A stretch of 64,000 nucleotides of DNA, taken from positions 288,001 through 352,000 of the forward strand of contig JAVJQW010000011.1 in the NCBI GenBank assembly GCA_040218735.1. The letters are read 5' to 3'. Both the position numbers and the translations under genes were made by a program. Shown here piece after piece: positions 1-64,000 of the stretch. The notes beneath the pieces are model-generated. The model saw only the letters and a list, made by a program, of their open reading frames with translations. It had not been told where the DNA came from and searched no databases. Each line of letters starts with the position of its first letter. The first letter of the stretch is position 1. The DNA is from Deltaproteobacteria bacterium. GTDB lineage: Bacteria; Myxococcota; Kuafuiibacteriia; Kuafuiibacteriales; Kuafuiibacteriaceae.

Positions 1-627
1 GGAGCCGAACACGAGGACCTCGTTCCTCGCGGCGTCGGTCGCGACGAGGTACAGCTCGAGGACGTCGGAGGTCTTGGCGTCGGGCGCCGTCGCGGGGAGC
101 TCGACCCGCGTGGGGCGCTCACCGCGTTTGGGGAGGACGAGCGGCGAGACCTCGAACTTGTTGGCGCCGCGGCGCCGGTGGTAGAGGCGCGCGCCGACGA
201 GGAAACCTTCGGGATCGGCGACGACCTCCACGTCGACGGGGACCGGCTGGTCGACGAGGACGTCGCGCGGCCAGCTCACGTCCACGCTCGGCGCGGGGCG
301 CGCGAGGCTCTTCTTGCGGGCCTCCTCGAAGACAAACGTGACCTTCGGCGAGAGCGTGTAGCTGATGGCTCGGCCGGGATCGAGCGCGAGCATCTTCGAG
401 AAGGCCTCGATCGCGTCCTTGGATTGCTCGAGGTAGGCGTACGCGATCCCGAGCTGCTCGTAGAGGCGGACGTGCTGGTCGTGGGTGAGCGGCCCGCGCT
501 CCGTGAGGCCTTCGAGGATCGTGACGGCGTCGCCCGGGCGGAACTCGGCGAGGGCTGCGTCGGCGCGGTCGAGCGTGTCGTTCACCGATCCTGCGATCAG
601 CGCGACGATGAGGAGCGCGGCGCTCAT
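1..627 (-). CDS. Secreted TPR-like hypothetical protein (partial, runs off the left edge)
   Basis: Hand translation from ATG 627: MSAALLIVALIAGSVNDTLDRADAALAEFRPGDAVTILEGL...LYEQLGIAYAYLEQSKDAIEAFSKMLALDP... It has a signal-peptide-like N-terminus and a TPR-like helix pair. The frame is open to position 1, so it is absent from the ORF track. Confidence 0.75.
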   Translation of the reverse strand, partial: MSAALLIVALIAGSVNDTLDRADAALAEFRPGDAVTILEGLTERGPLTHDQHVRLYEQLGIAYAYLEQSKDAIEAFSKMLALDPGRAISYTLSPKVTFVFEEARKKSLARPAPSVDVSWPRDVLVDQPVPVDVEVVADPEGFLVGARLYHRRRGANKFEVSPLVLPKRGERPTRVELPATAPDAKTSDVLELYLVATDAARNEVLVFGS

Positions 628-639
628 CGTTCTCGAAAG

Positions 640-1233
640 TTAGCCCGGATGACCGCGATCGGCGAGCAAACCGCCGAGCGTGCGTTCGGCGGCGTCACGC
701 AGACCGAGCGGGACGAGGACGCCGACTTCGAGGAGCGAAGGGTGCGCGCGGCGATCGAGCGCGCGGACGAGCGCGGACAGGACGTGGCGCACCGAGAGTC
801 GGGCGTGCACCGTGCCGAGCGGTTCGAACGCGAGGCGAGCGAGGCCGCGCCGTGCGGCGACGTCGAGCGCGGCGGCGACGGCGTCGTCGATCCACGCGGG
901 GCACGTCGAAGGTTCGAGGGCGAGATCGTGGACGACGGCGAGGATGCGTGCGCCGTGGTCGACGACGGTGCCGACGGAGCGCGGCTCGAAGCGCGCGACG
1001 TCTTCGAGGATGCGGAGCGTCGGCGGGACCGGCTCGTCCGGGATCCACGCGGGCGCGGAGAGCACGAGGTGCGTGTCTTCTTCGACGACGCGCGTGACGC
1101 GCGTGAACACTGGATCGTCCGGCGTGGCGAGCGCGACGGCGACGCCGCCGACACGACCGAAGTCCGCGAGCCCGCCGGGCACCAACGTCAAGTGGGGGAT
1201 CGTACGCACGACGATGGGGATCGTTCCTTCCAC
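640..1233 (-). CDS. Hypothetical protein, possible degenerate macro-domain fold
   Basis: 197-aa ORF. The segment ILAVVHDL...AVAAALDVAARRGLARLAFEPLGTVH resembles the macro-domain C-terminal pattern. Start uncertain. Confidence 0.55.
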   Translation of the reverse strand: MEGTIPIVVRTIPHLTLVPGGLADFGRVGGVAVALATPDDPVFTRVTRVVEEDTHLVLSAPAWIPDEPVPPTLRILEDVARFEPRSVGTVVDHGARILAVVHDLALEPSTCPAWIDDAVAAALDVAARRGLARLAFEPLGTVHARLSVRHVLSALVRALDRRAHPSLLEVGVLVPLGLRDAAERTLGGLLADRGHPG

Positions 1234-1327
1234 CCACGGGATCGTTTGGCAATGGGTGAGAGGTGCGAACGTTGACGGGATTGCCGGGTATGCGTAGATT
1301 GCCGCGCAACCGCGCCGCCGAAGCGCC

Positions 1328-1339
1328 TGAAGCGCTTCA
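1328..1339. promoter_or_regulatory. Perfect 12-bp palindrome TGAAGCGCTTCA, LacI-family-operator-like
   Basis: Lies in the intergenic region between divergent genes (starts 1233 and 1381). Central AAGCGCTT; an extra GAAGCGC copy is at 1320-1326. Confidence 0.35.
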
Positions 1340-1380
1340 TCAGGGTATTCAGCAACGGGCGTGTAGGGGAGTTAGAACTC

Positions 1381-2931
1381 ATGGAATCCATCCGGGTCTC
1401 CGGCATCATTCCGGCAACCACTGAACGCGTCTACAGCGCCTGGCTGGACAGCACGGAGCACTCCTCCTTCACCGGCTCCAAGCCCGCCGAGATCTCGGAC
1501 CAGCCGGGCGGGAAGTTCTCGGCGTTCGACGGCTATATCAGCGGCACGAACACCGAGCTGAAGGCGAACAAGAAGATCATCCAGGGCTGGCGTACGACGG
1601 ACTTCCCGGCGGACGCGGAGGACTCGCGGCTGGAGATCGTGCTGCGGCGTCGCGACGACGGCACCACGGAGATCACGATTCTCCATACCAACATCCCGGA
1701 TGGGCTCGGGCACAAGTTCGAGGCGGGGTGGGTCGACATGTACCTGACCCCGATGCGCCGGTACTTCAACGAGCTCGCGGAGGCCGAGAAGCGGGCCGCA
1801 GCGCGCAAGCTCCAGATGGAAGCGCAGCGCGCCGAGCGCGAGGCACGTCGCGCAGAGCAGGCCGCGGAGCGGGCGAAGCTCGCCGCCGAGCGGCTGAAGA
1901 TCCAGAACGCGAAGCGCGCCGAAGCGCAGAAGAAGCGCGAGGAAGAGCGCAAGAAGCGCGAAGAGAAGCGCCGGATCGAGAAGGCGAAGCGCGAGGAAGC
2001 CCGACGCAAGGCCGCCGAGAAGAAGCGCATCGAGCGCGAGAAGAAGGCGGAGAAGCGGCGCAAGGAGCAGGAGAAGAAGCGCATCGCCAAGCAGAAGGCC
2101 GCCGAGAAGAAGAAGCGCGACCAGGAGAAGAAGCGGCTCGCGAAGCAGCAGGCCGCCGAGAAGAAGAAGCGCGACCAAGAGAAGAAGCGCATCGCGAAGC
2201 AGAAGGCCGCCGAGAAGAAGAAGCGCGAGCTCGAGAAGAAGCGCATCGCCAAGCAGCAGGCCGCCGAGAAGAAGAAGCGCGAGCTCGAGAAGAAGCGCAT
2301 CGCCAAGCAGAAGGCCGCCGAGAAGCGCCGCAAGGAGCAGGAGAAGAAGCGCATCGCCAAGCAGAAGGCCGCCGAGAAGAAGCGGAAGGCCCTCGAGGCG
2401 AAGAAACTCGCTGCGAAGAAGGCCGCCGAGAAGAAGCGGATCGAGCAGGAGAAGAAGCGCATCGCGAAGCAGAAGGCCGCCGAGAAGAAGAAGGCCGCTG
2501 CGGCGAAGAAGAAGGCCGCGGAGAAGAAGCGCCGCGAGGCCGCCGCGAAGAAGAAGGCTGCGGCGAAGAAGAAGGCCGCGACCAAGAAGAAGACTTCGAA
2601 GAAGAAGGCCCCCGCCAAGAAGGCCGCGAAGAAGAAGGCTTCGAAGAAGAAGGCCGCGAAGAAGAAGGCCCCGGCGCGCAAGGCTTCCAAGAAGAAGGCA
2701 CCCGCCAAGAAGGCTTCGAAGAAGAAGGCCCCGGCGCGCAAGGCTTCCAAGAAGAAGGCGCCCGCCAAGAAGGTCTCGAAGAAGAAGGCGCCCGCCAAGA
2801 AGGCTTCGAAGAAGAAGGCGCCCGCCAAGAAGGCTTCGAAGAAGAAGGCGCCCGCCAAGAAGGTCTCGAGGAAGAAGGCGCCCGCCAAGAAGGCCTCGAA
2901 GAAGAAGGCGGCGGCCAAGCGCCGACGCTGA
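1381..2931 (+). CDS. SRPBCC/AHSA1 (Aha1 C-terminal-like) domain fused to an E/K/R helical stalk and a histone-H1-like KKKAPAKKAS tail
   Basis: N-terminal ~130 aa: VYSAWLD..H..FTG..AEI...PGGKFSAFDGYISG...IIQGWRTTDFP...LHTNIP....GWVDMY, the AHSA1 pattern. This is followed by a Lys/Glu/Arg-rich region and PAKK repeats. Confidence 0.85.
   Translation: MESIRVSGIIPATTERVYSAWLDSTEHSSFTGSKPAEISDQPGGKFSAFDGYISGTNTELKANKKIIQGWRTTDFPADAEDSRLEIVLRRRDDGTTEITILHTNIPDGLGHKFEAGWVDMYLTPMRRYFNELAEAEKRAAARKLQMEAQRAEREARRAEQAAERAKLAAERLKIQNAKRAEAQKKREEERKKREEKRRIEKAKREEARRKAAEKKRIEREKKAEKRRKEQEKKRIAKQKAAEKKKRDQEKKRLAKQQAAEKKKRDQEKKRIAKQKAAEKKKRELEKKRIAKQQAAEKKKRELEKKRIAKQKAAEKRRKEQEKKRIAKQKAAEKKRKALEAKKLAAKKAAEKKRIEQEKKRIAKQKAAEKKKAAAAKKKAAEKKRREAAAKKKAAAKKKAATKKKTSKKKAPAKKAAKKKASKKKAAKKKAPARKASKKKAPAKKASKKKAPARKASKKKAPAKKVSKKKAPAKKASKKKAPAKKASKKKAPAKKVSRKKAPAKKASKKKAAAKRRR
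2068..2499 (+). repeat. Coding tandem repeat, 8 x 54 bp (18 aa, QEKKRIAKQKAAEKKKRD-type)
   Basis: Units start at 2068, 2122 and so on with a 54-bp period. Confidence 0.85.
2599..2928 (+). repeat. Coding tandem repeat, 11 x 30 bp (10 aa, KKKAPAKKAS consensus)
   Basis: Repeated aagaagaaggcgcccgccaagaaggcttcg-like units run up to the stop at 2929-2931. Confidence 0.9.
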
Positions 2932-2953
2932 CGCCGACCCCGCGCGGGCGACC

Positions 2954-3601
2954 ATGGCGAACACACTCGACACGGTCGTCCTGCGCCTCCAAGCCGGTGA
3001 CGTCACGCTGCAGATCGAGCAGATCGAGCAGCTCTCCTCCCTCGCGACGGAGTCACTCCGCGCGGGGACCGACCCCTACTGGGCGTACCTGTGGCCGAGC
3101 GCGCGCGCGCTCGTGCAGCACATCGGACAGAGCGACGTCGACTTCTCGGGGCTGAACGTCCTGGAGATCGGCGCGGGCCTCGGGGCGCCGGGACTGCTCG
3201 CCGCGGCGCGCGGCGCCCGCGTCACCGCGACGGACGGACGCGAGGAGGCGCTCGACCTCATCACCGCGAACGCCGAGCGCAACGGGCTCGACGTCCAGGT
3301 GCGTCAACTCGACTGGTCGGCGCCCCCCGAGGACCTCGATACCTTCGATCTGATCCTGGCCTCCGACGTCCTCTACGACGACGGCATGCTCCGCACCGTC
3401 CTGCGCTTCACGAAGCGGGCCCTGGCCCAACAAGGCGCGCTCTGGCTCGCCGATCCCGAGCGGATCCCAGCCTCGGGCATCCGCGGCGCGGCGATCCTCT
3501 CGGGGCTCGAGACCGAGAGCCGCGTCCTCGTCCCCGGTCAGACGCTCACCGGCGGCGTGAGCCTGCACGTCCTGCGTCGGCGGGCGCGACGCTTCGGGTG
3601 A
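2954..3601 (+). CDS. Protein-lysine methyltransferase, Methyltransf_16 (METTL20/21-like) family
   Basis: PYWAYLWPSARAL, motif I VLEIGAGLG, VTATD, LDW and the DxxY motif ILASDVLY. Confidence 0.85.
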   Translation: MANTLDTVVLRLQAGDVTLQIEQIEQLSSLATESLRAGTDPYWAYLWPSARALVQHIGQSDVDFSGLNVLEIGAGLGAPGLLAAARGARVTATDGREEALDLITANAERNGLDVQVRQLDWSAPPEDLDTFDLILASDVLYDDGMLRTVLRFTKRALAQQGALWLADPERIPASGIRGAAILSGLETESRVLVPGQTLTGGVSLHVLRRRARRFG

Positions 3602-3632
3602 TATCGGGCGAGCGTTCTGATACGCCCTCGCC

Positions 3633-4778
3633 ATGGCGAAGGTGCTCCCGAACGTCTACGGCAACCACTTCATCGTGCGGCCCCCCGTGCCGGCCACGGT
3701 CAACAAAGCCGGCGCGAACTACAAGAGCGAAGTCACGCACGCCGAGTACTCGCCGCGACGTGCGTTCGACGAGTGGGTCGCGATCTGCGAGGGCATCCGG
3801 AAGTTCGGCGGCGACGCGATCTTCGACTTCGAAGAGGACGACGACGCCTTCCTCGATCACGGAGCGCTGCATGTCGACGCCGAGGGTGCGATCCGCGCCG
3901 AGGGTGAATCGACGATCCTCGGCCACCTCGACGAGGTCCAGACCGGCCGGGTCTTCTGTGCAAACGGCCCGTGGGTGACCGTCGACAAGGGCTCGCTGTC
4001 GGCCGTGCTCCCGAACATGCTCGAGCACCGCAAGGACGAGCTGGCCTACTACGAGGCGCTGCTCGATGCGATCGCGACGTTCGGCGAGTACGAGCTCGAC
4101 GTCGGCGTGAACCCGCACCGCTGGGAGGGGATGGCGGACGTCGCGGTCGTCGGCGAGCAGGTCGTGCTCACGCACACCGTGAAGGGCCACTACGACGCCG
4201 GGCTCGAAGACAAAACGATGCGTTCGAGTCAGGAGGGTGTCGCGTACGCCGCCGACTTCGTCGGTGTCCCGGAGGAGGCCTGCATCTTCGCAGAGCTCGT
4301 GTACCCACACTTTCACGGCGACACCGTGCACTTCGGCGCGCGCCCCAAGAGCGGCGGCGCGAAGCTCGCGCACTACTCGGGCGGCCTCGTCGAAGGTGAG
4401 GCCGAGCGGGTGGCGGAGGCGCTCCCGGACGGCGCGATCGTCCCGATCGGCCGCGACGACGCGGTGGAGTTCTACGCGGGCAACTCGCGACAAGTCGGTG
4501 GCGGGGTGTTGGTGCCGGACGGCGTGACGGACACGTTCGTCGCGTCGATGGAGGCCCTCGGGCTGCCGGTGCACCGCGTCGCGCTCTTCGAGCTGTTCGG
4601 CAAGGCGGGCGGCGGGCCGGCGTGTGCGACGCTCTACCTCCCGAAGAACCTCACGCTGCCGAAGGACACGCCGCTCTTGTTCTCGAATCGCGCCGAGGAG
4701 ATCGCGGAGCGCCGTGCGCGCATCCCGGAGCGGCTCACCGTCGACCCGGCCTACTTCGCCAACAAGAAGCGCGGCTGA
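3633..4778 (+). CDS. Pentein-superfamily guanidino-group hydrolase (DDAH/amidinotransferase/arginine dihydrolase-like)
   Basis: VFCANG, WEGMAD, HFHGDT, YAGNS and the C-terminal KAGGGPAC with the nucleophile Cys. Confidence 0.75.
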   Translation: MAKVLPNVYGNHFIVRPPVPATVNKAGANYKSEVTHAEYSPRRAFDEWVAICEGIRKFGGDAIFDFEEDDDAFLDHGALHVDAEGAIRAEGESTILGHLDEVQTGRVFCANGPWVTVDKGSLSAVLPNMLEHRKDELAYYEALLDAIATFGEYELDVGVNPHRWEGMADVAVVGEQVVLTHTVKGHYDAGLEDKTMRSSQEGVAYAADFVGVPEEACIFAELVYPHFHGDTVHFGARPKSGGAKLAHYSGGLVEGEAERVAEALPDGAIVPIGRDDAVEFYAGNSRQVGGGVLVPDGVTDTFVASMEALGLPVHRVALFELFGKAGGGPACATLYLPKNLTLPKDTPLLFSNRAEEIAERRARIPERLTVDPAYFANKKRG

Positions 4779-4795
4779 GAGCGGCTACGGCAGCG

Positions 4796-4832
4796 CCGGC
4801 GCGCGGATCGCTTACGCCGAGCCGCGCGCTGG
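4796..4832 (+). terminator. GC-rich hairpin after the 1381-4778 operon
   Basis: CCGGCGCGCGG...CCGCGCGCTGG forms an 11-bp stem with one G-U pair. No U-tract. Confidence 0.3.
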
Positions 4833-4924
4833 ACCGACGGTCTGGTCCATACGTCCCGCGAGGCCGGGCCTCGACACCCGAGTGTCACACAACGCCCCAC
4901 ATCATTCGCCGATAAGGGTTTCAA

Positions 4925-5350
4925 ATGACGTCAGGGGACCTCAGCGCGCCGGCGCGGGTGGAGCGCTTCTTCTCCGCCCTGCTCCCGGAGGCGGTTCGCC
5001 GCCAGCGGGACGCGTTCCGACTCACGCGCGGCTCGCTGTCCATCTTCGTGGAGGGCGCGGGCGCGTGGTGCATCCGGTTCGGCGCTCGGCCCGAGGACGC
5101 GATCGCGGAAGCGAGCTTCGATGCGGACGGGGTCGCGGTGTTCACCGTCGACGCGTTCGTGGCGCTGCTCGACGGCGACGCCTCGGTGCGGCCGGCGACG
5201 TTCCTCGGTGACGAAGGCCTCCTGACGCAGCTCGGCGCGCTGATGCAGCCGCCCAAACGCGGCGCCCTCGGCGTGCGAAGCGCAGCCCCCATCCCGAAAA
5301 CCCAACGAACGAAGAGAAGGAACCTCGACCATGTCACGCATCTCCCATGA
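4925..5350 (+). CDS. SCP2 sterol-carrier-like domain protein
   Basis: IFVEGAGAWCIRF...ADGVAVFTVDAFVALLDG...FLGDEGLL matches the SCP2 pattern. It overlaps the next gene by 20 nt. Confidence 0.55.
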   Translation: MTSGDLSAPARVERFFSALLPEAVRRQRDAFRLTRGSLSIFVEGAGAWCIRFGARPEDAIAEASFDADGVAVFTVDAFVALLDGDASVRPATFLGDEGLLTQLGALMQPPKRGALGVRSAAPIPKTQRTKRRNLDHVTHLP

Positions 5351-6536
5351 CACGCCCATGCGCGCGTACGACCACATCGCCAACCTCCTGCAGGAGGCCG
5401 GCGGTGCCGACGGCCGCATCTCGCGCGCCGACAAGGACAAGCTCATCGCCAAGCTCGAGGCCGAAGGCCGCGGGACCGAGGCGCTCGCCGCGAAGAACCT
5501 CTTCACGATGATCGACGCCCGGGACGCGGGCGCGGGCAACGTCGTCACCGCGTACGACCTGAAGCGCGACCGCTCCTACGTCGAAGCGAAGCTCCTCGAG
5601 AACCGGGACGTGAACGCGAACGGCTTCTCGAAGGCGGAGATCGCGAAGATGTCGACGACGGGCCGCGCGCTCGTCGAGCTCGGCCAGGCGCTCGCCGTCG
5701 AGGCGTCGCGCGGTCGCGTCGCGCACGCCACGCCGGAGCGCGGGCTCATGCACGTCGCCACGATGATCCGCAAGGCGGCGCAGGAAGACCTGATCACCAG
5801 CCGCGCCGACATCGACGCGTTCGCCGCCAAGCTGATGGGCGAAGGCCGCGGCACCGAGGCGCTCGCGTTCCGCACGTTCGCCGGCTTCATCGACAACCGC
5901 GACGCGGCGCCGGGCGCCCGCATCACGGACGCCGACATCACGAAGGCGGTCGACTACGCGAGCTCGACGATGCTCCGCAAGAAGGACGGCAACGACAACG
6001 GCTACAGCAAGGACGAGATCGCGAACTTCTCGACCTCCGCGAAGGCGTTCCTGATCATCGGCCAGCTCGTCGAGGCCGGCGTGCTCGACTCGTCGATGCC
6101 GCTCGAGGGCAAGGCCGTGCAGGCGGTGCTCTCGAAGCACTTCAAGGGCCAGGAGTTCGACCAGATGGGCAGCGAAGGTGGCGTCGGCATGCGCGCCGTC
6201 CACCGCGCGGGTTCGTTCGACGCCGTCACGGAGCAGTCGTTCCGCAAGGCGTTCAACATGCCGAACCGCGACATCCAGGTCGTCGACAAGTTCACGGCGG
6301 ACGACATCCGTACGTTCATCGAGAACAACGCGTACGCGTACACGGACGGCAAGTGGCAGAAGGACCCGAAGGCGGCGGACCAGGCGTTCGACTCGATGTC
6401 GGTGCTGCGCTCGCTCGAGGACCTGAAGGTCATCATCACCGGCAGCGGCGACCAGGGCCTGCTCGCGACGTACATCGTCGGCATCGCGCCCGACAAATCG
6501 ATGGTCGGCGCGCAGACCGGCGTCGTCTGGACCTGA
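5331..6536 (+). CDS. Nuclease A inhibitor (NuiA)-like C-terminal domain with a duplicated N-terminal helical/EF-hand-like domain
   Basis: C-terminal GSEGG...LRSLEDLKV...YIVGIAPDKSMVGAQTGVVWT. Two ~125-aa N-terminal repeats each contain SRAD...EGRGTEALA...FxxIDxRD...NGxSKxEIA. Confidence 0.7.
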   Translation: MSRISHDTPMRAYDHIANLLQEAGGADGRISRADKDKLIAKLEAEGRGTEALAAKNLFTMIDARDAGAGNVVTAYDLKRDRSYVEAKLLENRDVNANGFSKAEIAKMSTTGRALVELGQALAVEASRGRVAHATPERGLMHVATMIRKAAQEDLITSRADIDAFAAKLMGEGRGTEALAFRTFAGFIDNRDAAPGARITDADITKAVDYASSTMLRKKDGNDNGYSKDEIANFSTSAKAFLIIGQLVEAGVLDSSMPLEGKAVQAVLSKHFKGQEFDQMGSEGGVGMRAVHRAGSFDAVTEQSFRKAFNMPNRDIQVVDKFTADDIRTFIENNAYAYTDGKWQKDPKAADQAFDSMSVLRSLEDLKVIITGSGDQGLLATYIVGIAPDKSMVGAQTGVVWT

Positions 6537-6542
6537 TCGCCC

Positions 6543-7433
6543 TCAACGGCGACGGAACGCGATCTCGATCGACGACACCACGAGGTCGTCGAACGCCTCC
6601 GTCGCCGCCTTCATACACGTCGGGAAGCGACGCACGAGATCGAGCGCCGAGATGTCGACGCGCTCCTCGTAGAGCGTGCGCTCCGCGCGCGCGCCGACGC
6701 GCCCCCACAGCCGCCTGAAGTCCGTGACGCTCATGCCGTTCACGGCGTCCCAAGCGATCGGCTTCGCGTCGATGCCGGCGACGTAGGCGTCGAGGGTCTC
6801 GCGGTCGAAGAGCAGGTGGCAGTACGGGACCGTGACGGTGCGATACGCGTGAAGGCCGCGCGGTGACGCGTAGAGCGGGCCGAAGATCAGATACAGGACG
6901 CCGCCGGGCCTCAGCACGCGGAGCGCCTCGTCGAGCACCGCGCCCGCGTCCGCGAAGTGCTCCATCGTGTCGTAGGAGAAGACGACGTCGAACGAGGCGT
7001 CGTCGAACGCGAGCTTCGCGGCGTCCATCTTCAGCAAACGTGCTTTCGACGCGCGGGTGTCGAAGGCGCCGTCGAACAGATCCACGCCCGTCGCTGCGCC
7101 GTGCTCGGCGAGGTGTGCGCTGACCATGCCGTCGTAACAACCGAGCTCGAGGAAGTCGTTGGCGTGCGGCGCGAGTCGTCGGATCTCGGCGGCGCGCTCA
7201 CGCCCGCGTCTCGCCTTCGCCGCCGGGTCGTAGCGGTACGTGTTCAGCGGCGGGTACTTCGCGGCGAGCTCCGGCAACATCTTGGCGGGGAGGAACGCGG
7301 GCTTGCGACCGGCGCGCGCGAACGCGAGGCGCGCGCCGGCGAGGGGCCACTGCTTGCGGAGGGTGTTGAGCCGGTGAAAGACCGGCTTCGGCAACGCCCG
7401 CTTGGCGAGCGCTTTGGCGCGAGCTCGCAGCAC
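6543..7433 (-). CDS. Class I SAM-dependent methyltransferase
   Basis: FLELGCYDG, FDDASFDVVFS, EH, RVLRPGG. Confidence 0.85.
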   Translation of the reverse strand: MLRARAKALAKRALPKPVFHRLNTLRKQWPLAGARLAFARAGRKPAFLPAKMLPELAAKYPPLNTYRYDPAAKARRGRERAAEIRRLAPHANDFLELGCYDGMVSAHLAEHGAATGVDLFDGAFDTRASKARLLKMDAAKLAFDDASFDVVFSYDTMEHFADAGAVLDEALRVLRPGGVLYLIFGPLYASPRGLHAYRTVTVPYCHLLFDRETLDAYVAGIDAKPIAWDAVNGMSVTDFRRLWGRVGARAERTLYEERVDISALDLVRRFPTCMKAATEAFDDLVVSSIEIAFRRR

Positions 7434-7476
7434 CGCATCGCCGTTAACACGACGGGCGTCGAACCCGAAAGCGGGC

Positions 7477-7929
7477 TCACTGTCCGTAGCGGCGCAAGAT
7501 CTCCTCCTCGGAGAGCTCCTCGGTGCGCGCGACGAGCATCCACCGGTGGCCGAAGGGGTCCACGATCTTGGCGGTGCGCTCGCCGTGCGGCGTATCCGCG
7601 ATCTCGCAGTCGAGCTTGGCGCCGTGATCGGTCGCGCGCTTCGCCGCGACGTCGACGTCCTCGACGTAGAGCACCAGGCTCACCGTCGTCCCACCGCGGG
7701 TCTGCGGCCCCGCGAAACCCTCCTCAGGGAACTCGTCCGCGATGTAGACGCGAACGCCGCCCGGGAGGTCGAGCTCGGCGTGTCCGAGGCGTCCGTCCGG
7801 CATCGCGATCTGCATCGAGACCTTCGCGTCCAGCACATCACGGTAGTACGCGAGCGCCTCCTGCGCGTTTTGGACGCTGAGGTACGGGATGAGCCGAGGG
7901 CCGGGGGGGATGGGATCGATCTTCGTCAT
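7477..7929 (-). CDS. VOC/glyoxalase (PhnB-like) protein
   Basis: LIPYLSV..AQEALAYY...HAEL...LYVEDVD...GER...DPFGHRW. Confidence 0.9.
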   Translation of the reverse strand: MTKIDPIPPGPRLIPYLSVQNAQEALAYYRDVLDAKVSMQIAMPDGRLGHAELDLPGGVRVYIADEFPEEGFAGPQTRGGTTVSLVLYVEDVDVAAKRATDHGAKLDCEIADTPHGERTAKIVDPFGHRWMLVARTEELSEEEILRRYGQ

Positions 7930-7974
7930 GCGCCTACCCTGACACGCCTTCGGCCGGTCCGGCTTGGACGTTTG

Positions 7975-8772
7975 TCACATGGCGAGCGGACCGCCCGCGA
8001 CGTGGGCGCCGAGCTCGGTGGGCGTCATCTGCGCGAACGCGCGGACGTCGCGCGCGAGGTGCGCCTGGTCGTAGTACCCGAGGTCGGCGGCGAGCGGCGC
8101 GAGCGCCTCCGTTCCACCGGCGAGGCGTGTCGTGAGGCGGTCGAAGCGCACCAGGCGGGCGTAGAGCTTCGGGGTCACGCCGACGTGCTCGCGGAAGAGC
8201 CGAGCGAGGTGGGCGCGACTCACGCCGAGCTGCCCGCAGAGCGCAGCGACGTCGACGTTGCCGCCAGTGTCCTCGATGCAAGCGAGCGCGCACACGACCC
8301 GTGGATCCGCCGCCCGCACCGAAAGCCGCCCCGCGAGCCAGCGCTCGACGCGGTCGAAGCGTGCCTCCCACGAAGGGAGCCCCTGGAGCTCCTCCGGCAG
8401 CGACCGAAGTTTGGCCGGGAGGAGCGCGTCGAGATCGACGATCGTCCGCGTCAGCTCGTGCATCGCGACCCCGAACAGATCGCGGACGGCCATCGGTGAC
8501 AGATCGATCTGGATGCCGCGCTGCCAGCCGTCGTGGGCGGTCAGGGTCGAGCGGTCGTCGACCCCCGCGACGAACCCACCGCGAAACCGCGACGGCTCGG
8601 GACGGCCGTGCTCGAAGACGCCGAGCGGCGGCCCGAGCTCGATGATGCAGACGACCTTCGGCCCCGGAAGCTCACGCCGGCACAACGGGCCGGGCGTTCG
8701 TTCGTCGTACCCGAGGAGGCGCCGCACCGGGCTTCGCGTGGGCCGCCGCGTCGCGATGTCCCAGGTCGACAC
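7975..8772 (-). CDS. AraC-family transcriptional regulator
   Basis: HLARLFREHVGVTPK...LAADLGYYDQAHLARDVRAFAQMTP. Sits upstream of the VOC gene. Confidence 0.9.
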   Translation of the reverse strand: MSTWDIATRRPTRSPVRRLLGYDERTPGPLCRRELPGPKVVCIIELGPPLGVFEHGRPEPSRFRGGFVAGVDDRSTLTAHDGWQRGIQIDLSPMAVRDLFGVAMHELTRTIVDLDALLPAKLRSLPEELQGLPSWEARFDRVERWLAGRLSVRAADPRVVCALACIEDTGGNVDVAALCGQLGVSRAHLARLFREHVGVTPKLYARLVRFDRLTTRLAGGTEALAPLAADLGYYDQAHLARDVRAFAQMTPTELGAHVAGGPLAM

Positions 8773-8778
8773 GTGCCA

Positions 8779-9759
8779 TCAATGATACTCGGTATCGAGC
8801 GCGATGGTGTGGTTGTCGCCGCCGTTGTTGTCCCAGAGCGTCTGCCCGTCGACCTCGTAGAAGACCGCGTACTCGAACGTCACCGGATCCGGCGTGCACC
8901 ACGAGCAAGACTGCAGGCGCTCCGCGACGAGGTCCACGCCCCACTGCTCGAAGCCATCGCCCAGGTCGTGCTCGTAGGTCGCGAGGGTGTCGTGGTGGCT
9001 CGCCCAACCGTCGACGGTCCAGCGAACGCCGACCGTCTTGTGGAACGCCAGGTTCTCGACCGCGACGTCGATCCAGACGTTGGCGTCCCAGAACCACCCG
9101 TAGCGAACCCCGGAGGGCGCGTCCCAGTTCGACTGCCATTGACCGTCCGCGACGAGCGCGACGGCGGGCGCCGGGGGCGCTCCATCCTCGAGCGCGAAGA
9201 CGTAGTTCGCGCCGAAGTCGCTGTCGTACGCCGCGTGCGCGTGGAAGCTCCCCGACGAACGGTCGTAGTTGTCCTGCGCGCACTGCGTGTCACAGCCGCA
9301 GTACCACGTACGCACCGAGAAGCCGGGGACGTCGAAGTAGATCTCCAGCGCGCCCGCGTCGGAGGGGACCGCGATGTCGGCGCCGTCCTGCGCGTCGAGC
9401 GCGACGTGCGTGAACGCGCCGCTGTCGAAGCGGTAGTGCAAGTAGGCTTGCGGGACGGTGACCTCGCAGCAGCCGTAGCCGTAGCAGTGGAACGTCGTGG
9501 AGAAGTAGCCGAGGGAGTGCTCGCCGTCGACGATGTCGTAGAAGCGCATGCGGTCGAACTGCACCCGCACTTGTCCGCCGCGCACCGGCGGCGTCGAAGG
9601 GAGCGGCGTCGTGAACGCGCGGTCGAACACGATGAGCGAAGGCGCGGACGCGAGCCGCTCGACGTGGGTGTTGGCCGGGGCCGAGGGCACATCGACGACT
9701 TCGGGCGCGCAGCCCAGGAGCAGCAGAGACAAAAGCAGCGGGGACGGGACGCGTCGCAT
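8779..9759 (-). CDS. Lipoprotein with a DUF6209-like domain and a C-terminal CBM21-like carbohydrate-binding module
   Basis: Lipobox LLLLGC after ATG 9759. VAVENLAFHKTVGVRWTVDGW and WDNNGGDNH are CBM21-like; YDSDFGANYVF is DUF6209-like. Confidence 0.7.
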   Translation of the reverse strand: MRRVPSPLLLSLLLLGCAPEVVDVPSAPANTHVERLASAPSLIVFDRAFTTPLPSTPPVRGGQVRVQFDRMRFYDIVDGEHSLGYFSTTFHCYGYGCCEVTVPQAYLHYRFDSGAFTHVALDAQDGADIAVPSDAGALEIYFDVPGFSVRTWYCGCDTQCAQDNYDRSSGSFHAHAAYDSDFGANYVFALEDGAPPAPAVALVADGQWQSNWDAPSGVRYGWFWDANVWIDVAVENLAFHKTVGVRWTVDGWASHHDTLATYEHDLGDGFEQWGVDLVAERLQSCSWCTPDPVTFEYAVFYEVDGQTLWDNNGGDNHTIALDTEYH

Positions 9760-9872
9760 CCCCCCACCGCTATCGTCCCGGCCGAGCCCGGTCAATCCGT
9801 AGTCACTCATTCTAGAGTCACTTCGATTTCAGCCCGAACGGGGCCCTTTGGAGGCCGATCCCGCGTTCGCGG

Positions 9873-12800
9873 TCAGAGCGTCAGCTTGAAGCTCGCGCCG
9901 ACCGAGAAGCCCTTCCGGAACTCGCGCCAGACGCGGTCGAGCTGCAGGATCGTGAACTTCGGATCGAGGAGGTTGGAGCCGCTCAACTTGAGCGCCCCGT
10001 ACTCCCACAGGCGCCAGGTCCAGGTGATGTCGAGGGTCCCGATCGGCTGCAGGTAGAAGTCGGGCTGCATCAGGCTCCCGGTTTGGAAGAGGCGCTCGCC
10101 GATCTGGTTGAAGCTCAGGACGACGTCGTGCTCCTCCCCGTCGAGGCCCGCCTGGATGTTGATGACGTATGGCGCCTGCCCCACGAGCGGGCGCTCCGCG
10201 TTCGTCGCGATGCCCTGGTCAGCGAGCTCCACCGACGAGGTGATGAGCGCGATGTTCGCCTGGACGTAGAAGAGCTCCAGGACGTCGAGCGAGGGGTGGA
10301 GATCCTGGAGCCGCTCGAGATCGAAGCGGCCGCCGAGCTCCAGCCCGAAGACCTGCGCGCCCTTGGCGTTCTGGAGGGTCGAGACCGTCCCCGACCCCGC
10401 GCGCTGCACCGCCGCCTGCTCGATGGGGTCGGTGTAGAACTTCGTGAACGCGGCGAGCGACAGCGACTCCGTCGACGACGGGTACCACTCCAACCTGAAG
10501 TCACCCGCGTCGATCGTCGCCGGCAGCAGGTCTGGGTTCCCGAGGAACTCCTGCCCAGAGTCGGGATCGAAGAACGCCGCCGGAGACATCTCGTTGAACA
10601 CCGGCCGCGAGATGCTCCGCCCGTACGCGCCGCGCGCCTGCAGCTCCTCGAACACAAACCACGTCAGCGAGAGCGCCGGGAGCACGTCGAGCCTGTCGAA
10701 CCCACCCGTGGTCGGCTCCGCACCCGCGTCCGCCGCCTGGAAAGTCAGCACCTCGACGTCGGCGCTCTCCACGTGAACGCCACCGACGGCGCGCACGACG
10801 TCGCCGAAGTTGAGATCCGTCTGCGCGTAGCCGAAGTACACGTCGGCGTTACCGGTGTAGTCGTCACTGCCGACGAACGACTGATCGCGGAAGTCGAGGA
10901 GTGTGCCGGTGGCGGCTGGGTCGTAGAGCAGCTCGGGATCCGTCTCGAAGCGATCGACCTCGGACATGTCGTCCGGCCGCCAGCGGAAGAGCTGCGTCAG
11001 CGCCTCGCGGCGCGTGATCTCCAGGAACGCGCCCGCCTGCACCTTCCACTTCAGCCAATCCTTCTCGCCGTCGAAGATCGGCACGGTCACGTCCACGGCG
11101 GCGCTGACGTCGAGCTCGTTGACGGTGTTGTAGCTGCGGTTCATCCCCGCGTTACCGAACGCCGAAAACCTATCCTGCCCCTCCCGGCGCGAATATTCGT
11201 ACTCACGCCGGTCAGGTGCGTCGCGATCGGCGCGCGCCACGAGGCCCCGCCAGTCGACCTTCAGCACGTCGAAGTCGTGCTGGCCGATGAGTTGCTGAGC
11301 GAGCAGATCGCGCTCGATCCAACTCAGCAGGTAATTTCGAATCTCTCGATCGTCGCTGACCCGCGAGTCGCCCGAGGTGAGTTGGGAGCGCTGCTGAGTT
11401 TGGTGAACCCAGAACGTATTCGTCTGGAAGCTGTGTTTCTCCCACTGCGCCTCCGCCGTCATGAGCCCACTCAGGTTCGTGTTGAAGTCCGTGCGCTGCT
11501 CGACGAAATCGTTGCGCGTCACCAGGCGGTCCGTGCCGGAGAAGGAGCGCTGGATGCGCTCCTGCCGCCTCCACTGGTTGCCCCACTGCCCCGTCGCGAC
11601 GACGCCGAGGGTGCCGTCACCGGGGAGGTCGAAGTTCGTCCCGCCGGTAATCGTGACCCCGACGTCGGGCGGGAGCGTACGCTCGTCGAGGTTGTAGATG
11701 TTCCGGAAGGTCGAGCCGAGCATATTGCGCTCGGCGTCGGGGAAGCTGTCCAGCGACACGTCTCCCCCCTCCGTCGCGACGTTCACCTCTTCGGGGAGCG
11801 CGCGGGTCCCGTCGTCGAAGCCGAACAGGTCCCAGGTGCCCCCCTGGTAGTCGAACCCACTCGAGAACGTGCTGACGGAGTTGAACTGAGTTCCGAGCGA
11901 CAGCTCGAAGAACGCTTCGTCGCGCACCCCGCGGGTCTGGAGGTCGATCAGCCCCGCGCCGAACGCACCCGGCTTGTCCGCCGAGTAGGTCTTCTGCACC
12001 TCGATGCCGCTCAAGACGCCGGTGGGGAACAGGTCGAGGGGGACGATGCGCAGAAGCGGCTCCGGGCTGGGGAGCGGCGACCCATTCCAAGTCGTGCTCG
12101 TGTACCGATACGGCTGACCGCGGATGAGTACGTACTTACCGTCCTCCACCGTCAAACCCGTGACGCGCTGGAGCGCGTCCGCCGCGTTGCTGTCCCCTGC
12201 CGCCGACATCTGCGCGGCGCCCAGGACCTCCGTCACGTTCGACGTCTCGCGCTGCGCCTCGATCACCGACGCGATCGAACCCTCCACGTACGGCGCCGTG
12301 ACCACGTAATCCTTCAGCGCGATACCGGTCGGCGTCAGCTCGACGTCGACCGTGATCTTCTTCGCGGAGATCACCCGGATGTTGTTGAGCGTCTGCGTGT
12401 CGAACGTCGGGTGGATGACGGACATCGAGTACGTACCCACCGGAACCTCCGCCTCGAAGTACCCGTCGTCGTTGGTCACGACCTGCCGATCCGTCCCCGA
12501 GAAGTAGATCCGCGCGCCCACCACCGGCACCTGGTCCTCCGCCGAGAGGATCCGCCCCGTCACGGCACCCGGCGGGAGGGACGCCTGCTTCTTCCGACGC
12601 TCCCGTGCCTGGCGCCGGTCGGCGGTGTCCACGGGCGCCCTCCCCTCAGAGCTCTCGAAGAGCACCGTCGGTGGGCCGTCGGCGTGCAGGGTCACGATCG
12701 CCTGCACGACCTCGTCATCGTCGGTCAGCAAGTCGAGCGTCGCGACCGTGCTGCTGTCCGTGTACAGCTCCACCTTCACGCGCCCCGACGGCACCGTCAG

Positions 12801-12965
12801 CGTCAGCACCCCGTCGACGTCGGTCTCCCCCGCCGCCGAGCCGTCCACGCGTACTTCGAGCCCGGCCGCGGGCGTCGTCTCGCGGAACACGACGAGGTCG
12901 ATGGTGGAGGTCGGCGCGCTCGGAGCCTGGGCACCGAGCGAGAGGAGTAGCAGTAGCGGGGTCAT
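9873..12965 (-). CDS. TonB-dependent receptor with carboxypeptidase-regulatory-like N-terminal domains
   Basis: Plug segment DSNAADALQRVTGLTV...IRG...PLDLFP..GIEVQKTYSAD.PG.FGAG; GNPDLLPA; ends in a beta strand (GASFKLTL). Confidence 0.92.
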   Translation of the reverse strand: MTPLLLLLSLGAQAPSAPTSTIDLVVFRETTPAAGLEVRVDGSAAGETDVDGVLTLTVPSGRVKVELYTDSSTVATLDLLTDDDEVVQAIVTLHADGPPTVLFESSEGRAPVDTADRRQARERRKKQASLPPGAVTGRILSAEDQVPVVGARIYFSGTDRQVVTNDDGYFEAEVPVGTYSMSVIHPTFDTQTLNNIRVISAKKITVDVELTPTGIALKDYVVTAPYVEGSIASVIEAQRETSNVTEVLGAAQMSAAGDSNAADALQRVTGLTVEDGKYVLIRGQPYRYTSTTWNGSPLPSPEPLLRIVPLDLFPTGVLSGIEVQKTYSADKPGAFGAGLIDLQTRGVRDEAFFELSLGTQFNSVSTFSSGFDYQGGTWDLFGFDDGTRALPEEVNVATEGGDVSLDSFPDAERNMLGSTFRNIYNLDERTLPPDVGVTITGGTNFDLPGDGTLGVVATGQWGNQWRRQERIQRSFSGTDRLVTRNDFVEQRTDFNTNLSGLMTAEAQWEKHSFQTNTFWVHQTQQRSQLTSGDSRVSDDREIRNYLLSWIERDLLAQQLIGQHDFDVLKVDWRGLVARADRDAPDRREYEYSRREGQDRFSAFGNAGMNRSYNTVNELDVSAAVDVTVPIFDGEKDWLKWKVQAGAFLEITRREALTQLFRWRPDDMSEVDRFETDPELLYDPAATGTLLDFRDQSFVGSDDYTGNADVYFGYAQTDLNFGDVVRAVGGVHVESADVEVLTFQAADAGAEPTTGGFDRLDVLPALSLTWFVFEELQARGAYGRSISRPVFNEMSPAAFFDPDSGQEFLGNPDLLPATIDAGDFRLEWYPSSTESLSLAAFTKFYTDPIEQAAVQRAGSGTVSTLQNAKGAQVFGLELGGRFDLERLQDLHPSLDVLELFYVQANIALITSSVELADQGIATNAERPLVGQAPYVINIQAGLDGEEHDVVLSFNQIGERLFQTGSLMQPDFYLQPIGTLDITWTWRLWEYGALKLSGSNLLDPKFTILQLDRVWREFRKGFSVGASFKLTL

Positions 12966-12977
12966 CGTCGGGCTCGT

Positions 12978-14132
12978 TCAGCACTTCCAGCGTTCGCCGC
13001 GGCACTCCTGCATCGCCTTGCGAATCTCGGCCGCCTTGCGGAACAGCTCGGGGTCCTTGACCCCCGTGAGCAGGCGTTCGGCGTTCTCGTACTCACCTTC
13101 TTCGAACCAGGCGTAGGCGACGGCGTAGCGGATGCTGTCGTCGGCGAGCAGCCCGTTCCGGAGCAGGTCACGCTCCATCGAAGCGATCATGTCGTAGCGC
13201 TGCAGGTCCAAGAGGATCGCGAGGCGCTGCCTCAGGCGCGCCTTGCTGTCCGCGATGCGTCCGTTCAACGCCAGCGCGCGCAGCGGGAGCCCCGCCGTGC
13301 GGAACAGCTCCGAGGCCTCCACCGCAAGCTCCCCGTCGCCGACCAGCGCGAGCCGCTCCAGCAGCTCCGCCGCCGTCCGCGGCATCTCCTTCTGCTTGTA
13401 CGCACGCGCGAGCGCCATGATCACCGTGCGCTGTCCCGGTCCCTCGAGGTTGGCGGTCTCCAGGAACGCGAGGCCCTCCTCGATGCTCCCGGACTCGATG
13501 ATCGACCACCCGATCGCGAGCTGATCCTCGGCCGTGCCTCCGGTCGCTCGAATGTATTCGCGACCCAGATCCGCCGCGGTGTGGAACAGCCCCAGCTCGA
13601 CCGCCAGGAACACCTTGCGACGGAGCAGCGGGTTGAACGTCGGGTGGGTCTCGATCCCCGCGTCCAGCATGTTCCACGCGGACCGGTTGTCACCCAGCTC
13701 ATGGTGCGCCTCCGCGCGCATCGCGAAGGTCCCCGCGATCGAGCGCGACTTGTCCTCCGCCTTCGCAAACGCCGCGAGCGAAGCCTCCCACTCCTTCGCG
13801 CCGAAGCGCGCCTGGCCGAGGTGCACGTAGATCAACGGCTCGACGAAGCCGTTCGTGATCGCCTCCTCGAACGCGTCGCCAGCGTCTTGGTACAGGCCCT
13901 GGTGCAGGCGCACGAGGCCGTAGAGGAGATGGAAGCGGCCGAGGTCGGTGTCCTCGTCCTCGAGGTTCACCTGCAAGAGCGCTTGCTCCGCGCGATCGTA
14001 GTGTTTGTCGCGCAGCATGATTGTCGCCAGCGCGAGGAAGTCGACTTCCTGCTTCTTCTTTCGCTTCGCCTCCGCCAGCGGAGCCGAGAGCCCCACGGCC
14101 GCGACGAGCGCGATGGCGACGACGAGCCTCAT
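12978..14132 (-). CDS. Periplasmic TPR protein (TtpD-like position in the TonB2-type operon)
   Basis: Signal peptide, TPR-like helical repeats, located directly after tonB. Confidence 0.75.
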   Translation of the reverse strand: MRLVVAIALVAAVGLSAPLAEAKRKKKQEVDFLALATIMLRDKHYDRAEQALLQVNLEDEDTDLGRFHLLYGLVRLHQGLYQDAGDAFEEAITNGFVEPLIYVHLGQARFGAKEWEASLAAFAKAEDKSRSIAGTFAMRAEAHHELGDNRSAWNMLDAGIETHPTFNPLLRRKVFLAVELGLFHTAADLGREYIRATGGTAEDQLAIGWSIIESGSIEEGLAFLETANLEGPGQRTVIMALARAYKQKEMPRTAAELLERLALVGDGELAVEASELFRTAGLPLRALALNGRIADSKARLRQRLAILLDLQRYDMIASMERDLLRNGLLADDSIRYAVAYAWFEEGEYENAERLLTGVKDPELFRKAAEIRKAMQECRGERWKC

Positions 14133-14770
14133 GTGCGCCTCAGGTCGAACTGGATCTTCTGGCGCACGCGCACGCGCACCGGCTGGCCCTGATACTGGGC
14201 GGGATCGAACTGCCAGGAGCGGATGTTCTCGAGCGCGACGTCGTCGAACGCACCCGGCGGCTTCGACTCGAGGACCTTCGCGTCCTCGACGTCACCCGCC
14301 TTGGTCACCACGATGCTGAGCACGACGTACCCTTCGACGCCCTTCTCGCGGAGGCGGCTCGGGTACTCCGGCGCACGACGACCGCGCGGCTTCGGCGGGT
14401 CGTCGACGGTCTCGCCCGTGTGGGTGACCTCCTCGTCCGTGTCGAGCAGCTCGTTGGTGCCGCCGCCGAGCGACGCAACGTCGAGCGACGGGATGTTCAC
14501 CGCGATGCCCGAGAGGCCACCCGCGATCGCCGCAAGCGACGGCGCCGGAGGCGCCGGCTTCGCCTTGCGCGGCTTCGGCTTCGGCTTGCTGACGTGCTGC
14601 TTCGGCTTCGGCTTCGGCGTGGGGGCCATCTCGATGGCCGTCGCCTCGCCGACGTCGTTCTTCGGTGGTGCCTCCGCGAACTCGTTCATCGCGATGACCA
14701 CCGCGAGGACGGTCGAGGACCCGAAGGTCGTGAACAGGATCGCGAACAAGAAGTTACGCGCGCGTTTCAT
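14129..14770 (-). CDS. tonB: Energy transducer TonB
   Basis: N-terminal TM helix, KP-rich linker, PEYP..LREKGVEGYVVL...WQFDPA. Confidence 0.9.
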   Translation of the reverse strand: MKRARNFLFAILFTTFGSSTVLAVVIAMNEFAEAPPKNDVGEATAIEMAPTPKPKPKQHVSKPKPKPRKAKPAPPAPSLAAIAGGLSGIAVNIPSLDVASLGGGTNELLDTDEEVTHTGETVDDPPKPRGRRAPEYPSRLREKGVEGYVVLSIVVTKAGDVEDAKVLESKPPGAFDDVALENIRSWQFDPAQYQGQPVRVRVRQKIQFDLRRT

Positions 14771-15174
14771 CGGCCCACCTCCAACTCGGTTGCGACGCCG
14801 ACGTCGGTCGCGCCCGCGAGGCGCGCCTGGTCGACGACTTCGATCAGACGACGGGAAGCCACGCTCCCGTCCGTGACCACGAGGACGGAGTCCGACGAAC
14901 CGCTCGAGAGCATGTCGCGGACCCGGCTCTGGATCATCCAGACGCGAACGGGCTGACCGTCCATGTACGTGTTGCCGTCCTGCGCGATGAAGATGCGGAT
15001 GGCCTTGGTCGAGGCCACGGTCGCGGTGGACGCCTTCGGACGCTGGATGTCGAGGTCCATGTCCTTCACGAAGGTCGTGCTGACCATGAAGAAGATCAGC
15101 AGGATGAAGACCATGTCGATCAGCGGGGAGATGTCGATGCCCGCTTCACCTTCACGACGATGTCTGGAGCTCAC
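14767..15174 (-). CDS. exbD: Biopolymer transport ExbD/TolR
   Basis: DISPLIDMVFILLIFFMVSTTF. Confidence 0.93.
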   Translation of the reverse strand: MSSRHRREGEAGIDISPLIDMVFILLIFFMVSTTFVKDMDLDIQRPKASTATVASTKAIRIFIAQDGNTYMDGQPVRVWMIQSRVRDMLSSGSSDSVLVVTDGSVASRRLIEVVDQARLAGATDVGVATELEVGR

Positions 15175-15767
15175 GCCGCCACCTCCCGACCGTCCCCGAC
15201 GAGGATGGTCTTGAGCTCGTCGAGTTGGACGAGCGCGGACGCTTCGCGCTTCGCGAGCATCCCTTCCATCACGAGCCCGGGGATCGCGACGGCGAGCCCG
15301 AACTGCGTGGTCAAGAGCGCCTGCGAGATGCCCGCCGCGATGCCGCCCGACTGCGAGTAGAGCGTCATGTCACCGAGCGACGCGAACGTCTCGATCATCC
15401 CGGACACCGTGCCGAGCAACCCGAGCAGCGGAGCGACCGCGACGACCGCCCGCACCACGACGCGGTAACGCGACAGCTCGCGCTCCAGCGGCACGAAACA
15501 CGTCGTGAGCTCACGCCGCACGTCCGCGACCGTCGAGCTCACGATGCGCACGCCCTCGACCGCCGCCTGCTCGACGACGCTGCCGGGGATCAAACGCCCC
15601 TCCCGCGCCATGTGCACGAGCACGCGCGGTGAGTGACCGCGACCGCGACGCGTAGCCGAGGCGCGGTAACCGAGCCCGAACCAGAGCAGCACGGTACCCG
15701 CGATCAGCGGGGGCATGACGTAGCCGCCCATGGCGACGTACTCGAGGAGCTTGTCCACGATGCCCAC
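15171..15767 (-). CDS. exbB: MotA/TolQ/ExbB proton channel
   Basis: APLLGLLGTVSGMIETF...GISQALLTTQFGL. Confidence 0.92.
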   Translation of the reverse strand: MGIVDKLLEYVAMGGYVMPPLIAGTVLLWFGLGYRASATRRGRGHSPRVLVHMAREGRLIPGSVVEQAAVEGVRIVSSTVADVRRELTTCFVPLERELSRYRVVVRAVVAVAPLLGLLGTVSGMIETFASLGDMTLYSQSGGIAAGISQALLTTQFGLAVAIPGLVMEGMLAKREASALVQLDELKTILVGDGREVAA

Positions 15768-15773
15768 GGCGCT

Positions 15774-17111
15774 TTAGTCCTTCTGCGTCCCTTCGAAGCG
15801 GTTGACGATCGACAGCGCGACGCGCTCGACCTCACCTTCGATTCGCTCGCCCCACCCCTTCAGGAGGTTGCCGAGGAGCAGCGTGGGGATGGCGACGATC
15901 AGGCCGAGCTCGGTCGTCACCAGCGCGGTCGAGATGCCGCCGGAGAGCATCTTCGGATCGCCGGTGCCGAACTTCGTGATGACGTCGAACGTCGAGATCA
16001 TGCCGGTGACGGTGCCGAGCAGCCCGAGCAGCGGCGACACCGCGGCGATCACGAGGATGACCGTCGCGAAGCGGTTGATGCGACGGTTCTCCGCGAGGAG
16101 GTGCTCCTCGACGAGCTCGTCGAGGCGCTTCGTCCCGCGCTGCAATCCCGCGAGGACGCCGTGCGCGACACGCGCTGCGGAGCCGGCGGTCGCCTTCGCA
16201 AACGCCGTCGCTTCCTCGAGCCGCCCCTCGTCGACGAGGCCACCGACGCGCTCCTCGACGGACTGCGAGGCGGCGCCGGAACGCAGGAGCAAGAGCCCTC
16301 GGAGGAGCACGAGCAACAGCCCGAACGCGCCGAGGCCGACGATCACCCAGGCGATCGCGCCGCCGCTGTCGACGTGCTCGTAGATCGTCTGGCCTTCGTC
16401 TTCGCTGACCTCCCCGTCGAGCGACTCGAACAGGAACAGCGGGAGCGCGGCGGGGCGCTCCCCGCCCGCGACCGCGCGGGCCGCGGCCTCACCCTGGTTC
16501 TGCCAGATCTTCAGCTTGCCGGCGCCGGCCGGCGCGAGGACACCCGCGCCGCGATCGCTCACGCCGTAGGCGGCGATGCGGCCGAGGCGCACGATCGATC
16601 CCTCGACCTTCGTCCCGTCCGCGAGGAAGAACGAGTCGCGTGCGCGCTGCACGCTCGAGAGTCGGTCGAGCAGATCGACCGCAGCGCCGAAGTTGGCGTC
16701 GAGCTTCGCCGCATCGGGCGCGCCCTTCTCGACCTCCGCGGTCACTGCGTAGTCGAGCAATGTCGTCGAGGACTGCTCCAGCGTCGCCGAGACGATCGTC
16801 CCCTCGTCGACGGTGCTCTGCGCGGAGGTCTCGGCCTCCAGCGCGGCGTCGTGCGCGGCGCGGAGGCGCTCCTCCTGTCCGAGGAGCTGCGCTTCGAGCT
16901 TCGCGATCGCGTCGGCCGCTTCGCGCTGCTCGCGCTCGGCGCGCTGCTTCGACTCGGCCATGCGCTTCTCGAGCTCGCGCTTCTGGCCGGCGAGGAACGC
17001 AAACTCCTTCTTGTAGGCCGCGTCGATCGAGATCGTCGCGGGTGCGGGTTTGTCGGTCGTGCCGCTCGGCTGCGTGAGCAGGAGCAGCGCGGTCATCGTG
17101 GCGAGGCTCAT
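15774..17111 (-). CDS. TtpC-like long ExbB-family protein with a periplasmic coiled-coil N-terminus
   Basis: Signal peptide, coiled coil, IVRLGRIAAY, and C-terminal PLLGLLGTVTGMISTFDVITKFGTGDPKMLSGGISTALVTTELGL. Confidence 0.85.
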   Translation of the reverse strand: MSLATMTALLLLTQPSGTTDKPAPATISIDAAYKKEFAFLAGQKRELEKRMAESKQRAEREQREAADAIAKLEAQLLGQEERLRAAHDAALEAETSAQSTVDEGTIVSATLEQSSTTLLDYAVTAEVEKGAPDAAKLDANFGAAVDLLDRLSSVQRARDSFFLADGTKVEGSIVRLGRIAAYGVSDRGAGVLAPAGAGKLKIWQNQGEAAARAVAGGERPAALPLFLFESLDGEVSEDEGQTIYEHVDSGGAIAWVIVGLGAFGLLLVLLRGLLLLRSGAASQSVEERVGGLVDEGRLEEATAFAKATAGSAARVAHGVLAGLQRGTKRLDELVEEHLLAENRRINRFATVILVIAAVSPLLGLLGTVTGMISTFDVITKFGTGDPKMLSGGISTALVTTELGLIVAIPTLLLGNLLKGWGERIEGEVERVALSIVNRFEGTQKD

Positions 17112-17881
17112 CGAACACCTCCGGAGATGGCGTACGGCACGACGAAGTAGCCGGTGCGCACCTGCTTCTCGAACGCATCGAACAGCGCCTGAACCTTCTT
17201 CGCGTCCTCGCCGTCGATCGCGGTGTACTGCCAGGCGTCGCCCTTCTTCTCTGCGAAGCCGACGCGGCCGTCGTTCGTCGAGAAGAACAGCATCACCATC
17301 CCGAGGCGGACGACGTCGGCGAGCTGCTCCTTGCCGTCGATCTCGATGACCTGCGAGAACTGTCCGTTCTCACGCGCGAGGCGGAGCTCGTCCTCGACGT
17401 AGGTCCACAGCTGATTCATCGCGCGCGGCGCGGACAGCTCACCCTTCTCGAGTTTCTTGCCGATCCCCTGCAGCTCACTGAGGCGGTCGTCGCGTTTGAA
17501 CGGGAGCGAGCCCTCGACGTGCTGCGTGAGCCGGTTGATCGTGCTGCGGACGACCGGGCTGAGCGCGGTCGCCTGCGACGACGCGCGCGCCTTCTCTTCA
17601 CGCGAACGGTCGGTCGCCTGCCGGAGCTTCTTGATCTCGAGCTCCTTGCGTTGGACTTCGCTCTCGAGCTCCAGGCGTCGCTGCGCGTACGAGCGCATCG
17701 CGTCCTTGTGCTGGCGTTTGTCGGCCTCGAAGGCGTCGTGGAGGCTCTCGACCTCGCCGCGGAGACGAATGAGCTCCTTGGCCAGGTTGGAGAGGTCCTC
17801 CTCCGCGAGACCGCGGACGGCGAGGAGCTGAACGCCCACCACCACCGCTAGTCCGCCAATCCAGTGCGTGCGCGTCTTCAT
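17108..17881 (-). CDS. DUF3450 family (TtpB-like) periplasmic coiled-coil protein
   Basis: ATG 17881, signal peptide, SLPFKRDDRL..L, VVRLGMVMLFF; directly upstream of the TtpC-like gene. Confidence 0.8.
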   Translation of the reverse strand: MKTRTHWIGGLAVVVGVQLLAVRGLAEEDLSNLAKELIRLRGEVESLHDAFEADKRQHKDAMRSYAQRRLELESEVQRKELEIKKLRQATDRSREEKARASSQATALSPVVRSTINRLTQHVEGSLPFKRDDRLSELQGIGKKLEKGELSAPRAMNQLWTYVEDELRLARENGQFSQVIEIDGKEQLADVVRLGMVMLFFSTNDGRVGFAEKKGDAWQYTAIDGEDAKKVQALFDAFEKQVRTGYFVVPYAISGGVR

Positions 17882-17966
17882 ATCGTGGTCCTTCGTCGAA
17901 AAACGGCGAAAGGGCCGAGACACCCGCTTCGATGCCTCGGCCCCCGAACTCATCGGATGCCGGCGA

Positions 17967-19490
17967 TTACTCCTCGACGTCGTCGTCGTCGATCAGCGGC
18001 CCACCGGTGCAGTTGAACACCGAGTCGTAGTGGGCGAGCGCCGAGGGAACGACGTCGTCGATGTCGAGGCAGCCGCTCTCGAAGCCGCCGCCGCCGAGCA
18101 TGTCGTCGGTGAACACCGAGCGGTACACCTTCCCGCGCCAACCTTCGCGGTGAAGGATCGCGCTGGTGTTGCCGTCTTCACGCCCCGGGTTGCCGAGGAT
18201 CGTGACGTTCGCGAGGTTCGGCGCCGTGTAGGGCTGCGCGTCGAAGTTGCTGCCGTTGCCGTCCGACTCGATGCCACGGTCGCCGTTGTCCGAACCCATG
18301 CGGACGATGACGAACTGGACGTTGCCGCTGAAGCCCTCGTCCATGTCGAGCGCGTCGTCATCGACGCCGTTGCAGATCAGGTAGCTGACGTCGACCGCGC
18401 CACCGAACCACTCGACACAGTCGTCCTCCGAACCGATGACCTGGATGTACTCGAGCGTCGTGCCGGAGCCGACGGCCTCGAGCGTGAGGCCCTGGACCTC
18501 TTCGTCCGGACGGAACTCGTAACCCGACTCGGCGATGACCATGTAACGGACGGTGCCGCTGGTGTCGCCGTCCGACATCCCGCCGAACCAACGCTCCGCA
18601 TCCGGCGGCGCCGCCTCGGTGGTCAGCTCGCCGTTGGTGTCGCCCGAGTTCTCGCGCGCCATACCCGAGAGGACGAGTCCGCCCCAGACGCCGCGGTCGA
18701 GGAGGTTCGTGGGGTCACCCGTGATGTTGTTCGAGCCGTCGACCGCCACCGCGGAGAGGATGATCGGAAGGTCCGAGGTGCCGTTGGCCGCGATGCGCGA
18801 GCCGCGGGTGATGACGAGCGAGGAGGCCTGCCCCTCGGCCGCGAAGATCTGCACGCCGGCGTCGATGGTCAGCGTCGCGCTGCTGCTCGGCGAGCCGCCC
18901 GAGAGCTGCATCATGCCGGTGCCCACGCTGATCGTGCCCGCGAGGACGTAGACGTGGGTGTTCGGGAGCGTCGTGTCCGCGGTGATGTCCTGCGAGAGGA
19001 CACAGACCGGGAAGGACGCGCCGAAGATCATCACCGTGCCGCCGTCGCCGAAGTCGGCGTTGACCGTCGCGCAGTCGTTCGTGCCGGCCGGCGTGATGGT
19101 GCCGCCGGTGATCTCGGCCTCGAGCGGGTGGAAGTTGTCACCGGGGAGCGTGCCGTCGGCGCCGCTGTTGATGTAGGTCCAACCCTGCCACCACCCCATG
19201 GCCGCGGCCGGGTCGACCGCGCCGTAGTAGTCGGCCGCAGCGAACGCGCCCGGGAGCGCCTGGGTGGGGGCACCGATGGAGGCACCCGAGACATCGATGG
19301 CGAGGGTCTGCGAAACGCTGAGGCCCGCGCCGTCGGAGTAGTTGACCTGGCCCGATTCGACGGCCTGCGCCTGCAGGCTCATCCCAGGCGGGGTCACCGT
19401 GGTGTCGTCTCCGTCGTCATCGCCCGAGCAGGCGACCAGACCGGAGGTCAGGAGGATGGTTGTGAGCGAGAGGAGTTTGAAGTTTTTCAT
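17967..19490 (-). CDS. Acidic beta-helix lipoprotein (resembles phosphate-starvation ElpS-type lipoproteins, from memory)
   Basis: MKNFKLL...GLVAC lipobox; WGGLVLSG, SGTVRY..I..SG, GLTLEAVGSGT, DDCVEWFGG, DDDALDMDEGFSG, DRGIESD. Confidence 0.75.
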   Translation of the reverse strand: MKNFKLLSLTTILLTSGLVACSGDDDGDDTTVTPPGMSLQAQAVESGQVNYSDGAGLSVSQTLAIDVSGASIGAPTQALPGAFAAADYYGAVDPAAAMGWWQGWTYINSGADGTLPGDNFHPLEAEITGGTITPAGTNDCATVNADFGDGGTVMIFGASFPVCVLSQDITADTTLPNTHVYVLAGTISVGTGMMQLSGGSPSSSATLTIDAGVQIFAAEGQASSLVITRGSRIAANGTSDLPIILSAVAVDGSNNITGDPTNLLDRGVWGGLVLSGMARENSGDTNGELTTEAAPPDAERWFGGMSDGDTSGTVRYMVIAESGYEFRPDEEVQGLTLEAVGSGTTLEYIQVIGSEDDCVEWFGGAVDVSYLICNGVDDDALDMDEGFSGNVQFVIVRMGSDNGDRGIESDGNGSNFDAQPYTAPNLANVTILGNPGREDGNTSAILHREGWRGKVYRSVFTDDMLGGGGFESGCLDIDDVVPSALAHYDSVFNCTGGPLIDDDDVEE

Positions 19491-19542
19491 CTTCCGGGGT
19501 CCTTCTTGGCGCCCCAGATAGCACCGAGGACGAAGACGTACC

Positions 19543-19601
19543 GTGAAGACGAACCAACACTCGTGTGACGAGCGGCGACACAAACGTGACGCCCAGGTGA
19601 C
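19543..19601 (-). promoter_or_regulatory. Pho-box-like direct repeats (GTCAC) upstream of the lipoprotein-TonB operon
   Basis: Plus-strand GTGAC/GCGAC at 19565, 19575, 19586 and 19597 (spacing 10/11/11), plus GTGAA at 19543. Confidence 0.55.
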
Positions 19602-19631
19602 GCAGCGCAGATATGCAGAAGTGTCGAACGG

Positions 19632-20591
19632 TTAGCGTGGGTCCTCGTGCGTGGGACCGAGCATTCGTTTCAAGAGAGTGAACACCTCGGTGTCGCTCGA
19701 CTGTGTGTTCGTGACCTTCCCGTCACGCGACACCACGACATACGAGGGGAGGACTTCCACTCCAAAGCGCTCGTCGACCCCGGCGTCCCCCGTGCTGCGA
19801 AGCTGGATCCCGGGGAGCGTGTGTTCTTCGCGAAAACGCGCGTACGCGTCGTCGTCTTCGTCGAGGCTCACCTGCACGAGCTCGAATCCGTCGCTCGACC
19901 GATCCCGATGAAACTGAACGATCCGCGGCATCGCCGCGACGCACGGAGCGCACCAGGTCGCCCAGAAGTCGACGAGCACGACCTTGCCGTCGAGGCGCGC
20001 GCGTTGCGCGGCGTCGAGCGCGTCGCCGAACGGCGGCGGATTCCCGACGAGCGCATCACGCCGCACCACCGCGCGGTACGTGTCGGCCGACTCGACGTCG
20101 GGGTACCGCTCGAGCAAGCGCTTCGCGTACTGCGCCGCCTCTTCGTGCCGCCCCTCCCCCTCCAGCTTCGCAACGACCCAGAAGTACACCTGCTCGAGAC
20201 CCGGATGCCCTTCGAAGCGCCGCAGCATCGCCTCCGCCTCCGCGATCGGATCGGAGTCGGGCCGAAACTTCAGGAGCAGCAACGCCGCGTCGAAGCGCGC
20301 GGCCGGCGTCTTCGCATCCTTTGCGGCGCGCGCCAGCATTCGGCGCGCCTCGACCGCCTCCTCGGACTGGGGCTTCAGGAGTGTGTTCGCCACCATCTGC
20401 TCCGCGAGCCGGTAGCGCACCCCGTCGTACGCGGGGTGGTCCTCGAAGCGATCCATGAACGCGCGCGACGCGGCGTCGAAGGTGTCGAGGTCGTAGTCCT
20501 CGTGCGCCGCCTCGATCTGCGCGAGGAGCGCGTCGGCGGACGGCTTCGTACACGCCACCAACAGCAACGACAGCATCAACGCCCAACGCAC
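19632..20591 (-). CDS. TlpA-family thioredoxin lipoprotein with N-terminal TPR-like helices
   Basis: LLVAC lipobox; GKVVLVDFWATWCAPC. Start trimmed to GTG 20591. Confidence 0.85.
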   Translation of the reverse strand: MRWALMLSLLLVACTKPSADALLAQIEAAHEDYDLDTFDAASRAFMDRFEDHPAYDGVRYRLAEQMVANTLLKPQSEEAVEARRMLARAAKDAKTPAARFDAALLLLKFRPDSDPIAEAEAMLRRFEGHPGLEQVYFWVVAKLEGEGRHEEAAQYAKRLLERYPDVESADTYRAVVRRDALVGNPPPFGDALDAAQRARLDGKVVLVDFWATWCAPCVAAMPRIVQFHRDRSSDGFELVQVSLDEDDDAYARFREEHTLPGIQLRSTGDAGVDERFGVEVLPSYVVVSRDGKVTNTQSSDTEVFTLLKRMLGPTHEDPR

Positions 20592-20635
20592 GACGCGAGG
20601 GAGCCTGTTCGAACGGCGCTCGAGGGTCCAGCGTT

Positions 20636-21976
20636 TCAGGAGCGGGTGACGTCGGCGATCGCGCGCCCCAGGAGCGGCGCCGGCACGGGCTTGGTGAGGA
20701 ACGGCTGCTCGACGCGCTCCAGGAACCGACGGGCGCGCGGGGTGAATGCCCCGCCGCTGACGAAGACAAAACGGCTCGTCAGCTCCGGCCACCGCGCCTG
20801 CACGCGCTCGTAGACGAGCTCGCCGTCGATGTGCGGCATCATCAGGTCACAGAGGATCGCGTCGAACGACGCATCGAAGCCGAGGATGGAGAGCGCCTCC
20901 TCCCCGGTCTGCGCCGTGACGATCTCCATGGACGCGCCGAGCGTGCGCTCGTAGGCGCGGAGCACGAGGGGATCGTCGTCGATGACCAACACACGCATCG
21001 AAGTCGGAGCATCCTCGACGTCGACCGTCGACGGGATCGTCGGCGTCACCTGGGCCGGCAACACGAGCGCGGGGATGCGGACGCTGACGACCGTCCCTCG
21101 CCCTACGCGACTATGAACGTCGATCGATCCGCCGTGCTCCTGGACGATCTCCTTGGCGAGCGACAGCCCGAGGCCCGTCCCCTCCCCCTTCGGCTTGGTC
21201 GTGAAGAACGGATCGAAGATCTTCTCGAGCTGCTCCGGCGGGATGCCCGCCCCGTCGTCGCGGACGGAGAACACCACCTCGTCGTCGCAGGCGTAGGTAC
21301 GCACGATGATCTTCGGGTCACCCTCGGCGTCGTCGGGGATCGCGTGGGCCGCGTTGAGGAGGAGGTTCGTGAGGACCTGCGTGAGGCGCCCCGCGTCGCC
21401 GAGCAACATCGGCGTGTCCTTCAGCTCCTTCACGAGCGTCGCGCGATGGCGAACGCTGGTGTTCACCAACGAGCAAGCTGCGTTGACGACCTCGTTGGGG
21501 TGAAGCGCGCGCGCCGGCTCCGACTGCTTGCGCGAGAACAGGCCGAGGTCGCGGGCGATCGCGGTGATGCGCGAGAGCCCTTCGGAGTTCTCGGCCACGA
21601 TGGCGCGGATGTCCTCGATGACCGCGTCGATGCCGTGCGCGGCGAGGAGGTCTTCGATGTCGTCACGCACCGCGGGGTGTTCGGCGGCCAGCTCGTGCAG
21701 CGTCGCGAACAACCCTTCGAGGAGGTCGGCGTGCTCCGAGAGCACGGCCGTGTTCGCGATGACGAACGCGGCGGGGTTGTTGATCTCGTGGGCGACCCCG
21801 GCCGCAATCTTCCCGACCGCGACGAGCCGGTCGGCGTGCGCGCGCACGTCCTCGGGGGACGATTCCCTCGAGTCCGGCTCGGTATGCGCAGAGGCCACGT
21901 TCACGCCCACAAGGATCGGCCGTCCGCGACGGGCGCTTGAGCCGCAGGACACACTGCGGTCGTGACCTTGTTCCAA
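20636..21976 (-). CDS. Cytoplasmic hybrid histidine kinase (HisKA-HATPase-REC)
   Basis: AGVAHEINNP, QVLTNLLLNA, DDGAGI, FDPFFTTK, GTGLGL, VIDDD...CDLMMP. Start uncertain. Confidence 0.9.
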   Translation of the reverse strand: MEQGHDRSVSCGSSARRGRPILVGVNVASAHTEPDSRESSPEDVRAHADRLVAVGKIAAGVAHEINNPAAFVIANTAVLSEHADLLEGLFATLHELAAEHPAVRDDIEDLLAAHGIDAVIEDIRAIVAENSEGLSRITAIARDLGLFSRKQSEPARALHPNEVVNAACSLVNTSVRHRATLVKELKDTPMLLGDAGRLTQVLTNLLLNAAHAIPDDAEGDPKIIVRTYACDDEVVFSVRDDGAGIPPEQLEKIFDPFFTTKPKGEGTGLGLSLAKEIVQEHGGSIDVHSRVGRGTVVSVRIPALVLPAQVTPTIPSTVDVEDAPTSMRVLVIDDDPLVLRAYERTLGASMEIVTAQTGEEALSILGFDASFDAILCDLMMPHIDGELVYERVQARWPELTSRFVFVSGGAFTPRARRFLERVEQPFLTKPVPAPLLGRAIADVTRS

Positions 21977-21985
21977 ATGGGAACG

Positions 21986-23155
21986 TCAGTGCGAAGTCCG
22001 CATCTTCCCCGTCAGCACCAGCCGCGACAGCGCCAGCCCCGCCACGGCGAAGCTGGTCGCGACCAAGGGATCGTCCTCCCTCAGATCGGTGTATTCGTTC
22101 GCGAACGACCCGTCGGGGCGCTGCCGACGCAAGAGCGACGCCGCCATCCACATCGGCCAGACGATCGGGCCCTCGGCGCTATCGAGGGTTTCGTGCCCCT
22201 CGCCCCACAGCGCGTGCGACGACGACCAGACCCAGTAGTAGTAGGACGACCGCCGCTGCACCTCGCGGTTCTCGGGGTAGTCACCCGGGACGCGCTCCGG
22301 CGAGTAACGCTGGGCGAGCCACGCGTGCGCGCGCTTGCGCCGGGGGTGGATCGCGGGGACGCCGAGCTGCCGAAGCGCACGGAGGCCATCCGCCGTCATC
22401 GTGCCGTAGGATCGGGTCACCCCCGCGTCGGTGACGTGCGCCTTGTTCTGGACCTCGTTGGAGGGGGTGAAGAAGAACCCCCCGTCGCCTTCGAAGTTCT
22501 GGCAGCGCTCGACGAAGTGTCTCGCGGCGATGAGCGCGGGGTGGTCGAACGGGAGCCCGCCCAGGCGAAGCGCACCGATCGCGAACACCGTCGACGACAG
22601 ATTCGAAGACAGGAGCATGTCGCGCTCCTCGCCGTCGGGCGGGCGCGTCGGCGGACCGTGGAAGTACCCCCAGCCCCCGTAGTCGACGTCCGTGGGCTTC
22701 CACCCGTGGTCGGGCCCGAGCTGCGCGGCGAGCAGGTGTTTCACGACCTGGTCGCGGACTCGGAGGTGGCGACGGTTCGGCGGCGTGCTCAGCACGAACG
22801 TCGCCCCCGCGAGCGCGTAGACCGGGTAGCCGAGCGCCTCCGGGCGCGGCGCGCCGTCCTCCCCGATGATCGTCGCGACGAAGTCCGAGCCCTTCGCGTA
22901 GCTCGCGGCGACGGCTTCGGACGGCGGCACGAAGTAGAGCGCGCTCAGCGCCATCGGCGACAGCGACCAGCCGTCCTTGAAGTTGCCGTAGCGATCCGAG
23001 CGCCACGCGCCGTCCTCGCTCTGGCGCTTCATCAGGTACGCGCCGGCCCGCGCGAGCGCGGCGTCGATGGCCTCGACCGTCGGCGCCTGCGCGATGGCGC
23101 AGCTGAGGAGGATCGGGGAGAACACGACAGGGATTGTCGCGGGTCGCCCCTCCAA
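21986..23155 (-). CDS. Prenyltransferase/squalene-cyclase QW-repeat protein, probably exported
   Basis: YLMKRQSEDGAW, FVERCQN, LLRRQRPDGSF, GGWGY. Confidence 0.7.
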   Translation of the reverse strand: MEGRPATIPVVFSPILLSCAIAQAPTVEAIDAALARAGAYLMKRQSEDGAWRSDRYGNFKDGWSLSPMALSALYFVPPSEAVAASYAKGSDFVATIIGEDGAPRPEALGYPVYALAGATFVLSTPPNRRHLRVRDQVVKHLLAAQLGPDHGWKPTDVDYGGWGYFHGPPTRPPDGEERDMLLSSNLSSTVFAIGALRLGGLPFDHPALIAARHFVERCQNFEGDGGFFFTPSNEVQNKAHVTDAGVTRSYGTMTADGLRALRQLGVPAIHPRRKRAHAWLAQRYSPERVPGDYPENREVQRRSSYYYWVWSSSHALWGEGHETLDSAEGPIVWPMWMAASLLRRQRPDGSFANEYTDLREDDPLVATSFAVAGLALSRLVLTGKMRTSH

Positions 23156-23176
23156 ATGCTATCTTCACGCCCCCGC

Positions 23177-24121
23177 ATGACGAGCCCCACCGACCGTCGC
23201 GTCCTCCTCGCGCGCCTCGAAAAAGCGGCCCACGTCCCTCCGCTCGAGGCGGCGGACTCGGATTCGACGCTGCTCGACAAGCTCCTCTACCCCCACCTCG
23301 TCGAGTGCCACCTGCAAGCCGCGCGACCCTGGCCCGAGGACACCGTCGAGTTGGTGCACGACGTCCGCGTCGCCAGCCGCCGGCTCGTCGAAGCGCTCGC
23401 CCTCGCGGCACCCATGCTCGACAAACGCCGCGTCCGAAAAGCGCAGGCGTTCGCCAAGGGCCTCCGCCAGGCGCTCGGCGCGGGGCGCGAAGCCGACGTG
23501 ATGCGCGCGGATCTGGAGCGTCTCCTCGAGACCGTCGGCCTGGAACGGCCCGCCGTCGAAGCCCACACCATCGCGGGCGAGGATCCGCTGGAGCGCGTCA
23601 AGAAGGCGTACCCGCCCGAGCTCCTCCTTCGGCGCGGCGTCGACGTGATGAGGATGGCCGCCGCACCCAAGGTGACGGGCGTGACCGCGGGCCGCATCGC
23701 CGGCCCGCACTTGCTCGCGCGAGCCGAGGCGACGGAGCCGCTGATCGACTCGGTGTTGGATCCGGACCGCCTCGAAGATCAGCACCGGCTGCGCATTCGT
23801 TTCAAAAGACTCCGCTACACGGTGGAGATGATCGCGCCCGCGTTCGGCGACGTCATCGACAAGAAGGCCACGGTCAAGACGCTCAAGGCGCTGCAGGACG
23901 CGCTCGGCGATCTCAACGACATGAAGGACCTCCTCGACTGGCTCCGCTCCCGCGCCGCACGCGACGAGCTCGGCGCCGCGCGCGCCGCGGTGTTGGAAGC
24001 CGCGCGTGTGGAGCTCGACCGGCGGCAGGCGCACGCGCAGGAGCTCGTGCTCACCGCCGCGCCGCCGCTCGTCCGCGATCTCGACCGCGCGGCGGGGGTG
24101 ATCGGCCCGCTGGTGTTCTAA
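23177..24121 (+). CDS. CHAD domain (polyphosphate-binding) protein
   Basis: VHDVRVASRRL, LGAGREADV, HRLRIRFKRLRYTVE, LQDALGDLND. ATG at 23177. Confidence 0.88.
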   Translation: MTSPTDRRVLLARLEKAAHVPPLEAADSDSTLLDKLLYPHLVECHLQAARPWPEDTVELVHDVRVASRRLVEALALAAPMLDKRRVRKAQAFAKGLRQALGAGREADVMRADLERLLETVGLERPAVEAHTIAGEDPLERVKKAYPPELLLRRGVDVMRMAAAPKVTGVTAGRIAGPHLLARAEATEPLIDSVLDPDRLEDQHRLRIRFKRLRYTVEMIAPAFGDVIDKKATVKTLKALQDALGDLNDMKDLLDWLRSRAARDELGAARAAVLEAARVELDRRQAHAQELVLTAAPPLVRDLDRAAGVIGPLVF

Positions 24122-24179
24122 GCGCGAGAATCGCACGGAATGTCCGAAGCGCCGCCGCGGGCTCGCCTAACCTCGGGTC

Positions 24180-24536
24180 ATGACGGACACACAACGTGAC
24201 ATCTGGGAAACCTACGTGAAGTCGTGGAAGGTCACTTCCGGCGGCGAGAAGAAGGCGCTGTTCGCGGAGGCGATCGCCGAGGACTGCGTGTACACCGACC
24301 CGCTCGTCGTGGCCTCCGGTTGGGACGAGCTGGCCACGTACATGAAGCAGTTCCACGAACAGGTCCCGGGCGGGCACTTCGTCACGCAGCACTTCCACGC
24401 GCATCATGGCGAGTGCATCGCCCGGTGGAAGATGATGAGCGGTGACGGCGAGGAGCTCGGCGATGGGATCAGCCACGGACGCTTCGGTGACGACGGGAAG
24501 CTCACCGCGATGACGGGGTTCTTCGAGACGCCGTGA
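24180..24536 (+). CDS. SnoaL-like/NTF2-family protein
   Basis: YVKSW...DCVYTDP...GWDEL...GKLTAMTGFF. Confidence 0.8.
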   Translation: MTDTQRDIWETYVKSWKVTSGGEKKALFAEAIAEDCVYTDPLVVASGWDELATYMKQFHEQVPGGHFVTQHFHAHHGECIARWKMMSGDGEELGDGISHGRFGDDGKLTAMTGFFETP

Positions 24537-25411
24537 GCGACTACTACCTCGAGCGGATCCAGCGCGGCGTCGACTTCGTCGAGGCGAACCTCGACGCGTC
24601 GATCGCGCTGGCCGAGGTCGCGAGAGCCGGCGGGCTGAGCCAGTGGCACTTCCAGCGGATCTTCAAGTCACTGACCGGGGAGACGCTGAAGACGTACATC
24701 CGCTCGCGCCGCATGGCCTGCGCGCTGGACCGCTTGCTGACGACGGATCTCCGCATCCTCGACATCGCGCTGCTCGCGGGGTTCGAGACGCAGGAGAGCT
24801 TCACACGCGCGTTCAAGAAGGCGTTCGACATGGCGCCGTCGGCGTACCGGAAGATCGGCAAACGCAACGTGTTCCTGAAGAAGCTGCGGCTCGACGGCCC
24901 CATGCTCGAGCACCTGCAACACAACGTCTCGACCGAGCCGACGATCGTCGAGCGACCGGCGATGACACTCGTCGGGCTGCGAACGACCTTCTACGGACCC
25001 GACTCCGAGAAGAACAACATCGGCAAACGACTCCCGCCGCTGTGGGACGACTTCCTCGCGCGACGCCACGAGATCACCGACGGCATCCAGGCCGTCTGCT
25101 ACGGCGTGGTCCGACAGGAACGCGACGACGACGACCGCCTGGAGTACTTCGCCGCCGTCGAGGCCCCGGCCGACCGCCCCCTCCCCGCCGCGATGGAAGC
25201 GGTCGAGATCCCCGCCGCGACGTACGCGACCTTCGAGCACCGCGGCCCCGCGACCGACATCGATCGCACGGTGAGCTACGCCTACTCGACGTGGCTCATC
25301 CAGAGCGGACACCGCCACTCGGGCGCCGCGGACCTGGAGATCTACGACGACCGCTTCCACGCGACGGACCCGAGCTCCGTCTACGTCTACGCGTTGCCGG
25401 TCGAGGTCTAG
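24533..25411 (+). CDS. AraC-family regulator with a GyrI-like effector domain
   Basis: LSQWHFQRIFK, GFETQESFTRAFKK, and the C-terminal YATFEHRG...WL..SG. Confidence 0.92.
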   Translation: MSDYYLERIQRGVDFVEANLDASIALAEVARAGGLSQWHFQRIFKSLTGETLKTYIRSRRMACALDRLLTTDLRILDIALLAGFETQESFTRAFKKAFDMAPSAYRKIGKRNVFLKKLRLDGPMLEHLQHNVSTEPTIVERPAMTLVGLRTTFYGPDSEKNNIGKRLPPLWDDFLARRHEITDGIQAVCYGVVRQERDDDDRLEYFAAVEAPADRPLPAAMEAVEIPAATYATFEHRGPATDIDRTVSYAYSTWLIQSGHRHSGAADLEIYDDRFHATDPSSVYVYALPVEV

Positions 25412-26241
25412 TGATCGCCGAACAGCTCTTTGTAGCGAGCGTACATCTGTAGCGCCGCGTTCGCGCGCCCGAGGCGTTCGTACAGGCGCGCCAACGCGCG
25501 GTACGCCTCGCGGTAGCGGGGCGCGTGCTCGACGGCCGCGAGGTACGCGGCGATCGCATCCTCCGGGCGAGCCAGCGCTTCGTAGGCGACCGCGTGGTTG
25601 AACGCCGCGGTGGCGTCCGTCGGGCGTTGCGCGCGTGCCAGCGCGAAGTGGGCTTCGGCCGAGTCGTAGAGGCCGGCTTCGTAGAGCAGGCGGCCCGCGT
25701 TGATGCGCGCCTCGACATGACGCGGGCTCAGCTCCAAAGCGCGCCGGTACGCGTCGCGCGCACGCGCCGGTGACACGGTCTCGAGATCCGAGCCGAGCTC
25801 GTACCAGTCGTCCGCGGACATCTCGAGGTCCGACTCGGTCGCGCGCTGCTCCGACTGGATCGTCAGCGGCTCGACCTCGTGCGCGAGCGCCTTCACGTCG
25901 AAGTTCAACAGCACCTGCCCGGTGACCGGCTCCCACTCGACGTCGCCGTCGTGCACGACGATGTCGCCTTCGCGCGCGTAGACCTGCACCGCGGTGAGCG
26001 GTCGACCGCGCGGGAGCTGTGCCTTGAGCTGCGCGAGCGCGCGCCGCACCCGACGTGGCGAGATGTCCGCTTCGGTCAGCCCCTTCGCGGTGCGCAGCAA
26101 GACGAGGTCCTGAAAACCGAACCGCATCTCCCCTTCGTCACCGCGGCGCGGCTCGAGGAAGCCCTCTTTGACGAACGCGCGGATTCGCGCCTCGGGGAGG
26201 TCGAGGACGTTGGCGACCTCGCGTGCGGTGTAGCCGATCAT
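25408..26241 (-). CDS. MerR-type HTH + TPR protein, translationally coupled to ku
   Basis: YTAREVANVLDL....IR.FV..GFL.P.R...RFGFQDLVLLR; C-terminal TPRs; ATGA overlap with the ku stop. Confidence 0.8.
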   Translation of the reverse strand: MIGYTAREVANVLDLPEARIRAFVKEGFLEPRRGDEGEMRFGFQDLVLLRTAKGLTEADISPRRVRRALAQLKAQLPRGRPLTAVQVYAREGDIVVHDGDVEWEPVTGQVLLNFDVKALAHEVEPLTIQSEQRATESDLEMSADDWYELGSDLETVSPARARDAYRRALELSPRHVEARINAGRLLYEAGLYDSAEAHFALARAQRPTDATAAFNHAVAYEALARPEDAIAAYLAAVEHAPRYREAYRALARLYERLGRANAALQMYARYKELFGDH

Positions 26242-27083
26242 TTCGACGACTTGGCGGTCTTCTTCTTCGACTTGGGCGCGGCCTTCTCGGGCTCCGGCTC
26301 GGCGGCTTCTTCCCCGCCCTCCAGCGACGCCTTCAGGGCGTCCATCAGATCGATGATCTGCGCCTTCGGCGACTCCTCCGGCGCGAGGGTCACGTCGGCG
26401 CCCTCGATCTTCTGCTGGATCACCGCCTCCATCCGCTTGCGGACCTCGTCCTCGTAGTTCTCGGGGTTGAAGGTGTCCGTCGCGATCTGGTCGATCAGCT
26501 GCATCGCGAGCGCAACCTCCGACTCCTTCACCTCGACGTCCGGCAGCGGCACCTCGGTGAACGGCTGCAGCTCCTCCGGGTAGTGCAGCTGGTGCATCGC
26601 GAGCCCGTCACCCTTCGGCGCGATCAACACGAGGTACTGCTTCCCGCGCGCCGCGTACTTCGCGATCGCGACGCGCCCCGCGCGTTTCATCGCCTCCGAC
26701 AGCAGCGCGTAGGCGCGGTCGCCGCCCTTCTCCGCCCCGAGGTAGTACGTCTTCGCGTAGTACTCCTTCGGGACCTCGTCCTCGGGGACGAACTCGGTGA
26801 TCTCCACCGTCTGCGTCGCCTTCTCCTGCAGCTCCTTGATCTCGTCGTTCGTGAACAGGACGTACTGGTCCTTCGCGAACTCGTAGCCCTTCACCATCTC
26901 GGAGCGCGGCACCACCTCGTCCCCGTTCTTGGGGTCGACGTACTGCTGCTTCACCCGCCCCCCGTCCTTCGTGAGCATCTTGAAGGAGATCGAGGACGAC
27001 GGATTCGAGGTCGAGTAGAGCTTGATCGGGATGTTGACGAGCCCGAAGGCGATCGTCGCCGAGCTGATCGCACGCGGCGCCAT
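26238..27083 (-). CDS. ku: NHEJ DNA end-binding protein Ku
   Basis: ATIAFGLVNIPIKLYS, VKGYE, ITEFV, YALL.EAM, IIDLMDALKASL. Confidence 0.95.
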   Translation of the reverse strand: MAPRAISSATIAFGLVNIPIKLYSTSNPSSSISFKMLTKDGGRVKQQYVDPKNGDEVVPRSEMVKGYEFAKDQYVLFTNDEIKELQEKATQTVEITEFVPEDEVPKEYYAKTYYLGAEKGGDRAYALLSEAMKRAGRVAIAKYAARGKQYLVLIAPKGDGLAMHQLHYPEELQPFTEVPLPDVEVKESEVALAMQLIDQIATDTFNPENYEDEVRKRMEAVIQQKIEGADVTLAPEESPKAQIIDLMDALKASLEGGEEAAEPEPEKAAPKSKKKTAKSSK

Positions 27084-27156
27084 GCCCCACATTTAGTCGC
27101 CAAAACGGCAGCGAGTCGACCCCGATTCTCGTGTCGTCGCATACTGGGGCCCGAGC

Positions 27157-29655
27157 GTGGCCGATCTCGACAAGTACTACGCGAAGCGCTCCGGCGATCG
27201 CACGCCCGAACCGTACGGCGGCACCCAGCGCGGCGCCGGCACCCGCGCGTTCGTGGTCCAAAAACACGCGGCCCGGCGCCTCCACTACGACCTGCGCCTG
27301 GAGATGGACGGCGTCCTGAAGTCGTGGGCCGTCCCGCGCGGCCCGTCGTTCGATCCTGCGGTGAAACGCCTCGCCGTCATGACCGAGGACCACCCGCTCG
27401 ACTACAAGGACTTCGAGGGTGTCATCCCCGCCGGCAACTACGGCGCCGGCGCGATGATCGTCTGGGATCGCGGCACGTGGATCCCGATCGAGGAGAAGGG
27501 CGCGACCCTCGAGGAGGGCAAGCTCCTCTTCGAGCTCAAGGGCCAGAAGCTCCGCGGCGTCTTCACGCTCGTGAAGACCAAGGGCGAGAGCAACGAGTGG
27601 CTCCTCATCAAGAAACCCGACGCGTGGGCCGCCGAGGAAGGAACGCGCCAGGTCTCGTCCGCTTCGATCCTCTCCGGCCTCACCGTCGAAGATCTCGCAC
27701 GCGGCAGAAAGACCGGCCCCGAGATCGTCGAGCAGCTCGAGGCGATCGGCGCGCCGAAGCTCCCGGTCGACTTCGAGAACCTCGAAGCGATGAAGGCCGC
27801 CACGGCCGAGGGCCCCTTCTCGAAGCCAGGGTGGCTCTTCGAGCTGAAGTACGACGGCTTCCGCCTCCTCGTCGAAAAGGACGGCTCCCGGATCCGCCTC
27901 CGCTACCGCAGCGGCAAGGACGCGACGGACGTCTACCCCGACCTCGTCGTCGCGCTCCGCGCGTTCCCGTTCGACCACTTCATCCTCGACGCCGAGGTCG
28001 TCGTGCTCGACGACGACAGCAAGCCGAGCTTTTCGCGCCTCCAGAAGCGGACGCAGCTCGTACGGAAGATGGACATCGACCGCGCGTCGATCAGCTACCC
28101 CGCGACGCTCTACGTCTTCGACCTCCTCGCGTTCGAAGGCTTCGACCTCCGCGGCCTCCCGCTCGTCGAACGCAAGGCGGCCCTCCGCAAGGTCATCCTC
28201 GCGCAAGGTGTCTTGCGGTTCTCGGATCACATCGAGACACGCGGCGAAGACTTCTTCGCGCAGGTCGAGAAGATGGGCCTGGAGGGCATCGTCGCGAAGC
28301 GCGCCGACTCGAAGTACATCGCCGGGCGCTCGCAGGACTGGCTCAAGCTCCGCGTCGAGCAGTCCGAGGACTTCGTCGTCGTCGGCTTCACGGAACCCAA
28401 GCGCGACACCCGCACCGGCTTCTCCGGCCTCCTCCTCGGCGAGTACGTCGGCCACGAACTGCGTTACGTCGGGAGCGTCGGCAGCGGCTTCACCGAGCAG
28501 CTCCTCACCGACATCCGCGCCGAGCTCGACGCCATCACCTGCGACACGCCGCAGTTCACGGGCGACCCGATCCCCTCCGACCGCAACCGTTGGGTCGAGC
28601 CGAAGCTCGTCGTGGAGGTGCGCTACCTCGCGTACACCGACGAGCGGCAGCTCAGGCACCCCGTGTTCATCCGCCTGCGCGACGACAAAAGCGTCGCCGA
28701 GATGAAGGACGACGATCCGGATCTCGCACCCACCGCGCCGCAGGCGCCCGCGACGGAGGAAGCCGCCGCCGTCCGCGTCCCCTTCACCAACCTCGACAAG
28801 GTGTTCTGGCCCGAGGAGGGTTACACGAAGGGCGACCTCATCGAATTCTATCGCGCGATCAGCGCGAACATCCTGCCGTATCTGGAGGACCGCCCCGTGG
28901 TCCTCACGCGCTACCCGGACGGCATCGACGGCAAGAACTTCTTCCAGAAGGACGCGCCCGGGCACATCCCCGGCTGGGTCCGCACCGAGCGCATGTGGAG
29001 CGAGCACGCGAGCCGCGAGATCGACTACTTCGTCGCCGACGACGAAGACACACTCCTGTACATCATCAACCTCGGGTCCATCCCGCTGCACGTGTGGTCG
29101 AGCCGGGTCTCGGAGATCGGTCGCCCCGACTGGACGATCCTCGATCTCGATCCCAAGGGCGCGCCGTTCACGGACGTCGTGAAGATCGCCCTCGCCATCA
29201 AGGCGCTCTGCGACGACATCGGCCTGCCCTGCTACCCGAAGACCTCCGGCTCCACCGGCCTGCACGTCCTCGTCCCCCTCGGGCGGCAGTGCACCTACGA
29301 ACAGTCACGCGGGCTCGCGGAGCTCATCGCGCGCATCATCGTGGAGGAGCTCTCGGACATCGCGACCGTCGCGCGCAACATCAACGCGCGCGGCGGCAAG
29401 GTCTACATCGACTTCGGCCAGAACGGACACGGTCGCCTGCTCGTGTCCCCGCTCTGCGTTCGCCCCCGCCCTGGCGCGACCGTGTCGACGCCGCTCACCT
29501 GGGACGAAGTCACCCTCGACCTCGACCCGGACCAGTTCACGATCCGCACCGTCCCCGAACGCCTCGCCGCGCAGGACCACGATCCGCTGCGCGCGATCTT
29601 CGACGACAAGCCGGACCTCGCGAAGGCGCTGGCGAAGCTCTCGAAGCGGATGTGA
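27157..29655 (+). CDS. ligD: DNA ligase D (phosphoesterase-ligase-polymerase)
   Basis: FVVQKHAARRLHYDLRLE, ELKYDGFR, EGIVAKR, RYPDGI....FFQK, DLDP, KTSGSTGLH. Confidence 0.96.
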   Translation: MADLDKYYAKRSGDRTPEPYGGTQRGAGTRAFVVQKHAARRLHYDLRLEMDGVLKSWAVPRGPSFDPAVKRLAVMTEDHPLDYKDFEGVIPAGNYGAGAMIVWDRGTWIPIEEKGATLEEGKLLFELKGQKLRGVFTLVKTKGESNEWLLIKKPDAWAAEEGTRQVSSASILSGLTVEDLARGRKTGPEIVEQLEAIGAPKLPVDFENLEAMKAATAEGPFSKPGWLFELKYDGFRLLVEKDGSRIRLRYRSGKDATDVYPDLVVALRAFPFDHFILDAEVVVLDDDSKPSFSRLQKRTQLVRKMDIDRASISYPATLYVFDLLAFEGFDLRGLPLVERKAALRKVILAQGVLRFSDHIETRGEDFFAQVEKMGLEGIVAKRADSKYIAGRSQDWLKLRVEQSEDFVVVGFTEPKRDTRTGFSGLLLGEYVGHELRYVGSVGSGFTEQLLTDIRAELDAITCDTPQFTGDPIPSDRNRWVEPKLVVEVRYLAYTDERQLRHPVFIRLRDDKSVAEMKDDDPDLAPTAPQAPATEEAAAVRVPFTNLDKVFWPEEGYTKGDLIEFYRAISANILPYLEDRPVVLTRYPDGIDGKNFFQKDAPGHIPGWVRTERMWSEHASREIDYFVADDEDTLLYIINLGSIPLHVWSSRVSEIGRPDWTILDLDPKGAPFTDVVKIALAIKALCDDIGLPCYPKTSGSTGLHVLVPLGRQCTYEQSRGLAELIARIIVEELSDIATVARNINARGGKVYIDFGQNGHGRLLVSPLCVRPRPGATVSTPLTWDEVTLDLDPDQFTIRTVPERLAAQDHDPLRAIFDDKPDLAKALAKLSKRM

Positions 29656-29665
29656 TCGGAGCGGA

Positions 29666-31432
29666 TCACTGCGTCTCGGTACGTTCGTCGAGCCACTCCT
29701 CGATGTCCGAGGACGCCTGCGGCTGGCTCAACAGATACCCCTGGATGCTGCGGCACCCGATGTCGCGCAGCGACTCCAGCTGCTCGACGGTCTCGACGCC
29801 CTCGGCGACGATCTCCAGATCGAGGCTCCGCCCGAGCCCGACGATCGCGGAGACGATCGCCCGGTGGCGATTCGACGTGAGGAGCTGCTCTACGAAGCTC
29901 TTGTCGATCTTGAGGATGTCGATCGGGTAGTTCACGAGGTACGCGAGCGACGAGTACCCCGTGCCGAAGTCGTCCATCGCGAGCCGCACCCCGAGCCGCT
30001 GCAGCGCCTCCAACATGCGGTGGCTGCGCGCCGACTGCTCGATGAGGATGCTCTCGGTGATCTCCAGCTCCAGGTTGCGCGCGGGGAGCGCCGTCTCCTC
30101 GAGCAGATCGCTCACCGTGTCGACGAACGTCTGGTCCTCGAGCTGACGGGCGGAGACGTTCACCGCGACCCGGAAGTCGCCGAAGCCCTCGTCGAGCCAC
30201 CACTTCATCTGCTGCATCGCGCGACGCAACACCCAGCGCCCGACCTCTCCGATCATCCCCGACTGCTCCATGAGCGGGATGAACCGCGACGGCGCGAGGT
30301 GGCCGAGCCGCGGGTGATTCCAGCGCAGGAGCGCCTCCATCCCGACGAGCCGCCCGTCCGTGAGCTGCACCTTCGGCTGGTAGTAGACGTCGAGCTCACC
30401 GGTCGCGAGCGCGCGCTCGACTTCACACGTCGTGTCGAACAAATCACCCGTGCTGATGTCGGGCTCGTCCTGGGAGATCTCGAAGCGGTTCCTTCCGCGC
30501 TGCTTGGCGCGGTACATCGCGCGGTCGGCGCGCTCCATCATCGCGTCGGCCGTCCGCACGTGGTCCGCGGAGATCGCGACGCCGACGCTCGTCGACATGC
30601 TGATCTGGCGACCACACACGTCGAACGGCCGTTCGAACGCGTCGATGATCCGCTGGGCGACGATCGTCGCGTCGTCGAGGCGACGCACGCCCTCCAACAG
30701 GATCGTGAACTCGTCGCCGCCGAGGCGCGCGACGGTTTCACCTTCGCGCACACAGTCGAGCAGACGGCCCGCGACCTGCTGGAGGAGCGCGTCGCCCGCG
30801 TCGTGCCCGCGCGTGTCGTTGATCGCCTTGAAGCGATCGAGATCGAGGAACATCACCGCGACGCGGGTGCGGTGCTTCGGCGCGCTGTTCAGCGCCTGCG
30901 CCACACGCTCCAGGAAGAGCGCACGGTTGGCGAGCCCGGTCAGCTGGTCGTAGTGCGCGAGGTACACCAGGCGGGCCTCGGCGCGCTTGCGCTCGATGGC
31001 GTAGCGAAGCGCCTGCCCGAGCGCCGGCGCGTCGAGCTTCGTCTTGTCGAGGTAGTCCTGTGCGCCCATCTGCACCGCGCGCAGCCCCATGTTCGTGCAG
31101 CCGCGGTTCGTCAGCGCGACGATCGGGATCTCCGGGACCGCGACGCTGATCGCCACGACCGCGTCCACGCCCTCGCCGTCCGGCAGTGAGCAACCCAGGA
31201 GCACCGCGTCGTAGTCGTCGGTCGCGAGGGTCGCCCGCGCCTCCGCCAACGAGCGCACCCGGGCGACGCTCGTCGTCCACCCCTCCACCTCCTCGAGCAA
31301 CGTCATGATGCTGCGCGCGTCGGTGTCCGCCCCCTCGACGAGCAAGACCCGCCGACTCCACTTCGGAGCCACGGGCGCCAGCACCCCGACCCCCGCCTCG
31401 ACCAACGCCCCCTGCTCGGCTGCTCGAACCAC
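29666..31432 (-). CDS. REC-GGDEF-EAL cyclic-di-GMP signalling protein
   Basis: RLGGDEF, EALLRW, DDFGTGYSS; N-terminal receiver-like domain. Confidence 0.93.
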   Translation of the reverse strand: MVRAAEQGALVEAGVGVLAPVAPKWSRRVLLVEGADTDARSIMTLLEEVEGWTTSVARVRSLAEARATLATDDYDAVLLGCSLPDGEGVDAVVAISVAVPEIPIVALTNRGCTNMGLRAVQMGAQDYLDKTKLDAPALGQALRYAIERKRAEARLVYLAHYDQLTGLANRALFLERVAQALNSAPKHRTRVAVMFLDLDRFKAINDTRGHDAGDALLQQVAGRLLDCVREGETVARLGGDEFTILLEGVRRLDDATIVAQRIIDAFERPFDVCGRQISMSTSVGVAISADHVRTADAMMERADRAMYRAKQRGRNRFEISQDEPDISTGDLFDTTCEVERALATGELDVYYQPKVQLTDGRLVGMEALLRWNHPRLGHLAPSRFIPLMEQSGMIGEVGRWVLRRAMQQMKWWLDEGFGDFRVAVNVSARQLEDQTFVDTVSDLLEETALPARNLELEITESILIEQSARSHRMLEALQRLGVRLAMDDFGTGYSSLAYLVNYPIDILKIDKSFVEQLLTSNRHRAIVSAIVGLGRSLDLEIVAEGVETVEQLESLRDIGCRSIQGYLLSQPQASSDIEEWLDERTETQ

Positions 31433-31516
31433 GCGCCCGTAGACCCCACCCGATCGTTCGGTCGTCGGGTGGTCGATCTTGAGTCATTTCTTGTCTCGCG
31501 TTGATATGAACGGGCG

Positions 31517-32146
31517 ATGCCGGCCGGACTGCGCGTGGAAGACCTGACGGTCGCCCTCGACGGGGAACGCAAGGCCCGGTGCAGCTTCACGCTCGCGCCC
31601 GGTGAGCGGTGCGCCCTGACCGGGCCGTCGGGCTCCGGTAAGACCACGCTGCTACGCGGGATCGCCCAGCTCGTGGCCCCCGTCTCGGGGACCGTACACC
31701 TCGACGATCAGCCCCCCGAGGCGCTCGGCTACCCCGCGTACCGTCGGCGGGTCGTGTACGTCGGGCAGCGCCCCGCGCTCACTGCGGCGACGGTCCGCGC
31801 CAACCTCGAAGCGGCCTTTTCGTACCGCGCCGCGTCGAAGCCCTTCGTCCTCGAAGGAGCGCAGACGTGCCTGGAGGCGCTGCGCCTGCGCGACGTCCTC
31901 GACCGACCGGCGCGCGAGCTCTCGGTCGGGGAGCAACAGCGCGTCGCGTTCGTGCGCGCGTTCCTCCTCGCGCCCGACGTGTTCCTCCTCGACGAGCCGA
32001 CGAGCGCCCTCGACCCCGACGCCGAAGCCGCCCTGGAGGCACTCCTCGACGCCGACCGTGACCGACGCCAATCGAGCACCGTCATCGTCACCCACCAGAC
32101 CGCACAGGCCGAGCGCCTCGGCGCCGCGCGGGTGGAGGTCGCTTGA
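31517..32146 (+). CDS. ABC transporter ATP-binding protein (FetA/YbbL-like)
   Basis: GPSGSGKT, LSVGEQQR, LLDEPTSALD. Confidence 0.88.
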   Translation: MPAGLRVEDLTVALDGERKARCSFTLAPGERCALTGPSGSGKTTLLRGIAQLVAPVSGTVHLDDQPPEALGYPAYRRRVVYVGQRPALTAATVRANLEAAFSYRAASKPFVLEGAQTCLEALRLRDVLDRPARELSVGEQQRVAFVRAFLLAPDVFLLDEPTSALDPDAEAALEALLDADRDRRQSSTVIVTHQTAQAERLGAARVEVA

Positions 32147-32943
32147 GCCAGACCATCGCGCTGACCCCCGTCGACCTCGTGATCGCGACGGCGCTCGTCT
32201 TCGTCGCCGGGGCGGTGAGCGTCCTGTTGCGGCTCGGCCTCGAACGCCGCCTCGCGGTCGCCTCCGTCCGCACCCTCGTTCAGCTCGGGCTCCTCGGTTA
32301 CGTGCTGCGTTGGGTCTTCGGCCACGACACGCCGTGGCCGGTGCTGGTGTGGATCGCGGTGATGATCGCGGCGGCGGGGCGCGCCGCGGTCGCGCGTTCG
32401 TCGCGCAAGTACGGCCACGTCCACCTGGACGCGTTCCTCACGCTCGCGCTGACCAGCCTCGCGACGACGTTCACGGTGACCGGCGCGGTCGTCGGCGTTC
32501 AGCCCTGGTATCAGGCGCAGTACGTCATCCCGCTCCTCGGGATGGTGCTCGGGAACTCACTCACCGGGATCTCGCTCGCGCTCGACCACCTGCTGGAGTC
32601 GCTCGACGCGAAGCGGGAGTTGATCGAAGCGCACCTCGCGCTCGGCGCGACGCGCTGGGAGGCGGCGCGCGAGCCGCTCGCGGAGGCGGTGCGGCGCGGG
32701 ATGATTCCGATCATCAACTCGATGTCGGTGGTGGGGCTGGTGTCGTTGCCCGGGATGATGACGGGGCAGATCCTCTCGGGCGAGGACCCGGTCGACGCGG
32801 TCAAGTATCAGCTCGTGGTGATGTTCATGCTCGCGGCGTCGACGTCACTCGGGTGCATCGTGATCGCGCTGCTCGCGTACCGACGCCTCTTCGACGCGGC
32901 GCACCGGCTCCGCGCGGATCACATCAACGCTGCTTCTTCTTGA
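32143..32943 (+). CDS. fetB: ABC permease FetB/YbbM (UPF0014)
   Basis: RTLVQL, QYVIPLLGMVLGNS, VGLVSLPGMMTGQILSG.P..AVKYQ. Confidence 0.88.
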   Translation: MSQTIALTPVDLVIATALVFVAGAVSVLLRLGLERRLAVASVRTLVQLGLLGYVLRWVFGHDTPWPVLVWIAVMIAAAGRAAVARSSRKYGHVHLDAFLTLALTSLATTFTVTGAVVGVQPWYQAQYVIPLLGMVLGNSLTGISLALDHLLESLDAKRELIEAHLALGATRWEAAREPLAEAVRRGMIPIINSMSVVGLVSLPGMMTGQILSGEDPVDAVKYQLVVMFMLAASTSLGCIVIALLAYRRLFDAAHRLRADHINAASS

Positions 32944-33325
32944 GGGCCTCGAGCTGCTCGCGCACGGCGCGTTCCTTCGCCTCCGCTTCGGAAGCGATGC
33001 GCCGCGACTCGCTCTTCTCCTCGTAGGAGGAGCGCAGCGCGCGGATCTTGTTGCGCGCCAGGTAGTACGCACCGCCGCCGAGCCCCGCGATGAAGACGAG
33101 CCCGAGCAGCCAGCGGAAGAGGTCGGCGAACAGACCCGACAGGAACAGCAGCCCGAACACCGACACGATCACCACGACGACCGCGCCGATCTTCATCAGG
33201 CGCTGCTTGCGCTTCCGCTCGGCCTCGGCGCGCTCGGGGTCAGTGAGCTGCTCGATACCGCGCTCGACGACCTCCGCGCCGAGTCGCGCGCCCGCCCCGC
33301 GGAAGATGGCGTCGAAGAGGCTCAC
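32924..33325 (-). CDS. Small 2-TM hypothetical protein with a C-terminal coiled coil
   Basis: Two hydrophobic segments; GTGA-coupled to the upstream gene. Confidence 0.65.
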   Translation of the reverse strand: MSLFDAIFRGAGARLGAEVVERGIEQLTDPERAEAERKRKQRLMKIGAVVVVIVSVFGLLFLSGLFADLFRWLLGLVFIAGLGGGAYYLARNKIRALRSSYEEKSESRRIASEAEAKERAVREQLEALKKKQR

Positions 33326-34749
33326 CCGTCGTCCAGCGTACCACGCTCCACGCGGAGCCGATCGCCGTCCACCACGCCCGGACCGTTCACGGTGGGGCCT
33401 CCCAGGCAGAGCCAGCGCGCGTTCGGTACGTGGCGTCCGACGACGAGCCGCTTCCCGACCGACACCTCGATGCCGTCCAGCTCGCAGCCCGGGCGGAAGT
33501 GCCCGCGTTCGACGTCGAAGCCGCGCGGCTTCAGCCCACGCACGAGGGTGTCGAGCTGCGGCGCAAACGTGCTCGGCGCGCGCCCCTCGCGCGCCATGAC
33601 GACCACGAAGTCATCATCGACGAAGACAATCCAGCCGACGCGAGGGCGCGAATCCGCGTCGCGCACGGTGCCGGTCTTGGTCGCGCCTTCCACGGTGAGG
33701 CCGGCCGCCGCGAGTGTGCCCTCCGTGCGGTTGGCGCGGAGCATCTTCATCAACGACGGCTCCGCCTCCGCGAGGACGCGGTAGGCCTGCGCGAGCTCGA
33801 AGGCCGACAGCTGAAGTCGCGACGCCAGGCCGATCGCCTCCGCGACGACCCGCGGGCGCACGTCGAATCGATCGAAGAGCGGCTGGTACGGACCGAATGT
33901 CGCGGGCGGCGCCCAGTCGAGGAAGTAGCCATTGCACGAGGCCAGTAACGCGTCGCGCGTCTTCATCCGCTGCGTGCGCGCGCCGCACTTCCACATCGCC
34001 GTGTCCCCCACCGGCAGGTCGGGGCCCGGACCGTGCGCCGCGACGACGAACGGCTTGAGCGTGGAGCCGAACGGCATCTTCAGCGCGGGCGCACCGCTGT
34101 GCGCGATCACCGCGCCGGAGTGTCGCGAGAGCACGACGTCGGCGTCGGCGAACACCGCCGGCACCTGGCGCGTCAGCGCCGTGACGGTGAGGAGCGCACG
34201 CCCCCCGTCCTTGCACTGCCTCATACGCTCGACGAGCGTCCGCTCCGCTTCCGCTTCCGCGAGGAGCCGCGCGATCGCCGCGCGCGCCGACGGGCGATCG
34301 TCGATCCCCTTCGCGAGCCGCGTACGCGCCTCCTGCAGCGTGATGTGTTTCGTGAGCCAGTTCGTCAGCTCGCCGCTCGTCCAGATCGCAAACGCCTCGT
34401 GGAAGAGCCGATCGTTCGCCGCCGCCGGGCACGCCGCAAGCAGGAGCTGATGCGCCAGCTCGTGCTTGAGCGCGAGGCGCTGCCGACGCGTGAACACGTC
34501 ACGGCTCGGCCGTAGCTGCACCACGCCCGGCGCGCTGCGCCCGTTCACCCCCGGCGAGAAGTCGCGCCGCGCACGCACCGCGATGTGCTCGGGGCCGGCG
34601 ACGTCGTCTCCAGTGTTCTTCTTCCACAGGCGCGTGAGCGCCGCCCAGTGCCGCTCAGCCTCGCGCTCCACGTCCGCCGTCGTACCCACGTCCGGGTCGA
34701 CGGAGAACGACGGCGCCGCCGCCAGCAGCGCGAGGACGACGACCGACAC
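33322..34749 (-). CDS. YfaQ-position protein: HExxH metallopeptidase-like domain plus PBP/transpeptidase-like domain
   Basis: LKHELAHQ...FHEAFA; PFGSTLKPF (SxxK), ASCNG (SxN), KTGT. Confidence 0.7.
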   Translation of the reverse strand: MSVVVLALLAAAPSFSVDPDVGTTADVEREAERHWAALTRLWKKNTGDDVAGPEHIAVRARRDFSPGVNGRSAPGVVQLRPSRDVFTRRQRLALKHELAHQLLLAACPAAANDRLFHEAFAIWTSGELTNWLTKHITLQEARTRLAKGIDDRPSARAAIARLLAEAEAERTLVERMRQCKDGGRALLTVTALTRQVPAVFADADVVLSRHSGAVIAHSGAPALKMPFGSTLKPFVVAAHGPGPDLPVGDTAMWKCGARTQRMKTRDALLASCNGYFLDWAPPATFGPYQPLFDRFDVRPRVVAEAIGLASRLQLSAFELAQAYRVLAEAEPSLMKMLRANRTEGTLAAAGLTVEGATKTGTVRDADSRPRVGWIVFVDDDFVVVMAREGRAPSTFAPQLDTLVRGLKPRGFDVERGHFRPGCELDGIEVSVGKRLVVGRHVPNARWLCLGGPTVNGPGVVDGDRLRVERGTLDDG

Positions 34750-34750
34750 G

Positions 34751-37700
34751 TCATTCGCCTCGCGGCTTCACCTGCAACGAAGCGCCGGCGGAGCGCCCCT
34801 GGATCGCCGGGCCGTACATGTCCTCGATCGCCGCCGGAGGCGCGACGAAGGTGCCGGCGAACTGCGCCCGCATCACGTAGCCGATCGTGCGCGTGGAGCG
34901 GCTCCACCAGGTGGGCTCGTCGAAGAACCATGTCGCCCGCTCGGGCGAGAAGGTCCGACGCCGTAACGACTCGTGGTCGAGCGGCAACGCGTACGGCGCG
35001 CCGCGGTACGCCTTGTCCTCCTGGAGCACGACGAACCCCGCAGGCACGTCGTCGGTCACGACGTAGTACGCAGACCGCCGACCGCGCAGCGACTCGTCGC
35101 CCTGGGCGTCGAAGCTCAACTCCACGTAGACCTCGTCGCCCACCGTGACCTCGCCGCCGCTGGAAATCGGCGTCCGCGATCCGTCCGGCCCGATCGCGAA
35201 GTACTTCTTGGTGATCGACATCCCGTTGGACGTCGCCTTCGCCGAAGCGCCGGGCACCGACACCTTCGCGGTCAGCCGCGCCACGCCGTCGAAGTCGCCG
35301 ATCACCACGCGTCGCGCGGCGGCGTCGAGGCCATGCACACTCCCGAGCCCGCGCGACACCGCCGCCGCGACCTCGCCGTTGTCCACGGTGACCTTCGGCA
35401 GCTTCGACTTCGCCGCGCCGGCCTCCATCTTCAGGAGCCACTGGCTGTGCAGCAGGAACGTGCTGCGGTCGAACGTCGCCGCCCCGAGGCTCCGCGCGAC
35501 GGCCCCCCGCATCCGCTCACGGATGGTCTCGGGCGCCGCACCACCCACGAATGCGGCGTGACCGAGGAGCGCGCCGAGGCCGACGTCGCGCATCGGGAAG
35601 CGCCAGTACGCCGCCCCGTCGAACCGCTCCGACTCCAGCGTCGTCAACGCCTCCAGCGACTTCGTCGCGAGCGCGGCGACCGCGTCCTTCGCTTCTTTGT
35701 CGACGCCCGTCGCGTGCGCGGCGAGCACCGTCAGCGCGTCGACGTGGTGCGAGCCGCTCGGCCCCGCCTCCAGCTGCTGCCGCACGCGCGGCGCGTAACG
35801 TTTGCCGCCCCACCGCGCGAGCACGTAGGTCTGCATCGCGGCGAGCTCGGGCGACTCGACGGTCTGCGACTCCAACCACCGCAGCGACTTCGTCACACCG
35901 GGCTCCGCGGTGCGCACCAGGCCGGCGGTGCGCGCGTACGCGAGCCCGTCGAGCGCGATGAGCGTCAGCTCCACCGAAGGCGTGTCGTAGCCGTTGAACC
36001 ACGTGAAGCCGCCGGTCGGCAGCGCGAGGTCGAGGATCTGCGCGACGCCGCGCACCGCGCGCGAGCGTGCCTCCGAGAGCAGCGCGCGCGTCGCGGGGTC
36101 GAGCGTCGACATCGCGTCGGCGGTCTCGAGCGTCTGGTAGACCGCGACGTTCGGGATGGTCGTCGCGACGCGCTGCTCGAGGCAGCCGTAAGGATAGGCG
36201 AGCAACGAGCGCAGGTTCGCGAGCGCCACCGCGACGCTGGTCGGGAGCAACTCGAGCTCCACGGCCTCCACCGTCGCGCCCTCGTCGGGCGACAGCAGAA
36301 GGTCGCCGCCGCCGAAGCGCTCGGCGCTCTCGGTGCGGGTCACCGTCGAGCGTCGCACCGGCACCTGCTTTCGATCGCTCACGTCGAGCTCGTCGCCGCG
36401 CACCTTCGTTTCGACGCGGACGACACCGAGGCCCGTGGACGCCAACGGGATCGGCGTAACGACCTCGGTGGTGTCCGCGAGAGAGATCTTCGGCGTGCCC
36501 TGCTCCGCCTTCGCGGCGCCCTGCGTCGACCACACGACGTCGAGGCTTCCGACCTTCGCCTTGTCCCCCTTCGCGACGCGCACGGAGCCCGTTGCGACAT
36601 CGCCCTCACGGAGGAACTGCGGCACGGAGGTCACCACGGACACACGACCGCGTGTCGCGAACTCGGAGGTCGACTCCCCGAAGCGCCCCGAGTCGTCCGC
36701 GGCCACAGCGGTGATCGTCCAGAGCGTCTGGTTGCCGGGCAGCCTGAAGCGCACCGTCGCGCGCCCGTCCGGCCCGGTGCGGACGGACGGGTTCCAGTAG
36801 GCGGTGTCCTCCTTCTCCTCCATCGTCGGCGGCTTGATGGAAGCAAACGTGTGCGACGCAAAGCCGTTGAGCATCGCGATGCGCTCGCCGTAGCCGTACC
36901 CCGCGAAGTCGAGCGAATAGAAGCTCGTCACGTTGTTGCGGACGATCGGGTAGAAGAACTCCAGGACGTTCGGACGGAACTCGCGCTGCAGCGCGTAGAT
37001 CGCCTTGTCGACCACGCCGACCGAGACCGACGACTCGACGCCGCGCCCCTCGTGGTCCGTCACGACGATCTCCACCGACTGCTGCGACAACGGCTGCGCC
37101 TCGCGTTTCATCGCCTCGATCGTCACGCGTAGCGCCCGCTCCTTCGGGACGATCGTGAACGGAACGATCCGCTCCTCCCACCGCCCCGAGCGCGACGGGT
37201 ACGCGACGGACGCATAGACCGCGCTGCCGAAGCGCGCCTCGATCGGGAACGCGTACACCAGCGTGCGCCCTTCGAACTCGACCATCTTCGACTCGAAGAT
37301 CTTCGTGCCCTGCAGCGTGAGCCACACGAACCCGCGGTTGTTCCCGCCCGGGCCCCAGTCGTTCGGGAGCAGCGCCACGACCTCGGCCGTGTCGCCGAGC
37401 TCCATCGTCCCGCCGAGGCTCTCGGTGGTGAGCACCGGCACCTGGACGATCGGCTCGCCGTCGCGCCCCGCGACGAGGATCGACGTCGAGCCCTTCCAGG
37501 TGTGTGCGTCGGCGTCGTCGAGCTCGACCTCCGCGAGCAGCCGCCCCACGCCCGACTTCGGATATTTGCCGCGCCACACGCCGTCGAGGTCGGTGGTGAA
37601 GGTCGCCTTGCCGACCTCCTCCCGCGCGCCGTCCGCCTTCTCGAGGACAAACGTCACGCGCCCCGACGCGGACGCGTAGACCTTGCCGCTCGGCGTCGTG

Positions 37701-39424
37701 GAGCGTACCGCGACCTGCGCGTCACCGCCCGTGATGATCACCGTGGTGTTCGACCGCAGCGTCCCGAGCACCTCGGTCGGGGAGAAGAAGAACGGCCGAC
37801 TCTTCGACGCCGACGAGTCCTGGTCGTCGAGCGCCTTCACGGCCAACACGTAGCGGAACGGCTGCCCCGCCTCGTCCGGCGCGAGCGCCGGGACGGGGAT
37901 CTCGATCGTCGCTTCGCCGTTGGCGTCGAACGTCGGCGCGGTCGACCAGCTGTCATACGAAGCGCCGCGCGCGTCCGCCGACGAGTAGATGCGCTCCGGG
38001 ATCGACAGGGACCCCTCCGTCGTCGACACACTGCCGTACGTCACCGCGCTCCCCTCCGCGCCGAGGCCCGCGTCGTCGACCCAGGCGGGGGTGTCGAGGA
38101 TCGTCCGCGACAACGTGAAGTCGTACTTGGTGTTCTTCGGCGCGCCGCCCGCGTAGCGCCGCGCGCGAATCGTGGCGCGGATGGTCTCGCCCGGCCGCAC
38201 CGTCTCGCGGTCCGAGCGCACCTCCAGGTAGAACGTCGGCTTCACGTAGTCCTGGATGCGCGCCTCCGCCTGGTACGGGCGGTCGTCGACGGACGCCACG
38301 AACGTGAGCACCCCGGTGTCCTTGCCCGGCGCCTTGATCGTCCCCTCGAACGTGCCGTACGCATCGACGACCGCGGTCGTGGAAGCCGACGCCCCGTCCT
38401 GGCTCGAAACCGTGACCTTCACCCGCCGATTCCTCGGCGCGAACAGCCGCGACAGGAACGAGTCCGGCTGCCGCAGAATCCCGCGGAACGACGCCGTGTG
38501 TCCGGGTTTGTAGATCGGCCGGTCCGTGTAGATGAAGACGTCGGGGCTGATCGCGAGCGTCGAGTAGAAGTCGGTGTCGACAACCGCGAGGTCGTCACCG
38601 ACCTTCGCCAGCGCCACCAGCTTCGGCTCGGTGGTCTCGAGCGTGACCTCGCCGCGTTGGTTCGTCGTCCCGGTCGGGCCGGCGCCCGCGGCGGAGAACA
38701 GGCTCACCTCGGCGCCCGGGCGCGGCTTCTGATCGCGCCCCGCGACGCGCACGAGCACGGAGCCGTCGGTCTGCTTCACCTGCACCGAAAGGTCGCTCAC
38801 GACGACGAGGACCTGCCCCTCGATGTGCCCCTGGACGAGCTGCAGCACGTACAGGCCCGGCTTCATCTGGCCGAGCGTGACCTTGCGCTGCTGGAACCCG
38901 CCGCGCGAGCCCCACCCTTCGAAGCCGGGCACCGAGAACTCGAGCTCCGCGCCGCCGAGCTCCAGGTTCAGCCAACGACGATCGACGAGCTCGGTGTTCG
39001 ACGGGATGTCGACCAGGTGCTTCGGCCCGGAGTCGAGCCGCGCGCCGGTGCGGGAGACGGGCGCGCGCTCCGGCATGTCGACCGCGAGGGCACGACGAAG
39101 CTCGGGGTCGATCGTGGACAACAGATCGCCGCCGGGAGATCGCAGCGCGTTGAGCCCGCGCGAGAGGTAACGCCCCGTGTTGATCTGCAGGGACGGCGCC
39201 TCGTACGCGCGCCGCAAGTTGGCTTGCGCCTGCACGAACTTCTCGACGTTCTTCGGTCTCAGCACCCGCAGCTCGACCGGTGGGTTCCGCGTCTGGAACG
39301 CGATGTCGACGACGACCGGCTCGTCGGTGCCGTACGCACGCGGCACCGTGATGTAGAGCGGCTTCGCGACCGCTTCGTTCGCCGTCAGGAGGGCAAGGAG
39401 CGTGAAGAGGATCGAGCGCTTCAT
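34751..39424 (-). CDS. Alpha-2-macroglobulin family protein with thioester motif
   Basis: FIYTDRPIYKPG, YVKPTF, VVDKAIY, DTAYWNP, YPYGCLEQ, DDVPAGF, PPAAIEDMY.P. Confidence 0.93.
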   Translation of the reverse strand: MKRSILFTLLALLTANEAVAKPLYITVPRAYGTDEPVVVDIAFQTRNPPVELRVLRPKNVEKFVQAQANLRRAYEAPSLQINTGRYLSRGLNALRSPGGDLLSTIDPELRRALAVDMPERAPVSRTGARLDSGPKHLVDIPSNTELVDRRWLNLELGGAELEFSVPGFEGWGSRGGFQQRKVTLGQMKPGLYVLQLVQGHIEGQVLVVVSDLSVQVKQTDGSVLVRVAGRDQKPRPGAEVSLFSAAGAGPTGTTNQRGEVTLETTEPKLVALAKVGDDLAVVDTDFYSTLAISPDVFIYTDRPIYKPGHTASFRGILRQPDSFLSRLFAPRNRRVKVTVSSQDGASASTTAVVDAYGTFEGTIKAPGKDTGVLTFVASVDDRPYQAEARIQDYVKPTFYLEVRSDRETVRPGETIRATIRARRYAGGAPKNTKYDFTLSRTILDTPAWVDDAGLGAEGSAVTYGSVSTTEGSLSIPERIYSSADARGASYDSWSTAPTFDANGEATIEIPVPALAPDEAGQPFRYVLAVKALDDQDSSASKSRPFFFSPTEVLGTLRSNTTVIITGGDAQVAVRSTTPSGKVYASASGRVTFVLEKADGAREEVGKATFTTDLDGVWRGKYPKSGVGRLLAEVELDDADAHTWKGSTSILVAGRDGEPIVQVPVLTTESLGGTMELGDTAEVVALLPNDWGPGGNNRGFVWLTLQGTKIFESKMVEFEGRTLVYAFPIEARFGSAVYASVAYPSRSGRWEERIVPFTIVPKERALRVTIEAMKREAQPLSQQSVEIVVTDHEGRGVESSVSVGVVDKAIYALQREFRPNVLEFFYPIVRNNVTSFYSLDFAGYGYGERIAMLNGFASHTFASIKPPTMEEKEDTAYWNPSVRTGPDGRATVRFRLPGNQTLWTITAVAADDSGRFGESTSEFATRGRVSVVTSVPQFLREGDVATGSVRVAKGDKAKVGSLDVVWSTQGAAKAEQGTPKISLADTTEVVTPIPLASTGLGVVRVETKVRGDELDVSDRKQVPVRRSTVTRTESAERFGGGDLLLSPDEGATVEAVELELLPTSVAVALANLRSLLAYPYGCLEQRVATTIPNVAVYQTLETADAMSTLDPATRALLSEARSRAVRGVAQILDLALPTGGFTWFNGYDTPSVELTLIALDGLAYARTAGLVRTAEPGVTKSLRWLESQTVESPELAAMQTYVLARWGGKRYAPRVRQQLEAGPSGSHHVDALTVLAAHATGVDKEAKDAVAALATKSLEALTTLESERFDGAAYWRFPMRDVGLGALLGHAAFVGGAAPETIRERMRGAVARSLGAATFDRSTFLLHSQWLLKMEAGAAKSKLPKVTVDNGEVAAAVSRGLGSVHGLDAAARRVVIGDFDGVARLTAKVSVPGASAKATSNGMSITKKYFAIGPDGSRTPISSGGEVTVGDEVYVELSFDAQGDESLRGRRSAYYVVTDDVPAGFVVLQEDKAYRGAPYALPLDHESLRRRTFSPERATWFFDEPTWWSRSTRTIGYVMRAQFAGTFVAPPAAIEDMYGPAIQGRSAGASLQVKPRGE

Positions 39425-40944
39425 GAGCCGAACCCTCCCGGCACCAGGCGGTCACCTTGGACCGTCCCCGTGAAGCCGAAGTACGGCAGCCCCTCCAGCT
39501 TGCCGGCGGCGGCACCGACCTCCGCGGGGACGCCCACCTTCTTCTGCCGCTTCTGTTCCTGCATCCACGCGCCGAGGAACAGGTGTTTGGTCAGCCCCCC
39601 GAGGTCCACACCGAGCAGCACCGACGAGGAGGCCTCCAACCCCGCCTTCACCTGCGGTGACGCGTGCGCCAAGGACGGCCCCTTCTTCTTGCACGCCCCC
39701 TGCACCGCGCGCACGGCGTCGGCGGAGGCGGAGAGGACGAGGTGCCCGCAGACCTCTTCGATCGACATCCGGGCGGAGAAGATCGAGCGGAGCTGCTTCT
39801 TGTCCGCGGCGCGCGACCACACGATCGCGAGCTCGTCGGGTTCGTCGACGTGCGGCGTCCACAGGAACGCGACGGTGCGCGGCACGCTCCCCTTCACCGG
39901 CTCCCCTTTGAGCGCCTTCGCCAAGGCCGCCTTGTCGAGCGTGGGCGGCAGATCGATCGACACCGCCAACAGGACCGGCGTCTTCGCGGGGATGGCGTCG
40001 ATCATCGTCGCGGGGAGCTTCGCCGCGACCAACCGCGGGGACTTCACCCCGCCGCGGATGCCGCGCGGCACGACCCGATCACCCTCCAGCCCGAACACGA
40101 GCTTCGGCGCGCCGGTGACCCCGGCGAAGATCAGCAGGCTCTGCACGCCGCGATCGAACTTGTCGTTCGACACCGCGATCTCGAACGCCGCCCCCTCGGT
40201 GCGCTCCATCGGATCCACCTTCGCGCACAACCCGTGCAGCACCGCGTTCGGGTGCCGGCCCACGTAGATCGCGCCCTCGTGTTTCGTCGCGTACACCGCA
40301 CGGTCGGCGATCACGATGCGCGCGATGTTCACCGGCGCGCCCCCACCGCCCGGGCAGCTCGCGGCGGCGAACTGGCCACGCTGGGAGGTCGCCGCGAGCG
40401 CGTCGAGGAGCGCCTGCGCGGTGTCGTCGGCGTTCGGGATGACGATGACCGGCGTGGCGCGCCGGTAGTCGGCGCCGAGCCACAGGATGCGCGCGGGTTG
40501 GTCGAACACCTTCCCGATCGCGGTGTCGAGGAGCGTCCCGGAGAACGTGCTCCCGAGGTCCTCGCCACGTGCGCCGAAGAAGCCGGCCCACGCGCCGACG
40601 AAGCCGCGCCCCAGCGGTGTGTCCATCACTCCGGTGAACCACGCGTTGGTCCGCGCGGCCTGGATGATCTTCGCCGGCTCGAACAGATCGACGACGAGCG
40701 AGACCAGCAGCTGCGGCTCGGACGGGATCGTCATCTGGATCGGCTCCGTCGGGATCCCCGGGATGCCTTCGACCTTCACGCCGGTGGCGTCGACGTGCTC
40801 CGGCGGCGTCCACGGCGCCGGCTCGGTGCCGCCCGTGACGGGGTCCGTCGCGGGCTTCAGCGTCAGCGCGGCGACCGCGATCACCGCAATCACCGCGACG
40901 CCCGCGCCCGCGAGGACGAGGTTCTTCTTGTTCGGCCCGCTCAT
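39421..40944 (-). CDS. Membrane-anchored protein in the YfaA/DUF2138 position of the macroglobulin operon
   Basis: N-terminal TM anchor; ATGA overlaps on both sides. The family call rests mainly on synteny. Confidence 0.55.
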   Translation of the reverse strand: MSGPNKKNLVLAGAGVAVIAVIAVAALTLKPATDPVTGGTEPAPWTPPEHVDATGVKVEGIPGIPTEPIQMTIPSEPQLLVSLVVDLFEPAKIIQAARTNAWFTGVMDTPLGRGFVGAWAGFFGARGEDLGSTFSGTLLDTAIGKVFDQPARILWLGADYRRATPVIVIPNADDTAQALLDALAATSQRGQFAAASCPGGGGAPVNIARIVIADRAVYATKHEGAIYVGRHPNAVLHGLCAKVDPMERTEGAAFEIAVSNDKFDRGVQSLLIFAGVTGAPKLVFGLEGDRVVPRGIRGGVKSPRLVAAKLPATMIDAIPAKTPVLLAVSIDLPPTLDKAALAKALKGEPVKGSVPRTVAFLWTPHVDEPDELAIVWSRAADKKQLRSIFSARMSIEEVCGHLVLSASADAVRAVQGACKKKGPSLAHASPQVKAGLEASSSVLLGVDLGGLTKHLFLGAWMQEQKRQKKVGVPAEVGAAAGKLEGLPYFGFTGTVQGDRLVPGGFGS

Positions 40945-41483
40945 CGCGACCACTCCTCGAATCGGAAGAAACCCAGGAACGCGCCGTTACCGTCGACCGG
41001 GCGCCACTCTTGCGGCGCGCCGTCGACGAGCTCGGCGAGGCGGCCGACGCGAATCGCATCACCGCCGTCCCCGGGGTGGTAGACGACGAGCGTCTCCCCC
41101 GCCGCGGTGCCCTCCGTGCGCACCGCGAGCATCAGGTGATAGGTGCCGTCGCGCTGTCGGAACGCGACGAGGTCGCCGCTCTCGAGCGTGCGCGCGGCGG
41201 CGGCGTCGCGCCCCAGGCGGACGAAGCTGTTCGCGAGCAACGTCTCGGCGTCGGCGAAGGCGATGGGTCGATCGTCGAAGCCCTTCCACAGGCCGTGCTC
41301 GACGCGCTTCGGATCGAAGCGCAGGTACGCGGAGCGGTACACGAAGCGCACGAAACCCGCGCAGTCCCGTTGCGCGGGGTGCCACGCGGGATCGAGCTTC
41401 TTGGTCTGCGCGAGCGCGGTCTCGCTGACCACCGCGCGGAGCATCGGCGACGGCGTCGCCGCGAGCAGCAGCAGCGCGATCAC
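40941..41483 (-). CDS. DUF1175 (YfaT-like), NlpC/P60-like fold
   Basis: QRDCAGFVRF, GDLVAF, YHLML, YHPG, W.P...N..FLGFFRF. GTG 41483 overlaps the upstream stop. Confidence 0.82.
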   Translation of the reverse strand: MIALLLLAATPSPMLRAVVSETALAQTKKLDPAWHPAQRDCAGFVRFVYRSAYLRFDPKRVEHGLWKGFDDRPIAFADAETLLANSFVRLGRDAAAARTLESGDLVAFRQRDGTYHLMLAVRTEGTAAGETLVVYHPGDGGDAIRVGRLAELVDGAPQEWRPVDGNGAFLGFFRFEEWSR

Positions 41484-42355
41484 GACGCGCCCCCTTCCAC
41501 CTTCACGATCGCGGCGCCGAGGTTGTCCGGCCAGCCCTTCCCGCTCGGCGGGCGGTCCTGCCCGGGGCAATAGATCTGCGCGCGGTCGCCGGAGAAGAAG
41601 TTGATCACCGCGAGCACGCGCGTGGTTCCGGGCGTCGCGAGCGGCACGCGTACCTTGCGTCGGATCTCGCGGGGGGTCCCTTCGAACAGCGTGACGTTGA
41701 GCATCGCCTCGGTGTGGGCCTTGTCGCCGCTCGGGTAGTAGTTCGTCGCGACGAAGAACACGCCGGTCGGCGGCGCGCGGTGCACGTAGAGGTACGGGCC
41801 GTAGCCGGGTTGGTCGAAGCCGCCCACGTCGTCGTTGAGGTAGAAGGTCCCGCCCGAGGGGCTCTCGGTGTTCGCCCAGTACACGTGCGCCATCGCGTCG
41901 ACGTCGATCGTGTCGATGCCGCGGGTCACGTCGGTGGGCTCGTAGATGTGGAGGTCGGTCCAGACGCCGTCGGTGTCGCTGGTGAGTATCGTCTTCAGCG
42001 GGACGGACGGGATCTGCGCGTACGTCGTCACCTGGGTCTGGGTGGTGCCGCCGCGGTTCGTCGCGATCGCGGTGATGACGTTCTTGCCGGCGGCCGCGGG
42101 GAAGCTGCGCTGAAACGATCCGTTCCGCGTGCGCACGAAGTAGCGATCGCCGTTGATGCTGAGCGTGATGGGATCGACGGTGTGGTCGGAGACGGTCCCG
42201 GCGACGGTCATCATGCGCCCGGCGGTCCACCCGCCGCGCGGCTGAGTGAGCTCGACCTTGGCCTTCTTCTTCCCCTGGCCGAGGGGCACGCCCATCTCGC
42301 GCGGGGGCGCGGTCGGGGCCTGGGCGAGAGCGAGTACGGCGAGAATCTGAATCAT
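41480..42355 (-). CDS. DUF2135 (YfaP-like) secreted protein
   Basis: LTSDTDGVWTDLHIYEP, PGYGPYLY, TLFEGTPRE. ATG 42355 is followed by a signal peptide. Confidence 0.8.
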   Translation of the reverse strand: MIQILAVLALAQAPTAPPREMGVPLGQGKKKAKVELTQPRGGWTAGRMMTVAGTVSDHTVDPITLSINGDRYFVRTRNGSFQRSFPAAAGKNVITAIATNRGGTTQTQVTTYAQIPSVPLKTILTSDTDGVWTDLHIYEPTDVTRGIDTIDVDAMAHVYWANTESPSGGTFYLNDDVGGFDQPGYGPYLYVHRAPPTGVFFVATNYYPSGDKAHTEAMLNVTLFEGTPREIRRKVRVPLATPGTTRVLAVINFFSGDRAQIYCPGQDRPPSGKGWPDNLGAAIVKVEGGAS

Positions 42356-42464
42356 GGGCACCTTCCCCCTTCGCGAGGGGAACGGGAGCATACCGCCGGA
42401 CCGTTCCCTTGAGAGGGGGGGCCTCGGTTGCGAGCGGGACAGGCGCGCGGTACCCAGCCGTACG

Positions 42465-43514
42465 ATGTCGAACCTGATCCCCGTGCGTGAGGCGCACCGA
42501 TTCGACGAAGAGCGCCTCTACGCGCACCTCCGCGAGCCGCTGGGCCTTTCCCAGACGATGCAGATCGAGCAGTTCGCGGGGGGACAGTCGAACCCGACGT
42601 TCCTGCTCACCTGCGGCGACGCGCGGTACGTGTTACGCAAGAAGCCGCCCGGGAAGCTGCTGCCTTCCGCGCACGCGGTGGAGCGCGAGTACCGGGTGAT
42701 GAAGGCGCTCGCGTCGACCGACGTGCCCGTCCCGAACGCGCGTCTGTTGGTCGAGGACCCGGACGTGATCGGCACGCCGTTCTTCGTGATGGACTACCTG
42801 GAGGGGCGTGTGTTCGCGGACCCTTCGATCCCCGAGGTCTCCGTCGACGAGCGTCGCGCGATGTACGACGCGATGAACGACACCCTCGCACGATTACATC
42901 GAGTAGATTTCGACGCGGTGGGGCTCGGCGACTACGGCAAACCGGCCGGCTACGTGACGCGGCAGATCGCTCGCTGGTCGAAGCAGTACGAGGCGTCGAA
43001 GACCGAGCCGATCGACGCGATGGACCGCTTGATGAAGTGGCTCCCCGAGCAGGCGCCGGCCGAGGACGAGACCACGATCGCGCACGGCGACTTCCGCCCC
43101 GGCAACCTGATGTTCCACCCGACCGAGCCACGCGTGATCGCGGTGCTCGACTGGGAGCTGTCGACGCTCGGCCACCCGCTCGGCGACCTCGCCTACTTCT
43201 GCATGGTCTACCGGCTCCCGCCGTCGAAGCGCGACCTCGCCGGGTTCCTCGGCCTCGACATCGAGCCCCTCGGCATCCCGACGGAGGAGGCGTTCGTCGC
43301 CCAGTACGCCGAACGTACGGGCCGCGCGGGCGTGGCCAACTTCAACTTCTTCATCGCGTTCGCGCTGTTCCGCCTCGCGGCGATCTGCCAGGGCGTCTAC
43401 AAACGCTCCCTCGACGGCAACGCGAGCGACGCGCGCGCCGGGATGTTCGGCGAGATCGCGAAGGCCCTCGCCGGCATGGCGTGGATGACCGCTCGAGGCG
43501 CCGCTGGCTCGTAG
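42465..43514 (+). CDS. Phosphotransferase (APH / ACAD10-11 kinase-like) family protein
   Basis: GGQSNPT, LRKKPPG, AHAVEREY, HGDFRPGN, LDWELSTLG. Confidence 0.92.
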   Translation: MSNLIPVREAHRFDEERLYAHLREPLGLSQTMQIEQFAGGQSNPTFLLTCGDARYVLRKKPPGKLLPSAHAVEREYRVMKALASTDVPVPNARLLVEDPDVIGTPFFVMDYLEGRVFADPSIPEVSVDERRAMYDAMNDTLARLHRVDFDAVGLGDYGKPAGYVTRQIARWSKQYEASKTEPIDAMDRLMKWLPEQAPAEDETTIAHGDFRPGNLMFHPTEPRVIAVLDWELSTLGHPLGDLAYFCMVYRLPPSKRDLAGFLGLDIEPLGIPTEEAFVAQYAERTGRAGVANFNFFIAFALFRLAAICQGVYKRSLDGNASDARAGMFGEIAKALAGMAWMTARGAAGS

Positions 43515-43564
43515 GCCCCCGTAGCCCTCGCCCTTCGGGCAGTCGGGGTACCTCGCGCACACGG

Positions 43565-45022
43565 CTACCTGCCGCGCGTCCTCTTCAGCGTGTCGAGCGC
43601 TTTGAGAATCGGCGCCTCGGTATCGATGAGCTGCTTCGCGGACTTGGCGAGCTCCGCCACCAAGGTCTCGGCGAGGTTCCGGACGAGGCGCTCACGGGTC
43701 GCCTTCTTGTCTGTCATCGTTCGGGGCTCACCGTTGCGATAATACGTAACGGTAATGGGTGGGCCTAACTTTCGGCGAACGTAGTCGTCAACTGTGAGAG
43801 GACCATCTCGATACAGCGCCTTTCTTGCGATGATCTCGAGGAGGAGATCGCGCGCCTGAAGTGCGTCGCGCGCGGCGTTGGCCTTTCGCGCATAGTCCGC
43901 AGACTCGGCAAAGTTCATGCTCGCGCCAGAGAAGGGAGGCACGCCGAGGCAATGGGCCCACATGGCCTTGTACAGCTTACCTTCGAGCATCACGTCCGCG
44001 CGCTTCACCGCGTCCGCGGAGGCGAACATGCTGAACATGCGAAAGATGCTCGATGCCGCAGACATGTTCAACCAGCCGCCGTAGGTTGCGGTCACGAAGT
44101 CCGCGTCATCGAGCTCGCTATTGATGAGTCCGATGTAGAAGTCGGCCAGCTTCCTCATCTCCCGGTGGTTCTCGACCCACGTGCCTCTCCATAGCTTCAC
44201 GAAGTTGACGAGTGGTTCGTGCATCTGCGGTTTCGCCGTACCGGGAGGAAGTGAGCTCACGGCCACGGCGAACGTGGCGGCGCTACGGATCCGCGTGTTG
44301 CGTGTGGCCAGCCGCTTGGCGTCCTTGATGCCTTCGTCGAGCCGTCCCGCGCGTTCGAAGAGATCGAGCCGGAGCTCCGCCGTCAACCGCTGCTGTTCCT
44401 TGGCGACCGCGGTTAGCTGCTTCGTCTGCTTCGCGAGACTCTTCGTCACGCTCGCTTGCTCGGCAGCGACCTTCGCTACCGCGGGCATCCGATGTTGAAG
44501 CATCTGTGCTTGCGCGCTTGGATTCCGCAACGCCGCCGCAAGACCCTCAGTTTTCCTCATCTCCGCGAGCGCAACGTCCGCGAGGCGCTGGCTCGTGTCG
44601 TAGCTCGGAACCTTCTTCGAACTCGCCTTCGCCGGGGCAAGTAGGACGCGATTGACGGCCGCACATCGCAAGTACGAGAAGGCCGCGATCGCGATTTCGC
44701 CGATAGGGTTGAGGACGAAGAGAGCGCTCATCAGGATGTCGCCGACGGTCGGGGGCGGCTGAACGAGGCTGAGCTGGAGTTCCTTGAGTCGCTCTAGGAT
44801 CGCGGTGTCCGCCAGATCACCCAAGATGTTGGCCATGTCACTTGTGAAGTCTGCCGAGTTCTTGGTCTGCTCTCCGAGGAAACGCACGAGCGCCTTCGCT
44901 TCGGGTACCGAGATCGGCTTTCCGCCGACTCGTTCCAGCGGGCTCCTCTTCGAATCAGCGACAGGGTCGAATTCGATGACGTCAGTGAGGAGTCCCAGGA
45001 CTCTGATCATCTCGGGTGTCAT
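43565..45022 (-). CDS. Hypothetical all-helical protein with a hydrophobic hairpin and coiled coil (island gene 3)
   Basis: 485-aa ORF with lower GC; hydrophobic segment VGDILMSALFVLNPIGEIAIAAFSYL; no family recognised. Confidence 0.7.
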   Translation of the reverse strand: MTPEMIRVLGLLTDVIEFDPVADSKRSPLERVGGKPISVPEAKALVRFLGEQTKNSADFTSDMANILGDLADTAILERLKELQLSLVQPPPTVGDILMSALFVLNPIGEIAIAAFSYLRCAAVNRVLLAPAKASSKKVPSYDTSQRLADVALAEMRKTEGLAAALRNPSAQAQMLQHRMPAVAKVAAEQASVTKSLAKQTKQLTAVAKEQQRLTAELRLDLFERAGRLDEGIKDAKRLATRNTRIRSAATFAVAVSSLPPGTAKPQMHEPLVNFVKLWRGTWVENHREMRKLADFYIGLINSELDDADFVTATYGGWLNMSAASSIFRMFSMFASADAVKRADVMLEGKLYKAMWAHCLGVPPFSGASMNFAESADYARKANAARDALQARDLLLEIIARKALYRDGPLTVDDYVRRKLGPPITVTYYRNGEPRTMTDKKATRERLVRNLAETLVAELAKSAKQLIDTEAPILKALDTLKRTRGR

Positions 45023-45034
45023 CTGTTGCCACCG

Positions 45035-46990
45035 CTACGATTTGAAATCCTCGGCGTCGAGCGACACATCGGTCGGAAGTTCCACATCGTCCGCGACGAC
45101 GAGTAGATCTGTTGGAATTCTCTCACGCCATGTCGCAACGACCGTTGCCTCTTCCGCGTCCTTGAGTTGCTGCAGAATGGCCTCTGCCATATCCGACGAC
45201 AGCGATGAGTCGATGTCCGGGAGGAGGCCAGTGTCGAGGTACGTCTGAACGTAGTGTTCAGCACCAAACTGCACCGGGACGACCACGTGCGCGTACCCCG
45301 CCGACAGAAACTCCCAATCGGGCGTTTCGAGCCGCGCAGTGGCGGTGGCTTTCCATCGTTCGTGATCCGCCCAGTACGACGGATAGTACGTATAGGCCAT
45401 GTTGTCCCAGTCGAGCATCGTCTCTGTCATGCGGATCTTCCGAGCCTTGAATCCGTACATGTCCGCGATGGGGATCGTGTAGTCGCTTGCCGAGAACGGA
45501 GCACCCGTGAAGTTCGGATCGTTTCCGCTGAGTCCGTCTTCGAGCAGCATCCATATGCAAGCTCGCTTGAGCTCGATGCGTTCGGTGTCACGCCGCTGTA
45601 CGCGGCTCGAGGGCTTGAATGACATCGTCTCGATGTTCTGCTCACCCATCGCGGCCGCCTCTTCGGCGCGACGGCGGTGAGACTCAGCCAGCGCTGCGTA
45701 GACCGAAGCGCGCCAGGCTCCGAACGCGGCGGCGGTACGAACGAACGTTACGCGAATTGTGGCGACGAACGAACTGAGCTGTCGCGACACGACGCTCACG
45801 GGAAGCTCGACGTCTGAATCACCGGCAACGTAAGAACTGAAGACGCCATCGCCATCGACGTCATTCGGGTCGGGAAACGCGACGGCCAACGGCGTCCGCG
45901 GAGAGTGGACGGTAGGTGCTGCCTCGTAACGACCTGAGTTGGCTTCGGACGTCGTCAGGTCGTAGAGAGGTATCGAGAGTTCACGACTCTCGCCGTTCAG
46001 CTTTCCCGGGAAAATCGCCTTCGATACGTTACCTACCGTCACCCGCGCTGCGACGTCGTTGTAGGACACGTTTCCATCGAAGTTTATTCCTCGGACCCAG
46101 TTGACGTGAATATTCGCACTCGCGGCAATGTAGCCATCTTCGCCACGGACTACGCCCTGATTGACTGTCGTCGTAGCTTTGCCGTCGTCCGTAACCTCGA
46201 ACGCAATGGATCGCACGAAAGACACCGGGGGAGGCGGAGTGATTTCGACGCCATACTGGACGCATAGGTCGAGATAGTTGTCGACGTCGATATCTTCGAG
46301 GTCGACGTCGAATCGAGACGAGGAGATCGTGTGTGCGGCTGACTTCTTGAACTCAGCGACGATTTCTTTGCGGTAGTAGTGGGCGGGCTCGGGGACGAGG
46401 ATTTCGAGCATCATTCGCGAGCCGTACCGAACCAGGTTGAACTCCTCGACCTTGTCGATCCAACGGTAGATTGCCGTCATGTGATCGTTGTCCACGCTAT
46501 TCTCGAGCGTGTGTGAGTAGGTCGTTTCCTTTTCGCGGAGCAGCCGCTGCTCTCGTCTCAGCCTCGTCTCCTTTCGAATGGCTTCAACGGCGTGCTCGAC
46601 CTTCTCTTTGGCATGTTCGGAGGCGTTGCGCTTCGATATCGCCTCACTCGTCGACTGCTCGAACCCAAAGTTCGTCGAGAAATCGACGAATCCCATGGAG
46701 CCCGACACTTCAGCGCCAATGGAGAGGTTCGTCGACTCACTGGCCTGTTCCTGGACCTCGGACTCGAGGCGGCTTCGCTGAGAAGTGCGGATCTCGTGCC
46801 GACTCTCCTCGACGGCGGTCTCTTCACTTTCGAAGACGTTCTCGCTCCGATGGAGGACTCGGCTCGTCTCGACTTTAGTTTCTCCACGGATGACGTTTTG
46901 AATGTAGGCTATCTCACCGCGAAGGTAGCCGAGCGTGCCGGACTCGAGAACGTAGAGGTCACCAAAGACCGGCTTGACTTTCCTGTTCAC
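45035..46990 (-). CDS. Conserved uncharacterised protein with a beta-PFT-like amphipathic hairpin (island gene 2)
   Basis: 651-aa ORF: GDLYV...Y..GEIAYIQNVIRGE, IYRWIDK...YG.RMM.E..VPEPA, DWDNM.Y.YYP.YW, FLSAG.A.VVVPV, W.ERIPT. I recall these motifs from a widespread hypothetical family. Confidence 0.75.
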   Translation of the reverse strand: MNRKVKPVFGDLYVLESGTLGYLRGEIAYIQNVIRGETKVETSRVLHRSENVFESEETAVEESRHEIRTSQRSRLESEVQEQASESTNLSIGAEVSGSMGFVDFSTNFGFEQSTSEAISKRNASEHAKEKVEHAVEAIRKETRLRREQRLLREKETTYSHTLENSVDNDHMTAIYRWIDKVEEFNLVRYGSRMMLEILVPEPAHYYRKEIVAEFKKSAAHTISSSRFDVDLEDIDVDNYLDLCVQYGVEITPPPPVSFVRSIAFEVTDDGKATTTVNQGVVRGEDGYIAASANIHVNWVRGINFDGNVSYNDVAARVTVGNVSKAIFPGKLNGESRELSIPLYDLTTSEANSGRYEAAPTVHSPRTPLAVAFPDPNDVDGDGVFSSYVAGDSDVELPVSVVSRQLSSFVATIRVTFVRTAAAFGAWRASVYAALAESHRRRAEEAAAMGEQNIETMSFKPSSRVQRRDTERIELKRACIWMLLEDGLSGNDPNFTGAPFSASDYTIPIADMYGFKARKIRMTETMLDWDNMAYTYYPSYWADHERWKATATARLETPDWEFLSAGYAHVVVPVQFGAEHYVQTYLDTGLLPDIDSSLSSDMAEAILQQLKDAEEATVVATWRERIPTDLLVVADDVELPTDVSLDAEDFKS

Positions 46991-47538
46991 GGCGCACCCC
47001 GCTTCAGATGACCTTCGATACGATGTAGTGCCGCAACCAAGCTCGTCGAAGGCACCACGCCTTCGACCGACAAGGCAGCCTCCGCAAGCGCGTCAGGCAA
47101 CTCATCGACCCGTGCCGTCGGGCGTATCCCGATCTCCTCGCGCAAGGCTCGGGCTGCTACAAGGGCCTGACTCGCTGGACGGCTGGAGCCACGCACGGAC
47201 GAGCGCGTCACGGGAGGGAGTCGGAGGCGCGTCCTTCGGTCCACATCCAGAGCCTGGCGGTAGCGGACGATGCGATGGCTGTCCCCGTGGATCTCGGCGA
47301 GAGCCAGGGCTTCGACAATGCCTCGCCGACTCTCTGGGTCATCGCAGCCTTCGGAGATCATGCGATCCGCCGTGTCGTAGATCCGCGAACTCCAACGATC
47401 GTAAGTGGCTGGGCTCGACCGTTGCTTCGCATGGAACGTCTCGATAAAGGACATCTCGACGTCGATAAACTCAGGCCCCGAGCTTCGGCCCAACTCTCGG
47501 GGTCGCCGCAGCGCGACATATCTGAGGACCGTTGGCAT
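46987..47538 (-). CDS. Hypothetical protein (island gene 1)
   Basis: 183-aa ORF with a GGAGG RBS upstream (47551-47555) and a GTGA overlap with gene 2. Confidence 0.6.
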   Translation of the reverse strand: MPTVLRYVALRRPRELGRSSGPEFIDVEMSFIETFHAKQRSSPATYDRWSSRIYDTADRMISEGCDDPESRRGIVEALALAEIHGDSHRIVRYRQALDVDRRTRLRLPPVTRSSVRGSSRPASQALVAARALREEIGIRPTARVDELPDALAEAALSVEGVVPSTSLVAALHRIEGHLKRGAP

Positions 47539-47782
47539 GGGCTGTCGTGTCCTCCACCTTCAGGATGCAGTCAAGGTGTACACGGACGACGAACTGCGAG
47601 GCCCGAAGGCAACCAATGACCGCCAGTAGCTGGCTGCTCAGATCGTGCCTCGCGATGAAGAAGGGGAGTCGACGGCGGGCAGGAGCAGCGTTCTTCTGAG
47701 TGATCGAATCGAATCCACCGACGACCAAGGGGAGTGCTGGCTCGGCCCCCCGAAGCATCGTCAAACCGATCTGCGTCAACGC

Positions 47783-48499
47783 TTAGGTGAGCGCGTCGAC
47801 CACGAAGCGGCCGAGGCCCTCGAGGACCTCCATCGGGATCTCGTGCTGCCCCGAGAACGGGACGAAGCTCGCCTTCAGGCCTGCGTCGACCAGCGCCGCA
47901 TGGAGCTGCTCGGCGATCGAGAACGGGAGGATCGGATCCACGCGCCCGTGGCTCTGGTACACCGGGAGGCCGGCGCGCGCCGGCATCTTCGGCGTCCACT
48001 CCTTCTCGGCGAGGAGCGTCCCGGAGAGCACCGCGAGGCCGGCGAAAGGACGCGCGGTCCGCAGCGTGACGTCGGTGGTGAGCATCGCACCCTGCGAAAA
48101 ACCTCCGACGATCAGGCGGTCGTCCGTGACGCCGAGGCGCTCGGACACGGCGTCGAGGCACGCGATCAACATCTCGCGCGCCGACGTCAGCCCCTCGGGC
48201 ACGTCGCGGGTGAGGTCGCGGACCTGTCCGGTCATCATCGCGCGCTGCATGCGCTCCATGTCGATCATCCACCAGGCGCGCGCCGGCACGCCGAACATGT
48301 GGTCGAGCGCGAGCGGCGCCTCCGGGAAGACGAAGCGCGTCCCGGTCGGGGCGTCGATGTAGTTCGCGAGGGGGACGAGGTCGGTGCCGGTGGCGCCGAA
48401 GCCGTGCAACAGCACCACCACCGGACCGTCCCCCGAACCGCGTCCGTCGTCCCCACCGAGGATCCGGACGTTCAACGGTCCGAGCTTCTCCACCTGCAT
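47783..48499 (-). CDS. Alpha/beta hydrolase, phospholipase/carboxylesterase family
   Basis: LLHGFGA, FVFPEAP, GGFSQGAM, HGRVDPILP, GQHEI. Confidence 0.9.
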   Translation of the reverse strand: MQVEKLGPLNVRILGGDDGRGSGDGPVVVLLHGFGATGTDLVPLANYIDAPTGTRFVFPEAPLALDHMFGVPARAWWMIDMERMQRAMMTGQVRDLTRDVPEGLTSAREMLIACLDAVSERLGVTDDRLIVGGFSQGAMLTTDVTLRTARPFAGLAVLSGTLLAEKEWTPKMPARAGLPVYQSHGRVDPILPFSIAEQLHAALVDAGLKASFVPFSGQHEIPMEVLEGLGRFVVDALT

Positions 48500-48579
48500 G
48501 GGTGCGCGGTTACCGGCGCGAGTGTGATCGCGTCAACGGACCATTTGACGCGCCGTTTGACTGTACGGTGAACGTGTCG

Positions 48580-48867
48580 ATGGTGAAGAAGATGAACGCC
48601 GCCACGAAGCAGCTAACGCGACGCCCCGGCGCCCTTTGGCGCTACTTCACGGACCGCGAAGCACCGATGCTCCCGAAGCTCGGGCTCCTCTTCGCGACGG
48701 CTTATGTCCTGCTTCCGATCGACGCGATCCCCGACGTCGCCCCGCTCATTGGATGGCTGGACGACCTCGGGGTCGTGACCTTGGGGATCGGCTGGCTGAC
48801 GAAATCGGTGCTGAGCTACGACGCTCGCACGCGGGAGGCGATCACGCCTCCGAAGTCGCCTTCTTGA
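48580..48867 (+). CDS. YkvA/DUF1232 family membrane protein
   Basis: YVLLPIDAIPDVAPLIGWLDDL. Confidence 0.88.
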   Translation: MVKKMNAATKQLTRRPGALWRYFTDREAPMLPKLGLLFATAYVLLPIDAIPDVAPLIGWLDDLGVVTLGIGWLTKSVLSYDARTREAITPPKSPS

Positions 48868-49312
48868 CCGCCTCGTAGTCCGGCTCCTGGCCGGGGTTGT
48901 CGGCGATCCAGCTCCAGGTGACGTTCCCTTCCTTGTTGATCACGAAGACGCTGCGCTTGGCGGCCGTGTAACCCGGCATGCCCGCGAAGTCCTCGTGCGC
49001 CACGCCGTAGTTGTTCACCATGTCGCGGCTGTAGTCGGAGAGGATCTTGAAGTTGACGCCGTTCTTCTCGGCGAACGCGGCGTTCGCAAAGGGGGCGTCG
49101 ACGCTCACGCCGAGGACTTCGGCGTCGAGGTCGTTGAACGACGCGAGCGCGTCGCGGAACTTGCAGAGCTCCTTCTCGCAGACGCCCGTGAAGGCGGCCG
49201 GGAAGAACGCGAGGACCACGCGCTTGCCGCGCAGGCCTTCGAGGGAGACCGCTTCACGCTTGTGATCGACGGTCTTGAAATCGGGTGCGGGTTGACCAAC
49301 GGCTGCTACCAT
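48842..49312 (-). CDS. Peroxiredoxin (AhpE/BCP-like)
   Basis: GQPAPDF, FFPAAFTGVCEKE, ILSDY, KRSVFVI. Confidence 0.9.
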   Translation of the reverse strand: MVAAVGQPAPDFKTVDHKREAVSLEGLRGKRVVLAFFPAAFTGVCEKELCKFRDALASFNDLDAEVLGVSVDAPFANAAFAEKNGVNFKILSDYSRDMVNNYGVAHEDFAGMPGYTAAKRSVFVINKEGNVTWSWIADNPGQEPDYEAVKKATSEA

Positions 49313-49380
49313 GGCGGCAAGGCGTAGCGAGAAGCGGGCCGCGGCGCAACGCCAAAACCACCTCGCCCCAGGAACCTACC

Positions 49381-51288
<1,908 letters not shown>

Positions 51289-51322
51289 AAGGGGCGGTTG
51301 AGGGGGGGCTGAGGGGGCTGCG

Positions 51323-52357
51323 CTACATCGCGCTGTACGCGAGCCAACCGACGCACGGCAGGTCGCCGCCGACGATCATCGTGCCGTCCGACGAGACCTG
51401 CGCAGAGCCGAACTCGTACCACTCCGACTCGTCGACGAGGTAGTCGTCCATCCCGGGGCGCGGCACGGAGCACAGCAGACCGCCGAGCACGTACAGGCGC
51501 ACCGACGAGTTCGCGGCGAGGCCCGTGGTGTTCGGGATGCGGATCGGGAACGTCACCGAGTTGAGGTCGGTCTCCGGCGAGAACGCGTAGATGCCTTCGT
51601 AGGTCGTCGGGCTGCCGGCGAGCGTGCAGACTTCCGACTGCTGGACACGCACCGCACCGAGCTCCTCGAACGGCGCGGGGAAGTCGTCCGGCACGACGTC
51701 CAGCTCCAGACCGTCGTCGAACGTCACCGTCTGCTCGACGAGGGGGTCACCCTCCTCGAGGTCCGGGACGCGGATCGTCTCGAAGAGGCGCACCGGCTCG
51801 GTCACCTCGAGGCGCGCCGCGCCTGCGGTGATGTCGCAGTACGTGAACGCCGTGTTGTTGTTGGTGCTGAACGCACGCGCGACCATGTGCGTCGCGCACC
51901 GGAAGGACTCCGGCACCAGCACTTCGTAGCGACCGTCCGCGCAGACCGGGCGCGGGATGAGGCAGGTGGCCTGGTCGTTGCGCGCGTCCGTCAGGCAGAT
52001 GTTCACGCCGGCGCCATCGGCCGGGTTCCCCTGCGGATCGTTCACCCGACCCGAGACCGTGACGGTCCAGGTACCGCCCGTCCCGTTGCACGCCTGGTCC
52101 GGCGTGGTGTCGACGTTCTCCTCGATCGCGCAGCCTCCGTCGAAGGGCGGCGGCTCGGTGCCGCCGTCGCGCGGGCCTGCGTCACGGGGCGGGCCGCCGT
52201 CGCGCTCGACGCCCGCGTCGCGCGGGGTCTGTTCGCCGCCGTCGCGGGGCGTCGTGATGTCGTCGTTTCCGTCATCGCCCGAAGAACAAGCGATTGCGGT
52301 TGCAGCGACGAACGGGATGGTAAACAGCAGGCCGAGCTTTCGGGTGTGGTGTCGCAT
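51323..52357 (-). CDS. Cys-rich hypothetical lipoprotein with a PRDGG low-complexity linker
   Basis: MRHHTRKLG...AIAC lipobox; PRDGG/PRDAG repeats. Confidence 0.7.
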   Translation of the reverse strand: MRHHTRKLGLLFTIPFVAATAIACSSGDDGNDDITTPRDGGEQTPRDAGVERDGGPPRDAGPRDGGTEPPPFDGGCAIEENVDTTPDQACNGTGGTWTVTVSGRVNDPQGNPADGAGVNICLTDARNDQATCLIPRPVCADGRYEVLVPESFRCATHMVARAFSTNNNTAFTYCDITAGAARLEVTEPVRLFETIRVPDLEEGDPLVEQTVTFDDGLELDVVPDDFPAPFEELGAVRVQQSEVCTLAGSPTTYEGIYAFSPETDLNSVTFPIRIPNTTGLAANSSVRLYVLGGLLCSVPRPGMDDYLVDESEWYEFGSAQVSSDGTMIVGGDLPCVGWLAYSAM

Positions 52358-54584
52358 GGTGACCGAGGCGAACCGTAGCATAGCGGTCAAGACGCTGTCC
52401 CTCCTGTTGTGGTTCGTCACCTGCTCGACGTTCGGGACAGCCGACGCCGCCCCCAAGAAGTCCGTACGCGCGCACCCGCGCGGGGACACGGCGATCGTGA
52501 TCGACGGCGTCCTCGACGAATCCGCGTGGGGACAGGCCCCCGTCGCGACCGGCTTCGTCGAGCGCGAGCCCTACCCTGGACGCCCCGCCGCCGCGAAGAC
52601 GACGTTCTCGGTCCTCTACGACGCCGACCACCTGTACATCGGCGTCGTCTCTCACCTGGACCCCGAGGAGGTGCCGCGCGCGCTCGAGCTGTCGCGCGAC
52701 AACTTCGACATCTTCGCCGACGACGTCATCTCGCTGAAGTTCGACGCACGCCTCGACGCACGCAACACCGTCGGCTTGGCGACCAACCCGGCCGGCGCGC
52801 AGCTCGACTACGTCGTCGTCGACAACGGCGGCTCGTTCCGGCGCGAGTTCGACGCGAACTGGATCGTCGCCACCACCGTCGAAGCGGATCGGTGGACCGC
52901 CGAGTTCGCGATCCCGATCGCGGCGCTCGGCCTCACCGGCGACGTCGGCGAACGTTCGATCGGCCTCAACGTCACGCGCGATCACAACCGTCGCCTCGCG
53001 ACCTACGACTGGAACGCGATGGCGCCCGAGTTCGGCCCGACGAACGCCAACTTCTACGGCCGCGTCGACGGGCTCGTCGACGTCGCCGGCGGACGCACGC
53101 TCACGCTCATCCCCTACGGGCTCGCCGGCTTCTCCCGCGGCCCCGGCGTAGCCGGCGCGGTCGACTTCGATCGCGACCTCGAGCTCAAGATCGGCGGCGA
53201 CATCCGGATGCGCGTCACCGACGACGTCTGGGCCGAGCTCACCGTCCTCACCGACTTCGCGCAGGTCGACCTCGACGACCCCGTGCTCAACCTGGATCGG
53301 TTCCCGCTCTTCTTCCCGGAGCGCCGACCGTTCTTCCTCACCGGGCTCGACGTGTTCGAGTTCGGCGTCTCCGGGTTCGTCAGCCCGTTCTTCACGCGGC
53401 GCATCGGCCTCGACGAAGCGCGCAACGTCGTCCCGCTCCTCGGCGGCCTCAAGGTGTACGGCTCCAGCGGCGACCTTCGGTTCGGCCTCCTCGAAGTGAT
53501 CACCGGCGAGGCCGACGACGCCGCGGCGGAGAACTTCACGATCGCGCGCTCGCGCTACAACTTCGGGGAGCGCGGCTACGTCGGGGTCATCGGAACGTTC
53601 GACGGCGAGATCTCGAACCGCCCCAACGCGATCATGAACCCGGTCGACCCCGGCTTCTCGTTCGGCGCCGACGGCGCGTACATCGCCTTCGACAAACGCC
53701 TCGCGCTGACCGCGTTCTGGACCGGCACGATGAACACGGTCGAAGGCGAGCGCATCGACGGTCAGGCCTGGCGCACGGCGCTCGCGTGGCGCGGCGAGCG
53801 GGTGCAGCCGAGCGTCGCCGTCACCTACGTCAGCGAAGCGTACGACCCGCTCGTCGGCTTCGTCGCGCGGCGCGACCTCGTGCAGTCACGCTTCGATCTC
53901 GCGTGGGTCACACGCCCCGTCGACTCGGCGTTTCGGAACATCATCGTCGGCGCCACGGCGATGCTCGAACACGACGCGGCGCTGTCGAACCTCATCGGCC
54001 AGACCGCCAACGCATACGTGACCACGTCCCTCGCGTCCGGCGTTCGGATCACCGCGGACGCGACCGCGAAGGAGGACTTCGTTCGGCGACCCTTCGAGAA
54101 CCAGGCCGGCGTCACCGTCGCGGCCGGGCGCTACCAAGGCCCGAAGGCTTCGATCGAGATCGTCTCCCCCGAGGCGCGCAACCCTTCCGGCTCGCTGCGC
54201 TACGCCTACGACGGCGCGCTGTTCGGTGGCGAGCGCCACGACCTAGGCGCGAGCGCCGCCGTCCGGCTCGGCCCTCACTTCAACGCGCGCGCGTCCGCGA
54301 CGTACACGGTGTTCGAGTTCCCCGGCGTCGAAGCGCAGCAGACGGTGATCGGCAGCGGCACGTTTCGAATCGTGCCGTCCACGCGCTTCTCGATCGATCT
54401 GATCGGCCAGGTGAACGCGCTCACCGAACGCGCCGCGGGCCTGCTGCGGCTGCGCTGGCGCTACCTACCCGGCAGCGAGCTGTTCTTCATCTACCGCGAG
54501 AACATCGACTTCTCGTCGGACGGTCAGGAGGACGGACGCTTCGTCGCCCTCAAGCTGACCTTCCGCTACGACGCGGTGCTGTGA
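52356..54584 (+). CDS. CBM9-like + DUF5916 outer-membrane beta-barrel protein
   Basis: IDGVLDESAW, LYDADHLYIG, WTAEFAIP, TDFAQVDLD, LNLDRFPLFFPERRPFF, FFTRRIGL. Start uncertain. Confidence 0.85.
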   Translation: MVTEANRSIAVKTLSLLLWFVTCSTFGTADAAPKKSVRAHPRGDTAIVIDGVLDESAWGQAPVATGFVEREPYPGRPAAAKTTFSVLYDADHLYIGVVSHLDPEEVPRALELSRDNFDIFADDVISLKFDARLDARNTVGLATNPAGAQLDYVVVDNGGSFRREFDANWIVATTVEADRWTAEFAIPIAALGLTGDVGERSIGLNVTRDHNRRLATYDWNAMAPEFGPTNANFYGRVDGLVDVAGGRTLTLIPYGLAGFSRGPGVAGAVDFDRDLELKIGGDIRMRVTDDVWAELTVLTDFAQVDLDDPVLNLDRFPLFFPERRPFFLTGLDVFEFGVSGFVSPFFTRRIGLDEARNVVPLLGGLKVYGSSGDLRFGLLEVITGEADDAAAENFTIARSRYNFGERGYVGVIGTFDGEISNRPNAIMNPVDPGFSFGADGAYIAFDKRLALTAFWTGTMNTVEGERIDGQAWRTALAWRGERVQPSVAVTYVSEAYDPLVGFVARRDLVQSRFDLAWVTRPVDSAFRNIIVGATAMLEHDAALSNLIGQTANAYVTTSLASGVRITADATAKEDFVRRPFENQAGVTVAAGRYQGPKASIEIVSPEARNPSGSLRYAYDGALFGGERHDLGASAAVRLGPHFNARASATYTVFEFPGVEAQQTVIGSGTFRIVPSTRFSIDLIGQVNALTERAAGLLRLRWRYLPGSELFFIYRENIDFSSDGQEDGRFVALKLTFRYDAVL

Positions 54585-54587
54585 GCC

Positions 54588-56411
54588 TCAGTTGAAGATC
54601 ATCCCGTAGAGCCGATCCACGTTCTTCGTGGTCTTCTCCATGATCTCCTGGCCCTTCTGACGCGAGAGGATCTTGTCCTTCTCGAACCGATCCGCACGAC
54701 GCCCGAGCTTCGAGTACTTCTTGCGTACGTCGTAGGTCGTCCGCCACAGCGCGCGGTACTCCCGGAGGATGCGTTTGTCCTCGAGGAGCGAAGGCCGGTC
54801 GCTGACGGCGCGCTCCACGGCGTCCCGCTTCATCAGGTACGCCACGAACGGCGTGATCCCGAGCGGGTGCTCGTCCGTGTTGATCGACCCCGGCGCGACC
54901 GGCGGCGGCGCACGCGGCGGCGGCGGCGGCGGCGCCGTTCGCGATGGCGGCGGAGGCGGAGGGGGCGGAGGCGGAGGCGGCGCGGTCCTCTCCGAGGTCT
55001 CCTCCACGGCGTCCTTCGCGTCCGCGACGGCGTCCTTCGCGTCCTCCGTCGCTTCTTCGGTCGCTTCCTCGACGGCGTCCTTCGCGTCCTCGGTCGCCTC
55101 CTCGACGTCCTTGGTCGCCTCGGCCGTCGCCTCGGCGGCCTTCGCGGCCATCTTCGCCGCGACGGCGTTGGCCTGCTTGTACTGCTCCTCGGCCTTCGCG
55201 CGGACCTCCTCGGGCATCGCGGCGATCGCCTGCTTCTGCTCCTCGGTCAGCTCGACGTCGTCGATGTCGATGTCCGCGACGTCGCCGGTCGAACCCGACG
55301 GCGTGCCGTCGATGAACGCCATGATCTCGTTGTAGGCGCCCGTCACGAACCCGTACGCGGTGCCGAGGACCGACAGCACGCCGAGCACGATGACGACGTA
55401 CTTCACCCACTTCACGAGCTTGAACGCCTTCACCCACGTGAACGCGAAGTAGAGCCCCACCAACGAGACCACCAGCGACAGCAGCGGCCCGAGCAACCGA
55501 ATGAACGGCACCGGCAACGCCGTCACGATCACCGCGATGGCGTTCGGCACCGCCGTGAGCAGCCCGAGCGTGTACGCGCCGATGATGTAGTTCGTCCGCG
55601 AGCGCGCCGTGGACTCGCCCTTCAGGAAGTTGATGATCCAGTTGAGGATCGGGTGCGCGAAGTAACCGAAGATCGCGCCGACCACGCCGCCGATCGCCGC
55701 CGCCGGAAGCGCGCCGATCAGACCGCCGAACGCGAACACCCCGTTGATGGCCGCCGCGATGAACGCCGCGATGCCGCCGATCAACGGCCCGACCACGCCG
55801 GCCGGGATCGCGTACGCCGCGATCTCCATGCGCGACTTCGCTTCGAGCCGCTGCTCCTCCGCGCCCTTCTTGATCGTCCCCGGCGGGTTGATCGCCATCA
55901 GCGGGACGTTGGCCATGTAGTACGCGATGGCCTTCGGCACCGCGACCATGAAGTAGCCGAAGCCTTCGCCCTCCGGGACCTCGTCGTCGTTGGAGCCGGA
56001 CGGGACGCCGAAGTCGTCGTCGAAGTCGGACTGCGAGCTCGCGGGCGCGTAGCCGCCATCGTTCATTCCGGCGGGCGGTGGGAAGTCGTCCATTGCACCG
56101 TTACCTGCGGGCGCCCCGGCGCCGTCCATGAACACGACCTCGAACTTGCGCTGAGCAAGCGAGAACAACATGCCTTGGGTGAGCTCGACGGGCGCCGTGA
56201 TGCGCTGCTCGTCCAGGTAGGTTCCGTTGGAGGAGTTCAGATCCTCCAAGAACCAACCACCGCTCTCCATGAAGATGCGTGCGTGGCGCTTGGAGATCGA
56301 CTCGTCTCTCAGCGAGATGTCGGTCTTCGCGCGCTCGCGGCCCAACACGGCGCCATCCGGGCCGATGTCGTAGACCATCGACGACTCGATGTCTCTGATT
56401 TCCAGTCTCAT
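54588..56411 (-). CDS. FHA-domain multi-TM membrane protein with an acidic/Pro-rich C-terminal region
   Basis: LGR...ISKRHA...LEDLNSSNGTY (FHA); about 5 TM helices; EEATEDAKDA repeats; poly-Pro. Confidence 0.82.
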   Translation of the reverse strand: MRLEIRDIESSMVYDIGPDGAVLGRERAKTDISLRDESISKRHARIFMESGGWFLEDLNSSNGTYLDEQRITAPVELTQGMLFSLAQRKFEVVFMDGAGAPAGNGAMDDFPPPAGMNDGGYAPASSQSDFDDDFGVPSGSNDDEVPEGEGFGYFMVAVPKAIAYYMANVPLMAINPPGTIKKGAEEQRLEAKSRMEIAAYAIPAGVVGPLIGGIAAFIAAAINGVFAFGGLIGALPAAAIGGVVGAIFGYFAHPILNWIINFLKGESTARSRTNYIIGAYTLGLLTAVPNAIAVIVTALPVPFIRLLGPLLSLVVSLVGLYFAFTWVKAFKLVKWVKYVVIVLGVLSVLGTAYGFVTGAYNEIMAFIDGTPSGSTGDVADIDIDDVELTEEQKQAIAAMPEEVRAKAEEQYKQANAVAAKMAAKAAEATAEATKDVEEATEDAKDAVEEATEEATEDAKDAVADAKDAVEETSERTAPPPPPPPPPPPPSRTAPPPPPPRAPPPVAPGSINTDEHPLGITPFVAYLMKRDAVERAVSDRPSLLEDKRILREYRALWRTTYDVRKKYSKLGRRADRFEKDKILSRQKGQEIMEKTTKNVDRLYGMIFN

Positions 56412-56473
56412 CTGGTTAGGCCACCGACCTTACCCATAAGTCCCATCGGGGGCCAGAAACGCCCGAGCCCCCG

Positions 56474-58891
56474 TCAACGATCTGGTCCTTTTGACTCGCC
56501 TCCCCCACCGGACCGGGGACGCCGACTGCGCGGCACCGGGAGCTCCACTGTGACGTTGCTCTCGGCCTCGGGGATCGGGAGCGGCCCCGCCAGCAGGGTC
56601 TGGACCCCGGGCGCGACCGACTTGAGGTGGAGATCGAGCTGCGGGAAAGCGATCTCCACCCCCATCTTGCGGAAGGACTTGTCGACCGCGAAGTGCAGGT
56701 CGCTGGCGATGCGGAAACGATGTTGCTGCTCCTCGATCCACACCAACAGCTCGAAATCCAGGCTACTTTCCCCAAAGGAGCGGAACTGCACCTCGGGCGC
56801 CGGCTTCTTGAGGACCTGCCCGTGCCGCTGCGCGACCTCCAGGAGGAGCTTGCGGACCAGGTCGGTGTCCGAGCCGTACGCGACCCCGACCGCCACCGAG
56901 ATGCGGACCTTGGCTTCCCCGTGCGACCAGTTCGTGACCCGGCCCCCGACGAACTCGCTGTTCGGGATGATCACCGAGATGTTGTCGCGCGTCACAACGG
57001 TCGTGGACCGCGCCCGGATCTGCTGCACCCGCCCCTGCACCTGGCCTTCGACGTCGATGTAGTCGCCGAGTTTGATCGGTCGCTCCGCGAGGATGATCAG
57101 ACCGCTGATGAAGTTCTCGGTGACGTTGCGCAGACCGAAGCCGATACCGATACCGAGCACACCGGCGACCAACGCAAACGACGACGCGCCGATCCCGACG
57201 AACCGCAGCCCGATGATCACGCCGACCATCATCACGCCGTAGTGGACGAACGTGTTGATCGCGTTCGACAGCCCGATGTCCCACGCGAGCGAGCCGTAGA
57301 CACGCGACTGCAGGAACGTCCGCGTGAAGCGTGAGATCACCAGCGCGACCCACACCGCGGCGACGAGCTCGATGACGGAGAGCAAGCTGACGCCGGTGTC
57401 CTCGACGTAGAACAGCGGCCGCTCCAAGACTTGCAACGCCTCGAGCACCGTCAGGTCGAGCCGCCAGATCGGCCACACCAGGAGCGCCGCCGCGCCGACG
57501 AACACGCCGATCGGCCACAGCGTCACCGCGACCGCCTCCGCCCGCGAGGTCGGCCAGCCCGTCTTCGCGAGGATGCGCCCGAGCCCGCCCTCGCCGAACA
57601 GCTTGCGCAGGGCCCTCGTCCCCAGGGTGAGGAGGAGGAACACGGCGCCGATGACGAACAACGTCAGCGCCAAGCCGACGAGCGGCGCGCGTGTCTGCTG
57701 GATCTTGACCTCGCGCTCGCGCGCGATCTGGTCGAGCGTCTGGACGACCCGGAGCGTCTGGCGAATCTCCAACAGCAGCGCGAGGTCGTTCTCGTAGACC
57801 TCGCGTCGCTGCCTCAGCACGTCGATCAGGCGATCACTCTCGGCCTTCGCGAGCGCGTCCCGCAGCGACGAGATCTGCACCTCGACGCTCGACCGATCCT
57901 GGTCGACCTTCGCGATACGCGCGGACACCCGCCCGAGGAGATCCGGCGGCAGCTGGATCGGTTGGCTCGTGTTCACGGCCTGCGTCGCGAACAGGATCGC
58001 CTGCGCGCGCTGCACCTCGTCCGAGAGCTTCTCCTCCTCGCGCACGAGGTGGTCGATCTTCGCGCGCACCAACGCCCGCGCCGCGTTGCGCACCGCCTCC
58101 GCGGTCTTGGCGTCGAGCCGTGTCAACCTGACTTGCAGGCCCGCCTCGCGGAGCTTCTTCCGCTCGCGCGTCAGCTCCTGCTCACGTTTGGCGCGCGTGG
58201 TCTCCGCATCGCGCAGCGCGTTCTTCGCCGCTTCGACCGCGTCGTTCGACGCACCCACGTGTTCGCGCCACAGCGTCGCGCGTCGCACCGCCAAGCGGTG
58301 ACGCGCGGTGCGCTCGAACAACCGCGCGCGTGCGTACTCGGCCTCGGTGCGCTGAAGGTGCACCTCCGCGGCGTCGGCGAAGGCGTCGACCCCCGCCGCG
58401 GTGTCGACCTTCGGCGGCGTGGAGACGAGGGTGTCGAGCCGGTCGAGGACGGCCTGCTCCGTCGCCACCTCGTCGGCGAGCCGCTTCACGATGAGCTCCT
58501 GCTCGACCAGGTCCGTGAGTGGGATGGTGCCGTCGGGCTCGGTGACGGTGACCTGCGCGCTCCGCCGCGCGTCCTGCGCGAGGTCGACGGTCTCGAGCAT
58601 CAGCTCGCGCTCACGATCCATCGCGCGCGCGAGCCGGTCGGCCCCGAACACCTCCTCCTCGGACTTCGCGCGCTCCAGGCGCGCCGCGTAGGTCTCGAGC
58701 ACCTTCTTCCGCTCCTCGTGACGCGCCTGCACGCGCTCGAGGAACCGATCGATCTCGTCCGTCAGCGGATCGTCCGTCGCGATCCGAACCTCGGGCGCGT
58801 CGCCGTTGCCGAGCTGCGGCAACGGGAACTGCGCGAACGCCGCCCCCGGGGAGGCGACGCACACGGCGACGAGGATGGGACGAAGACGCAC
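56474..58891 (-). CDS. MscS-family mechanosensitive channel with a large periplasmic coiled coil (MscK-like)
   Basis: GVLGIGIGFGLRNVTENFISGLIIL.ERPIKLGD, IIPNSEF, VGVAYGSD, IAFPQ. Confidence 0.92.
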   Translation of the reverse strand: MRLRPILVAVCVASPGAAFAQFPLPQLGNGDAPEVRIATDDPLTDEIDRFLERVQARHEERKKVLETYAARLERAKSEEEVFGADRLARAMDRERELMLETVDLAQDARRSAQVTVTEPDGTIPLTDLVEQELIVKRLADEVATEQAVLDRLDTLVSTPPKVDTAAGVDAFADAAEVHLQRTEAEYARARLFERTARHRLAVRRATLWREHVGASNDAVEAAKNALRDAETTRAKREQELTRERKKLREAGLQVRLTRLDAKTAEAVRNAARALVRAKIDHLVREEEKLSDEVQRAQAILFATQAVNTSQPIQLPPDLLGRVSARIAKVDQDRSSVEVQISSLRDALAKAESDRLIDVLRQRREVYENDLALLLEIRQTLRVVQTLDQIAREREVKIQQTRAPLVGLALTLFVIGAVFLLLTLGTRALRKLFGEGGLGRILAKTGWPTSRAEAVAVTLWPIGVFVGAAALLVWPIWRLDLTVLEALQVLERPLFYVEDTGVSLLSVIELVAAVWVALVISRFTRTFLQSRVYGSLAWDIGLSNAINTFVHYGVMMVGVIIGLRFVGIGASSFALVAGVLGIGIGFGLRNVTENFISGLIILAERPIKLGDYIDVEGQVQGRVQQIRARSTTVVTRDNISVIIPNSEFVGGRVTNWSHGEAKVRISVAVGVAYGSDTDLVRKLLLEVAQRHGQVLKKPAPEVQFRSFGESSLDFELLVWIEEQQHRFRIASDLHFAVDKSFRKMGVEIAFPQLDLHLKSVAPGVQTLLAGPLPIPEAESNVTVELPVPRSRRPRSGGGGESKGPDR

Positions 58892-58894
58892 GTA

Positions 58895-58930
58895 CGTACC
58901 CGCGCACCAATCTGGCGCGGCGCGGGTACG
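58895..58930 (-). terminator. Perfect 11-bp inverted repeat between the pckA stop and the mscS start
   Basis: CGTACCCGCGC (58895-58905) pairs with GCGCGGGTACG (58920-58930). Confidence 0.45.
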
Positions 58931-58949
58931 AGCGCAAAATTTCGGGTTT

Positions 58950-60551
58950 TTAGAGGCGGGGGGCGGACGCCAGGATCGCTTCGTTGGCCTGCCCCGCGTA
59001 CTTCTTGAAGTTCTCGTGGAACAGCCCCGCGAGCTTCTTCGCGGTGGCGTCGTACTTCGCCTTGTCGGCCCACGTGTTCTTCGGGTTCAGGACCTCGTCC
59101 GGGACGCCGGGGCACGACGTCGGGATGGCGAACCCGAAGATCGGGTCCTCGACGGTGTCGGCCGCCTTGAGGGCGCCCGAGTGGATGCCGTCGATGATCG
59201 CGCGCGTGTGCGCGATGCTCATGCGCTTACCGACGCCGTAGGGGCCGCCCGACCAGCCCGTGTTGACGAGCCAGACGTCCGAGCCCTGCTTCTCGATCCG
59301 CTCCGCGAGCAGCTCGGCGTACTTCGTCGGGTGCCACACCAAGAACGGCGCGCCGAAGCACGCCGAGAACGTGGCCTCTGGCTCGGTCACGCCCATCTCG
59401 GTGCCCGCGACCTTCGCGGTGTAGCCGCTGATGAAGTGGTACATCGCCTGGCCGGGCGTCAGCTTCGACACCGGCGGCAACACGCTGAACGCGTCGCAGG
59501 TGAGGAACACGACGTTCTTCGGCTGCTGGCCGACCGCCGGGATCTTTGCGTTGGGGATGTACTCGATCGGGTACGAGCAGCGGGTGTTCTGCGTGATCTT
59601 CGAGCTCGTGTAGTCGACCTTGCGCGTGGCCGGGTCGTACTCGACGTTCTCGAGCACCGCGCCGAAGCGAATCGCGTTGTAGATCTCCGGCTCCGCCTCG
59701 GCGGACAGGTCGATGCACTTCGCGTAGCAACCGCCCTCGATGTTGAAGACGCCGTCGTCCGTCCACACGTGCTCGTCGTCGCCGATGAGCGCGCGGTTCG
59801 GATCCGCGGAGAGCGTCGTCTTGCCGGTGCCGGAGAGGCCGAAGAAGATCGACACGTCGTCCGGCGTCTCACCCTCGTTCGCCGAGCAGTGCATCGAGAG
59901 CGCACCCTTCTTCGGCATGAGGTAGTTCATGATCGTGAAGACGCCCTTCTTCATCTCGCCGGCGTACTCCGTCCCGAGGATCACGAACTCGCGACGCTCG
60001 AAGGACAGGTCGACCGACGTCTTCGACGTCATGCCCTCGGTGTGTTTGTTCGCCGGGAAGCGGCCCGCGTTGTAGACGACGAAGTCCGGCTCACCGAACG
60101 AAGCGAGCTCCTCCTTCGACGGACGGATCAACATGTTGTGCATGAAGAGCGCGTGGTAGGCGCGCTCGCAGATGATGCGAACCTTGAGGCGGTGCTTGGG
60201 ATCCCAACCGGCGAAGCCGTCGATCACGAACAGCTGCGACCGTGTGTTGAGGTAGTCGACCGCGCGCTCGCGGTTGATGTCGAAGACCTTCTCGTCGAGC
60301 TTGATGTTGACGGGGCCCCACCAGATGTTGCCGCCGCTCTCTTCGTTGTAGACGACGCGTTTGTCGGTCGGGCTGCGTCCGGTCTTCGCGCCGGACAGCG
60401 CGACGAGTGCGCCCGTCGCGGAGATGGCGGTGCCCGCCTCGCGGCGAAGCGCTTCTTCGTACAGCTTCGCGGGCGGCGGGTTGCGGATGACGTTCTTGAC
60501 GGAAATGCCGTGCGGCTCGAGGTTCAGATCCGAGGTCATGGTGGGCTCCAT
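58950..60551 (-). CDS. pckA: Phosphoenolpyruvate carboxykinase (ATP)
   Basis: [46 protein letters not shown]. Confidence 0.97.
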
Positions 60552-60575
60552 ACTACGCCACCCCCCGATGTTGAA

Positions 60576-60596
60576 GATGATCCGAATTTGATCATC
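60576..60596. promoter_or_regulatory. Inverted repeat GATGATC-N7-GATCATC upstream of pckA
   Basis: Relatively AT-rich palindrome 25-45 nt upstream of the pckA start. Confidence 0.35.
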
Positions 60597-60618
60597 GACG
60601 CACGGCGTCGTCGGGGTT

Positions 60619-61671
60619 TCAGGGGGTGGGGGGGCGAATCACTTTGAGGCGCCCCTCGAGCCGTTTGCTGACGTGCACCACGTTGTCCTCGTCGACCACG
60701 ACCGCCCCGGCGCCGTCGATCGACTCCACCACCGCGAGACCGCGGTCCGCTCCGAGGATGAAGACCGCCGTGGACAGCACGTCGGCCGTCATCGCGTCGT
60801 CCGCCATCACCGTGACGCTCCGCGTCCCGCGCGCGGGTCGACCGAGGTCCGGATCGAGGATGTGGTGGTACCGCTTCCCGTCCTTGATGAAGAACCGCTC
60901 GTAGTCGCCGGACGTGGAGAAGGTCTGATCGGTGACCTCCGCGAACGCGAAGAACTCACTTCGCTCCTTGCGCGGGTCCCGCACGCCGACCCGCCACGGC
61001 CGGTCGCCCTTCTTCCCGGCGCAGTACATGTCGCCGCCCGCCTGGACCATGAAGTCCTCGAGGCCCGCCGCCCGGAGCATCCGCACCGCGCGGTCGACCG
61101 CGTACCCCTTACCGATCCCGCCGAGGTGCATCCGCATCCCGGCGTCGGCGAGCTTCACGGTGCGCTGGTCGTGGTCGACGAGCACCCGCTCGTAACCGAC
61201 GAGCGGCACCCGCGCCTGGATGTCGGCGTCGCTCGGGATCTGATCGTCCTGGTCGTGGTCGAACTTCCACAACCCGGCGAGCGCGCCGAACGTGATGTCG
61301 AACTTGCCGTCGGTCTTCTCCGCGAGCTCCAGCCCGCGCTCGACGACCTCCAAGGTCTCGGGCGACACCTCGACCGCCTCTTGGCCGGCGGCGTGGTTGA
61401 TCCGGCTGACGTCGCTCTTCGGCCGCCACACCGAGAGGAGCGTCTCCAGCCGGTTGAACTCCGCGAACGCCGCTTCCATCGCCTTGACCGCGCGTTCGGG
61501 CTCGGCGGTGTACGCGGTGATCGTCAGCTGCGTCCCCATCGCGCGGTGGGAGCGGTAGACGATCTCGCGGTCGTCGGCCGGCTCCGCCGCCTTCGGCTCG
61601 GGCGCCTCGGCCGACTTGGATTTGCAGGCCGCGAGGATCAGGAGCGCGGCGAGCGCGACGCGTCGCATCAC
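60619..61671 (-). CDS. apbE: FAD:protein FMN transferase (lipoprotein)
   Basis: LAAC lipobox, [46 protein letters not shown]. Confidence 0.95.
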
Positions 61672-62153
61672 TCGGCGCCGAGCTCGGCCTCGACGAGCTT
61701 GGTGATCGCCTTGCGATCCTCGTCGAAGAAGCCCTCGTGCACGTGTTTGACGGAGCCGTCGCGCCCCAGGAGGACGGCGGTGGGCATCGTCTGGAGGTTG
61801 AGCCGCTCGGGGATGGACCCGGCCGGGTCCCGCAGCACGGTGAAGCTCACCGGCTTGGCCTCGAGGAAGGCCGCGACGTCGGCGTCCTCCTCGTCGACCG
61901 ACACCGCGAGGATCTCGAAGCCCCGCTCCCCGTACTTCTTGGCGATCGCGTCGTAGAACGGGAACGACGCCTCACACGGCTTGCACCAGGTCGCCCAGAA
62001 ATCCACGAGCACGACCTTCCCGGCGAAGTCCTTCGTCGAGACCGACTTGCCGGTCGTGTCCGGCAGCGTGAAGTCGAGGGCCTCGGCCTTCGGCGCGACC
62101 TTCGGCGCCGTCGCGCACGCGGCGAGGAGGAGCAAGAGCGGCGCGGCGCGCAT
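61668..62153 (-). CDS. TlpA-family thioredoxin lipoprotein
   Basis: LAAC; GKVVLVDFWATWCKPC. Confidence 0.92.
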   Translation of the reverse strand: MRAAPLLLLLAACATAPKVAPKAEALDFTLPDTTGKSVSTKDFAGKVVLVDFWATWCKPCEASFPFYDAIAKKYGERGFEILAVSVDEEDADVAAFLEAKPVSFTVLRDPAGSIPERLNLQTMPTAVLLGRDGSVKHVHEGFFDEDRKAITKLVEAELGAE

Positions 62154-62365
62154 CAGTTACACCCGCACCCGCCGCCGGCCACGGTGCCGCCCGGCTTAGC
62201 GCCCTCCCGAACGTCGAGGCCGTGCGCGACGAACTCGCCGTTCACGAGGTTGCACTTGTCGTTGGGATCCATCGACGCGTGGGTGAGGGGGCCGCGCTGC
62301 CAGGCCTTCACCTCGGCGCAAGCGCCCAAGGCGCCCACCAACATCAACGCTCCGATCCAGCGCAT
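62153..62365 (-). CDS. DUF4266 small lipoprotein
   Basis: LGAC.EVKAWQRG.L....M...REG...GG...GGGCGCN. Confidence 0.88.
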   Translation of the reverse strand: MRWIGALMLVGALGACAEVKAWQRGPLTHASMDPNDKCNLVNGEFVAHGLDVREGAKPGGTVAGGGCGCN

Positions 62366-62493
62366 CGCGCGGGATGATGGACCGGCCGTTGTCCGAGACG
62401 CAAGGCGGACTTACGCCCGCTTGACCCCTCGGCGGTGCGCACGTTCAACTCGAACCACGATCGTCGACAACGACGTATCGATCCTCGTCGCCC

Positions 62494-64000
62494 ATGGTCA
62501 CGACCCCCGGACTCCTCCTGCTCCTCGTCGCCCAGGGCGCGCCCGACTCCGCGCGCGCGCTGCAGATCGATCTGACGCCGACCGGCGACCCGCAGATCGC
62601 GATCTGGCTGGAGTCGGCGGACGGGGACTTCGAGAAGACGATCATGGTGACCCGCCTCGTCGGCACCTTCGGGCTCGGCAACCGGCCCGGCCGCCCGGAC
62701 TTCGGCGGGAGCCTCCTGTTCCCCTACGGCCGCCGCGAGATGGCCCTCCCCGTCTGGGCCCACCGCCGCGGCGTGCAGTACGACCGCATGGTCTTCCAGG
62801 ACTGTAAGGAGAGCTGGCTCGGCTGGCACGAGGCGACGTCCTCGCCCGAGCCGTTCTACTGCCGGCCGATGACCCACTCGGAGATGAACGCGGACGCGAT
62901 CAGCTGCCCGACGACGCGCTTCAACACGGACAAGGGGATGCCGTTCCGCCTCGTCGACATGAGCAACGCGTACTGCCAGGAGCTGGTCGGCATGTCCGAC
63001 ACCTCGGTGTACCCGCCGCGCAACGACATCACGACCGAGGAGTCCCTCCGCGACTGGTCGGGGGTCCTCACGATGCGCGACATGAACGACCTCGACGCCG
63101 TCTCCCGCGCGACGCCCGCGTCCGACAAACCCATGCGCCTCACCTACGCGCTCCCGAACTCGCTGCCCGCGGGGGACTACGTAGTCTGGGTCGAGGTCAA
63201 CCAGGAGTACGACACCAACGCGGACCACGTTTACGACTACTTCGTGGATCCGGCGCTGCGCGACTACGGCATCCCGCACATCGGCCAGCCCTCCATCGTC
63301 TGGCAGATCCCGATCGCCGTCACCGGCACCGCCGCGGCGGCGAGCACCCTCGAGTACGCGGGGTATGGCGCGTACGACGGCCAGGACGGCGAGCTGAGGC
63401 CGCCGGACGGCTCGATCACCAGCGGCGTCGACGGCACCGGCGCGGGGCGCCTCCTCGTCGCGAGCAGCGCCGGTGAGGACTACCGAGTGAAGGTCGTCTA
63501 CCTCCCGAGCTCCGAGTGCACGGCGCCGCCGACGGTGAACGACTTCAGCGTCGAGCCGCTGGAGTGGAAGCAGGTCGAGGTGCAGTTCACGACGAACGAC
63601 GCCGCCGCGCGCTACGAGATTCGCTACCAGGCGGGCCGCGACAGCATCACGGACGACGACGACTTCGGCACCGCGGTGCCCGGGCCGGAGATCGACCCAA
63701 CCACGACGAAGCAGTTCCTCGCCGTGGACGCGCTGCAGGCGGACAGCCTCTACACGTTCGCGGTGCGCAGCTACAACCTGTGCGGCGAGCCGAGCCCCAT
63801 TCAGACCTTCGTGGTCCGCACGCCGGAGCGCATCTACGCGACGGTCGACGCCTGTTTCATCGCGACCGCAGCGTACGGCTCGAAGTACACGCGCGACGTG
63901 GTGACGTTCCGGAAGTTCCGCGACGAGGTGCTCCTCACGAACGGCCCGGGGCGGTGGTTCGTCGAGGCGTACTACGAGCTCAGCCCGACGCTCGCGGGTT
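62494..64000 (+). CDS. Surface protein: DUF2271-like flavinylation domain + FN3 + CFI-box-CTERM (partial, runs off the right edge)
   Basis: Hand translation: [15 protein letters not shown]...[18 protein letters not shown]...DAVSRATP...[14 protein letters not shown]...YEIRY...[17 protein letters not shown]...[10 protein letters not shown]...FRDEVL...[13 protein letters not shown]. Confidence 0.8.

Follow-up and report, generated by a model that had tools for sequence, protein, structure and literature searches.

The three genes that lie between two housekeeping genes in the 64,000-nucleotide stretch of DNA analysed here (the window) may form a horizontally acquired, not-yet-named two-part toxin cassette, in which a putative pore former or translocator is paired with a swappable effector and directed against other cells. 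This reading is tentative, and we put its probability at roughly 0.4. The parts are best read as a naturally split member of one protein family (genes 1 and 2) and an occupant of that family's hypervariable slot (gene 3). The conserved protein would oligomerise and insert an amphipathic β-hairpin into a membrane, giving a β-barrel pore or translocation stem, and toxicity would come from the downstream protein, which the pore would let in or help. Among relatives this partner would variously be a phospholipase, arginine deiminase, peptidase, RNase or cell-wall hydrolase; in the island it would be the helical gene 3 protein with its one hydrophobic segment. The cassette would be deployed against other cells in competition or predation and, having no dedicated secretion system, would be released by lysis or some other route. 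The features discussed are collected in Table 1.

Table 1. Positions in the window of the island, its flanking genes and the features of its three genes.
Feature	Position	Strand	Description
Island	43515..47782	.	4268 bp between phosphotransferase and carboxylesterase stop codons
Phosphotransferase flank, APH-family	42462-43514	+	Housekeeping neighbour, convergent to gene 3
Carboxylesterase flank, Abhydrolase_2	47783-48499	-	Housekeeping neighbour
Non-coding leader	47539..47782	-	244 nt 5' of gene 1; within inserted DNA
Gene 1	46987..47538	-	183 aa, ATG; probable detached, shortened N-terminal region of family protein
Gene 2	45035..46990	-	651 aa, GTG; core of large unnamed family
Signature motif GEIAYIQNVI	46889..46918	-	Gene 2 residues 25-34; family consensus GEIAHIENVL (alignment)
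Amphipathic β-hairpin	46661..46726	-	Gene 2 residues 89-110, LSIGAEVSGSMGFVDFSTNFGF; Gly-Pro-type turn at 100-101
Gene 3	43565..45022	-	485 aa, ATG; orphan, predicted all-helical, in the family's variable downstream slot
Gene 3 hydrophobic segment	44681..44737	-	Residues 96-114, ILMSALFVLNPIGEIAIAA; possibly membrane-inserting

A preliminary description of this DNA had reported three tightly coupled, co-oriented ORFs of lower GC content inserted between housekeeping genes, and these points were borne out. The ORF listing places all three ORFs on the minus strand; the stop codon of gene 1 and the start codon of gene 2 share four nucleotides (GTGA), and 12 nt (45023-45034) separate gene 2 from gene 3. 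Measured in 500-nt windows, GC content is 0.55–0.64 across 43500-47750 compared to 0.66–0.73 in the flanks. The site is empty in a genome of the same genus (G001, contig C1376), where 8 nt lie between the orthologous stop codons of both flanking genes, and DUF1232 and peroxiredoxin genes come next in the same order as here. As this congener holds just 8 nt, the 4268 bp at the site represent an indel. The leader is presumed to be the promoter region; it gave no match in a sigma-70 consensus scan, which is blind to organisms with other promoter types. As described earlier, no signal peptide is evident in genes 1-3. None of the three proteins matches a known family. No transmembrane helix is evident in the three proteins, and no 19-residue Kyte-Doolittle window reaches 1.6 in genes 1 and 2.

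The conserved component of the island, gene 2, belongs to a large family that is still without a name. The family comprises 2943 representative clusters at E ≤ 1e-3 (1187 at E ≤ 1e-30), the best non-self match to gene 2 having E = 1.9e-62, and a search of genome contigs with the signature motif as a pattern found 542 relatives among 600 pattern matches. Its members range over Bacteroidota, Cyanobacteria, Actinomycetota, Pseudomonadota, Bacillota and haloarchaea. Gene 2 aligns with relatives over its full length (residues 1-651) at 20–29% identity and has the family's signature motif, hairpin and aromatic C-terminal domain; residues E37, G100, P202, W426, W528, F561, W621 and T627 are invariant in the alignment. 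Within the phylum the family is scattered, being found in 8 of 201 genomes (source genome counted) and in none of the 19 other genomes of the source's own taxonomic family. No Pfam family was found in gene 2 (hmmscan, E ≤ 1) or in nine of its relatives (E ≤ 0.01), gene 2 matched no NCBIfam, PADLOC or PHROGs model, and sequence and profile searches of gene 2 against the PDB returned chance-level rows only. The source genome also carries a paralogue of the family, and the ORF after this paralogue has a phage tail Collar domain.

What follows the family gene differs widely between loci. ORFs in related loci were called by a longest-ORF heuristic, which is crude and not a gene finder; by this measure a co-oriented ORF lies directly downstream in 59 of 75 related loci, and 16 loci have no such ORF. 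Where present, the partner is encoded by its own ORF and is not a toxin joined to the C-terminal end of a trafficking or repeat protein. The 52 downstream ORFs of at least 300 aa fall into 26 mutually unrelated groups (phmmer). Pfam domains among these partners were Patatin (8), PAD (5), PLDc (2) and Tox-MPTase4 (2), with one each of Het-C, EndoU_bacteria, CdiA_C, PT-TG, GH19 and M23. From these counts, at most 23 of the 52 partners carry a toxin-like domain, and at least 29 have no toxin-like Pfam domain; one, a Mur ligase, is probably a mere neighbour. A Kyte-Doolittle window of at least 1.6 is present in 28 of the 52. Partners are exchanged as whole genes: in loci L035 and L043 the family proteins are 92.8% identical and the partners unrelated, with DNA homology stopping at the start codon of the partner. 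Among 88 family pairs of at least 40% identity, 69 likewise have partners unrelated to each other.

A third tightly spaced, co-oriented ORF is present in 28 of the 52 loci, a layout that resembles polymorphic-toxin loci. One of these third ORFs encodes Immunity protein 22 (Imm22, E 1.8e-21), the only known immunity family among the 28, one is Ntox5 and 24 have no family. Eleven of the 52 partners, from several unrelated groups, share a short N-terminal motif of the G[FY]x[SP]P / SPFG type; this pattern, defined post hoc, was seen in 2 of 143 neighbouring ORFs and in 1 of 387 internal windows.

The cargo role that the preliminary description allowed for gene 3 agrees with this pattern, as in relatives the position following the family gene acts like a slot for cargo or effectors. 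The toxin slot of relatives draws on the polymorphic-toxin pool, whereas gene 3 itself has no known-family match or toxin domain (Pfam). A large protein search matched its own cluster only, it is present in none of 60 related genomes, and it gave no usable Atlas match. Its Kyte-Doolittle profile (19-residue means) peaks at 1.88 over residues 96-114, and all windows at or above 1.6 are internal. Of the hydrophobic segment and coiled coil described earlier for this protein, the former stands, and may insert into a membrane; the latter comes solely from an AF2 model that is all-helical but of low confidence (pLDDT 42). No ORF and no immunity gene candidate lies in the 50 nt between gene 3 and the convergent kinase gene.

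The surroundings of related loci were examined through 143 flanking ORFs, drawn from the first ~48 of the 75 loci. These ORFs contain 113 Pfam families, none in more than two ORFs, and so the loci have no common gene; the 25 families listed include no secretion apparatus. Por_Secre_tail is present in two neighbouring ORFs and absent from the 15 Pfam families of the 52 partners, and neither the 143 flanking ORFs nor the nine Pfam-free family proteins show a link to a known secretion route. Neither a signal peptide nor, among the families listed, linked secretion genes were found, which speaks against a cassette exported to other cells. PADLOC matched 139 models in the flanking ORFs; the 25 listed consist of restriction-modification parts, one mad2 model and PDC-S07, each in at most two ORFs.

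The same parts could instead act inside the producing cell, in abortive infection or programmed death: the conserved protein would sense infection or damage and open the cell's own membrane, and the variable partner, be it a lipase, nuclease, peptidase, wall hydrolase or membrane protein, would complete the killing. We regard this as possible, if on balance unlikely. It would suit a self-contained cassette without signal peptides or, among the families listed, nearby secretion genes, with a sporadic, island-like distribution that includes plasmid-borne members (14 records) and, in the window, with no immunity-like gene after gene 3. It is also favoured because the hosts include archaea, monoderm and diderm bacteria, and no single secretion route serves all three. 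Patatin, PLD, nuclease, peptidase and TM-like proteins are effector types of known defence systems, and the partner types match these. However, genes 1-3 match no PADLOC-DB 2.0 family at E ≤ 1, and the neighbourhoods are not obviously defence islands, as judged from the 143 flanking ORFs and the 25 models listed. In addition, the PT-TG, CdiA_C, Tox-MPTase4, Ntox5 and Imm22 markers, together with the recurrent N-terminal motif of the partners, point to delivered toxins. The family has no copy among all 50,697 phage records, an observation that is neutral with respect to abortive infection.

The β-hairpin of gene 2, likened at the outset to those of β-pore-forming toxins, proved to be real and family-wide. 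Column statistics show the amphipathic hairpin and its Gly-Pro turn in 127 of 127 aligned members: odd positions from 89 to 99 and even positions from 102 to 110 are hydrophobic in 0.61–0.97 of members, the positions in between are for the most part small or polar (≤0.12 hydrophobic), and position 100 holds a small residue in 0.98. This Gly/Ser/Thr-rich alternation persists across phyla at an overall identity of ~25–30%, and residues 89-110 have both the alternation and the bilayer-spanning length seen in β-barrel pore formers. Residues 61-138 of gene 2 form a 78-residue insertion between two very long β-strands, with the hairpin at its tip, and the strands that flank the hairpin are highly charged. 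The AF2 model of gene 2 (pLDDT 67.8, falling below 50 over residues 53-150, including residues 82-119 around the hairpin) predicts long β-hairpins, a β-sandwich, a long helix and an aromatic-rich C-terminal α/β domain, and leaves the hairpin unpacked from the fold. A Foldseek search of the PDB with this model gave no match at E ≤ 1e-3, the best rows having TM ≤ 0.14, and matches in BFVD were weak, to virion structural proteins, also at TM ≤ 0.14.

The alternation is also compatible with a strand of which one face is buried, and the conserved protein might then not form a pore at all, but be a scaffold, regulator, inhibitor, or surface or structural partner of the downstream enzyme, with the hairpin an ordinary sheet element. 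The charged strands beside the hairpin, the lack of any fold or profile tie to pore-former families, the BFVD matches and the paralogue next to a phage tail ORF are all consistent with this. We nevertheless think it improbable, as the alternation and turn are retained at such low identity across phyla, AF2 does not pack the hairpin, and a regulator is unlikely to keep one architecture while its partner switches enzyme classes. At the other extreme, the family might be a secretion-system-independent binary translocase, spread across bacteria and archaea, in which residues 61-138 refold into a long β-barrel stem with a hydrophobic tip. Whichever effector the swappable downstream gene encodes would be recognised by a short N-terminal tag and delivered through the stem or beside it. 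We consider this stronger proposal doubtful; if true, it would give polymorphic toxins a novel mode of trafficking and might serve as a weapon of predation in the source organism.

Gene 1 had been proposed to be a separate cap or chaperone, but a detached N-terminal region of the family protein is likelier. Most family members are single proteins of ~950 aa, and most relatives of gene 2 have ~370 additional N-terminal residues; gene 1 is therefore probably the detached counterpart of this region. Its motif LRYVALR, the only part that it has in common with the family N-terminus, aligns weakly to the start of the N-terminal profile (E 0.035 and 0.012), and beyond this alignment no relatives of gene 1 were detected. 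Four other loci (L012, L031, L069 and L079) also have split forms, and short stand-alone forms of 602–654 aa are among the best matches to gene 2. Linkage of all three genes, as first envisaged, is absent elsewhere: genes 1 and 3 have no detectable relatives, and the conserved unit consists of the family gene and, downstream, a gene that varies between loci.

Positions 42800-48500 are also represented on an independent 47-kb contig from another study. It has the same split between genes 1 and 2 and differs from the window by 47 substitutions, without a single indel in the 5.7 kb compared. Of these substitutions, 40 are listed; they comprise 19 synonymous and 1 non-synonymous in gene 2, 9 and 2 in gene 1, 1 and 0 in gene 3, 6 and 1 in the phosphotransferase (kinase) gene, and an intergenic one at 43515, just beyond the kinase stop codon. 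Genes 1 and 2 are thus real and under purifying selection. That the island is a decaying remnant, in which a degenerating gene was split by a frameshift and gene 3 is spurious or non-functional, would accord with the ~950-aa length of most family members and the lack of relatives for genes 1 and 3, but is very unlikely indeed given the excess of synonymous changes among the listed substitutions, the absence of indels, the recurrent splits and the stand-alone forms.

How does the putative toxin cassette compare with known systems? ClyA, Hbl and YaxAB are α-helical pore formers, which gene 3 resembles in being predicted to consist of helices throughout, with a single hydrophobic stretch close to residue 100; it differs in having no profile match, its model is too poor for fold comparison, and it has no relatives on which a profile could be based. 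Bacterial gasdermin-type death modules combine a pore former with an adjacent activating gene. They share with the island a cytoplasmic protein without signal peptide, possible β-hairpin insertion and sporadic, island-like spread, but there is no gasdermin Pfam match, the partners are mostly non-protease, and gene 2 is much larger, with an extra β-sandwich and C-terminal domain (AF2). More broadly, the aerolysin/ETX-MTX2, leukocidin, MACPF/CDC, gasdermin and Binary_toxB families have Pfam models, and gene 2 shows no sequence or profile similarity to any of them.

Polymorphic toxin systems, as outlined in passages of Zhang et al. (2012, PMC3482391), use variable toxin modules from a shared domain pool. 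Measured against that outline, the loci are alike in the Tox-MPTase4, EndoU, CdiA_C, PT-TG, Het-C and Ntox5 domains of relatives, in the replacement of a toxic module beside a conserved component, and in the small gene, in one case Imm22, that follows the toxin in some loci. They are unlike it in that the toxin here is a separate gene and not a C-terminal fusion to a trafficking protein, the conserved component belongs to a family without a name, the Pfam families listed for the neighbourhoods include no T2SS, T5SS, T6SS, T7SS, PVC or Tc component, and gene 3 has no known toxin domain or immunity candidate.

Binary AB toxins, of the anthrax protective antigen or Binary_toxB type, pair a β-barrel translocase with separate enzyme genes. 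Gene 2 has no sequence, profile or fold match to them (Foldseek, with a model of pLDDT 67.8), no signal peptide was found, and its family also occurs in archaea and Bacteroidota. In contrast, the organization is similar: a large conserved protein bears a long insertion with an amphipathic hairpin, rich in Gly and Ser, at its tip, its partners are separate enzyme genes, and several unrelated partners share a short N-terminal motif.

The island is made up as the preliminary description had it, of three tightly coupled ORFs on one strand (see table). The stop codon of gene 1 overlaps the start codon of gene 2 (GTGA), 12 nt separate gene 2 from gene 3, and GC content in 500-nt windows is 0.55-0.64 over genes 1-3 compared to 0.66-0.73 on both flanks. 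The absence of signal peptides also holds, as none is evident at the N-termini of genes 1-3 in a hydropathy scan, which also gave no TM-grade window in genes 1 and 2. The island lies between genes for an APH-family phosphotransferase and an Abhydrolase_2 carboxylesterase. A genome of the same genus (G001, 75% complete) has the 3' end of the phosphotransferase gene and the complete carboxylesterase gene on contig C1376, with DUF1232 and then peroxiredoxin genes next, an order that matches the window. The phosphotransferase and carboxylesterase stop codons are 8 nt apart there, compared to 4268 nt in the window. The island is thus an indel, an acquired cassette, and marks in this genome a recent strain-level gain of a likely weapon or suicide module. 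The window has no tRNA genes, and the direct and inverted pairs found at the ends of the island were short and at chance level, none of them convincing as terminal repeats. A scan with the sigma-70 consensus, which may not be the host's type, returned no promoters. One terminator-like site was found, inside gene 2, which is fewer than in shuffled sequence.

Positions of the island genes, modelled elements of gene 2 and related copies
Feature	Sequence	Position	Strand	Description
Gene 1	window	46987-47538	minus	ORF, 183 aa
Gene 2	window	45035-46990	minus	ORF, 651 aa, GTG start
Gene 3	window	43565-45022	minus	ORF, 485 aa
Long beta-hairpin 1	gene 2 protein	5-34/37-60		strands, AlphaFold2 model
Insertion between long hairpins	gene 2 protein			two helices, poorly predicted, AlphaFold2 model
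Long beta-hairpin 2	gene 2 protein	139-162/170-200		strands, AlphaFold2 model
Beta-sandwich	gene 2 protein	257-418		AlphaFold2 model
Long helix pair	gene 2 protein	420-482		AlphaFold2 model
Alpha/beta C-terminal domain	gene 2 protein			AlphaFold2 model; invariant aromatic residues in the 37-row alignment
Paralogue	L003 (this genome, G000, contig C43:8000-27999)	11035-13755	minus	full-length, 967-aa frame
Shared block	L035	7208-10039		2.8 kb, 88% identical; family gene and short flanks
Shared block	L043	7204-10039		as for L035
Family gene and partner	L084 (Bacillus thuringiensis HD-771 plasmid p01)	6945-10996		967-aa family member, 383-aa unannotated partner

An independent 47-kb contig, from another study's run, covers positions 42800-48500 and differs there by 47 substitutions, without a single indel; therefore the split between genes 1 and 2 is not an assembly error. 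Among the 40 of these 47 differences that were listed, one of them (at 43515) outside the genes, gene 2 had 19 synonymous and 1 non-synonymous, gene 1 had 9 and 2, and the phosphotransferase (kinase) gene 6 and 1. The synonymous excess in genes 1 and 2 shows that each is a coding gene, kept by purifying selection in its own frame. For gene 3, 1 synonymous and 0 non-synonymous differences are too few to judge selection. Divergence is uneven along the island, with 1 listed difference in the 1458 nt of gene 3, 20 in the 1956 nt of gene 2 and 11 in the 552 nt of gene 1 (at most 7 more to be placed).

None of genes 1-3 had a credible match in Pfam, PADLOC, NCBIfam or PHROGs. When 1.84 billion representatives were searched exhaustively with gene 2 in HMMER, 2943 proteins passed E<=1e-3, of which 2273 also passed E<=1e-10 and 1187 E<=1e-30; the 2943 count as ~2900 clusters at 50% identity. 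The best 150 of the 2943 were mostly of 900-1100 aa and aligned to gene 2 from their own residue ~350-400; a minority of 602-654 aa begin at the gene 2 start. Nine relatives gave no Pfam match, all 37 members of the family alignment gave none in NCBIfam, and neither sequence nor profile search found a gene 2 relative in the PDB. RefSeq labels the plasmid-borne copies 'hypothetical protein', as do both names on record for ten cluster representatives looked up. No description of the family was found in the main texts of the open-access literature searched, and passages of the polymorphic toxin survey PMC3482391 do not mention such a gene. We thus found no name, domain model, structure or paper for a family of ~2900 clusters that extends over many phyla and into haloarchaea.

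A family pattern scan over one genome per species gave at least 600 matches, 542 of the 600 listed encoding relatives. The 80 loci kept for neighbourhood work come from Bacteroidota (many), Cyanobacteria, Actinomycetota, Alpha-, Beta- and Gammaproteobacteria, Myxococcota, Acidobacteriota, Verrucomicrobiota and one haloarchaeon. The family is also present in 14 plasmid records. One is of a Bacillus thuringiensis plasmid, on which DUF6037, DUF6094 and DEAD/DEAH helicase genes are among the neighbours (L084), and another is of a Natronorubrum plasmid. In the phylum of the window its distribution is sporadic: 8 of 201 genomes have a copy, this one among them, and the remaining 19 genomes of the host's taxonomic family have none. 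A phage-derived structural protein was rejected for gene 2, given 0 of 50,697 phage records with the family and the lack of a PHROGs match. This genome also holds a full-length paralogue that shares ~23% identity with gene 2. Downstream of the paralogue lie first a 322-aa ORF for a phage tail Collar domain protein and then a 1285-aa ORF in which a Ser/Thr kinase domain is combined with an AAA_16/NACHT-like ATPase domain.

Beta-barrel pore formers carry an amphipathic beta-hairpin of which one side faces lipid. Over the N-terminal module, aligned for 127 members, positions 89/91/93/95/97/99 and 102/104/106/108/110 (gene 2 numbering) are hydrophobic in 0.61-0.97 of members, and the positions between them carry mostly small or polar residues. 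At the turn, a small residue occupies position 100 in 0.98 of members (Gly in 0.94) and Pro occupies position 101 in 0.58; Glu, Arg, Thr and Gln are frequent in the 20-25 residues on either side of the hairpin. The alternation is the signature of such a hairpin. The beta-PFT-like hairpin first noticed in gene 2 is therefore real, its alternation being kept across the 127 members. It is the most distinctive conserved feature of the family, and its sequence suggests a role at the membrane. The AlphaFold2 model of gene 2, built from the 37-row alignment, had a mean pLDDT of 67.8 and found no PDB fold match at E<=1e-3. Three BFVD matches at this threshold were taken as generic beta-sandwich (TM <=0.14). 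An oligomer prediction for four copies of gene 2 residues 1-215, with the 37-row alignment and without controls, scored 0.00 and speaks neither for nor against assembly.

Gene 1 had no relatives by BLAST or phmmer. Its first residues (TVLRYVALRRPRE) align to the very start of the profile of the family's N-terminal extension (consensus FRFvalRpPq), with a weak E of 0.035 over three targets, or 0.012 against the profile of the short-extension subgroup. A loose motif pattern, chosen post hoc, was matched within the N-terminal 30 residues by 62 of 118 full-length members. At four loci (L012, L031, L069 and L079) a short-form gene has, immediately upstream, an ORF of 229-387 aa that clusters with the family, and therefore split versions recur. 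We consider, with moderate confidence, that gene 1 is the detached, shortened N-terminal region of a family protein; genes 1 and 2 would then probably be a split member of this vast unnamed family.

To describe what follows the family gene, ORFs were called with a longest-ORF caller of our own making, which recovered the family gene in 75 of the 80 loci. A co-oriented ORF lies directly downstream in 59 of the 75, mostly less than 100 nt away, and 52 of these 59 partners are of at least 300 aa. The 52 fall into 26 groups without phmmer cross-similarity. Their Pfam domains include Patatin (8 partners), PAD (5), PLDc / PLDc_2 (2), Tox-MPTase4 (2), and Het-C, EndoU_bacteria, CdiA_C, PT-TG, Glyco_hydro_19 and Peptidase_M23 (1 each); one Mur ligase is probably an unrelated neighbour. 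A toxin-like Pfam domain is lacking in at least 29 of the 52. The downstream slot is thus hypervariable and enriched in toxin-type enzymes. The PAD partners (L005, L007, L009, L013 and L053; 924-960 aa) carry PF03068 (best E 2.9e-38), the protein-arginine deiminase domain of eukaryote type, which is unusual as an effector at bacterial conflict loci, and their hosts are Cyanobacteria, Bacteroidota (Chryseolinea), Chloroflexota (Anaerolinea), Verrucomicrobiota and Acidobacteriota.

Related family proteins often have unrelated partners, as in 69 of 88 pairs at >=40% identity. The proteins of L035 and L043, from two flavobacterial genomes, are 92.8% identical and their partners are unrelated. At the DNA level, homology (88%) begins slightly upstream of the family gene and ends at the partner start codon, with unrelated sequence outside. 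As the shared block is exactly the family gene and its flanks, the family gene seems to move or recombine as a unit; partner exchange is of whole genes. Eleven of the 52 partners, from several unrelated groups (L040, L043, L045, L046, L056, L062, L071, L073, L077, L082 and L083), have within their first 70 residues a short motif of the form F-x-F-x-D-x-x-G-[FY]-x-[SP]-P or SPFGE. The pattern, drawn up post hoc, matched 2 of the 143 neighbouring ORFs and 1 among 387 internal windows. The motif may be a docking or loading tag. A tightly spaced, co-oriented third ORF follows in 28 of the 52 loci: one is Immunity protein 22 (E 1.8e-21), one Ntox5, one a second patatin and one, weakly, a BrnA antitoxin (E 0.0084), and 24 match no family.

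The wider surroundings are diverse. The 143 flanking ORFs, two per side for the first ~48 of the 75 loci, match 113 Pfam families, each in at most two ORFs, and the matches listed for them include no secretion system or conserved extra gene. They also matched 139 PADLOC models. The first 25 of these comprise restriction-modification parts, one mad2 and the candidate PDC-S07, each in at most two ORFs, and by these raw counts give no clear defence-island signal.

Gene 3 occupies this downstream slot. TM-grade hydrophobic windows occur in 28 of the 52 partners and also in gene 3, where all are internal and peak over residues 96-114. Gene 3 matched nothing in the paralogue neighbourhood and nothing below E 0.5 among the 52 partners, belongs to none of the 26 groups, and fits only the loosest branch of the N-terminal motif. 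Its single-sequence model (pLDDT 42) was too poor for fold search, and the Atlas gave no usable feature match (structure rows TM <=0.30). We infer that gene 3 encodes a membrane-active effector.

How might such a cassette act? The conserved family protein would form a membrane pore or translocation stem, and the downstream partner would be the toxic effector. The earlier idea of a pore-like protein with a cargo is thus partly supported and extended to a large family, with the roles first given to genes 1 (cap or chaperone) and 3 (helical cargo or second pore subunit) revised. The polymorphic-toxin domains and wall hydrolases among the partners, their putative tag and the Imm22 gene make us lean slightly towards use against other cells (probability about 0.4). 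The next choice, somewhat less probable, is self-directed abortive infection, which is favoured by the lack of signal peptides and secretion genes, by the lack of an immunity gene in the island, and by the presence of the family across all cell-envelope types. A non-pore role of the family protein is unlikely. Decay of the island is very improbable, with genes 1 and 2 under purifying selection.

Together, the hairpin and a swappable slot that takes phospholipases, nucleases, peptidases, wall hydrolases and arginine deiminases suggest a general component for toxin delivery or execution. If true, this would explain how many of the 'orphan' toxin-domain genes that lack secretion signals are used, would give a new handle on effectors, any downstream gene being a candidate, and may yield a new pore or translocation scaffold. 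The cassette matches none of the catalogued defence systems. Its nearest counterparts in mode of action are polymorphic toxin systems and binary AB toxins, but it differs from both in their defining features: its toxin is unfused, it has no known trafficking route, and it matches none of their families.
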